A DNA stretch of 56,110 nucleotides from Octopus bimaculoides (Eukaryota), in assembly GCF_001194135.2 (NCBI RefSeq), contig NC_068982.1, positions 143,229,343-143,285,452 on the forward strand, read 5' to 3'. Both the position numbers and the translations under genes were made by a program. Shown piece after piece: positions 1-56,110 of the stretch. The notes under the pieces were generated by a model. The model made no database searches, had not been told where the DNA came from, and worked only from the letters and a program-made list of their open reading frames with translations. Numbering within the stretch: the stretch's first letter is position 1; each line of letters starts with the position of its first letter.

Positions 1-84
1 AGGGTTGTTGTGATCGATTTAACCCCTTCCTCAAACTTACAGGCCTTGTGCCAAAATTTGAAATCAGTATTGTGTAGGGGCTAT

Positions 85-300
85 GGCGGCAGGTTGACGG
101 AATCGTTAGCACGCCAGGCAATATGCATAGCGGAATTTCGTTCATTTTTACCTTCTGAGTTCAAACGCCGCCAAGGTCAACTTTGCCTTTCATCCTTTCG
201 TGCTCGATAAAGTGAGTACCAGTTGAGTACTGGTGTCGATGTAATCGATTTACCCCTTCCCCTTACTTGCTGGCCTTGTGCCAAAATTTGAAATCAATAT
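85..300 (+). mobile_element. tRNA-derived SINE, family A. A 3' tail of another copy lies at 1-70 and a degenerate copy at ~308-415.
   Basis: Head ggcggc..gaatcgttagcacgcc with B-box-like gagttcaaa, body gtcaactttgcctttcatcc...gtaccagttgagtactgg, tail ggccttgtgccaaaatttgaaatc (also at 42-65). More than ten related copies occur in the window. Confidence 0.85.
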
Positions 301-1089
301 TCTGTAGAGGCTAGCAGCTTCGTTAGTAAACCAGACAAAATACCTTTCAAACTTCGGCTGTAGCTTCTTGCTTTGAGTTCAAATCGCACCACCGTCAACT
401 TTGTTTCCCATCTTTCCAAGAAGCAAACTCCTTATCACGCAGCCAAGCGTCTTCTTTCATGTTTTATAGCAGATGAAGATAAATCGTACATATTTCAGCC
501 GGTTTCATCACATGAATATGAATAACTGTCACCAACCGTTGCAGTCTGTACGTCATAACTGATATAAGCGTTGGTCGGTTTGTTATGGCTGGTTGGTTGA
601 TTGGTTTGTTTCTACAGTCACACTTTACATTGCAGAGAGACTGTGGGAGAGGATGTAAAAAGGAAATACCGAAAGAGTTAACATAACAAGCATTAAATGA
701 ACGTCTTAAAACTTTCTGAAAAACACGAAATTTTTAATGACGAAATTTTACAGCGACAGATTTTCAATGGAGTAGATTGCAATTATCTTGATAAAATCTA
801 GAAAAATAAGACATATTTATTGCAAATATACAAATGATGAATTTGTTTTATGTAGTATTTATTTTAAGATAATAAATAGGTTTTTGTTTCTTTAGAAAAT
901 TAGTATTCATTTCATCATTTCGTATAAGCAACGAGAAATTTGATGAGAGCTAAATCAGAATTTATTGTATACCAATAATACTGATGGAGACAAAAGTATC
1001 CTTCCAAAAATTATCCGTCATAAGAAGGGTAACTCTTAAAATCAGTGGTTTTGATTGGGGTCCACATCACCCTTGGCGGATCCCTACTA

Positions 1090-1487
1090 TTTTACTATTT
1101 CACTCGTTTCAGTCATTTGACTGCGGCCATGCTGGAGCACCGCCTTTAGTCGAGAAAATCGACCCCAAGGCTTATTCTTTGTAAGCCTAGTACTTATTCT
1201 ATCGGCCCCTTTTGCCGAACCGCTATGTTACGGGGACGTAAACACACCAGCATCGCTTGACAACCGATGCTGGTGGGTGGACAGACACACAAACATATAC
1301 ACACACACATACATATACACATATACGACGGGCTTCCTTCAGTTTCCGTCTACCAAATCCACTCACGAGGCTTTTGTCGGCCCGAGGCTATAGTAGAAGA
1401 CACTTGCCCAAGGTGCCACGCAATGGGATGCACCCGGAACCATGTGGCTCGTAAGCAAGCTACTTACCACACAGCCACTCCTGCGCC
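1090..1487 (-). mobile_element. tRNA-derived SINE, family B, full length
   Basis: Minus head ggcgcaggagtggctgtgtggtaag (A box) ... gggtgcatccc. Internal (TA/CA)n tract, 3' gcggtgctccagcatggccgcagtcaaatgactgaaac and a short-repeat tail. Closely similar to 1709-2170 and 24525-25014. Confidence 0.9.
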
Positions 1488-1708
1488 ATATAAAATTTAG
1501 TTATTCAAGTTTATGTGTAGTAAATTGGATACATATCAATAATACGTAATATATTTTAAGGTTTTTTTTTTTTTTACACAATTACAAATAATATTTAATT
1601 ATACAAATATAATCGGAGTTTTATTAAAACATTGTACGGATATGAAGGTCCAGCAGAGTATGATAGGAAGGGAAGGGATTCATAAGCAAAAAGGGGTTGG
1701 AAAACAGT

Positions 1709-1944
1709 CTTTTACTCTTTTACCTGTTCCAGTCTTTTGACAGTGGCCATGCTGGAGCACCGCCTTTTAGTCGAGCAAATCGACCTCAGGACTTATTCTT
1801 TGGAAGCCTAGTACTTATTCTATCGGTCTCTTTTGCTGAACCGCTAAGTTACGGGGACGTAAACACACCAGCATTGGGTGTCAAGCGATGTTGGGGGACA
1901 AACACAGATACACAAACATACATACACACACACANNNNNNNNNN

Positions 1945-2007
<63 letters not shown>

Positions 2008-2170
2008 CAACGGGCTTCTTTCAGTTTCCATCTACCAAATCCACTCACAACGCATTGATGAGCTCGAAGCTATAGTAGAAGACACTTGCCCAAGGTGCCA
2101 CGCAGTGGAAATGAACCCGGAACCATGTGGTCGGTAGGCAAGCTACTTACAACACAGCCACTCCTGCGCC
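1709..2170 (-). mobile_element. SINE family B, full length, with expanded internal (CA)(TA)(GA) microsatellite and short gap
   Basis: Collinear with 1090-1487. Confidence 0.9.
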
Positions 2171-2440
2171 CATACTGTTCAATATATGAATATAAGTTGT
2201 GTCGCATTGAATCTCTCGTCTGCAGTCTTAAATGTTGTGGTTGCTGTTTAAATGAGTTTCGTTTTTCTAGTCATTGGTATTACATTGACGGATCCCAAGT
2301 TCTTTCCTGTCTAACTGATCAATGTCCAAATATGCCATGCTGCAGCTGATGTGAACCCCTCATTAAATGATATTCAGTCTGAGGTCGACACAGTTATGTT
2401 TTGCTACCCAGAAAAACAAAAATTTAAATATCCAGTAATT

Positions 2441-2834
2441 CTTTTCTACTAAAGGCACAAGGCCTGAAATTTTGGGGGAGGGGGACTAGTCGATGAGATC
2501 GACTCCAGTACGTAACTGATACTTAATTTTCAGACCCTCGAAGGGATGAAAGGCAAAGTCGACCTCGGCGGAATTTGAACTCAGATTAAATACCGCTAAG
2601 CATTTCTTATTTCTATTTTGCCTACAAGGGGCTAAACATAGAGGGGAAAAACAAGGACAAAGGGATTAAGTCGATTACATCGACCCCAGTACGTAACTGG
2701 TACTTAATTTATTGACCCCGAAAGGATGAGAGGCAAAGACGACCTCGGCGGAGTTTGAACTCAGAACGTAGCGACGACCGAAATATCGCTAGGCATTTCG
2801 CCCGGCGTACTAATATTTCTGCTAGCTCGCCGCC
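2441..2834 (-). mobile_element. Two abutting family A SINEs with different 3' tails (2441-2606 lacking head; 2607-2834 complete)
   Basis: Both contain ggatga(a/g)aggcaaag(t/a)cgacctcggcgga(a/g)tttgaactcaga. The tails differ (aaggcacaaggcctgaaatttt vs cctacaaggggctaaacatagagggg). Confidence 0.85.
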
Positions 2835-3481
2835 TTTAAATGTTCAGTAATTAAACATATATACATATCTACTTATTTCTTTATGTTAGATTTATACACA
2901 CCTATTCATCTATCTACCCCTGTTTCTCTTTATCTCTTTATTTCTCTCACACTTTCTCTTCCACGCTCACCCTCCTTCGCCCTTTCTCCCCCCTATCATT
3001 GTTACAGAGGTTGTCGTTTTTATTGTTTAAGTTCCATGCAGACCTTCATCGAGCGGTCCTACAATCAATCTCATTGAACCGTGTCCGACTTTGCTTTTAT
3101 TGTAATATGTGTAATAAATCGATTCAGTATGCTGAAGTGAAGAGGTGAAGAATGCAGTGAAACATTGTCCAAACGACAACTATTCCAAGATAATTTAATA
3201 TGATATCAAAATAATTTAATATAACCTATTCGTCAGTTGATAAATAAAATCAGAGTTTTGTGTGTTTCGGTATGTATTTGTGTGTCAGAAGAAATGATGC
3301 AGGCCAATGGTTTGTACTTTTACCTTGCATTTCAATATTTTAAGATTAAAACTTCTTTTTCATGAAAGTTTCGGAGAAATGGTATTGTAAGATGAATTCT
3401 TTGCTTTGTAGTATGGTATATTAGGGGTTACTTTGCGTTGCTACAGTAGCCAAGCAGCGACTATAATATACATACATACAT

Positions 3482-3547
<66 letters not shown>

Positions 3548-4925
3548 CTAGAAAGGCAGACAGAGAGAAACAAATGAACACAGAAAATGTAATCAGTATT
3601 TTATGTTTTGGATAGTATACACTTGTTTTTGTAAGCCGACTACCGTTATTACCTAAACCGGTCAAATCTAATAGCAACACAGTGCTGTTGACACGCTTCC
3701 TCAGCATTGCCAAAAGGAAACTGTATAAATAAAATTACAAACTCTATATACACCACTATGTAAATTATATACCATCTGCTTATTGCAGCAGAATAGAGTG
3801 GGTGAATATATATAATTATTGCCAAATTACCAACGAACATCAGAAATGATTTAAACGAATAATATACCATAGGATCTCTAGTGTTAGAACTGATATGATA
3901 CCAAGGGGCTTAGTAAAACGGAATTCGTATACAGTACATGTATGAAATTATATGTATGAAATATGTAACTCTTCGTCTTTATCGCTATCTGTATGTAGAT
4001 ACATATGAGCGTGCATGTGTGGTGTGTAAGTGGGTATGTATATCGTAACATTCCTCCAAGTCAAATGTGTGGTGTTACTTCCAGCTCAATTCTCATCAAA
4101 CACGCATTTATTTAGAAACACTCCATCCGTGACCACCTCGACCTGTTACAGTGCATACATAACCAAATCCACCAACGTGTTCTCTACCAAATTTCTAAGA
4201 TAATATGTTCTTTGAGATAGATATAAATTCTATTTTTTTCTTTCTGCGACACAAATATAAGTGTCCAAAGCAATTCAGTCACATGGAGACCAACACCCCG
4301 TCCCCACATCAGATATCGGCACTTTGTACTTAGTTCTCAAGTACAATCTGATGTATCTACACGACAGCTAAGTAATGCATGACATCTTGCAATATATTGA
4401 CAATTTTCCTCTTCCGCAATCAAAATAATAAAAAAAAAGAAGCATTGGATTTGATCTCCTGACCTGTGATTATATTGACTGATATTTTATCAAATAGGCC
4501 ACACGGCCACCATAATCAATTACATGCTAACTTCGTTTCTCCCTGCTCTCCTCTCTCTGTCTCTCTCTGTCTCGCACACACACATTTTCTCTTTTCTATA
4601 CATACATACATACATACATACATACATACATTTGCAGGTGTATACTTGTAGGTATGCATGTATATATACGTGAATGTGACTGGTTGAGTAGATAGATAGA
4701 TAAATGTACAGATATTCATACATACAGGCATACATACATACATACACACACACGTGTGTGTTTGTGTGTGTGCGTGTTTGTGTGTGCGTGTGCGTGTTTG
4801 TGTGTGTATCTAGGCCGCTTTCATTTACTGTTCCTGCCTCTCTCACTCTCATTCACTTCTGCTAATCCATTCCCATCTCCCTCTTCTTTCTTTCCCTCTC
4901 CCTCTCTCTCTCTCTTTCTTTCTCT

Positions 4926-4967
<42 letters not shown>

Positions 4968-5406
4968 AACAAATTATCCATTGCTTCCTCCATAAATTAT
5001 AATCGGTTTACAGTACGTTCGCGACCGGCAGTACATCCCTCTTCATTTTCCCAGCAGATGTCAAACTATTGAATTATTTAACAAAGAATTCAAAATATTT
5101 CCTACAACGTTCAGTTCAGGATTTAGAGAGATACAAATTATATTATAAATATTTTATGAATATGAAACATGTTTTGGATTATTATGTAAGCCAAATGACT
5201 TATTTTCCCCTATCACATAAATCATGTCGTAACTTTTAAAATTGCTGTCTCTATAGGCATATTTTCATGGACGCAACCATATCTATCAGTCCCCATCTCT
5301 CTCTCCCTCTCTTTTTTTCTCTCTCTTTCTCTTTTTCTCTCTCTCTCTCTCTCTTTCTCTCTATCTATCTATCTATCTCTCTCACTATACACATATATCT
5401 CCTCTC

Positions 5407-5619
5407 TCTTTACTCTTTTACGTCTTTCAGTCATTTGACCGCGGCCATGCTGGAGCACAGCCTTTAGCTGAGCAATTCGACCACAAGACTTATTCTTTGT
5501 AAACCTAGTACCTATTCTATCGGTTTCTTTTGCCGAACCGCTGGGTTACGGGGACGTAAACACACCAGCATTGGTTGTCAAACGATGTTGGGGGGACAAA
5601 CACAGACACACAAACATAT

Positions 5620-5655
<36 letters not shown>

Positions 5656-5689
5656 GTATGTATACGACGGGCTTCTTTCAGTTTCCGTC
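5407..5689 (-). mobile_element. SINE family B lacking the tRNA head, abutting an RTE fragment
   Basis: Matches the 3' two-thirds of 1090-1487 and stops at gtttccgtc. Confidence 0.85.
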
Positions 5690-5988
5690 AGCGTTTTGTG
5701 CGCTTGTCTTCTTCCAATTCACTGTAAAACAGCCTTTTGGGTAGTCGATTGTCAGGCATTCGAACCAAGCGGACTACTCACCTGACTTACGCTCTCCTCA
5801 GCAGTGTGTAAATGTCTGGCAGATCAGCTCAAGAGAGGACCTACTTTTTCCAGGTGATTTTCGACACCTTTTTAAGACAGTTTATGTGGAAGCGGCTCAG
5901 TTGTTGTACGTGGCGTTCGTAAACCGTTCAAGACTCGCAGCCATACAATAAGTGTGGTGAGATGAAGAGCCGAGCAAGGTGAGAATGT
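5690..5988 (-). pseudogene. RTE-clade (BovB-like) LINE reverse-transcriptase C-terminal fragment
   Basis: Minus translation LLYGCES*TVYERHVQQLSRFHINCLKKVSKITWKK...LPDIYTLLRRA...VRMPDNRLPKRLFYSELEEDKR, matching the RTE pattern LLYGCETW...RMPDxRLPKxxFYGEL, with stops and frameshifts. Confidence 0.85.
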
Positions 5989-6185
5989 CTGAAAAGATGA
6001 GTTATAAGACTAGAGCTCTGAGGTAAGGAGACCATTATTGTAGCGAGGCTGAATAAGATTAATCAGCTTACGGAACAGTCTATGATATATACACCATTGA
6101 TAGGTTCATATAATCAGACAGACAGATTGATAGACAGACGGACAGATAGATAGGTAGGTAGGTAGATAGATAGAAATAGATTTAT

Positions 6186-6187
<2 letters not shown>

Positions 6188-6248
<61 letters not shown>

Positions 6249-7050
6249 NNNNNNNNNNNNNNNNNNNNNNNNNNNNNNNNNNNNNNNNNNNNNNNNNNNN
6301 NNNNNNNNNNNNNNNNNNNNNNNNNNNNNNNNNNNNNNNNNNNNNNNNNNNNNNNNNNNNNNNNNNNNNNNNNNNNNNNNNNNNNNNNNNNNNNNNNNNN
6401 NNNNNNNNNNNNNNNNNNNNNNNNNNNNNNNNNNNNNNNNNNNNNNNNNNNNNNNNNNNNNNNNNNNNNNNNNNNNNNNNNNNNNNNNNNNNNNNNNNNN
6501 NNNNNNNNNNNNNNNNNNNNNNNNNNNNNNNNNNNNNNNNNNNNNNNNNNNNNNNNNNNNNNNNNNNNNNNNNNNNNNNNNNNNNNNNNNNNNNNNNNNN
6601 NNNNNNNNNNNNNNNNNNNNNNNNNNNNNNNNNNNNNNNNNNNNNNNNNNNNNNNNNNNNNNNNNNNNNNNNNNNNNNNNNNNNNNNNNNNNNNNNNNNN
6701 NNNNNNNNNNNNNNNNNNNNNNNNNNNNNNNNNNNNNNNNNNNNNNNNNNNNNNNNNNNNNNNNNNNNNNNNNNNNNNNNNNNNNNNNNNNNNNNNNNNN
6801 NNNNNNNNNNNNNNNNNNNNNNNNNNNNNNNNNNNNNNNNNNNNNNNNNNNNNNNNNNNNNNNNNNNNNNNNNNNNNNNNNNNNNNNNNNNNNNNNNNNN
6901 NNNNNNNNNNNNNNNNNNNNNNNNNNNNNNNNNNNNNNNNNNNNNNNNNAAGATCCTTCATTATCATCATCATCAGCAGCAGCAGCAGCACCACCACCAC
7001 CACCACCACCACCACCACCATCTTCTTCCTCGTCGTCGTCGTCGCCGCCA
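6188..7050. repeat. (TG)n, N gap 6249-6950, compound trinucleotide repeat. Representative of the gaps at 12929-13237, 19587-19870, 23788-23887, 27007-27551, 32299-33044, 35957-36018, 52937-52946, 54516-54835.
   Basis: Visible directly. Nearly every gap is bordered by a microsatellite on at least one side, and all X-rich ORFs in the track are artefacts of these gaps. Confidence 0.95.
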
Positions 7051-7317
7051 CTTATGATTTGTAATCCAGCCCCGGTAAAGATTAAAATAGCCATTATTGC
7101 ACATTAAAAGGTATTTCATAATCTCTCCATCCTATATCTCTTAATGGAATTATCTAATAATTTGATGACCTTACGTAACTCTGTTTATTTGGGTTAATAA
7201 AAGTTTTGCGACTGGTTATGAGAATTCTCAAACTTTGACAGATTTAAGCCGAAATGAAGCCAAGTCTTTATCAAGGTATTTACTGTTGACTATTAATGTG
7301 ATTCTTCTTCATCTTTT

Positions 7318-7797
7318 ATGTTTTCTTCTAATTGTTTAAGTCATTAGATTGCGGCCATGCTGGGGCACCAACTTGAAAGGTATAGTCAAACAAATCGACA
7401 CCCTGTACTACCTTTACGTCTGATAATCATTCTATCGGTGTCTATTGGAGACTTAAACAAACACCACCGGTTGTCAAGCGATGTGGGGTGGCAAACACAG
7501 ACACGAATACATAAATATATTTCATGTATGTATGTATGTAGTTGGTTGAAATTTACAGAAAAACAAAGAGACGAAGACGGGTGTATAAACAACAGGCAGG
7601 TGTATTAGTTTGACGCTCGGAAAGGTGAGAAAGTCTTTTACGTTTCGAACCTCCGCTCGTCAACAAAAAGGAACACAAAGAAATAAACAGAGAGACTATG
7701 TATGTATGTATGTGTGTATCCACGGTGGTATTCCTCACGATTTTACTCAGACGACATTGGTCTGCTCATGGCCGTATTAGAAGATACTTGCCCAAGT
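7318..7797 (-). mobile_element. Degenerate family B SINE split by a family F insertion
   Basis: The 3' part at 7318-7520 has gcggccatgctggggcacc and cggttgtcaagcgatg. A remainder at ~7720-7797 has agaagatacttgcccaag. Confidence 0.65.
7541..7697. mobile_element. Repeat family F (Penelope-type, hammerhead-like motif)
   Basis: ggtgtattagtttgacgctcggaaaggtgagaaagtcttttacgtttcga matches the reverse complement of 56040-56110. Confidence 0.7.
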
Positions 7798-8558
7798 AGT
7801 TGTTGAAATAATCTATGTTTGATACACATAATCGATTTTATATTTTATGCTCTGAGTTCAATACTCATCGCAAACGACTATACTCATCCGATTGCGTGAG
7901 TATAGCAGATCGAGAGAATTTGGCATTAATTTTGTGCTGGAGTGGAAGCTGTTAACATAACTCCTCTCCTCGAATTTAATATCTCTGTGCGTAAATTAGA
8001 ATGTTTATTTATAATTAGTAAGATTAAATATATTACATTCATCCTAGATTAGTAACTTTTAGGTAAGAATAATTAATTGTATTAGAATATCAATTGATAA
8101 ATATCGAATATAGGGCTAATGGCATATGAGCTAAATCTTTGGAATATTCAGCTGGTTACTGAGTAATTTCACGAATAACTACTCAGTTACTCGAAACGAA
8201 TGCTCATCGTTTTAACCAACGGAGAACCCCCTATATTTTGTGGCCGTATTTGTATGAAATGATACACATATAAATATTTCCCTGTTAGACCTCAAGATAC
8301 ACCTTTACTAAATTCCCCGTCAAGGAGTAAATTTTCCTCTTACTTGAAGTTCTCTACGAAAGCCATGATTTATAATTACTGATATTCCCTAGAAGCTATC
8401 CTTAAGTTGTACAACTGTGTTTATCTCTTGTTGTCTACAGAAAGTTTACAAACAAAGCTGCCCGGCACATACGTAAGCGATGCACACTGTCTACGGTGTC
8501 TAAGGGAGGCAACTCTACAGTACCTAAGAGACATCGACATCACATAATACCAAGACAT

Positions 8559-8930
8559 TTGTTGGCACTCCGTCGCTTACGACGTCGAGGATTCCAGTTG
8601 ATCCGATCAAAGGAAAGCCTGCTCGTGAAATTAACGTGCAAGTGGCTGAGCACTCCACAGATACGTGTACCCTTAACGTAGTTCTCGGGGAGATTCAGTG
8701 TGACAAGCCTGGCCCTTTGAATTACTGGCACAACAGAAACAAGAAGTAAGAGTGAAAGAAAGTTGTGGTGAAAGAGTACATCAGAGTTCGGCACCATCCC
8801 CTGCTGGAGCGTCGTGGAGCTTTTAGGTGTTTTCGCTCAATAAACACTCACAACGCCCGGTCTGGGAAACGAAACTGCGATCCTATGACCGCGAGTCCGC
8901 TGCCCTAACCACTGGGGCATTGCGCCTACA
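8559..8930 (-). mobile_element. tRNA-derived SINE, family C, full length
   Basis: Minus head ggcgcaatgccccagtggttagggcagcggactcgcggtc (A box) ... tttcgtttccc. Collinear with 9708-10106. Confidence 0.9.
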
Positions 8931-8957
8931 CAACACCAACACATAACACCAACACAT

Positions 8958-8990
<33 letters not shown>

Positions 8991-9012
8991 GCTGAACGAT
9001 GTGCAGCAGTAA

Positions 9013-9185
9013 TATAAACCAACGAGGGAGCCTCTTAGTCTGTGTTTCACCTGCAAGATAGAGGAGGTTGCTCTAAATACTATATTCATACTTACACCGT
9101 CGCGAAAAAAATGAATGGATTGTCATGGATGGATAACTTATGATCATATGTTTGTTACATCATAACTGACTCGAGCTTAAACACA
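9013..9185 (-). repeat. Old interspersed repeat family E. Other copies at ~17270-17455 (+), ~18840-18990 (-), ~30845-31000 (+), ~31115-31300 (+), ~50782-51000 (+).
   Basis: Shared degenerate blocks such as gatcaaagcattccagccatgacc-like, ga(a/g)atttggttgc(t/c)atttctag and gaggctccctcgttgg recur in these intervals. Confidence 0.5.
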
Positions 9186-9707
9186 GCAGCAACCACATCT
9201 GTATAGTAATAATACCTTTATTCTGTGTAAAGCCCTGAAACTTTCTTGACTTTTAAAATGAAGCTATTTTACAAAAAAAGAACAAGAAAAAGAAAACCTG
9301 CTCTGCCCACTTTCCACAATTCTCATAGCAACCATTCCTCGATGCTAATTAAGATGCTAATTAGCATTCCTAAAAAAAAAATCAGGTCATTACATTTGAG
9401 CCATTTTAACTTCTACTTCCACAATGTAATGAAGTGAAACATGAAATTATTATCATATAAATTAGTTTATACAAGAAACCATATTTCGTTAACAAATTTT
9501 GATCCAAATAATTGGATTCTTCAAATATGATGTGTGGTATATGTAAAATAAATCCAGGTTTACTAGAGATTTAGGAATTACCTAAACTTGGAGTTAGGGA
9601 TTATGTAAGACATTCTCCATGTTAAGTTAAACAGCGCTATGGAATATTTAGAAAGCTAATTAATCCTACTCTATACAGGTATATATACTAGTGTGTATGC
9701 TTTGGCT

Positions 9708-10106
9708 TGTGGAGGCGCAATGGTCCAGTGTTTAGGGCAGCAGACTCGTGGCCATAGTATCGCGGTTTCGATTCCCAGACCGGGCGTTGTGGGTATTCAT
9801 TGAGCGAAAACACCTAAAGCTCCACGAGGTTCCAGCAGGGGATGGTGGCGAATCCTGCTGCATTCTTTCACCACAACTTTCTCTCACTCTTACTTCCTGT
9901 TTCTGTTGTGCCTGTTACAGGCACAACAGGGTCAGCATTGTCACACTGTGTCACGCTGAATATCCCCGAGAACTACGTTAAGGGTACACGTGTCTGTGGA
10001 GTGCTCAGCCACTTGAACGTTAATTTCACGAGAAGGCTGTTCCGTTGATCGGATCAACTGGAACCCTCGACGTCGTAAGCGACGGAGTGCCAACAACAAC
10101 AACAAC
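9708..10106 (+). mobile_element. SINE family C, full length, with (CAA)n tail and ~83-bp flanking direct repeats
   Basis: Head tggtccagtgtttagggcagcagactc...ggtttcgattccc (A and B boxes), 3' gttccgttgatcggatcaactggaac hairpin, (caa)5 tail. Confidence 0.92.
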
Positions 10107-13100
10107 AAGTTAAACAGCGCTATGGAATATTTAGAAAACTAATTTATTCTACTCTATATAGGTATATACTAGTGTGTATGCTTTGGCTACCATGGGTAAT
10201 TTCAGGAAATATGTCATACATACAATTATTAGTATTCAACTTTTATCAAATGTCTTGGTCTTTATTCAAGATAATGAAATGAATACTAATTTTCAGAGTA
10301 AACACATTTATTACGTGAAGATGAAATTAAATAAAATATATTTCTCATTTGCATATTTACAATAAATATATCTTGATAGTTTTCTGAATTTTATCAATAT
10401 AATTGCAAACTCCTCCATCGGATACTTATCTGCAAAAATGTCTTGGTAACTCTCTTTTACACACTCTCACTTTCTCTCTCGCCCTCTCTCAATCTCTCTC
10501 TCTCATCTCCTCTTTATACCATGTAAGGTGTTATTTGAGAAATTAACCAACTAGCCAATCAACCAACATTTATATCGGCTTTTATTATATAGAGATAAGC
10601 AATATTGAGTTCATATGCTTCCCGTCCCGTCACACCATAAAGGGGGAAATCTTCATTTCTGTATGTAAGTGAAACAAAAATATTCCCCAATTAATCAACT
10701 TTAAGTAAAATATTCAGATAATATTTTACCAGCCTATAATTATGAAGTCGCTTATAGGATTTATAGTATTAAATATAATGATTCATGGTAGCAATCTAAT
10801 CAGATATAAAAGAACAGCTTAATTTGAAGGGAAGAAAAATATTTTTAAAAAACTATTATATTTCAGTACAATTGTCCTCACCTGGCACTGATCTTGATTA
10901 TAAAATAAAAACTGTCGATCAATCATAATCGAAGCATACCTTTTCTGAAAGAGAACTGTAATAACATTAATTATGTTGCTATGGAATATTATCACGTTGA
11001 TTTCAGAGAAGCAAATTGACTCTTAGTCATTTCACGTCGATAAAAATTAATACCAGTAATAAATGATCTCGACTCAATGGATTAGATCGGGTCCTGTCGA
11101 AATTACAGGCCTCATTTGTAGTGAAATTACATCAATCTTTGTACTCATCGTCTCTAGACTAGCGAATCATCAATCTACCACGAAATGAGAGATTATATCT
11201 AAAACATGTACGAGTGTGAAAATGAGGAATAATAATAATAATAATGATAATAATAATAACAATAACAATAATCATTTATGTGAAGCGTTCATAGTAGGAT
11301 AAATGATGTCTGTCGTCAGAATGTTATTGTTATCAATCTTAATCGCAATAAAACAGCATGTTCCATTTCCACTGCAAACTCTAACATGTTAGCAATAGAT
11401 TCATGATTAAATCTTTGGAGGAAAATTTACGAAATAACTTTTTTTTAAAAGAAGATGTATAGAAAAACAGCGAATTACGACTATTGTAGTCTAAAGACGA
11501 GTGTATCATGAAGGAGATTAAAGACAATTCTGTTATATTAACAATAGACACTAGTAGTAAGTGCAGTCTATTTGATGGTCAAAGATAGCATAAATTTGTT
11601 AATAGATAGTGTATTTAATTAGAAGCCATTCTTTCTCAAACTCGTGGTTGGTTGTGTTTTTGAAAGATTTAAACCAATAATAGTATTATTCTTTTTTTTT
11701 TTTTCCTTTTTTCAAAAATCTACACGAAAAGCTTGAAAACATTCTCTGTTCTTCGAATCTTTATTCATCTGTCACATTTGAGGTGAATTCCCATAAATAA
11801 TCGATGATACGCTGCTCTTACATTTCTTGTTATGTTTTTTTCTGCTTCATACTTTTACATTTTCCCACTTTACTTTTCAAATATAAGTCTTCTCTGGTCT
11901 ATGTTAAATATACATTATAATATTTTATATTACATATTATTTCTTGCTTCTTTCGTTCTTTTTTTCATTTTAGATAGCGTCTCTGGCAGGATATATTATT
12001 AATTCTAACTATTTTGTTTTTACAGTTGTGTAACTGGAAATGTAGATTTTGACTTAACTAAAAGTTTCTAATAGTATAAGAAATTAAGATATAAATTCCA
12101 AACTTTTTTCTTTTTCTTTTTGGTAGGAAGTTTAATTTCAGATTGTGGATCCAATTCCTTAGTAACATTGTATTGGCATTTCAAATGAGCTGTCCAAGAT
12201 AAGGAAAACAAGTTGACATATTTATCTATTATTGATTACATACCTATGAGCCACGAGATGACAAGTAATTTTGTAAAGTTTCTAAATGGTTTAATACTCG
12301 ATACATTGTTTACAGCTGCAAGCTGGCACACTACACGGAAGCCATTAGAAGGGAACTATATTTATAATCGATATTTCGTCTGGTTTCTTTTCGTATGTCG
12401 AGTCAGAAGGTCAAATCATTTCTTATCTAAAGAGAAACTTGTTCTATAAAACATCAATATTTTTATCGTTATAGTTTCACATACATTTTTAAAAGGCTCA
12501 TTTGTAGCTGCTTTTGGTCACTGTTGTTGTTGTTGTCGGATTTATTGTTGCAGTTACTGTCTTTTATCCGGCAATGGTTCTTACCCATAGGAATATCTGA
12601 AGTGAGCAACAGTAAGCAACAAAACAGTCGCCAGTTATACTGTAGACACACCTCTTTTGAATAACTAAACGTATGTTCTTTTTTGTCGGCAAAGAGCAGG
12701 GAATTCGCATAGCATTTGTTTTGGTGTACTTCATTGTATAGCTTTAAAGCAGTCTACAGCAGCTGAAGATGATAATGCTTACCTATACCCATGCATACAT
12801 ACCATACACATACGAAATGCTATCCATGTCTGCGGCCACGTGTACACGTACTTATACATATTTATAAGCGTGTTTTCATTTCCATATATGTGAACATGCA
12901 TCTATAGATATATATATATATATATATANNNNNNNNNNNNNNNNNNNNNNNNNNNNNNNNNNNNNNNNNNNNNNNNNNNNNNNNNNNNNNNNNNNNNNNN
13001 NNNNNNNNNNNNNNNNNNNNNNNNNNNNNNNNNNNNNNNNNNNNNNNNNNNNNNNNNNNNNNNNNNNNNNNNNNNNNNNNNNNNNNNNNNNNNNNNNNNN

Positions 13101-16100
13101 NNNNNNNNNNNNNNNNNNNNNNNNNNNNNNNNNNNNNNNNNNNNNNNNNNNNNNNNNNNNNNNNNNNNNNNNNNNNNNNNNNNNNNNNNNNNNNNNNNNN
13201 NNNNNNNNNNNNNNNNNNNNNNNNNNNNNNNNNNNNNGAACCAATGTGTGTCTTCCACGTTGCAAATATGTTTGTTGCAACACGCGATCACAGATCAAAT
13301 TACTTTCCAGGCACATACAACGCCAAAATCTTTTTCTTGTATTTTAACGAAAAAACATAAATTATCATCTAAGGGACTATATTGTGATTGAGTTGCCTTT
13401 TGGAGACGTTTCCTTTACCCTCCTGTTTTACTTTCTTTAATTCTCTCCAGCAGGGATCTGCTGACAATTCATCTCATTGATATGGTAGGAACACTTAAGC
13501 TGAAATGTGTGTTAGCAAATACTTTTTATTGCATCGATACTTGATCGGAAATTAGTGAGTTTTAGCCTTAGATTACCTTCCTCTTTCAGATCCAGTTCTC
13601 GACTGCACCCTTAATGCTCAAAATTGTTTCAGGTGTTTATCGACTTGCTTGGATAGCCCTATAGAGTTCTGCTCTAGATTAATTATTAATTAGCTCTTAG
13701 CTAAGAAATAATTAATCTTCTATGAAGAATTTTCTATGACTCGATTATATTATCCGCAAGTGCCGTGTGAATCATTAGCTTCTTACTAAATAGGAGATGT
13801 AATGTAATGACTGCTTCATATCGTTTGTAATTCCGCACAACAATCAGAATCGCATGTATATAATTTGCATATTCTCGCATGAATGTTAGTATTCATTTGC
13901 ATATTCTTTTATTAATGTTAGTATTTATCCCCGTAAAAGCAAGAATTGTTTGGTCAATTTTATAGAAACTCTTTAGCAACTTTAAAATCTTGCGTTATTT
14001 GCCTTGAATCGGCAATAGTTAGCAAAAGTTTGGAGACGGAATGTCGTGACATATGGTGCGTCTTGAACCATGTTTTTAGAACTTGCAGAAGGCATCCGTC
14101 TTCAGATCTAACCACAGTCGATTTCTTTCAGAAAGAACGATAAAGGCAGACTGGCAGAGAAAAGAAAATAAGAAAATGTGACCCCAATGCACAGAGCAAG
14201 TTAACCTCGATGGCATTTAAACTGGGCGGTTATCGCAAATTAATCTATCCAACGATGTAACGACTCTGCCCTTTAGTCCCCTCTCCTGTATAATTTATTA
14301 AATCTCAATTATTTATTGGAGGCGTTTGAAATGGTTGAAATACTTCAAACATTGATTTCTAAAACGCTAACATTGAGTTCACCCATTTCCCTAACCACAT
14401 CGTCCAGTTCCAACCTTAAACAGAGGTTAATTGTATTCAGGATTACAACATTTATTGCAATTATATTCAAACTTTTAAAATTAAAATAAAAAGTACCACA
14501 AGCAGAAAAATTCAATTCAGTTTCTGCCCGGTTTTTCGTTTCTTGTTTTCCTTTTTCTCTTATAAGCTCTCCGTCTTTTGAAGATATATTTTTTTTTTTC
14601 CTTTTTGCTTAATATTACATACCTCAACATTGTATTCCTGGTGGAATATACATGATCGAGCTAGTCAAACTGCCAATTAAACCCGGTTTGTCTGCTTGTC
14701 GATATTTATGTGATCTGAATATTGAAATCTATTTGTTCTGCTTTTTGTTTCCTTTTGTTTTTTGTAGTTTTATTGTTTTTAATCAAATTACTTTCCTATA
14801 GTCATTGACACGACCAAAATGCTTGGCATCATTACGGTTGCTCTTGTTATAATTTTCTTTTATTTTCCCCCTTCATTTTGAAACAGTTTCATTGCCAATT
14901 TAAAATATCTTATCGAGAACATGTACTTTCTTGCTAGTAGATCGACAGAAAATCAATACCTAATCAATATTAGTTAATGATATCAATCTAACATTGAGCG
15001 CCTGTTGTAATAATTCTGCTACGATATATGCCGGACATAGAGAACTTTTAATCGACAAACAACTAAAATATAAATTATTCTACTACATAACAACAAAATC
15101 ATTAAAACTATCCATGGTGTTAGAAGTGTGTCTTGTATTGTAATTACACTCCTGATTAATGAGTAATTTTATATTCGAAAAGCTAATTTGCTGATATATG
15201 TTGCATTTTTTTATATTAAAATATTCCTTTTAATAACAAGTCGATATCTTTTAATATTTCAAAACTAATAGTTTAGTTGTTTGGCTTTAAATAAATTATA
15301 AAAATCATAGGAAAATGGTAATTTAATTGAACAACTTTAGATATAAAAACTGAATATTTCTAAGTTGTCAAAAATATTGCTTTAATTAGATGTTAAGAAA
15401 CAAAAGAATTATTAAAATCCAGTTATTTAGAATTTAAAATTACAATACTCTCACAGAAGAACATTTTATTTATCTAGATAAATATATTTATCTAGAGAAA
15501 TATATTTATGGAAATAAATATATGTTACCGCGTTTACTAGGTTTAAATTTATGTATATATTTACTGTTAATTTTAAATATTTTAGTAGATCTTACACAAA
15601 TGCTTGCTAATTTCATGACATTATAAAACACTTTAAATTTCATCATACATTTTTTTAATCGATGCAGTCACTTAGTCGCCATCGATATACTCAAACAACT
15701 ATCATCAATAAATTAAAATTAAAAGAAATATTTTTACTTGATTTGCTATAGATAGAGTTTAACTTCGATATATTTTCTCCTAAATACTTATTTCTATCAT
15801 TGTATGTTTAGTTATTTTTCTAATGGCAGCTATTAGTGATAGAAAAGTCAATAAGCAAGCCTTTACTGTGAAGTCATGAATATTTACGAAATAAATTGAA
15901 TAGAATATAGCGAAAGCCTAAACGATTTTATTACAATTTGGCTGTCTGAATTGTTTTATTCCTATCGCCTTTGTCTCTAGATATATAAATATCACTTGCA
16001 GTATATATGATTTATTTGACAAGCAAACATACTTAAATGAAAACAATTGTGAATATGTTGTTTCATTTAGAAGTCAATACTAGACATGTCGAAACACTGG

Positions 16101-16491
16101 TCAGTGACACAATACACTAAATATTTAATAGTATATCCTCAAAATGTGTCATAAACTAAATCTGGTTTTGTATTGCTTCTAATATATTCCTTACTGTCTC
16201 AGTTATCATTGAACAAAACCTGAGATCACGGAACGATATTCAGTACGAGATTATTCCGTGTCACTTGAAACAACTTTATTCCGCAGTTGTTTATAACAAG
16301 GCGTCTTATAATATCAAGTGTTATAACTAAGGCGATAAATATCAATTTTTAAACTAAATAAATCCTGTGGTTGTGATTAAAAAGTAATTATATGATATGT
16401 TCAAGTATATTTTCCCGAAGCTCATGTTGCATGTCATTATATAAGGTGCAACTGTTTCAGTAAATAAGCCACGTTGGTATTTGTGTATGTA

Positions 16492-16574
<83 letters not shown>

Positions 16575-16615
16575 TACGGAGATGTACTTGCATAGCAAGT
16601 GACTTAATCTGAAGC

Positions 16616-16814
16616 AATTGCCGCGTGGAAGGTGTTTATAAGCCATTTAAAAAAACACACAAAAAACATTAGATTCACTTCAACATTTAAATCCGTTCTG
16701 AAGTTTTGTCTGCGAACAGGTCGCGGTTTCAAAGCGACGAAAAAATGTTGAAGTGAATCTAACGGGATTTTGTGTGTTTTTAAATGGCTTATAAACACCT
16801 TCCATGCTGCAATT
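16616..16814. mobile_element. Foldback/MITE-like element with ~72-bp inverted arms
   Basis: Left arm 16616-16688 and right arm 16743-16814. Perfectly complementary blocks tggaaggtgtttataagccatttaaaaa (28 nt) and ttagattcacttcaacattt (20 nt), 54-nt spacer. Confidence 0.8.
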
Positions 16815-16904
16815 AGATGTATACATATATATATATATATATATATATTACACCAGTATTAAAGATATTTCACTTCATGTTACGAGTAGTAATAGTGAAT
16901 GTGT

Positions 16905-17195
16905 GTGGCTTAGTCATTGGGACATTCGGTTAAGAATAGTAAGGTCGTGAATTTGATCCCACCGGCACATTTTATCCTTGAGCAAGTCACTTTATTTCAC
17001 GTTATCCCAGTCCATTCAGCTGGCAAAAATGAGTTGTACACGCCATGGTTTATATCATGCTGAATCTTGAGATCTACGTTAAGGGTCGGCGTGTCGGTGG
17101 ACTGCCCAGCAATTTGTACTCTAATATCACGAGCAGGCTGTTCCATTGATCGCGTCAACTGGAACGCTCATTGCTACAACCGACGCAGCGCCAGT
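16905..17195 (+). mobile_element. SINE subfamily C2 with CORE-like central domain (degenerate)
   Basis: ccttgagcaagtcactttatttcacgttatcccagtccattcagctggcaaaaatgag resembles the CORE domain (MIR ccttgggcaagtcactt...catctgtaaaatggg). The 3' part is shared with family C. Confidence 0.7.
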
Positions 17196-19417
17196 TACTA
17201 GTAGTAATAGAAATTGTTGTTATGGGTACCGTTGTTGTTGTTGTTATTAAATCTCACGTCAAATGTGATACAATAGGCTGATAATCAGAGACATTCCAAG
17301 CGTGACTTCGTCCATTTATATGAATATACGGCTGTATTATCAAATGGTGCGTTACTTTCTTAATTATGATAAATCTGTTATTGTTTAGCTGCAGGCCTGC
17401 CATGATTTAGTAGCTCAGTGATCAAAATCATTCTAACAATGATTATCTCATCTGTGTGGGGCGGGGGGGATTTTATTGTCAAATGAGATCCCTGATTTAT
17501 GACACTGATATGCATTTCAGTAAACCTGACTATGACTTATTGTGGTCGAGTCACCACAGAGAAACTGCCTTGTTGTGTATTTGAGTGTTATTGTCGCAAA
17601 TCCAACCATTTCTTAGAAGCCGCCTTGATGGTTCTTGACAGCCTTTCTGTCTGCTGTTATATGGTTATCCAGTTCACAAAGCTATTGATCATACAAGATC
17701 ATAACCATTTATATTTGTTCATTATGTTTGTCTTATATATTAGTCTGATTTGAAACGTTATGGCTAAGTTACCTTTAGAACCGGACTTAAAACTTTACTT
17801 CACTAGCTGCAATGAGGATTTCGAAAAGTACTATATAATGTTTTTGAAAATCCACACAAATGTTTCAATGTCTTCCAAAACTCATTACTTGCAATTTTCC
17901 TTAACACAAATTATAACTGATAGAAATAAGGTATATCATAGTTTTCTGTATTTTTCTAAATGTTTCACTTTAATCATATATTAACTTTCCATGTGAAATA
18001 CTCCAGTTAATTTCATTAGATCTCCAACACGTCATGAAGTCAATGTTTATGATAACCGCTGTTTTAGAACTTGTACGACATCTAATCTAATTTTATAGCT
18101 GAATGTTGCTGCCAAAGATAAATTATAGTCAGGAGGGAAAAAAATCAGACAGTGTTTATGACTCTTTACGTGGCTTCCAAGAATTGTAGAAAGGAGAAGA
18201 CGAGGTATTTTCAAACCGAAGTTCTAACCCGAAGTACGCTGAAAGGAGACAACATGCCACGTGCTAGTGTTACTATTTGGCCAACAATAGTACCGTACTT
18301 TACACCTTTTCTTGTAATTTTTAAATGCAAAAATCTTTATTGACTTGAAGACATTTTAATGAATGGGCACTGGGACTCAGTTATTCCAAGATAAGTTCTT
18401 TTCTTCTACTCACAGTTGTTGAGTGTTAAATGTGTCCTGTTTCGTACATTATGTTATTTTCGCTAGAAAACTTGCGTCTATACTGTATATGTCCAATGTT
18501 ACCGTCTGTATTGAATATGTCCAATACTGACGTTTATGCTGTATATTTTCAATGTTTACTATCTCATACTAGAGTATTGTAGTTCGCTTGAAGCATTGTG
18601 TATTGTTTGTAAAGAATAAAAAGTTTAGAATGGTACAACAATACACTATAAAGCAACAAATGGACTATATACCTGTTGTAATTTGATTATCTATAGTCCG
18701 ATGATATTTCGCAATTACAATTCCTTCTTCAGAATTTCTTAGATGGAGTCTCTGCAGATGGAGTCCATTTTTTTGTTTTATAGTGCATTGTTGTACCATT
18801 CTAAACTTTTTATTCTTTATCTCATACTATAAAAAATGCTTCCTAAATGACCGCCCGAGGAGACAGAAATAGCAACCAAATTTTCCTAAAGGCGCACACC
18901 ATAGAACAGTTTTACTTTCTTTCAGAATTGAATGCTGATGACCGGAATAGATTTGTTCTATCAGTGTTGATCTACAGCTAAGAACAAAACAACAGCAATA
19001 GCAAATACACGTACAATGGCTGGCATTGTAAATGTCTCTTAATGACACAGCTGTTGGTTTCAATATTCAAATGAGTTTCCAGAACTATTTCGGCGTTGTA
19101 AATATATCCATACATCATTTTCAGTTGCACTGGTAACACGAACACAGACTGACGCTAATCTATAACTGACATACATACATTACGCAGAATTATGCACATT
19201 CCACTGTTGATTCTCTTCTATATAGTTACTATATATGTACCCAACTTACCATTCTTCAGCTTGGTACTGTAACACTTGTCCAACTGTAACACTTGTCCAA
19301 CCCAAAAAATATTTTCGTTAATTATGTGTCGTTTTGCGTTGGAATCTCTCAGGCTGAGAATGATTCACTAGCTGTAATTTTATATTGTCTATGTAAAATA
19401 AATAAAAAAGAAATTAT

Positions 19418-19537
19418 GAGGCGCCGACACAGCTTTTGAAGTCTAGCTTGGATTTACGTGATGTCAGGTTCAGTCCCACTGTACGGTACCTTGAACAAGG
19501 GCCGTTCTTGCAAATGAATTTGGTTCGTGGAAGCCTG

Positions 19538-19586
<49 letters not shown>

Positions 19587-20112
19587 NNNNNNNNNNNNNN
19601 NNNNNNNNNNNNNNNNNNNNNNNNNNNNNNNNNNNNNNNNNNNNNNNNNNNNNNNNNNNNNNNNNNNNNNNNNNNNNNNNNNNNNNNNNNNNNNNNNNNN
19701 NNNNNNNNNNNNNNNNNNNNNNNNNNNNNNNNNNNNNNNNNNNNNNNNNNNNNNNNNNNNNNNNNNNNNNNNNNNNNNNNNNNNNNNNNNNNNNNNNNNN
19801 NNNNNNNNNNNNNNNNNNNNNNNNNNNNNNNNNNNNNNNNNNNNNNNNNNNNNNNNNNNNNNNNNNNNNNATATATATATATATATATACACGCGCGCGT
19901 GTGTGTGTGTTTGTGTTTATCGCCCCCCCCCCATCGGTTGACAACCGATATTGGTATGCTTACGTCCTCATAACTTAGCAGTTCAACAAAAGACACCGAT
20001 AGAATAAGTACTGGGCTTACAAAGAATAAGTCCTGGGATAGAATTATTCGTCTAAAGGCGGTGCTCCAACATGGCCACAGTCAAATGACTGAAACAATTA
20101 AAAGAATAAAAG
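19418..20112 (+). mobile_element. SINE family B spanning an N gap in its internal microsatellite
   Basis: Degenerate head with ggttcagtcccactg, then (TG)n, gap and (TA)n. The 3' half has gacaaccgat...aaaggcggtgctccaacatggccacagtcaaatgactgaaac. Confidence 0.8.
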
Positions 20113-20994
20113 TACTGGGATGAATTTGTTTTTAACTAAAACCCTCCGAGGAGGTGGCCCCAGCCTGGCTGCAATCCAGTGCTTGAAATAAGTAAAAGAC
20201 AAAAGCAATTTATCTTCTCTCTGCCTAATTGCTGTCCCCAACATGGATGTGTGTTTAGAGAATTTGAAGTTAAACTATAGAGAACAAAAGACGCACAGTC
20301 GTACTGTATAGTCGCGTTGAAATTTTCCAATTAACTATTCCATTTTTGATAAACCCAGATCATACAACTATGGGGCTGTAAGCCATTTATTCTTCATTGC
20401 TATTTTAATGACGATCACCATGGAGAAATTAAATTTGTCGTTTTAATTGCATGCAGGAATGATTCACGAAGCTTTTGGCAATCAACTCGAGCTGACAACA
20501 TTTGCATATATTTTCATCATCCAAGCAAAATCATGTTAATAAAGAATTGGTTAATTGTTCAATAGGACTTTTAGTATTCATCTCTGTCGTCAATATCAAT
20601 GGGACAATTTAGTAAGTGTCATTTGGGTTATCTTTGTGGCTTCACGACTTAAAATATCTGTTATATATTTAAATGTTGTCTTTCAGTGGCCAGGCGTCCG
20701 TCGTTTCATATGATTCTGATGTTCATAATTATTGCATCCTTAATATTCGATGACATTCATGAAAGGAAGTACTAAAATTACTCTTCTTCAAATCGGCTAT
20801 TTTAAACGTATCTAGATTGGGTTTTTTTTTAATCTACTCATGTCCTCTTAATTACAGATATCATCAACTTCAACTCCATGTGATATGGCAAAAGCCTTCT
20901 ACTCCTACGACTACTGTTACTACTACTAGCAGTAAGGCTAGCAGCTGAAACAGCAGTAGCACCTGAAGTAGCAGCGGTGGTGGCGGTGGTGGTG

Positions 20995-21025
<31 letters not shown>

Positions 21026-21444
21026 AAGCTGTAACTTCCTATAAGATTTCTATTAGCATAGAACGTCAGACAAAGGAGATATGAATTCTCAAATTTTTTC
21101 CATCCCCGCCATATATATATATATATGATTTTGTCCCTAATATTATTATCATTATTATATATATACACTTACAAACGTACATACGCACATACAAACATAT
21201 AGGTGCAAATTAAGCTGCAGAAAATTGCACTCAGATACAACAGGTATAATAATATATATTGTTTTACTGAAGCTGAATAAGTTCGTGAATTGCTGCTCGG
21301 GATGGTGAAGTTCTGTCTGATGATCGTTTCTGTGAAACACTAATTAAATAAATATACATATACACAATGCGAATTCGAGACATTTTGAGAGCTACTGCTG
21401 GAAAGACATTTATGAAGCTCAAAGAAGTACTAAATTCTAACCTT

Positions 21445-22345
21445 TTTCAATGTAGAATCCTCTAACATCAATGCGCTTGTTCCAGCCTCTTCGAGAAGGC
21501 CCCATGGAATTCCTTCAAACTGAAGGTGTTCAGGATCAATCTCATAGCCTCCTTTATCTTCCTAATATCTTCAATACTGCCCATAATGTTCTCCTTCAGC
21601 TTGAGGAACAACAAAATGTCACAGGCAGCAAGGTCTGGACTGTAGGATGGGTGAGTTGCTTACCAGGATTTAATTGTGGGCTGGTACGTTGTCCGTGCGC
21701 AGGTGCAATCGACCCGAGTGAAAGAGTTCTGGCCTTTTCGATGAAATCTCTTTGTGGTCCCCTCCCTCAAAACCTCCACCAAGTACTCTTTGTTGACCGC
21801 CTGACCAGAGGGAACCCAGTAGATGATGCCCTTAAAATAAGGGATAATCATAAGCTTTTCTTTGGACTTGCCTTGTCTGGCCTTCTTTAATCTAAGGAAC
21901 CCAGAATGATGTCATAGGACACTATTTATTTGTCACTAGTTCATAACGGTAAATCCAGATTTTGCCACAGGTCACCAGAGAAACTTACGAAATGCTTGGT
22001 TGGAAGTAATCGTTGCTGTCACCAACGCGTCTTTCCTACGTTTTGTCACTGAGCGTCCTCACAGCAAATTTTGCACATGTTCAGATCTTCAAGAATAATT
22101 CTGTGCGTCTTTTCCACATCAACTCCATACTGTGTGCCTATTGTTTTTATAGACACATGACGGTCTTCACCCAGGAAGTTGTAAAGTTTCTTAACCAGCT
22201 CTGATGTTTCGACGTCTCTTTCTCTCCTACACCTTTCATCGTCTCTACCATGCTTATACCTCTGGTATCAGCGCAAAACAAATACTCGGCTCATACAGAT
22301 TAAAACTTAAGCTGCCTGGGGCATTTCAAAAGTTTCTACGGTTTT
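21445..22345 (-). pseudogene. Mariner (Tc1/mariner, DD34D-type) transposase pseudogene
   Basis: Minus fragments read FLGEDRHVSIKTI, WIYRYEL (WxYxYDPE), KKARQGKSKEKLMII, VPSGQAVNKEYLVEVLRE and HPSYSPDLAACDILLFLKLK (YSPDLAP motif), with many frameshifts. TIRs were not confidently seen. Confidence 0.9.
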
Positions 22346-22826
22346 GACCCGTTTAACACAAAACTTGATTGCGTAGCGAGCGTCCAAATTGTCTTTACTT
22401 CCCGACTGCATTCTGTAAACTGGGCAGCTGTGACAAGCAGTCTTTAGTAGTGCATGTTGAAAGGGCGATTACAGCCGTGTCCATCAATCTGGTATAAAAA
22501 GTTGATAGTTCAGCTAATAAGATGTATGATGATGAGAAGATAAAGTACAGTAAATCTATGACAGGTATAACTGCCTGTACTACAAAAAAGTCTCAAGTCT
22601 GTCGTAGGCACACCCCTACATACATACATACATACATACATACATACATACATACATACATACATACAAACATATATATACATAATATATATATTAGTTC
22701 ATGATAGAATATAAGGATAAAAATCACGTTAATAATTTTTATTAGGTAGTCAGCATGCTCTAAGAATTTATTGGCAATTTATCCATTAAATTAATAATAA
22801 TATACATATGTATATATTTTATTAAT

Positions 22827-22898
22827 GGAGCAAGGGCGAAAACCGCCTATCTCGACACTTCAAGCATGCTGGAGATAGGTCGTTTTCGCCCTTGCTCC
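22827..22898. other. Isolated 72-nt GC-rich hairpin (27-bp stem, 18-nt loop)
   Basis: ggagcaagggcgaaaaccgcctatctc and gagataggtcgttttcgcccttgctcc give 25 Watson-Crick pairs, 1 G-T and 1 mismatch. Confidence 0.9.
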
Positions 22899-23194
22899 CA
22901 CAATATAATCATATACACATGTATATTATTACTAATTTTATATATGTATGTGTGTGTGTATACATGTATATATATGTATATATATATATACATATATATA
23001 TGTATATATATATATAGATATATATAAACGTAAAATGAAAACAAGACACAAAGGATTCCGCGGTACACGTGTTTCAAGCTTTATACACAAACAGTCGTTG
23101 CATCATTATGAGTATAAAGTTGATAGGAAGATACATATACATGTTTACATACGCACATATACATATATATATATATATATATATATGCGCGCGC

Positions 23195-23230
<36 letters not shown>

Positions 23231-23737
23231 GGAGTGGGTATGCGGATGTGTTCGCGCAGATCATTACTTGCAGAGCTTTTTTCTTCTTATAGCGATTGTT
23301 ATCAATCATAATTTGACCAAGGGTATTTCCAATATTTTAGACATCGTTAGGTTCGCCATTTCCTTCGACCTTAACATGACTCCTGTTATAGCATATTTCC
23401 TCATATAAATATTCCGTTTTGCTAAAATTGGACAGAAACAACGTAATTGGTTGTTTCTTAACAACTGTCACATATTCTGTAAAACCTTTCTTATATTTAT
23501 GGCGAGAATTCTTTGAACTGATGTCAAGATGAGAATATATTTCTTTACCTCTTCTTTCAGCTAGGGAATTTTCCTTTAACTGCTTTCATATTTTTTTCAG
23601 AATTCTTGATTTCTTTGTTTTGTTTCGTTTTTTGTTTTCCTTTTTCTCATATTGCAAGATATTTTACTTGCTAATGCCTAACAATAGTTCCTCGTAGTTT
23701 TGTTTTAGTTTAGTTTCCCGACATTTAAACTTATATA

Positions 23738-23787
23738 TAGGAGTGGCTCTGTGGTAAGTAGCTTGCTTACGAACCACATGGTTCCGG
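23738..23787 (+). mobile_element. SINE family B head, truncated by an N gap
   Basis: aggagtggctctgtggtaagtagcttgcttacgaaccacatggttccgg. Confidence 0.8.
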
Positions 23788-24524
23788 NNNNNNNNNNNNN
23801 NNNNNNNNNNNNNNNNNNNNNNNNNNNNNNNNNNNNNNNNNNNNNNNNNNNNNNNNNNNNNNNNNNNNNNNNNNNNNNNNNNNNNNNAGAGAGAGAGAGA
23901 GAGATACACACACCCACGCTTATGAAATAAGTTTTGAATCTCTTGTGTCTTGCATGTAAAGTTTACATTTTACTGGAGTAGTTATAAATTTCTATCTATG
24001 CTAGCTTTACATTAAAATATATTCCTCTCATGACAAATAGATTTATTTAAAAATTATAATGTATTTGATGTCTTTAAATATGTGTGTTTTATATGTTTCT
24101 ATATTTAAAAAGATGTCAATTATTCAGAAAGTTCGATGTGATTCCGTTGATTTATTTATAACTTGTATTTCATCATAAACATTTTTTCCTGAAATTTTAA
24201 ATAATTCTACAACGTACAGAGTTAACAAGCACACAACAGAAACTCTTAAAGTATTATTAATATATAAGAAGTATGTCCAACCATATCATATTTCATATTC
24301 TAATAGATATAACATATACTCAATACATATGTATTGTAATTCATATCCTATTAGATTTAATATAGATATTGAATGTGTGTATTATAATACTGGTATAATA
24401 CGTAACAAGTTATATATTTTTATTGAGTGATTCATGCAGTTTTCATTTTGCACAGGTTACAAAGTTTTATTTCATTTACACAATCAGGAAATATAAATAT
24501 AAATGCAGGATTATCCAATAATAC

Positions 24525-24808
24525 TCATTTACTCTTTTACTTTTTTCAGTCATTTGACTACGGCCATGCTGGAGCACCGCTTTTAGTCGAGCAAATGGAC
24601 CCCAGGACTTATTCTTTGTAAGCCTAGTACACATTCTATCGGACTCTTTTGCCGAACCGCTAGATTACGGGGGCGTAAACAAACCAGCATCGGTTGTCAA
24701 GCGATGTTGGGGGAAAAACACAAACATACAAACATATACACACATGTATATATACATATATACGACAAAGCGATGTTGGGGGGCACAAACATGCACACAC
24801 ACACATAC

Positions 24809-24851
<43 letters not shown>

Positions 24852-25014
24852 GACGAGCTTCTTTCAGTTTCCGTCTATCAAATTCACTCACAAGGCTTTG
24901 GTCGGCCCGAGGCTATAGTAGAAAATACTTGTCCAAGGTGCCCCGCAGTGGGACTGAACCCGAAACCATGTGGTTGATAAGCAAGCTACTTACCACACAG
25001 CCACTCCTATGCCT
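24525..25014 (-). mobile_element. SINE family B, full length, with internal tandem duplication
   Basis: Collinear with 1090-1487. aagcgatgttgggg...tatacgac occurs twice (~24690-24855). Confidence 0.9.
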
Positions 25015-25721
25015 ATGAAACATTTGATTAATAATATGAAGCGTTTAATTAATAATAAGTTGAATATTAAAATCGCAAAATATAAACAATTTATTTTCTC
25101 TTTTTATCTCTTTTAATCGAGTGGTCAGGTAAAGTCTATGACCCTTTACAATTGTCTATAAATGTAATGGGAACGAGAAAAAGAGATACCTACAAACCGG
25201 AAATTTAGTCCGAATGATTGCATCGCAATGAACTCGACACCGATTGAACGCACTCAGGGTGGGTCGTCGTGGTGTTAAACTGGGCGAAGTATTAACCGTT
25301 TGAACCCGCAAGTATGATTTCGTTTGACGCAAAAGTGTCCGGCCGCATGATTTTGTGTTTACGTTTAAAAATAACGGTATTTCTGCCAGTAAGGCGTTAA
25401 CACAAACTATGAGGCCGTCCGCTTTTGCGTCTTGTAGAGATATAGTGAAACGAAATCGCACCCGGTAAAGCATACTACGAACCAATTAGGCAATGCCGTA
25501 GTTTAACCCTACAACGCGAAGTTTGAACGAACAACGCTAGTTTCGCAGAATTGCAGTTTCTCAAATTTATCACCCTCTATTTCACATAACCCGAAACAAC
25601 GAAATATAAATTGATGAACGAAAGATAAATTGATGTCAATGGTATTTTAACATGGGGCGAAATCTGATACTCTTTCTCTGTTTTAGCTTTTATGTAAATA
25701 CGTACGTATGTATGTATGTAT

Positions 25722-25950
25722 GTCATCATTCAATTTTATATCAATATTTCTTGCTAATAGAGAAAGAGTCAGTTTCTAACCTAAATCTAAGGCCCCTTCA
25801 TTGAAACTTCAACAACATCAACAAGTATTTTAGTATGTATGTAATATGTGCAGATTTGTTTGTTTTGTTTTATGTATGTATTCTCATGCATGTAGTTGGA
25901 TATCTAGACATTCTCATATATACTTAAATGGCAAACATCTGGAAAGTTTG
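25722..25950. repeat. Interspersed repeat family H (second copy at ~36872-37090)
   Basis: aatagagaaagag(t/a)c(a/c)gtttctaaccta and gtattctcatgcatgt(a/g)gttg(g/c)atatctagacat are shared by both loci in the same orientation. Confidence 0.75.
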
Positions 25951-26232
25951 TATGTATGTATGCATATGTATGTGTGTATGTGTTTGTTTTTTTTGCGTGT
26001 GTATGAGTGTGTTTGGTGGTGCGTCGTTCTAAGACATACTTTAAGCCATGCCCTTTATAGCTCGGGAGTTACGGGTTCACAATATATAGTAAAATACATG
26101 GGTTCAACTAAAATCGTTTTAAGGCCGTAAATAGGGATCACTGGAATGAAAGAAAAACCAGTAAAAGAATATACAAGATATCGTAAGACAGATAACTAAA
26201 CGGCTAAGGAAAGATTGATTACAAAATATCCC

Positions 26233-26281
<49 letters not shown>

Positions 26282-26299
26282 CGATAATAATGCCAACAG

Positions 26300-26878
26300 T
26301 ATGGAATAACAGAAAAATGACAGTATAGACACAGGCCAGAAAAGGTCACAGAAAATGAGAAAGCAGCCACACTATGGGATATGCCAATACACACAGATAG
26401 AGAAATTAAGGCCAATAGGCCGGATATAGTTGTCAGAGATCATCAAGAAAAAATTCTTTCAAATCGATGTATCAATTGCAACGGATGATAATGTTTCTCT
26501 AAAAGAAATGGAGAAACTTTCAAAATACAAAGACTTGGAAATAGATGTAACTCGAATGTGTAATCTAAAAACAGAAACAATTCCTATCATAGTAGGTACG
26601 TTAGGTATGATAAAAGAAATATTCAGACAAATACATAACAAAAACACCAGGACTAATAAGTACATATAACATGCAGAAAATAGCACTACTAGACACAACT
26701 AGCACTACTAGGCACCTACATAAAACACTTTCAATACAGTAACTATAAGAGTATCACAACAAACCACAGCAAATACCCAAGGCACAGAGATGCGCTTGGT
26801 AGTGCAGTGTGTTGTCTCTTGAGGTCTCTGGGTGAAACTTGGAGTCAACTTGTACAAATATAAAGTAAAAGTGAAACA
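26300..26878 (+). pseudogene. R4/Dong-clade non-LTR retrotransposon 3' end (restriction-like endonuclease domain plus 3' UTR)
   Basis: RPEKVTENEKAATLWDMPIHTDREIKANRPDIVV / FQIDVSIATDDNVSLKEMEKLSKYKDLEIDVTRM / KIALL, with the PD..D and K..KY REL motifs and frameshifts. Flanked on both sides by (TAA)n. Confidence 0.85.
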
Positions 26879-26917
26879 TATAATAATAATAGTAATAATA
26901 GTAATAATAATAATAAT

Positions 26918-27005
<88 letters not shown>

Positions 27006-27551
27006 NNNNNNNNNNNNNNNNNNNNNNNNNNNNNNNNNNNNNNNNNNNNNNNNNNNNNNNNNNNNNNNNNNNNNNNNNNNNNNNNNNNNNNNNNNNNNNN
27101 NNNNNNNNNNNNNNNNNNNNNNNNNNNNNNNNNNNNNNNNNNNNNNNNNNNNNNNNNNNNNNNNNNNNNNNNNNNNNNNNNNNNNNNNNNNNNNNNNNNN
27201 NNNNNNNNNNNNNNNNNNNNNNNNNNNNNNNNNNNNNNNNNNNNNNNNNNNNNNNNNNNNNNNNNNNNNNNNNNNNNNNNNNNNNNNNNNNNNNNNNNNN
27301 NNNNNNNNNNNNNNNNNNNNNNNNNNNNNNNNNNNNNNNNNNNNNNNNNNNNNNNNNNNNNNNNNNNNNNNNNNNNNNNNNNNNNNNNNNNNNNNNNNNN
27401 NNNNNNNNNNNNNNNNNNNNNNNNNNNNNNNNNNNNNNNNNNNNNNNNNNNNNNNNNNNNNNNNNNNNNNNNNNNNNNNNNNNNNNNNNNNNNNNNNNNN
27501 NNNNNNNNNNNNNNNNNNNNNNNNNNNNNNNNNNNNNNNNNNNNNNNNNNN

Positions 27552-27927
27552 AGAAATTAGCAAAATGTGGAATCTGAAGACGAAAACAATACCTATTGTC
27601 ATAGGTGCCCTGGGAAGGACAGCGAAACGGGCTGATTACTACCTAGCTCAGATACCAGGAAACCCCAAAATGGCTGAAGTTCAAAAGATAGTGCTCATGG
27701 GAACTGCCCATATCCTACGTAAAATACTGTCTATGTGATCTCAAATTTTAAAGCAAACAGATAATTTTCTTATGGTTTCTTAAATATTCACTAGAACAAA
27801 ACTGTACAAATCCAAATATATGGTACCCTAGGCATAACACCTACATGAACTTCTAACTTGTTGTCTCTTGAGGTCTCTGGGTGAGACTTGGATCCAACTT
27901 GTACAAATGCAAGACAAAAGTCAAACA
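27552..27927 (+). pseudogene. Second R4/Dong-clade 3' end (different subfamily); its 5' part is hidden in the N gap
   Basis: EISKMWNLKTKTIPIVIGALGRTAKRADYYLAQIPGNPKMAEVQKIVLMGTAHILRKILSM* is uninterrupted, followed by a 3' UTR and (TAA)n. Confidence 0.85.
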
Positions 27928-28068
27928 TAAAATAATAATAATAATAATACAAACCGACATTTATTTCGGTTATTATTAAGGGTTCATTTAGCGTTTTACA
28001 CATACCGATCCTGAAAGCAAAGCAAATAAATGATTGATTGTTTGAGAAGATTATTAAGGACCACTTAC

Positions 28069-28255
28069 CTATATAAATGTTTGCCCTCTTCCCAACGTAG
28101 CGGTCGGGTTCCATCGCATGACATATTCAAATGAAAGGATGGACCATTTAAGTTAGTCGTGTGCCGGGCCAAAACTATCAATGCATCTGTCCAAATCTTT
28201 GTCGCTCTTTCAATGAGCAGTTTCATATGGTCCATCTCAAACTCAAATGAAATAC
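28069..28255 (-). CDS. GRIN2-like: Internal coding exon B of the same NMDA receptor (GluN2-like) gene
   Basis: Acceptor ctgttttcgtttgtattccag|G and donor TATATAG|gtaagt. The 187 nt (2+183+2) read (G)ISFEFEMDHMKLLIERATKIWTDALIVLARHTTNLNGPSFHLNMSCDGTRPLRWEEGKHLY-R, the tail of track ORF 28065..28301. SC-x6-RW-x2-G has the spacing I recall from invertebrate NR2 (SCEDEGRGRWDNG). It starts in phase 1, in frame with exon A. Confidence 0.8.
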
Positions 28256-28622
28256 CTGGAATACAAACGAAAACAGAACGGTAAACCATTATCAGGATCA
28301 TACATTCAATCTTGAATTCTGAAACAGGAGCGGAATGAATTGAATATATATATATAGGTGTACTGGAACAGGAGGAGACACGTGGGATGGAGATCCACTG
28401 AAGAGGTCACAGGATGTGTGACGAAAGATTTCAGGCAAAGGATAGTGAAAGTAACATAATAATAAATCTGAAGTGAAGAACGAATAAAAACTGCGTGTGT
28501 TTATTTGGGAAAAAATGACCTTCCCGAAATATAACGATATCTGTTTCAAAACACGATTTCACATCAGGATCATTCAAAACAAATATATAAACGAAATGTA
28601 CACACACACGCACACGTGTATG

Positions 28623-28920
28623 TGAGAGCGCATGGCATAGTGGTTAGGCTGTTGCACCAACGATCTAACGATCATGGTTTCAATTCCTTGACCGTGTGAT
28701 GCGTTGCGTTCTTGAGCAGAACACTTCACCTCACGTTACACTGCGATCACTTGGACGCCTGACACTTGGTACACCTGTGCACCTGTTCAGACAACGACGA
28801 TTTGACAGAGAGATCGAGCCAATGTGTGGCACGGACATTTGATCACCTTACAAACAAATCATTTGTGCAGGTCGTTCTACAGAAGCTGAACGCTCATAGT
28901 CGTCTCCGACGGAAGAGTCT
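28623..28920 (+). mobile_element. tRNA-derived SINE, family D (single copy here)
   Basis: A-box-like tggcatagtggttagg, B-box-like ggtttcaattcc, then CORE-like cttgagcagaacacttcacctcacgtt. Confidence 0.6.
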
Positions 28921-29073
28921 GTAATATACATAGGCATGTATATGAATATGTGTATACAAACATACATGCATACAAACACACACACACACATATGTATATA
29001 TTTATATCAACAAGAATATAAGTATGCATATCGGTTATATGTAAGTGTATATACATTTAAGTATGCATATGTA

Positions 29074-29118
<45 letters not shown>

Positions 29119-29720
29119 TCTTGCATACCCAGCAGTATATATGCGTTATGCATGCATAAGTATGGTATATTTCATATATGGATCTGATTCCCCAGTCTGA
29201 AGATCCTACTTTTTCCGTCTTAAAAAGTGAATAAACTCCAGTAATGACACGTTATGTATTATTTATAGTGAAAAAGAGAAGCGATGCAAAATACTTCAGC
29301 GTCCATGACAAGCTCGAGAGGTCAATCCAATTATGTGCGACTCGAACTATTATGAGCTGATATCTATAGAGAAAACATTCGCTAGAGAAAACTGATTGAG
29401 CTAGAATTATGTGAAAGAAAGATTTCGTGGTGTTTAATGCAACATAAATAAAATGAGACATAGTAAGTAAATGATGGGGAAAAATGGCATCTGTACTGAT
29501 TAAGTTTTCCGACAGTCGTTCCCCAGTTGTAAGGTTTAAGGTCAGAGACCGTCATATTAATAGTTGTAGCAGCAGAATGAACTGTGATAAATAACCAGCT
29601 AAAATAATATGCGTGTTTATCATATGTTCTCTTCGCATAAAACACTGTAAAGTAGTTTGAGAGTATTCATTCAAAAACCTGTTAAGTTTACTCACTTATT
29701 TCACTACAGCCAATGCATTT

Positions 29721-30075
29721 ACTAGTGCTTGCGGTAGGATTCACCCGGGGTGGGTTGAGACAGCTCCGACCAACGTCATTAGTATGTCCCTCACGAATGC
29801 CGACCATATCAGAGAGTCGGCCGCCGCCGAGGTTGTAATGCGTACCCTATCCCGGTTCCGCTGCCGAACACCATAGATGCGGGAGCCCGATTGTGCTTTC
29901 ACATCCTCCTTTAGTGTCACTCGCCACGTCTACATTTGTGCTTGAAGTTGTTTGCACCAGCCTGGGAGGGGACACGGGTTAGCCGTCTTGTGAATGAATT
30001 TCCCCGTAGGCTAACGGAAAGTATGGCCAAGTCATCTTAGACATCTTGTGAGTAAAGACTGTGGCAGAGTTAATG
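29721..30075 (-). pseudogene. RTE-clade LINE 3' end
   Basis: Minus translation (L)RWLGHTFR...TWRVTLKEDVKAQSGSRIYGVRQRNRD...WSAFVRDIL...STHPG*ILPQ, similar to the recalled C-terminus of invertebrate RTE elements. GC-richer than the flanks. Confidence 0.65.
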
Positions 30076-30229
30076 CGGCAGCGTTGGCGTATTTCGGGGT
30101 TCGAAATGAAGTCCGATGGGTGAACACGGAAAATTTCGCGTAGTGGTCGAGAACTTTGAGTTTTTAGAGATCTTCAGCTCTCACGGGCCATGTATCGCAC
30201 CCATTGTGTCAATTCAGATCTCCGACATG

Positions 30230-30295
30230 TGGAAACTTACAACGACGAGGGTTCCAGTTGATCCGATCAACAGAATAGCCTCGCCAAATTTTCCT
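30230..30295 (-). mobile_element. Isolated family C 3' tail fragment
   Basis: acgacgagggttccagttgatccgatcaacagaatagcctcg. Confidence 0.7.
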
Positions 30296-31844
30296 CAAAA
30301 CACACTGTAGATAATGTAGCCCTACGAACATCCAAGACAAGGCGATAATTACGGGTGGAACTCTTTTGAGGATACATCTACCCATTCAGGGTTGAACAGT
30401 GGATAAACGACAAAAATAAGACCTTTAGCCGTAGTAGCCGCAGCAACAACAACAGCGGCCTCAAGACAAACAAAAGTAGATCCTCTGTTGATATTCGCTC
30501 CGCCACGAATATTTCAAAGATCTCTCAAAATACGCGTTAAAAAAGGGAAAATTGAGTAAAGGAAATGGAAATATAAAATACCTTAAAAAGGAGAGATGGT
30601 CATGGCCAGAATGCCTTTAATGAATCTGCTATTAAAAAAATCAGAAACCACAAGGTAAGAAGCTGAAATCTTTCCCACAAACATCCAATATTATTGTCTA
30701 AATTAATTCACATTTTCTAATGTAGAACAAAACAAATATTATTTGAAGTTTTGCTAAGATAATTAATAGCTAAAATAATTAAAGATAAACTCTTTTTGTT
30801 TATAATTAATAATTCTATTTCTAATTACTGATTATTGTTGTTTTGCTTGGCCGCAGGTCAGTCTTGGTCAAGTTAGGATTAAAGGTGTTTTCACCATGAT
30901 TACCAAATATTTATTCTATTTCAGACGCCTTTGTTGTAGTTGGTAAAGAAAGATCTGAGGAGGATTTACCTGTTTCTTCTAACATTTTGAGGCACCTGTG
31001 TTAATCTAAGATCAGGATGTGTTAGAAAGACGCGAGAAGAAAGAAATGACATTACGAACATTCTGTCAAGTATTTTGTCCTCCCTGAAATGCTTCTCGTC
31101 TTGTTTTCGATCGAATGGTTAAAATAACAACATAAAGCGTATAATCAAACAAGTTCCAACCGTGAACATCTCATCTTTTATGAATATATTTATGACTATG
31201 TTATCCAATATATTTTTCCTTATTTAAAACGCTATTGCGAGACTTGAGAAAGATTTAGTTGTTATTTCTAGGAAATCATGTGGCCACTTACAGAAGCCAA
31301 CATTGACCCGATAATCGCTAATACCAGGATACTGATCAGAGCCAGCAATCAGAGCAATGAGTATTAGATTAGAGTACAAGGTTTTAAGATTAGGGTACAA
31401 GGTTTTAAATACGTAGTGTAGTTTGAGAGAGATTTGGTTGCTATTTCTAGCTAGGGAAGTGGTTAATTAGAGAATCCAGCATGAACTCAATACACATTAA
31501 CATCAGGAGCTTGATGGGAGTTCGCCAAAGTTAAAATAGACCGAGACAAGGGTCATTTCAACTTGTGAAGACGAAATACCAAGCAGGCGATATCTGTCAG
31601 GTCATTATTCATTATCACATCATTCTAAAATGCATCGTGAGCTCAGACCCAGCGGGGGATGATAGAACAGCTAGAAATGATAGACAAATCCTCTCTGACT
31701 CTTCCGCTACCAACTAAACCAATGCCATTAACAGATTAGAAAAGACTATAGACTTGAGTAAGAAGACAAGAATAAAGTTTGAAGGTTCACGATGAAATCG
31801 CCTCCGATTAAAGGTTTGGTCAATCATGACTGAAACCCACAACA

Positions 31845-32094
31845 GTCAAACATAACAAACAACAACAACAACAAAAACCACATCATTACCAGCAACATGA
31901 AGAACGCTCCTTATTAGAGTATCATCATCATCATCAACAAGAAGTACCACTACCACGACTATCGCCGCTGATACTACTACTACTACCACCACCACCACCA
32001 CCACCACTGCTGATACTACTACCACCACCACCACCACGACCACCGCCACCACCGCTGCTGATACTACTACTACTACCACCACTACCTCTGCTGA

Positions 32095-32136
<42 letters not shown>

Positions 32137-32160
32137 CACTGCCGCTGTTGCTGCTTCATT
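31845..32160. repeat. Compound trinucleotide repeat (CAA/CAT/CAC/TAC) with recurring gctgatactact unit
   Basis: Visible directly; source of the poly-V ORF 31846..32187. Confidence 0.9.
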
Positions 32161-33049
32161 TCTAGCTACCGTTTGTTGAGGGAGCAACGGGAGGTTTTTA
32201 TGTTAATTGGAAATACGTGTAGCGATATGTCAAAACTACATTTAACATCCGTCCCTCAACTGATAAATGTGTACTCTACGTACACACCACACACACTCNN
32301 NNNNNNNNNNNNNNNNNNNNNNNNNNNNNNNNNNNNNNNNNNNNNNNNNNNNNNNNNNNNNNNNNNNNNNNNNNNNNNNNNNNNNNNNNNNNNNNNNNNN
32401 NNNNNNNNNNNNNNNNNNNNNNNNNNNNNNNNNNNNNNNNNNNNNNNNNNNNNNNNNNNNNNNNNNNNNNNNNNNNNNNNNNNNNNNNNNNNNNNNNNNN
32501 NNNNNNNNNNNNNNNNNNNNNNNNNNNNNNNNNNNNNNNNNNNNNNNNNNNNNNNNNNNNNNNNNNNNNNNNNNNNNNNNNNNNNNNNNNNNNNNNNNNN
32601 NNNNNNNNNNNNNNNNNNNNNNNNNNNNNNNNNNNNNNNNNNNNNNNNNNNNNNNNNNNNNNNNNNNNNNNNNNNNNNNNNNNNNNNNNNNNNNNNNNNN
32701 NNNNNNNNNNNNNNNNNNNNNNNNNNNNNNNNNNNNNNNNNNNNNNNNNNNNNNNNNNNNNNNNNNNNNNNNNNNNNNNNNNNNNNNNNNNNNNNNNNNN
32801 NNNNNNNNNNNNNNNNNNNNNNNNNNNNNNNNNNNNNNNNNNNNNNNNNNNNNNNNNNNNNNNNNNNNNNNNNNNNNNNNNNNNNNNNNNNNNNNNNNNN
32901 NNNNNNNNNNNNNNNNNNNNNNNNNNNNNNNNNNNNNNNNNNNNNNNNNNNNNNNNNNNNNNNNNNNNNNNNNNNNNNNNNNNNNNNNNNNNNNNNNNNN
33001 NNNNNNNNNNNNNNNNNNNNNNNNNNNNNNNNNNNNNNNNNNNNTTAAT

Positions 33050-33477
33050 CTTTTATGTTTTATCTTTCAGCGATTAGAGTGCGGCCATACTGAGGCACTG
33101 CTTTGAAGAATTTGTTGAGGAATCGTTCGACCCAGAGTGCTTTAAAAAAAAAGTTAGGTTCTTATTTTATCGGTGAATTTAGCCGAACCGCTGTTACCGC
33201 AACGTAAACTCATTAAACCAGTTGTCGAAGACTGGTGGGGGGTCAAACACAGACACAAGACATACTCTCTCTCTCACAAACACATACACACACAAACTCA
33301 CACACACACACACACGCACACGACGGGCGTCTTTCTGTTTCCGCCTACTAAATCCAGTTACAAGGCTTTGGTTGTCCCGAGGCTTTAGTAGAAAACATTT
33401 GCCCTAGGTGCCACACAGTGGGACTGAACCCGGAACCAAGTGGTCGGGAAGCACGCTTCTTCCGCACAGCCACACTG
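33050..33477 (-). mobile_element. SINE family B, diverged, near full length
   Basis: ccgaaccgctgttacc, acgacgggcgtctttctgtttccg and ggtgccacacagtgggactgaacccggaacc. Confidence 0.8.
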
Positions 33478-34894
33478 AGTAAAATAAGTTTGCTTTATAG
33501 GTACGTATACACACCATACATTTACACACCTACATAATACACACACACACACACACATTCACAGTGAGTAAATGTATAGCAGATGTATATATCAGTGAAT
33601 TTGTTAACCACACACATACACATACACACACACACCCAAGCTAATGCACACATGCACACGTCAGCACAATCTCTTACATATAAAGACAATGAATCAATCA
33701 CGCCCGCGCACACACTCACTCGCATATTATGAGCAGACTTACATATCAATTTGTTTGTTTCAGACACACTACTGAACACCATTGCACACTGTCATGCGAA
33801 TACACCCACACGTAGACATTCTCATCACAGACGCATATACAGGCATCCATATAGCATTTCACCAAGTAAAGATGTTGTGGGAATAAAGGGAAATAACTTA
33901 TGTTGTAAAAGTCAAAATACCAGGGGAGACATAAAAATAAAAGTCGTACAATAATCTATAGCAGACATATTGTATTTGGAAAGGTTAAGAGTTAGTGATA
34001 AACAAAAAAAGAAAAAAAAAAAAAAAGGTTATATATCGGAATATATATATATTTCGAAACCACCTGTCACTTACAATCGTTTTTATTTCGCCATTTTTCA
34101 TGTCGATTCTCAATTGATAGCGCCAAAAGGACTTGAATTTTTGTGTTAAAAGTTTAAAAATGGTCGGTACGAACAACAATACATTTGGAATGAAATAGTT
34201 GCCGCTGGCATAGCAGTGTGGTTGTGAGGTTTGTTTCGTAAACTATGCGGTTCCAGCCTCGATCAAACTGTGCAGCAGCTTGAGTTGACCGACATCTCGG
34301 GAATGGAATTTAATAAACGGATACTGCATAAAACACCCTTGAATGAATGAATGAATGTATGTATGTATGTATGTATGTATGTAGATATATACATAAATGT
34401 GTATATATGGATGTATATATGCATATAAACATGGCAAAGTAGGTAGCTATACAAATGGAAACATTCCTACATACATACATACACATACAGACTCATATTG
34501 ATAATAGAATTGATAAAATGGATTTCAAACCCGAACTAATGATTTTTTTTTTCTGCACCGATGGTGCAGACGCTCCTCCGTCTCAGTCAACATCGTAAAA
34601 GCATTTTACGATCAGTGAACCAATATCTGACCCGCTGGGACCTCCTAAAAGAGCCATACAGCAACATTTGTGGTCGTTATTGCGTATTCATACCATTGGT
34701 TTTCACTGTCATAATTGAGTATTGAAATGTTTGCTTACACAATGTAACACCAGATGTTAAAAGTTATTTTTCCGGGAGTGTAGTAGAAGGAAATCTAACG
34801 AGTCAGTTTTCTGTTATAGAGCTAAGATAGATCTTAAAGTGATTTTAAGATAGACCTTAAAGTTCAGATGGCAATATGTAATATACGCCGTTAA

Positions 34895-35082
34895 GGCGGC
34901 GCGAGCTGGCAGCATTGTTAACACGCCAGGCAAAATGTTTAGCGCATTCCTTCTGTCATTACATTCTGAGTTCAAATTCTGCCGAGGTCGATAAAATAAG
35001 TACCAGTTAAACAATGGTGTCGATGTAAATGACTTCTCTTCTCCCCTGAAATTGCCGGCCCCGTGAAAAATTTGAAACGAAT
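34895..35082 (+). mobile_element. SINE family A with an internal deletion between two gtcga motifs
   Basis: ...ttcaaattctgccgaggtcgataaaataagtaccag; the ctttgcctttcatcc block present in other copies is missing. Confidence 0.8.
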
Positions 35083-35902
35083 ATGTATATACATAGTTAA
35101 AGTAAAAATACAAACGAACTTGTTTTTCGCACTGACAGCATATCCTTGTACAGATAACCACTTCAGAGGAATAATAAAGTGCCAGGTCAAACTACTTACT
35201 AAAGAAAATAATTTTGCAAGACAGAAGGTGGGAAAAGATGAGAAGAAATGTGAGTTATTGGCGGACAATGTTATTCTGCAGACTCTTCATGTTATGGTTG
35301 CTCAATCTACTGAAAATAATAGATAAATCTCGCACAACCAATAACTACATCTTAAATAAAGATTAGCTGGAACCGTAGATTTTTAAAAATACGAACGACA
35401 GCTCTGGGAATACCAGCTACAACAGAAAAGATTACTGCAAGCCAATTGAGGAAAGCTTTGAGAAAACCATTCAAACTGACTTCGAACATCTGCTGAGATG
35501 GACGTGTCCTAATTGCTCACGAAGCTTTAAGTGAAGCAGAGTTGAGTGGAACTTTTATTAAATACATGTAACTCCAACCAAATGTGTAGAGTGACACTTT
35601 CTTTAGCCTGTCCATTTACCTGTCCACACACCCGTGAATACACACACACATAGATACATACATACATACATACATACATGTATACATACATACATACATA
35701 CACACATACATACACACACATACATGTGTGTGTGTGAGAGAGTAAGTGCTTTATCTGAAGATCGCACTGACGTGAATCTCGAGTCACGTGACAGCCTCTT
35801 AGTGTCACTTTCAATGTAAAGAAATATCATTGACATCTTATGTACTATGCGCTCCTCTCATTCATTGAATATGAATCTACACGCACGCACACAGACACAC
35901 AC

Positions 35903-35933
<31 letters not shown>

Positions 35934-36018
35934 TGTATGTATGTATGTATGTATGTNNNNNNNNNNNNNNNNNNNNNNNNNNNNNNNNNNNNNNNNNNNN
36001 NNNNNNNNNNNNNNNNNN

Positions 36019-36090
<72 letters not shown>

Positions 36091-37486
36091 GTGTTTTTGA
36101 GATCTCTCCTGTAAACTGTTTCGCTTCTACTACATCACTTTTACATTTTAAGATGATGCAATGCAACCAAATGTCGAAAAACAGATATATCGCCTCGGAA
36201 CTTTGAATTCTTTGAAATTAAATTCTACAAAATTTAGTATAGTCTAATGGAGATGCTGTCTGTGAAACATTCACCAAACTCTAAGTAAGTTATATTTTTC
36301 AGATACAAGATGACACCTGATTAAGTTGTTAAATTCTTCACATACGCCATAACGTTACTAATAGACACCAATTAACTGGTGGTTTTCGAAATTGAAATAT
36401 CGCGTAGTCTACCCAAGATAATCTTAAGGCTACCGTATAGCATTTACGAAGTAGTAGATGTAGCACTAACAACAATAACGATAGCAACAACAGTATTATA
36501 TTACTATTATTATTATTATTTGCAGTAGTAGTGGCAGTGGTGGCGGTGGTAGTCGCAGCAACATGACCCATACTTTAGCATAATAATTTAACAGAACTAG
36601 ATATGAAAGTATGTTTCTATTTTTACATAGTACCTATGTATGTATACAATCTTCTACGTATGTATGTATGTTAGTTTGTATGCATATATGCAGCTATGCA
36701 TGTATTCGTGTATTTACGAATGCGTATTATTTTGCCAAATGTTTCGAATTTTACGCTACAATACTACATTAAAACAGTTTAATGTAGGATTATAGAAATT
36801 TCGATTAAACGAATATGCACATTGCATTTAATATATAGGTCTCTGTGTGAGTGTAAGTCTATATCTATGTCATTGTTCAGTTTTATTTCAAGAATTTTTT
36901 GTCAATAGAGAAAGAGACCGTTTCTAACCTATATCCAAGGCTACTTCATTGGAATTTCGGCATCAACAACAGGGTATATTTGTTTCTACGTATGTATGTA
37001 TATGCGCAAATTTGTATGTATTCTCATGCATGTGGTTGCATATCTAGACATGCTCATATATATTTAAATGCTAAACTTCTGGGAAGTTTTACATATTTTT
37101 ACAGTTTCAGTGATGGATTGGATCTGTACTCTTCGAATTAGTTTTCTCTTTTCTGATTTTGAGAAGCCTAATTTCTCAAGATTGGTATTTAAGCAGTGAG
37201 TTTCGTATTCCGGGACTCAAATAATTACAGATATATACCTGAATTTGTAATCTGAATAGAGTAACTGTAGATTTCTCAATAGTTCTCTGTAGGTGTTCTC
37301 TGGGGAGCAGTCTTGAAAAATGGATTCCAGGACTGATGGCTTTTTTCTTTTGTAAATGTGGTGCTTATTCTATCCCCTATATTTACCGAAGTACTGAAAT
37401 TACGGGTTCGTAAAAAACCAACACTCTGAATGTCAAGCTGTGGTGGCGGGGTCAGATAGAGAGACAAAGACACACACACACACATA

Positions 37487-37586
<100 letters not shown>

Positions 37587-38101
37587 CACCTTCCACCTGG
37601 TTTCCTCCAACCGAATTCATTCACACATAGTTGATCGGACTTGGGCTATAGTAGAAGATAGTAGCCCACAGTCCCGTACAATGGCACAAAACCCGATGAT
37701 GATTATGCATGTGTATAGTCAGACGGAAGTTGAAACCCCATTCTCAAATTCATACAACTAATGCAAAGACATAAGCTCGTTTCGTAGAGAGTTGCTTCTA
37801 CACAAGGATTATGATAAGAGTTTTAAACTGTCAGCGAAAAACTTAGCTACTTACGCAGCAGTTTAGAGAGTAGCTAATTACATTGATCGCCCGACATTTA
37901 AACTCATCGTTGAAACCGCCAGAGATCCATACACTCTAATATATATCACGTTACATTCAAAAAGCATGCACGTTCATATGTATGTATGTTTATATGTATG
38001 TATGTTGCATGTATGTATATATATATATGTGTTTGTGTAGGTGTGTATGTGCTTATGTGTATATGTATGAATATATGTATGAGTATCTATATACACCCTA
38101 T

Positions 38102-38146
<45 letters not shown>

Positions 38147-38258
38147 GACACAGAAAATATATATATATGTGCATGTAGGTGCTTCGATGCAATATGTATG
38201 TGTGTGTGTGTATATATGTGCGCGTGTTTGTATTATTGGGTGTGTGCGTATATATATA

Positions 38259-38300
<42 letters not shown>

Positions 38301-41300
38301 CACTAAACTTTAAGCGTGGCATCATACAACATTAAAACTAAATAATAACAATTCACATTTGTGTTTAGGACTATAATGGCTACTTTTAAAGTGATTTACG
38401 AAGTCTTCGACACTCACTTATTTATGACTGGTGAGGTGGTTATATAACTTGGGTGATTGGACAGACAGAAATCGATTTAAATAATGCCACTTTTGCAAAC
38501 GTTAATTTGTGGGTATGATGAAAATTACCTATTAAAGGATGTTCCTTGCTTTGGTATAATTGTTTCAGAAAGAAAGTGTGCAAAATGTCCTTCAGTTTAC
38601 GAACAACACTTGACTGAAGAGAACAATGGAAAGGGTGATAACTCCAAGTTAGATCTGACGTATATAGGATATATATGATTAAAATGCGTTGATTCACCAT
38701 TCCGTGGGGATATCAGAGAAATTCGTTTGTTTCTCCTCCCATTTATTTTAATATTTTCCCATACTATTTGAAAGCTCTATTCTTCCTCTATAACTTTTGC
38801 TCATCACTTTTTAATGGGATAACTTTTAACTCTTTTCCGACATATGACGATGGAGTGTCAAGGAGGAGAAAAAGAAACGCAGCAAAACGAATTTATTTGA
38901 TTGCAAAATACAACTGAAACTGAAAATGTGATTGAAACAGAAGTATTTGTATTTGATAGAATAGTTTCCCAGTTTAGGTCAGCCTAAAGAACTAACCAAT
39001 ATATTCTGATTTCTCTAAGATAAAGGATTATGTGAGACCACAGTTATTAAGAGGCTACATTATTATCAAGTTGTAAATAAATATTATAACGTAGATGTTT
39101 CTTTAAACCTTCTATGCTCCAGTTGAATTTTCTTTCCATTAATTTACATATCCCTATTCTTGAGACGTAGAGCAATACTGAAAAAGAAAATATTATATTT
39201 ACTCAACCTATCCTTTTGAATTTTGTTCGAAAATTCTATATTGTAATCGGTGTTCATTAAATAAGTTTAATTTGTATTAATAAAGATACATTAGAGCCTA
39301 AACAATTATTGCTACGCTGTTAAGTGATAATCTGTGATACTTTCTATAAGCTTTAATATAAGTTCATCTTATGCGTCTCACCAAATCAGGTAACAGATAT
39401 CAACCAGCTACGTATTTCCTTTCATATTATCTAGTCAACGAAAATGCACCTAACACTCAAATATCTAAATTATACTCATGTGTTATCTCCTTTGATGGCA
39501 AACTGAGGAAATACATTGCTAAAGAGATATCAATCTCCAAGCCATACCCATCCAGAGCTGGAGATAGGTAAATAGCAGAAGTTCTAGATTCAATTGTCTT
39601 CATTCTAAATTTAGACGTGTAGTGTTGAATTAACTCGACCAGGCCCATTCAAAATCGACAAAAGAAAACCAGCAGTTTACTGAGGCTGAAGCAACAACAA
39701 CGAATTTCTCGACAAATGCGATGTCCGGGGTTTAAATAGATACCCTTGATTCCTTAGATTTATTGCAACCGTTTAGCAGTTGTTGTTGTTGTTGGTGGTG
39801 GTGGTGGTATTTGTGTCTAGGTCTGTGTCATTTCTGAAAGTGTTATTATTTGTGAAAGGATGTCTTCTACGTTTATTAATCCTATCAATTTCGGTTTGAT
39901 TGATTTTATCATACTGCGTTACTTACAATTTTGCAGATATTTCGAGAATAAATACACACACTCACTCACACACACACACACACACACTCGCATACACACA
40001 TATACTGAGAATGAAAATGTATAGAAGCATATATTTCTATATTTCTGCATATATATATATATATGTATATATATATAGATATACAAACGATTGTGTTGTG
40101 TTTGAGAAATTCGTTCTTAAATTTCCCATTCAACCTAGAATAGAAATTCTTAAGCTAAAAATTAATTCTTAATTTGATGCAACATTTCTAATAATATTTC
40201 TATGATTCCCTAAAACCCCCATCAAAACCATAAAAATATAAACCCATAAAAATTCATAAATGGATATTACGGTTTTAATAAACATTATTGACCGTATGCA
40301 ATGATCTGCTTATTTTCCATTAATATAATTTGATAAAATATCTGAAACAAGTGCAGAACAAAAATCAGTTGAAATATATCATGCAGGCAAATGGATACAT
40401 TCTTATATTTATTAAGCAACTAACGAAACCCAATGCCAAATTTTCAATTAACCAGCTTAGTGTTCCCTGTAGCTTGCAAACAGCGTCTTATTCCCTGATA
40501 CTTTAGAATGCATTAAGCTGTTCATCATTATTATTGAGGCATGGTACTAATAATATAGTATTTGATATCCCGTTGTGGTTTATGATGCATTACATTTATC
40601 GAAAGTTATGACACGGAATCCTACTCAATCTGATCATTAAAGCTGAGATCAATTTTCACATTTCCATCAAGCAGTGTCATTTGCCAGTAATAAGAAAATA
40701 GGAAATTCATTCAAAAAACCGATTTCCTTTCGTCAGTACATGTAAAACGAACATTTCGCTATTTTTTGTTTGACAGGGGAAATAATAAGGCTTATAGGCT
40801 GGGGGTCACGTAATATTTTGTATATTTAGTTTTATCACAGCTAATTTTCACCTCTGTATATATAGAATAAAAACGAATGACAAATAAAGTGGTTCCGAGT
40901 TCGGAATATATCATATTTAGATAGATATTGTTTTCAAGTGGAATTATTATTTGGTATTTTTTATTTTTACTTTCGTGATAGATGTCAGAAAAGGTAAGTA
41001 AAGGTTAGACTTGTCATTTATTAGGAGCAAAAAAAGAAAAAAGAAAGAAAATACACAGAGAAAAATATGTGTTTAGTAGCAGGAATGAAGAAAAAAAAAT
41101 TAATAATAAGAAAACCGCTAAGAAATACAATCCCTTATTACATTGAAACAAAAAGTTGCTCACAACACTGTTTCCTATAATTTAACAGTTAGTTTGAGAG
41201 AAAAAACAAAAAAAACAAAAAAAAAAAAAATAGAAAGAAAGCAAAGAGGAAAACAAAAGCTCGTACGTGTTTTTAACTTTCATTTGTCGATGTATAAATA

Positions 41301-41934
41301 CCTTGGCTAAAAATTCAATGATAGTATACTTAATATTATTTAAAACTTACAAAAATTCGTCAATTGAATTTGCATAAATCTCATTTGTAAACTGCTATTG
41401 ATTGATAATTGAATATAAAAACCGAAAACACTGTTTAAATTCCTTGGGTTAGAGAAGTTTAATTAGAAAATTGATTAGAAATTACACCACATATATTTGC
41501 ATACTAACCTCTGATTATTTAAAACTTCGTTCGTTCGTTTCCTTTCTCACCGAACATCATTTACAAGTGGAGAAAAAAATAAACACTTACTACAAACTTC
41601 TATAAAAATATATATTCCCAAAAAATTTCAGTGCAAGAATTTTGTTTTATGGAATTCTTATATTTACTGGTTGATTAGCACAACTGTCAACTACCTGTCG
41701 TGGAAAGGTAGTTTTTTTTAGAATTTCTAGATTTAATTAACAGAAACTTCTTAACAATTAAGATATTTGCTCTCCAATCAAGTCACTACTGGACCAATTT
41801 TAACTGAAGTTTACTGTCATAGGTGCAAGTGTGGCTGTGTGGTTAGAAGTTTTCTTTCCAACCATTTGGTTGGATGACAAACAGTGACACGTTTTCATAG
41901 TCTAATACAAAAAGCCCTTTGTCAATAGTAAGTC

Positions 41935-42279
41935 TTTTATCTTTTATCTTTTTGCTTGTTTCACTCATGAGACTACGGCCATGCATGGGCACCGCCTTGA
42001 AGGATTTTAGTCGATCGAATAGCCCCAAGTAATTATGTTCTTACTTTAAGGTGGAGAACAAACAGCGATACAAAAACAAACATACACAATTATATATACA
42101 TACATACATATGTACAGACTTCTTTCAGTTTCCATCCAAGAAATTCATACTGAAGGCTTTGGTGGTCGGCCCGGGGCTATAGCAAAAGACACATACCCAA
42201 CATGCCACGCAGTGGAACTGGTGCTGAAACCATGCGGCTGGGAAGTTAAATTCTTACCACACAGTCCCATCTGCGCCTA
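41935..42279 (-). mobile_element. SINE family B, diverged. Other degenerate B pieces at ~34198-34330 (+), ~37430-37700 (-), ~41820-41870 (+), ~50510-50760 (-).
   Basis: actacggccatgcatgggcaccgcc, cttctttcagtttcc and catgccacgcagtggaact...ttaccacacag. Confidence 0.7.
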
Positions 42280-42290
42280 TTATCTAGGAC

Positions 42291-42934
42291 ACAAGCGTCA
42301 AACTCAAGGCCTGCCATCCACATCCGGTCCAATAGATGATTATATCCAGCCCTCGAGAGAATTTTAGGCAAATATTTTTTAATGGCCTGGCGATATGAAG
42401 TGTAAACCACAAATTCCCCAATTTTGCCGCCTTGTCGAACGAATGGCTGCTTGAGAGCATTCCCACGTCAATTAGAACAAATTAAAATGATAGTTGTGTT
42501 GTGCGTGGATGTTCGTCATTGCAGTAACCTAGCAACGTCCTGTAACTCGTTTTGGATTGTCGCATAAGAGATGAAAGTAGTGTAGTTCCCGGATATTGCA
42601 TCACTCCTTCTCACTTGTGCCATACCAATCAAACGTCTATCGGCAGATGCAAAGTCTTAATTTTAAATCAAAGCTAGCTGTTAAAATGGCCAGGAGAAAA
42701 ACTGATTCTGAAAACAGAGTTTTTCAAAGCTACTGGGAGGCTCAATATATGTTTATCGATATTGCCGGTAAACCTGTGTTTCTAATTTGAGGAGATAATG
42801 TGACTGTGGTCAAGGACTATAATCTAAGGCGGCACTACCAGACTAATCATCAAGACAAATCGGAAAACTTGAATGCAGAACGAAAGCTACAGAAGGTAGA
42901 AGAATTGAAGACGAATCTAACATCACAGCAGACA
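42291..42934 (+). pseudogene. hAT (Buster/SPIN/GTF2IRD2-like) DNA transposon 5' end with transposase N-terminus (ATG 42686)
   Basis: TIR-like caagcgtcaaactcaaggcc. 42686-42934 read in one frame as MARRKTDSENRVFQSYWEAQYMFIDIAGKPVFLI*GDNVTVVKDYNLRRHYQTNHQDKSENLNAERKLQKVEELKTNLTSQQT, the family pattern KPVCLIC...KEYNLRRHY with both zinc-finger Cys lost. Confidence 0.85.
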
Positions 42935-42939
42935 ATACA

Positions 42940-43056
42940 TTTCTATATTCAAGAGATAAGGAATTATGTACATTATTTACATTTGACGGATATTTGTCCT
43001 CATTTTGTTTGTTGTTAACACAACGTTTCGGCTGATATACCCTCCAGCCTCTCAGT
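42940..43056 (-). mobile_element. Penelope-type terminal-repeat relic with degenerate hammerhead motif, truncating the hAT copy
   Basis: Minus ctgagaggctggagggtatatcagccgaaacgttg reads as CUGA(-)GA, stem ggctg/cagcc, GAAAC, GUU. Confidence 0.55.
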
Positions 43057-44001
43057 TTATTGACAGCAAAGAAAAAGACTCCCGTTTCGCGGGAAGTGTT
43101 CTGATCTCGGTCACTTATACGACATGGGAAGTGGATAAGCGACCTTGTAGAGTCTTAAGAAAGATCAAAGTTCAGGGCTCGCGACGGTAATGTCCATGTC
43201 GAGTCGTAGTGCTCGACTTAATAATTTCCAAGGACTTATAATGGTAACGATGATGATATGATTTACAGGCTATCACATACATAACATCCTTAACCTACCT
43301 ATGGTACTTATTTATATGTAGTTGAAGAGATCCGAAAAGCTTCTTTTTTCTAGTGACACTATGTAATATGTGTGGTAGAATAGGAGGTGTCAACCGACTG
43401 CGGCAGCCATATCTAGAAGTAGGAACTGAATTAAATCACAGCTGTTTTGAAAGCAATTGGTTCCTCCTTGTTGAAACATCCAACGATGGAACAACCAATC
43501 TATGATTTCCGAAAACAGTGAATGATGCAACAATAAATTTCCAAATGTAAATATTAATTTTGTTTTTATATTGTCAAAGCCAGAGATTTGTAAGGATGTC
43601 ATAAAATCGATCGAACAAACGCAAGGTCATGGTTTGCATCAATTTTATCGGAGAAAGGTGAAAAGGAATCTAGACTCCCACCATTCCAGAAAGATTTGAA
43701 CTAAGAATTTAAATGACTGAAAATAAATATTAATTTGTACCACATGTAATAGGCCACAGATTTCGAGGGCGAAAGGGCGTTTAGATTGATCCTAGCATTC
43801 AGTTGGCTCTTGATTGTTCGACCCAAGAAAAATGAATACAAAGTCCACACAACCAAATTTGAACAGAAAACGTAAAACGACACACAAAACCTTGTGTCTA
43901 TAACTAAACTAGCTTTTCAAAAGCAAATAATATCGAACACTTGTATTTATTATTTATTTCCTTTTTAGCCAATCGCGTCAAAAGTCTGACTACAGCTTTG
44001 C

Positions 44002-44051
<50 letters not shown>

Positions 44052-44668
44052 GTTATTGTTCTTTTTATTTTGGTTACTGCAAAACTTCGATGAAGAAATA
44101 AATTTATTTCCAAATTCTTTGCTTTTACACCCCCATCTACAACATCTATTCTTTCTATTAAGTTTGTTTTTATTTCTTCTCGGAACAGAAGCTGTTTCAG
44201 CCACCTTCTTGGCACTAGATAATTTGACATGCAGTGAAAAGTGAGCGAACCATTTACAATTCGTATCTAGAATTACTTGATTGCCTCCTTGTGAATTCAC
44301 TTCTGCTTACTTAACTAACATTTATCACATGATTATTCTTAAAAAAGATCATTTCTTATGTCTAACTAAGATTTATCTCGAAAGCTGTTCTTAAGACTAT
44401 TTAAATTAAATTTGAAGTAGCATTGTTAAAATATCTCTTTCACATGCATAGCGTCTCTATCTCTCAAACAATACATAAACAGAGACAGACATATGCCCCG
44501 TAATACAAACATATGCATGTATATATATATATATTTATGTAAATATACATTTACACGTATATATGTATACTCATACATTCATACAAGTGACTACACACTC
44601 ACAGAAACACACACATTTGCATATATGTATGTATCTATGCATGTATACATGCGTACATATATGTGTGC

Positions 44669-44722
<54 letters not shown>

Positions 44723-44795
44723 TTAGATATCTTTATAATGTGTTATGAATACATGTATATATATATATATGTATATTATATACAGACATACATGC

Positions 44796-44832
<37 letters not shown>

Positions 44833-45418
44833 ACAGAATCAAGCAAATGGTAGCGAAAGGCCAAGAGGAGATTTTATCGAAAATCTCATAAGACCAAGCT
44901 TCGGTAACACTGTCTTATTTTTATAGGAGTTGACTGTATATAGGTTGAAGTAATGCTAAAGTCCAAGGTAGGTTTTGCAGTAAGGTAATAAACTTGGTGT
45001 GAAATAAGCATCAAATTGTTAAGAAACTCGGAAAATATTTCAGTTCCATTATTCTACACTGCAACAGTTATTGAAACGTTATAAAGCCGGAGAATTTTCT
45101 ACATTAAAACAATAAAGAACGAGGAGAAAGGTCGTGGAAAGCTTGTACGATGCTAAGGCTATGAAGAGATGATGGCTTACACGCAGAGAAACATAGAAAA
45201 CTGCTCAATAAAACGCGTTTCAGTGTAAATCGTTAGAATATAGGATTCTGTAAGAAAAGTGTGAAAAAACAAGCAACTAAGACATCAATAAACACATTTA
45301 TGTAAGTAGACACACACACATATATATATATGCACCTGAAGCATATATGTATGTAAATATGTATATACAAACGTGTTTGTATATAAAATTATCTCTATAA
45401 ACATATATATATTATTCA

Positions 45419-45450
<32 letters not shown>

Positions 45451-45509
45451 TGTTTGTCTATCTATGCATGCGTACAATTTTATAGCATCATATTATGACA
45501 TATATAATG

Positions 45510-45543
<34 letters not shown>

Positions 45544-46159
45544 GTTTTAAATCTTAACTATGGTTGAAAGTCTGAAATTTTAAACCGGTATTGGCAGTGG
45601 TTGGTGAATGAATTCTCGAGACAGCCGGGCCAAAGCTGAGAAAGAGACTCTACACATAAAATTGAACAGCATTTACACCAACACACAAGTTAACTCTTCA
45701 TTGATTTTCTTTAATGGCACCAGAAGTTTTAATACAATGCACATAGATTTGTTAGTAACCTACACGTTTTTAAGGTAGCATGCGATCGAATGCTTTATTA
45801 TTTATTTATAACTAGTTTATTGTGATTAATGTTGTTACTGCGGCTGAAATGATGGCAGCGCTGGATTCAGAGTCATATTTTGTTTTAACTATAATTCAAC
45901 AACACTCTTCGTTTGTCAGTTTATATATCCGTCAGCAGAACATGAACGTAATTTATTGAATGTTTGTAGGTTCTCATAAACGACATCCGGTATTTCGTAT
46001 GATAATTTTGCAGTCTGATTTCGAATCTCGCCGTGGTCAGTTTTGCCTGTCACACTTTTCTAGTTGATAAAATATCGTCAGTCAAATGTTGTAGTCGATG
46101 TTATCGAATAACTTGTCCTCCCCTCCTCTCCTCTCCTCTTCCTCAACTGTCCTCATATC

Positions 46160-46392
46160 TAAATTAGGAAAAGAAAAATTCTTTACTACTCTAGGTACAA
46201 GGCCCCAAATTTTTGGAGAGGGTGGGCAGTCGATTAGATCGACCTCAGTACACAACTGGTGCTTAATTTATCGACCCCAAGCGGATGAAAGGCAACGTCG
46301 ACATCAGCAGAATTTGAACTCAGAACGTAAAGACAAATGAAATACCGCTAAGCATTTCGCCCGGCGTGCTAACGTTTCTGCCAGCTCGCCGC
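46160..46392 (-). mobile_element. SINE family A, full length
   Basis: Well preserved: aatttgaactcagaacgtaaagacaaatgaaataccgctaagcatttcgcccggcgtgctaacgtttctgccagctcgccgc. Confidence 0.9.
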
Positions 46393-46420
46393 TTTATAGG
46401 AAGAGGAAAATTATTATTAC

Positions 46421-46790
46421 TAAGGCAAGAAACTGGCAGAATCGTTGCTAAGTTCAAATTATGTCGAGGTTGACTTTGATTGTCATCGGTTCGCGGTCGA
46501 TAAAATAAATACCAGTCATGTACTGGGGTCGATATATCCGACTAGTTCCCTCCCTAAGCATGTAAGGTTTTGTGCCTATGGTAGAAAGAATCATTATCAT
46601 TGTTAAGTCGACGAGCTGGCAGAATCGTTAACACGGCGGACAAATTTGCTTGGCTGTATTTGCGTTTTGAGTTCAAATTCCAATGAGATCGACTTTGCTT
46701 TCTTGATTGATAAAATAAGTTCAATTGAGCACTGGGGTCGTCTATGATATCAACCTTTCCTCCCCTTAAAGTTGCTGGCCATTTTCTTGT
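46421..46790 (+). mobile_element. Two tandem family A SINEs (46421-46598, 46606-46790). Further degenerate A copies at ~7800-7990, ~11030-11120, ~43740-43890, ~45940-46130.
   Basis: ctggcagaatcgtt heads and gtcgataaaataa(a/g)t.cca...actggggtcg bodies. Confidence 0.8.
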
Positions 46791-47190
46791 CTCCTTTTGT
46801 ATTCGCGTTGTACGAGCTTACAGCATTCACTAACAATATGGCTTATGCTTTCTCCCTTCTCAGAGAACATCCTACACTGTGGCGAGTCAGTGCTTTTATG
46901 AATGTAATATTTGGAGTAGTTTGTTTTGAAAGCTTGTTCTTGAGCGCTGCACACTAATGTCTCAGTGGGCTCTTTTAAGTCACCTTTCTGTAACCATTGC
47001 CAACTTCTATTCCAGTCAATCTCATCTTTATTCTTCAAGAACTGACTGTGCATTCGTTTTCTTGTCCTGCCAAATTTTCTTCATCTGCTCTCTCTGGTCT
47101 TTCTTAAATCGTGTTGGCTCTGCGGCTTCGTTCACTTTAAGGTTCCCTGCATTTTCACTGCAGATTGGGGTTTATGTTTTGTAATCCGCT
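46783..47190 (-). pseudogene. R4/Dong-clade fragment, post-RT region with CCHC zinc knuckle
   Basis: ORF 46766..47053 reads SWQWLQKGDLKEPTETLVCSAQEQAFKTNY...SPQCRMFSEKGESISHIVSECCKLVQREYKRRQEN, the C-x2-C..H..C..L...Y..RH pattern in degenerate form. Confidence 0.85.
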
Positions 47191-47209
47191 GTTTTTTATT
47201 CATAATAAC

Positions 47210-47640
47210 ATTACTCGGTGAGACAGGCTGACACTGAAGTAGCTTCGCTGATTGACAGGTGACGGTCTCGTTTAGAGAATGCGTGGGGTAAGACTACGTG
47301 CCCTCCATTGGTTAGTTAAAGTTTAGACAGTGTCACGTGGCAACTTGCTGGAGCTGCCTGCTGGAACCTGGCAGCGGGTATTTAAAGGGAAATTTGACAA
47401 GACAGTCAGTCGGCCGCTGACACTCGTTGACGCTGTATCGAAGAGGCCAGGGAACAGAAGAAAGAAGGAGAAAGAAGACATGCACTCAACACCAGAGCTG
47501 AAGACACCTCCGAAAGGTGGGGGCGCCACGTCAAAACGGTAGAGGAGTAGGGGCCGAAACCGGACGTGATTCTTCCTGATGATGTCGTCAGCTAACTTGA
47601 TCCTATAAAGGAGGTGTTGTGGTAGCAGACTACGAAACAT
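47210..47640 (+). mobile_element. Possible Penelope-like element 3' end / pseudo-LTR relic
   Basis: GC-richer block. ggtgagacaggc (GETG, GIY-YIG-like, frameshifted) and gagctgaagacacctcc...gggggcgccacgtc resemble PLE ctgaaga...gcgaaacgtc. Weak. Confidence 0.3.
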
Positions 47641-48649
47641 GGTTAAAATTCCTCCTTTATCTCTAAGCATTTTCCTTTCAGCCTTACTTTTCCCCAAGGC
47701 TGAGACTAGAGTTTGAGATGGTACACTAAATATTTTACCAGGCGTTATTGGAGGCAGAAGATAGAGCGATACAACATAACACTGGTAGCTTTGAAAATTT
47801 ACATTACTAGCGCATATAATGGCAAATTATTCCCTTTATATTTTGAGATAACTCAGATTTTTGACTATGAGCACAACGCTGTCCCGCTGATCGGCTGATT
47901 CTGTCCATTCAGCTATTCACGAAGTTTTACAAGTTCAGTGTCAACATATTCTATTAATATGCATAGTGAGATCTGTAGAAAGAGAAAGTGATATCTAACA
48001 AAACCAATACAAGTTCTAGGTTTAAATATCCATTTGAAACGAGATCCAATAATATTACCATGCTACATCTCTTGGGGAAATGCAATTCGCTATCACACTT
48101 TTACGTTTATCTTCAGCAACGTAGGGATTCCGTTTCCAATGAAAAGAAACTAATATACTTATCGGGAATTTTATCCAAATTTAAACAGGGGTTGAGTTGA
48201 TGAAAGATAGACCCTGTATTTCACCGATTTCACAATCGATAAAAGGTGTAACAGTGTTACATAATACGGAAATCGAATAGACTAAAACAGTGAAATTGAA
48301 TAGAAAATGGTACAGAAATGAGGATAGAAAATAAAGTATCTTTCAATGGCAACAGCAAAACTGTACAAAGGAAAATAAATGAAGACATATAAAAAGGATG
48401 GTTTTAAAACGCGAGAACTTGGCCTCGACGTAAATAATCCATTGTTACCGAAAGGTGTATATTTCTTTCTTTTTTTTTTTGAACCAAACAAATTGTTCGA
48501 ATATAACAAAAAAAATGATTTTGCAAAGAGGAGCGTAGAAATAGAAGGGAAACCTATGTAGTGCTAACAGCAAAAGAGAAGAACAATTTTTAGGAGAGAA
48601 GAAAGCACAGCAGAAAAATCCCCACCAGCGAAAATGGTAAAGAAAAAAT

Positions 48650-49070
48650 TATAGAAAGGGACAACAGATGAGCAATGGCGGAAAGAAATATTAAACCACG
48701 AAATAAGTTAACAACTTCAGGGTATGAATATTTGTTATACAACAGGAAACTTTACTGGCTGCAATATTTAACTGGTAGGCAAACAGTGACAGGGTTTGCA
48801 AAAAAGAAAGAAAAAAAAGATTCAATGATCTACTGAAAAAAATGAACGCAAACGTAAAAATAATACGTAAAATCTGAATAAAAAGTTGTAATAATTTATC
48901 TCAAATACTTTCGGAAAGAGACACCACAGAAGCTACCAAACTAACAACTACTTTTTTAGAGATTACAAAGCCTTGACAAAAATGTTATCGCATGTGATAA
49001 ATGCTTATATGAAATAAAAGTCAACACTCCTAACGGAACTGAAGAAATGCCGTTAAGGTTCATACGTGTA
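48650..49070 (+). pseudogene. Possible very degenerate non-LTR RT remnant
   Basis: A-rich plus strand with scattered motifs DYKALTKMLS and ELKKCR*GSY (cf. EEQKGCRxGS). Not continuous. Confidence 0.25.
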
Positions 49071-49311
49071 GATGTATTTGTAATTGTTGAACTACAAAGA
49101 AGTATCTGACAGTGATATTTTTTTAAAGATTACACGTATTTTGTTCTTACTGATCTAGCTTTAAAGATATGTGAGGAGGCATATCTAATATAGATAAATG
49201 AATAATATTTTGTCCAATTCATAATAAAGGAATTATAAAACTGAAACAAATTTTCAAAATATTTTTACAAAGCGATTCAACTACGTATTAAAACTAAGCA
49301 AAAACTAAACT

Positions 49312-49590
49312 GGCACAGTCCATTACGACGATGAGGGTTCCAGTTGATTCGATCAACGGAACAGCCTGCTCATGAAATTAATATGCAAGTGGCTGAGCAT
49401 TCCAGAGACACGCGTACCCTCAACGTAGGACTCAGGCAAGTTCAGCGTGAGTAGAGTGTGGACAAGGCTGGGCCTTTGAAAACACAGATTCAACTCATTT
49501 TTGCCAGTTGAGTAGACTGGAGTAAAGTGAAATAAAGAGTATTGCTCAAGGACACAACGCACCGCCGCGAATCGAACTCATGACTCAAGG
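49312..49590 (-). mobile_element. SINE subfamily C2 (CORE-like)
   Basis: The family C 3' tail followed by caactcatttttgccagttgagtagactggagtaaagtgaaataaagagtattgctcaaggacac, the reverse complement of the CORE-like block at ~16975-17035. Confidence 0.8.
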
Positions 49591-49714
49591 CATTAACATA
49601 TCTAATCAAAATACTGAAGAAGAATAGACACTGGTCAGACATATAGTTAGATGTTGACGAGGTGAGCAGTCATCCCCGAGGGGAGCTGTGAATAGAAACA
49701 GTTTCGTCTTGTTT

Positions 49715-49929
49715 AATATAATTATTGATTCGAAAGTTTGACACAAGGCTAACAATTCCAGGAGAGTAAATAAGGAAAGAATAATGGTCTCAACCCTAGG
49801 ATTCAACTGGTACTTAAATGATTCTACCTCGAAGGGTTGAAAGAGAAAGTCAGCCTCAACGGAAATGGAACTCAGAACGTAAAGCGGGACGAAATGCCGT
49901 AAAGTTCTGCCAGTTCGCCGCCATCTTGC

Positions 49930-49961
<32 letters not shown>

Positions 49962-50092
49962 GGTTTCAAATTTTGGCACAAGGTCAGCAATTTTGAGAAA
50001 AGGGCTAAATCGATTCTATCAACTGCAGTGCTTAACTAGTACTTATTCTATCGACCCAGAAAGGATGAAAGGCAAAGTCAACGTCAGTGGTG
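49715..50092 (-). mobile_element. Two family A SINEs (49715-49923, 49961-50092) separated by (TTA)n
   Basis: ttttggcacaaggtcagc tail, gaaaggatgaaaggcaaagtcaac body, ttctgccagttcgccgcc head. Confidence 0.75.
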
Positions 50093-52729
50093 TGGAGAGA
50101 AGAACCTGGTATGCACGAGCGACTGCTGGTTTTCCACAAAAAACCTTGCCCAGATTTGTGCCTTGGAGGGGAAGTTTCTGGGTGCAATCCCATGGCCATT
50201 CATGAACGAAGGGGGTCTTTATTCTTACATTTTATTTTTAGCACAAATTAGATCCGACAATTCTAGGAAGAATTGCAAACTTTAATCCCAAGGTAGAGCT
50301 AAATATAAAACAATCCTTGGTATGTAATATTTGCGATGTAGTTCTTTACCACCTACTTACTTAGCCGTTTTTTGTTGCCGAGTATATCACTTCTTGTTTT
50401 TCTTTCTGATTTGTTGTGCGGGAGAAAAATGCCTTCTGGTGTTTTCCCATAGTTGATTCCGATAGAAAGGGAAAAATAGAGTTGAAGTGTTGTACGTTTA
50501 TTACTTTATCATTATTCTTTCCTTGTTTCAGGCATTAAATTGCGGTCATGCGGGGGTACCGCTTGGTAGAATGAATGAATCGAATGAATCGACCCTAGTA
50601 CTTTTTTGTTTTTTAAACTTGGTACTTATTCACTCGATTTCTTTTGTCGAACCGCTAGTTTACAGGGACATAAACACACCAACACAGGTTCTCATGTGGT
50701 GACGGAGGATGAACACAGACAAAGAAGCTCACACACACTTACATACACGCATACACAAACATATAGCTTGTTTTTGTTGTTGATAAACCCTAGGTCAGGT
50801 TTGATCGACCATACCTTTAATTAAAGCATTCCAGCCGCGGCTTAACCACTTACTTCTAGACATTCTGTATATAAGACTATAGCTCTATTACATTATACTA
50901 TGTGTTCAATCAATTTGAAGGGAGTACAATGTGGTTTAAGGAAAATTTGGTTGCCATTTCTAGCAGGTCGGATGACGTCGAAGAATCTCCCATATTGGCT
51001 TTATGACTAAAAGTGAGACAAGTATATGATCTTAGTAGTGTTGAAAGTCTAAACGTGATTAACAAAACAACGCATTTTCGCCGATTGTATCAGCTGTATA
51101 GTAACACAACCAAATTCCACTCAGATAGCAACGGAAAATGAAATGCAAGAAATGATGGTGAAGAGATTCTCAATTATTCATATATAATTCCAGCTGTATT
51201 TAATTCCATAAGGAGACCAACACAATGTGTCTCTCCCGCTTAAACGTCTATTGAATCAAATTTAGCCTGTGACCTAAGATTAGCGTGGCCTTGCACAACC
51301 TATACTTCGACGAGATTATAAACAACTTTACATCCTCCAAGATCAATCCGTTTTCAGCTGCCATATATAGAATGAAATGAACCAATCTGCTTGTTCGTTC
51401 TATCAAACTATTTAGACAAAGCAAAGAAAATAACACAAAAATTCCAAATGAAAGACTTCGAAAATTTCTTATGCTTGTAATTCCTCGATACAGAGTTCTC
51501 TCTGGCGTCTGTTTTATCATTAATCAGTTTAGATAAAGATCAGTTGTTTTGGTGAAGATTTCTTCCATATATTAGTTCTCTCACATGAACAAGGAATAAA
51601 GATTAAGATCTTATTGAATAAGGCTGGAAAGAGTTTAAAGAATATACGGTATGTCAAGAACTAGAGAATTCTTCCTTAATTATAAGCTGTCCAGGGTACT
51701 TGAAACATCAAAATGCATGAAGTAAGTGGCGTTCTTTTCAAAAACGTCCTGATAGAGTTTTGAAAATGACTTTCGTTTCGGTAATATGAACACAATTTTA
51801 TATAAAATATTCAATCTTTTCTATGATATGAAACGCAATAGAATATGGACAGCCTTTATATCGCGGACTTGGCTATAGATTAAACTAGGATCAAAGATTT
51901 CCGCTGAGAGAATATGTATAAAAATAATTGATTGAATGATTCAACCTTTTTTTATCCTTCCTTTTTTCTTTCGCTTAGATCTATAAGTGAAAGTTATAAT
52001 GAAAAGGAAGAGAAAATTCCTTCCGATTTTATAAGTCACATATTTCATCCTTCTCTTGTTAGATGCTTCCAGAAACTTTTTAAATCTAAGATAGGCTTCG
52101 CAGAATGTTATGAATATCCTTATAAGTCAGCATAGATTATGCTTGATTTCGGCCAGCGATAGAGAAAAAATCCCTCTATAGAATTAGTAATAAAGAAGAT
52201 AAAAAACACGTAGAAATCCTTACAAAAAAGTAGATGAATAAAATATATATTCAGTGTGACTGAGAAATATATATGATATCATTAGAAATATCCAATATAT
52301 AATATTATATGAAATTAAATGACAAAAGAGTAGAAAGCACTGCGCTGTTTCTTATTGAAACGTTGATGATTGCCTCAAAATTGTATTAATTCTGGTAATT
52401 TCTTTTGGGGAAAGAGGAAGAAATATGAATATAAATATCAACTGTGTTTAAATACTCTTGTGTAATTAATAGGAATGATAGAAAGGTAGAATATAAGCGA
52501 GGAAATCGTGAACAACAAGAAGAATAGTGATGCTGAATACCGACGAGAATATTATATAAAAAAATAGTAATGCACCTACCTACCTACCTACCTGTTTGTC
52601 TAGTTATTTTTCTTCGCACAGACAGACTCTCATGTAAGCATATATAACTGTTTCGTTCCGGATATTTGTTTTGATCTCTTTAATAACACATGCTCTTACT
52701 CTCTTACCGTCTCTCACTTACACAAATAT

Positions 52730-52784
52730 ATATATAGGAGCATACATATTTGCATATAGGCGCATACATACAAGAAAAAGAACC

Positions 52785-52862
<78 letters not shown>

Positions 52863-53133
52863 ATATACATACATATATGCACGCATATATATACACACAT
52901 ACGTACATACACACACACACACAAATACATATATTCNNNNNNNNNNATATATATATATATATATGTATATATACACACATCACACACACACATATATATA
53001 TATATATGTATCTATGTATACACATATCTAACGGCCCTTCTCTCTGTGTGTCTGTCTCTGTATCTGTCTGCCTATCCATCTGAATGTCTATCTACCTACC
53101 TATGCATGTACATTTATATATATCTATATATAT

Positions 53134-53198
<65 letters not shown>

Positions 53199-53340
53199 GA
53201 GAGAATTGTGAAAAGATACGTGCATTGCGTGTTCATGATTGACGATGCATCCGCGTGTGCCTGCATGCATACAAGATACATGCATATCGTGAACAACATC
53301 GTATGCATGTAGATATGTGTGTATGTGCATGCATATTTGC
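52730..53340. repeat. Compound (CA)/(TA)/(GA) microsatellite field. Similar fields at ~4600-4970, ~22900-23230, ~35630-36090, ~37970-38300, ~44490-44830.
   Basis: Visible directly. Confidence 0.95.
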
Positions 53341-55626
53341 AAAATTGCTTTAGTTAGGAATGCAATTATTAGTTCTTCTGCCACATTTCCTAATATATTT
53401 TGTATATCTCTATTATTTTTCCCTTTATATTTTACAAGCCAAACCAATTTCTGAGATGTTTTATATGAGAGAATCTTTAGCAATATTAATATTTTATTTA
53501 TTGCTATTTATTATTCATTATTATGGACCGTACTGAGGTTAGACATTGTTAATATTCACCAATATTTTATGTCGATGTATGTCGAAGTTGTGAGCATAGA
53601 AATGGAGCTTGTTAAGAAAACAGAGCCAACAATGATGTCACATCAAAACTAAGTGTTTTTTTCTGTTTTATTATTATTTTTTTTGTAAGAATTGATCAGA
53701 AGAACTGCTAGAGTATGTTTCTAGAAAACTCTTTTCATGTTTAAATTATAAAGAATTTACAAACTTCGAGAGATAAGCTATAAATAATAGCGTGTAGGGT
53801 ATTGGGTTTAAAAAACTCGCCTTCGAGTATTATCACATCCAGGAAATTTTTTTTTAACGCAAAATACTATGCGATATTATTTATATCTTTAAAAATATAT
53901 TATTTGGTATCTCTGGAAGTTTCTAAATCCAAACTCCAAATTCTTTTATTAACAAGGTCGAATTTTTTCAATCGTAATATAAAAACTAACACGAGTATGA
54001 TATTAATTATTATTATATTTGTACATCAATCAGATCATAAATCCAATAACGGAAAATTAATGTTTTAAAGCAATTCAGAAATGATTCCCATGCTCATTCG
54101 TTTTGGAGATGAAAATTTTGCAGGTTATAGTTCGAACCATGCTTGTAGAGTAACTCTGAAAGAGGGTACACCATAGATTATGGTGGGTGCATGTGTAACT
54201 GTTCGTATTCGATGCAATAAAAACACGTTTCGGTTATTTAAAACAAGTAATTATGTTGTATGATCAAGTGTAAAATTAAAAGGAACGTTTGAGGATGTAC
54301 TGGACTCTGTATTCTTTATAATTGCTTGGAACATACTGTCCTGTAATATTCAGAATCCAAAGAATGGAACCCGGATATACCCATCAGAAAAATTGTAGCG
54401 AGACTGCATATACTAAGGGATCATTAATGTTTATCACTACTTGACGCAGTTAGCTGAAATCTTGAGTATACCTAATAGCTATTACGGTACCGCCTAGATA
54501 ATTTATCCTATATATNNNNNNNNNNNNNNNNNNNNNNNNNNNNNNNNNNNNNNNNNNNNNNNNNNNNNNNNNNNNNNNNNNNNNNNNNNNNNNNNNNNNN
54601 NNNNNNNNNNNNNNNNNNNNNNNNNNNNNNNNNNNNNNNNNNNNNNNNNNNNNNNNNNNNNNNNNNNNNNNNNNNNNNNNNNNNNNNNNNNNNNNNNNNN
54701 NNNNNNNNNNNNNNNNNNNNNNNNNNNNNNNNNNNNNNNNNNNNNNNNNNNNNNNNNNNNNNNNNNNNNNNNNNNNNNNNNNNNNNNNNNNNNNNNNNNN
54801 NNNNNNNNNNNNNNNNNNNNNNNNNNNNNNNNNNNATATATATATATATATATATACTGAGTGTGATAAATTGAATATTAATTTAATTAACATCAATTTA
54901 AAAACCATATAAGAAGTGTTTGCTGATTTTTTTCTGAAAAACATTCTTTTCTTTGTGGTTAAATCGTAGGTGATCTTTTTCTAACATATCGGATGTCCAC
55001 ACACACACATACACACACACAGAGTTGATTTCTGTAGATTTTCTCCCGAATTCCACGCACATGCGTATTCGTAAAAGATGCAGAAATCTTTGACATATAT
55101 ATTATTTTATATATATTATATAACATTATTTTTTATGTATCTGGAGGGCTGCAGTGTTTACGTCCTCGATTTTTGGATGTTATCCATATAACAACGGATA
55201 CATCTTTGTAAAGGAGAGATTTCAGTAAAATATAAAAAAACCACAGCAACAATTTCTCAACTAGCATCGTGTAAGACTTATGTATGGTAATTTCAAATAA
55301 TTTTTCTTTATTGCATTCCGTTAAATATACACTGATTTGGAAACTTCGCCAATCACCGTCTTCGTCAGACACTCTGGCAAATCTAACGACTTGAAAAACT
55401 TCAAAGTAACTTTGAAGATACATCTTGCCCACTGGAAGAATTGGACGTGAAATTTCGTATTTACGGAACGAACTTGTCAGCTTTATAGTCTTGTTTGCAA
55501 TAAAATTAGATCCGTATATAAAATTAGATTCTAGCGAAATATGACAGACAGCATCATTGATGTGCTTCACCTTTCTTAAATAAACATAGAATTGGAAATT
55601 TACTTAAAATATATGAAGACTCTTAC

Positions 55627-55760
55627 CTAAAATACCGGCTGGGAGAGACCCTTCGGTCTGTGTTTGTTTGCCAAGGGACTTGTGGGAGATTATCCACATG
55701 TATTTACTACTGGTCATCCCAAGTAAATGCGCCTGTTCTATAATGGTCAGCATCTCATGC
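55627..55760 (-). CDS. GRIN2-like: Internal coding exon A of an NMDA-type ionotropic glutamate receptor (GluN2-like), amino-terminal domain
   Basis: Minus-strand acceptor tctttcttttctatttcag|G and donor TTTTAG|gtaaga. The 134 nt (1+132+1) read HEMLTIIEQAHLLGMTSSKYMWIISHKSLGKQTQTEGSLPAGIL-G with no stop. This matches the recalled GluN2 ATD pattern A-x2-LG(L/M)T-x3-(Y/F)xW(I/V)(I/V)...(F/L)PxG(L/I)(I/L). It ends in phase 1, matching exon B. Confidence is ~0.9 that it is an exon and lower for the subunit. Confidence 0.8.
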
Positions 55761-55974
55761 CTGAAATAGAAAAGAAAGATTATTGCAAAAATTATTTATT
55801 TAAATCTTCATCTTAGTCTCTACTCTTTGTTATTTGTTTGTATTTTTCTTTATTTGTCCAAGGAAGAGGAATTGCTTTGCATGGTCTTTTCCTACATTCT
55901 CAACCTGGTTGCAGAGACTGGTTTGATTCACAGATTATCAGATGTGTGTGTGTGTGTGTACTGTCTGACCACCT

Positions 55975-56110
55975 CGGCCATGATTGATCACTAGCCAGTA
56001 AACCATTTTTATTTTCTCTCTTTGTTTATTTCTGTGCTCCTTTCTGTTCAAGATCGTAGACTCGAAACGTAAAAGACTTTCTCACTTTCTGAGCGTTAAA
56101 CTAATGCACC
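55975..56110. mobile_element. Repeat family F, second copy, opposite orientation to 7541-7697, running off the window end
   Basis: cctttctgttcaagatcgtagactcgaaacgtaaaagactttctcactttctgagcgttaaactaatgcacc. Confidence 0.7.

What the first reader, a model, noticed from the sequence alone, without database searches (positions are those of the whole stretch)
22827..22898. Solitary 72-nt GC-rich near-perfect hairpin in AT-rich intron: candidate miRNA precursor, ADAR substrate or minimal MITE
Seen: 27-bp stem (25 WC, one G-T, one C/C) with an 18-nt loop. It is unrelated to any other repeat in the window and embedded in (TA)-rich sequence. On the host-gene (minus) strand the G-T pair becomes an A-C mismatch. 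Established: A-C mismatches in dsRNA are preferred ADAR sites, and coleoids have extensive A-to-I editing and many lineage-specific neural miRNAs. Caveat: the stem is shorter than the ~33-35 bp of a canonical Drosha substrate, and flanking pairing is not evident.
Basis: partly seen in the sequence, partly recalled or inferred. Interest (0 to 1): 0.7.

Follow-up and report, generated by a model that had tools for sequence, protein, structure and literature searches.

The report
GC-cored DNA palindrome in repeat-rich DNA
The hairpin is real and far beyond chance, but it is the core of a longer ~151-base DNA palindrome, one of several fold-back repeats in this transposon- and microsatellite-rich stretch, and nothing obtainable here shows it to be a microRNA gene, an editing target or a mobile element.

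Summary
Bases 22827-22898 form a 27-bp stem (25 Watson-Crick pairs, one G-T, one C/C) with an 18-nt loop. RNA MFE is -47 to -49 kcal/mol (z about -10). About 4e-6 such hairpins are expected by chance in the window.

Two points need correcting. Pairing does continue into the flanks: the inverted repeat runs from about 22788 to 22938 and shares its centre with the core, giving about 65 bp on the minus strand (-85.9 kcal/mol). The hairpin is also not solitary in kind. Unrelated fold-backs lie at 16607-16820 and 18590-18842.

No Rfam family is matched. No pri-miRNA motif sits at a plausible position on either strand. The stem is too short (27 bp) or too long (about 65 bp) for a canonical Drosha substrate. 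There is no target-site duplication and no second copy in 56 kb. The A·C mismatch on the minus strand has a 5' G, the least favoured ADAR context.

Genome-wide copy number, orthologue conservation, expression and editing could not be tested, because no cephalopod genome or RNA data are reachable. Organism, host gene and intron status are unverified.

Best reading: a fairly young, probably functionless inverted duplication of the template-switch type. It would fold into dsRNA only incidentally. A MITE is the main rival. Interest is low.

The parts
22788..22826 (.). Outer left arm of the palindrome, AT-rich (AAATTAATAATAATATACATATGTATAT + 11 poorly matched bases). It is itself nearly self-complementary around CATATG.
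   Evidence: It matches the reverse complement of 22911-22938 at 26 of 28 positions. Its self-reverse-complement score is 28.
22827..22853 (.). Left arm of the GC-rich core, 27 nt, 59% GC.
22854..22871 (.). 18-nt spacer or loop, GACACTTCAAGCATGCTG. It contains an off-centre 8-nt palindrome AGCATGCT at 22863-22870.
   Evidence: plus direct reading of the sequence.
22872..22898 (.). Right arm of the GC-rich core, 27 nt. It differs from perfect complementarity at two adjacent positions: G-T and C/C on the plus strand, A·C and G/G on the minus strand.
22899..22938 (.). Outer right arm of the palindrome, AT-rich (12 poorly matched bases + ATATACACATGTATATTATTACTAATTT).
   Evidence: The partner of the 15-mer at 22788 is found at 22924-22938, the mirror position.

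Best explanation
The feature is an imperfect DNA palindrome of about 151 nt (22788-22938). Each arm is about 66 nt, AT-rich on the outside and GC-rich on the inside, and the arms surround an 18-nt spacer.

Most likely origin (inferred): one DNA-level inverted duplication, either replication template switching or fold-back priming. It would have happened in a quasi-palindromic, microsatellite-rich tract. A single such event copies a stretch as its reverse complement next to the original and creates a perfect hairpin at once. The arms have since picked up about 8 substitutions and 1 indel.

Most likely function (inferred): none of its own. If the region is transcribed as part of a longer RNA, it would fold into a 27-bp GC-rich duplex, or about 65 bp on the minus strand. 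That duplex could be edited by ADAR or cut by Dicer incidentally.

Shown: the structure, that it is not chance, its extent, that it is unique in the window, and that signatures of known families are absent.

Inferred: the template-switch origin and the lack of function.
For: - The palindrome cannot be chance, so a copying mechanism made it.
- The inner GC-rich pairing and the outer AT-rich pairing share one centre of symmetry to within 1 nt. One inverted duplication of a 66-nt arm explains this automatically. A 72-nt element inserted into a pre-existing palindrome would have had to land exactly at its centre.
- The outer arms are low-complexity AT sequence (TAA repeats plus the motif TATACATATGTATA, which recurs all over the window). 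That is unlike a transposase-binding terminal repeat.
- There is no target-site duplication at either possible boundary (reading).
- There is no second copy in 56 kb.
- The neighbourhood is full of quasi-palindromic microsatellites. Template switching between imperfect repeat arms is described as homogenising and expanding them (abstract of PMC13100816).
- Base rate: template switching produced more than 6,000 miRNA-like hairpins in primates, and at least 18 of them became miRNA genes (PMC10710096).
- Other unrelated fold-backs lie in the same window, so such structures are common here.
- The arm differences give a G·U on the plus strand in the core and G·U on the minus strand in the outer arms. 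No strand is consistently favoured, which is what neutral transitions would produce.
Against: - No outgroup or orthologous sequence could be obtained, so the ancestral state, the defining test of a template-switch event, is unknown.
- Differences are not spread evenly along the arms: 2 of 27 in the core, 2 of 28 at the outer end, but 4 mismatches and 1 indel in the 11-12 bases between. A single event followed by uniform decay fits this poorly.
- 66-nt arms are, to my own knowledge, at the long end of reported template-switch events.
- Genome-wide copy number is unknown, so a dispersed family (MITE or another transposon fragment) is not excluded.
- Lack of function is a default assumption, not a result. 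Expression was not testable.
Confidence: 0.45

Rival explanations
1. It is one copy of a small palindromic non-autonomous DNA transposon (a MITE or fold-back element of 72 or about 151 nt). A transposase encoded elsewhere would move it by binding its terminal inverted repeats.
For: - The size, the lack of coding capacity and the whole-length inverted repeat fit a MITE.
- The region is rich in transposons, with a degenerate mariner 400-1,300 nt away, retroelement and hAT-like fragments and SINE copies.
- Other fold-backs of MITE-like size lie in the window.
- The GC content changes sharply at the core boundaries, as an insertion would produce.
Against: - There is no target-site duplication at 22826/22899 or at 22787/22939. 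A TA on both sides needs a 1-nt asymmetry and means little in AT-rich DNA.
- There is no second copy in 56 kb.
- The arms do not resemble the end of the neighbouring mariner, which has no recognisable terminal repeats left.
- The outer arms are low-complexity AT sequence, not a typical terminal repeat.
- If the source is an octopus, annotated MITEs cover only 186 kb of the 2.8-Gb O. vulgaris genome, in 74 families (PMC13282606 supplement).
Confidence: 0.27
2. It is a young, lineage-specific small-RNA gene: a miRNA precursor, or a long-hairpin endogenous siRNA locus. It would be transcribed with a host transcript and processed by Drosha/Dicer or by Dicer alone.
For: - The hairpin is stable on both strands and has an 18-nt loop.
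- Near-perfect hairpins born by template switching or from MITEs are documented sources of new miRNAs (PMC10710096).
- Octopuses have many lineage-specific miRNAs (PMC9699675).
Against: - No Rfam match reaches a gathering score. The best sub-threshold miRNA model over the hairpin is mir-335 at 27.9 bits against 64.
- The stem is 27 bp or about 65 bp, not about 35 bp.
- MFEI is 1.18-1.23, more stable than typical precursors to my own knowledge.
- No UG, UGU or CNNC motif lies at a plausible position.
- No seed-site k-mer of annotated octopus miRNAs matches the arms in the held part of the supplement.
- Base rate: at least 18 miRNA genes from more than 6,000 such hairpins in primates. Octopus has 164 annotated miRNA genes, against roughly one fold-back per 15-25 kb in this window.
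Confidence: 0.07
3. It is a selected ADAR-binding or editing structure in an intron, or a dsRNA element that regulates splicing or transcript stability.
For: - A duplex of 27-65 bp is long enough for ADAR.
- An A·C mismatch lies on the minus strand.
- In O. vulgaris most A-to-I editing is in introns and 3'UTRs, where hairpins are frequent (PMC9699675).
Against: - The A·C adenosine sits in 5'-G-A-C-3' next to a G/G mismatch. In human data an upstream G is the most depleted neighbour, with enrichment 0.32 in helices and 0.23 in loops (PMC3091650).
- Nothing shows transcription, the transcribed strand, or even that this is an intron.
- Being a possible substrate is a property of any transcribed palindrome and is not evidence of selection.
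Confidence: 0.04
4. It is an assembly or library artefact, such as a chimeric fold-back read or adaptor remnant, in a draft scaffold.
For: The window is a gapped draft with 10 runs of N. Palindromes are a known artefact class.
Against: - The arms differ at several positions and by an indel, whereas artefactual fold-backs are exact.
- The nearest gap is about 890 nt away, at 23788.
- The core has no match in plasmids, phages, prokaryotic genomes, metagenomes or viral contigs.
Confidence: 0.03

Closest known systems
Hairpins created by template-switch mutations (Löytynoja and colleagues; PMC10710096)
   Same: - A near-perfect inverted copy lies next to its source with a short spacer.
- It occurs once.
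- It lies in non-coding, possibly intronic, DNA.
- It yields a miRNA-like stem-loop in a single step.
   Different: - The ancestral state is not known here.
- The arms (about 66 nt) are longer than most described events.
- The stretch between the inner and outer blocks is poorly matched.
Palindromic MITEs such as human MADE1 (an 80-bp mariner-derived element and source of the miR-548 family; recalled from my own knowledge)
   Same: - A short, almost fully palindromic element near mariner DNA.
- It folds into a long perfect hairpin that could feed small-RNA pathways.
   Different: - There is no TA target-site duplication.
- There is no similarity to the neighbouring mariner end.
- No second copy was seen, and family membership is untested.
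Canonical animal pri-miRNA hairpins (MirGeneDB criteria; Drosha substrate rules)
   Same: A stem-loop with more than 16 nt of arm complementarity and a loop of at least 10 nt.
   Different: - The stem length is wrong (27 or about 65 bp against about 35).
- Pairing is nearly perfect.
- No processing motifs are present.
- No family match, read evidence or conservation evidence exists.
AT-rich palindromic repeats and quasi-palindromes in microsatellite DNA
   Same: The outer arms are AT-rich and self-complementary, and they sit among TA/TG/TACA microsatellites.
   Different: The centre is a unique 72-nt segment of 56% GC, which simple repeats do not produce.

Membership tests
Animal miRNA precursor | Hairpin with at least 16 nt of complementarity between the arms and an apical loop of at least 10 nt | tested here: met
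   27-bp stem and 18-nt loop on both strands.
Animal miRNA precursor | Stem of about 35 bp bounded by single-stranded basal flanks (Drosha/DGCR8 ruler) | tested here: not met
   The core stem is 27 bp. With the flanks the duplex runs on to about 65 bp.
Animal miRNA precursor | Primary-sequence determinants: basal UG at -14, apical UGU/GUG, CNNC at +16-18 | tested here: not met
   None is present on either strand for 5p starts at hairpin positions 4-8. These motifs were defined in mammals and are not obligatory.
Animal miRNA precursor | Match to a described miRNA family | tested here: not met
   No Rfam hit reaches a gathering score in the window. The best sub-threshold miRNA model over the hairpin is mir-335, 27.9 bits against 64.
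Animal miRNA precursor | About 22-nt reads from both arms with 2-nt 3' overhangs and homogeneous 5' ends | not testable with these tools
   No small-RNA data are reachable. The held supplements of PMC9699675 carry no precursor sequences, since a let-7 control string was absent.
Animal miRNA precursor | Presence in a second species (criterion used for octopus miRNAs in PMC9699675) | not testable with these tools
   No cephalopod genome is reachable. The protein collection holds no close relative of this genome.
MITE | Terminal inverted repeats, small size and no coding capacity | tested here: met
   The whole 72- or 151-nt unit is an inverted repeat. Only short junk ORFs cross it.
MITE | Target-site duplication flanking the element | tested here: not met
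   At the core boundaries the flanks read TTAAT and CACAA. At the outer boundaries they read CCATT and TATAT. There is no identical direct repeat at either boundary.
MITE | Many dispersed copies in the genome | not testable with these tools
   Only one copy lies in the 56-kb window. The six-frame peptide search found nothing. That search is uninformative, because none of 10 window ORFs is in that collection.
Template-switch (TSM) hairpin | Inverted copy adjacent to its template, with both blocks sharing one centre of symmetry | tested here: met
Template-switch (TSM) hairpin | Ancestral or outgroup sequence lacking one arm, explained by a single four-point switch | not testable with these tools
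   No orthologous locus is obtainable.
ADAR substrate | Double-stranded RNA of roughly 20-30 bp or more | tested here: met
   Met in silico only.
ADAR substrate | Favourable context at the proposed site: A opposite C, 5' U or A, not G | tested here: not met
   A opposite C is met, but the 5' neighbour is G and is itself in a G/G mismatch. In human data an upstream G has enrichment 0.32 in helices and 0.23 in loops (PMC3091650).
ADAR substrate | Transcription of the locus and A>G RNA-DNA differences | not testable with these tools
   No RNA-seq is reachable, and the host gene is not identified.
Helitron 3' end | Short GC-rich hairpin about 10-15 nt upstream of a CTRR terminus inserted at A|T | tested here: not met
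   The nearest CTAA|T is 32-35 nt downstream, at 22930-22933. A 27-bp stem is far longer than typical Helitron hairpins (reading; typical values from my own knowledge).

The most novel reading that the evidence does not exclude
The palindrome is a recently born hairpin-RNA gene caught soon after a template-switch event. It would be an intronic, lineage-specific miRNA or endogenous-siRNA precursor in a cephalopod, expressed with its host transcript and possibly edited by ADAR. That would make it a non-primate example of one-step de novo small-RNA gene birth.
Probability: 0.05. Interest if true: 0.5.

Novelty: new member of a known kind. Interest (0 to 1): 0.18.

Why it matters
As it stands it matters little. 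It is one more short DNA palindrome in a genome stretch where fold-backs occur about once per 15-25 kb. Being able to fold into dsRNA is a property of all of them.

It would matter modestly if small-RNA reads, or conservation with compensatory changes, were found. It would then document how new hairpin RNAs arise in a lineage noted for miRNA expansion and heavy RNA editing.

The practical lesson for the scan is that a near-perfect, very stable, solitary hairpin in repeat-rich DNA signals recent DNA-level duplication. It is not evidence for an RNA gene.

Tried and rejected
1. Exact-pattern scans of the two-arm pattern and of a 22-nt arm pattern found nothing in metagenome contigs, prokaryotic genome contigs or viral contigs. 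These collections are not expected to hold animal DNA.
2. A full-text search for the 17-mer arm found 0 papers.
3. A six-frame peptide search across the hairpin against 5.8 billion proteins found 0 hits. An exact look-up of 10 window ORFs found none in the collection. The first negative therefore says nothing about copy number.
4. I tried to identify the organism and fetch related genomic DNA through the neighbouring mariner and a retroelement RT fragment. The best identities were only 39-62%. They came from ENA metagenome-type assemblies and an unidentified GCA assembly. Named hits were sea star, corals, anemones and a sea cucumber. The species was not identified and no orthologous locus was obtained.
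5. A Pfam scan of long stop-free minus-strand segments in 1-40 kb found no domains. The host gene and intron status stay unverified. The plus strand and 40-56 kb were not scanned, because no follow-up look-up was possible.
6. The supplements of the octopus miRNA paper hold no precursor sequences. Only seed-site k-mers could be checked, and none matched.
7. The Rfam sub-threshold hit to the plastid psbA 3'UTR hairpin (36.6 bits against 54.3) was rejected as a generic match of a hairpin in AU-rich context.
8. The mir-297 and mir-466 sub-threshold hits at 22940-23010 are TG/TA microsatellite.
9. Rejected on sequence grounds: a link to the neighbouring mariner end, a Helitron 3' hairpin, vector or adaptor contamination and tRNA or SINE origin.

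Full report
**1. The observation**

The sequence at 22827-22898 reads GGAGCAAGGGCGAAAACCGCCTATCTC / GACACTTCAAGCATGCTG / GAGATAGGTCGTTTTCGCCCTTGCTCC.

- The reverse complement of the right arm differs from the left arm only at adjacent positions 18-19 (CG against GA).
- The stem therefore has 25 Watson-Crick pairs, one G-T and one C/C, around an 18-nt loop, exactly as described.
- On the minus strand the two exceptions become G/G and A·C.
- As RNA the 72-mer folds at -47.1 (+) or -49.0 (-) kcal/mol. Shuffles average -18 to -20 (z about -10, 0 of 200 as stable). As DNA it folds at -27.2 kcal/mol.
- With the window's base composition, about 4e-6 stems of this quality are expected in 53 kb. A copying process made it, not chance.
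- The core is 56% GC and the 100-nt flanks are 17-19% GC.
- A scan of the whole window for stems of at least 18 bp with at most 2 mismatches and loops up to 60 nt found 17 loci. This is the only one whose arm GC exceeds 30%. Most of the others are TA/TG microsatellite palindromes.
- The core has no other copy in the window, by pattern search with 3 mismatches and by word-7 blastn.

**2. Two corrections**

*Pairing continues into the flanks.*
- The left flank AAATTAATAATAATATACATATGTATAT matches the reverse complement of the right flank, AAATTAGTAATAATATACATGTGTATAT, at 26 of 28 positions. Between this block and the core lie 11-12 poorly matched bases with one indel.
- The flanks are low-complexity, and the left one is nearly self-complementary, so I tested the part that is not palindromic.
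- The 15-mer at 22788 has its reverse complement, with one mismatch, at 22924, the mirror position. Among 1,354 comparable AT-rich, non-palindromic 15-mers in the window, only 8 (0.6%) have any such partner anywhere in a 75-nt range downstream.
- The palindrome is therefore about 151 nt (22788-22938), and its inner and outer blocks share one centre.
- On the minus strand the two outer mismatches become G·U. A 191-nt transcript folds into about 65 bp at -85.9 kcal/mol (z -13.7). The plus strand gives -74.7.

*The hairpin is not unique in kind.*
- An unrelated fold-back at 16607-16820 is stronger still (-109 kcal/mol, z -16).
- Another inverted repeat has 81-nt arms at 18590-18666 and 18762-18842.
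- That is roughly one fold-back per 15-25 kb.

**3. Context**

- The window is a gapped draft of a repeat-rich animal genome, with 10 runs of N and 25-42% GC in 2-kb steps.
- Upstream of the hairpin, on the minus strand, lies a degenerate mariner transposase at about 21471-22410. Its relatives carry Transposase_1 and HTH_48 domains at 39-48% identity.
- A (TACA)n tract follows at 22617-22670. TA/TG microsatellite follows the palindrome at 22939-23030.
- Neither the mariner end nor any other repeat resembles the arms.
- Retroelement RT fragments in the window are 40-53% identical to proteins of sea stars, corals, anemones and a sea cucumber. This fits a marine invertebrate.
- Nothing close enough to name the species was found.
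- No Pfam domain was found in long stop-free minus-strand segments of 1-40 kb.
- 'Coleoid', 'intron' and 'host gene on the minus strand' therefore remain unverified.

**4. Tests of the three proposed readings**

*miRNA*
- No Rfam family reaches its gathering score anywhere in the window. Over the hairpin only weak sub-threshold hits appear: plastid psbA 3'UTR at 36.6 against 54.3 bits, and mir-335 at 27.9 against 64 bits.
- The stem is 27 bp, or about 65 bp with the flanks, not about 35 bp.
- MFEI is 1.18-1.23.
- No basal UG, apical UGU/GUG or CNNC at +16-18 is present on either strand for plausible cut sites.
- The octopus miRNA study required presence in two species and found 164 genes (PMC9699675).
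- Its held supplements contain no precursor sequences, as a let-7 control showed. None of the listed seed-site k-mers matches the arms.

*ADAR*
- The duplex is long enough to be a substrate.
- The highlighted A·C adenosine lies in 5'-GAC-3' next to a G/G mismatch.
- In a large human data set, A opposite C is favoured (18.5% edited). An upstream G is the most depleted neighbour, with enrichment 0.32 in helices and 0.23 in loops (PMC3091650).

*MITE*
- The unit has MITE size and is an inverted repeat.
- No target-site duplication exists at either boundary, and no second copy is present in 56 kb.
- Annotated MITEs cover only 186 kb of the O. vulgaris genome (PMC13282606 supplement). That figure is relevant only if the source is an octopus.

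**5. What could not be tested**

- No cephalopod or other animal genome can be searched by DNA with these tools.
- Pattern scans of metagenome, prokaryotic and viral collections were empty. Plasmid and phage BLAST matched only the AT-rich flanks.
- A six-frame peptide search found nothing. None of 10 window ORFs is in that collection, so this negative does not bear on copy number.
- Expression, editing and orthologue conservation are untested.

**6. Interpretation**

- A structure this far from chance must come from a DNA-level copying event.
- The shared centre of the GC-rich and AT-rich blocks is explained most simply by one inverted duplication of a 66-nt arm. An insertion into an older palindrome would have had to land exactly at its centre.
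- The outer arms look like local microsatellite-type sequence rather than transposase-binding ends. There is also no target-site duplication.
- I therefore favour a template-switch or fold-back origin (0.45) over a MITE (0.27).
- The uneven spread of differences along the arms, and the lack of an outgroup, keep this open.
- Base rates argue against a dedicated RNA function. Template switching made more than 6,000 miRNA-like hairpins in primates, of which at least 18 became miRNA genes (PMC10710096). Fold-backs are frequent in this window.
- I put a small-RNA gene at about 0.07, a selected editing or regulatory structure at about 0.04, and an assembly artefact at about 0.03. The arms differ at several positions, which exact artefacts would not show.

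**7. Verdict**

This is a real feature that was accurately described in its core, but it is larger than stated and ordinary in kind. It is a new member of a known kind (a short DNA palindrome or fold-back), and its interest is low unless expression or conservation data show otherwise.

Noticed in passing
window 16607-16820: A second, unrelated fold-back of about 205 nt. It has 47-nt arms at 91% and inner 20-nt arms at 100% complementarity. RNA MFE is -109 kcal/mol (z -16). It ends next to a (TA)n tract and is stronger than the hairpin under study.
   Followed up: partly
window 18590-18666 and 18762-18842: An inverted repeat with 81-nt arms (86% identity) and a 95-nt spacer. A 12-nt direct repeat TATCTCATACTA lies at 18560 and again inside the right arm. 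It may be a MITE-like element.
   Followed up: partly
window 21471-22410 (minus strand): A degenerate mariner-type transposase with frameshifts and stops. Its relatives carry Pfam Transposase_1 and HTH_48 domains at 39-48% identity. No terminal repeats are recognisable.
   Followed up: partly
window 26321-26666 (+) and 46769-47080 (-): Fragments of a retroelement (RT C-terminal / zinc-binding region). They are 40-53% identical to proteins of sea stars, corals, anemones and a sea cucumber. The plus-strand copy ends in a (TAA)n tail that runs into a gap at 27006.
   Followed up: partly
window 954-1500, 1697-2130, 5257-5780, 24427-25015, 50466-50820: At least five copies of a SINE-like repeat. 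They share the translated signature FQSFD.GHAGAP and are each joined to TA/TG/TACA-type microsatellite.
   Followed up: no
window 46260-46700 (minus strand): Copies of another short interspersed repeat (…GGGGTCGATAAATTAAGCACCAGT…), two of them in inverted orientation (46340-46394 and 46605-46661).
   Followed up: no
window 42581-43015 (+): By eye this translated fragment looks like the N-terminus of hAT/ZBED-type transposase-derived proteins (…NRVFQSYWEAQYMF… / …NLRRHYQTNH…).
   Followed up: no
window 22940-23010 and 22600-22669: Sub-threshold Rfam hits to mir-297 and mir-466 (51 and 38 bits against gathering scores of 85-90). They are TG/TA and TACA microsatellites, not miRNA genes.
   Followed up: yes
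window 9903-9929: A 27-nt near-perfect palindrome (52% GC). It lies inside a region where copies of another repeat sit in both orientations (about 8400-10140).
   Followed up: no
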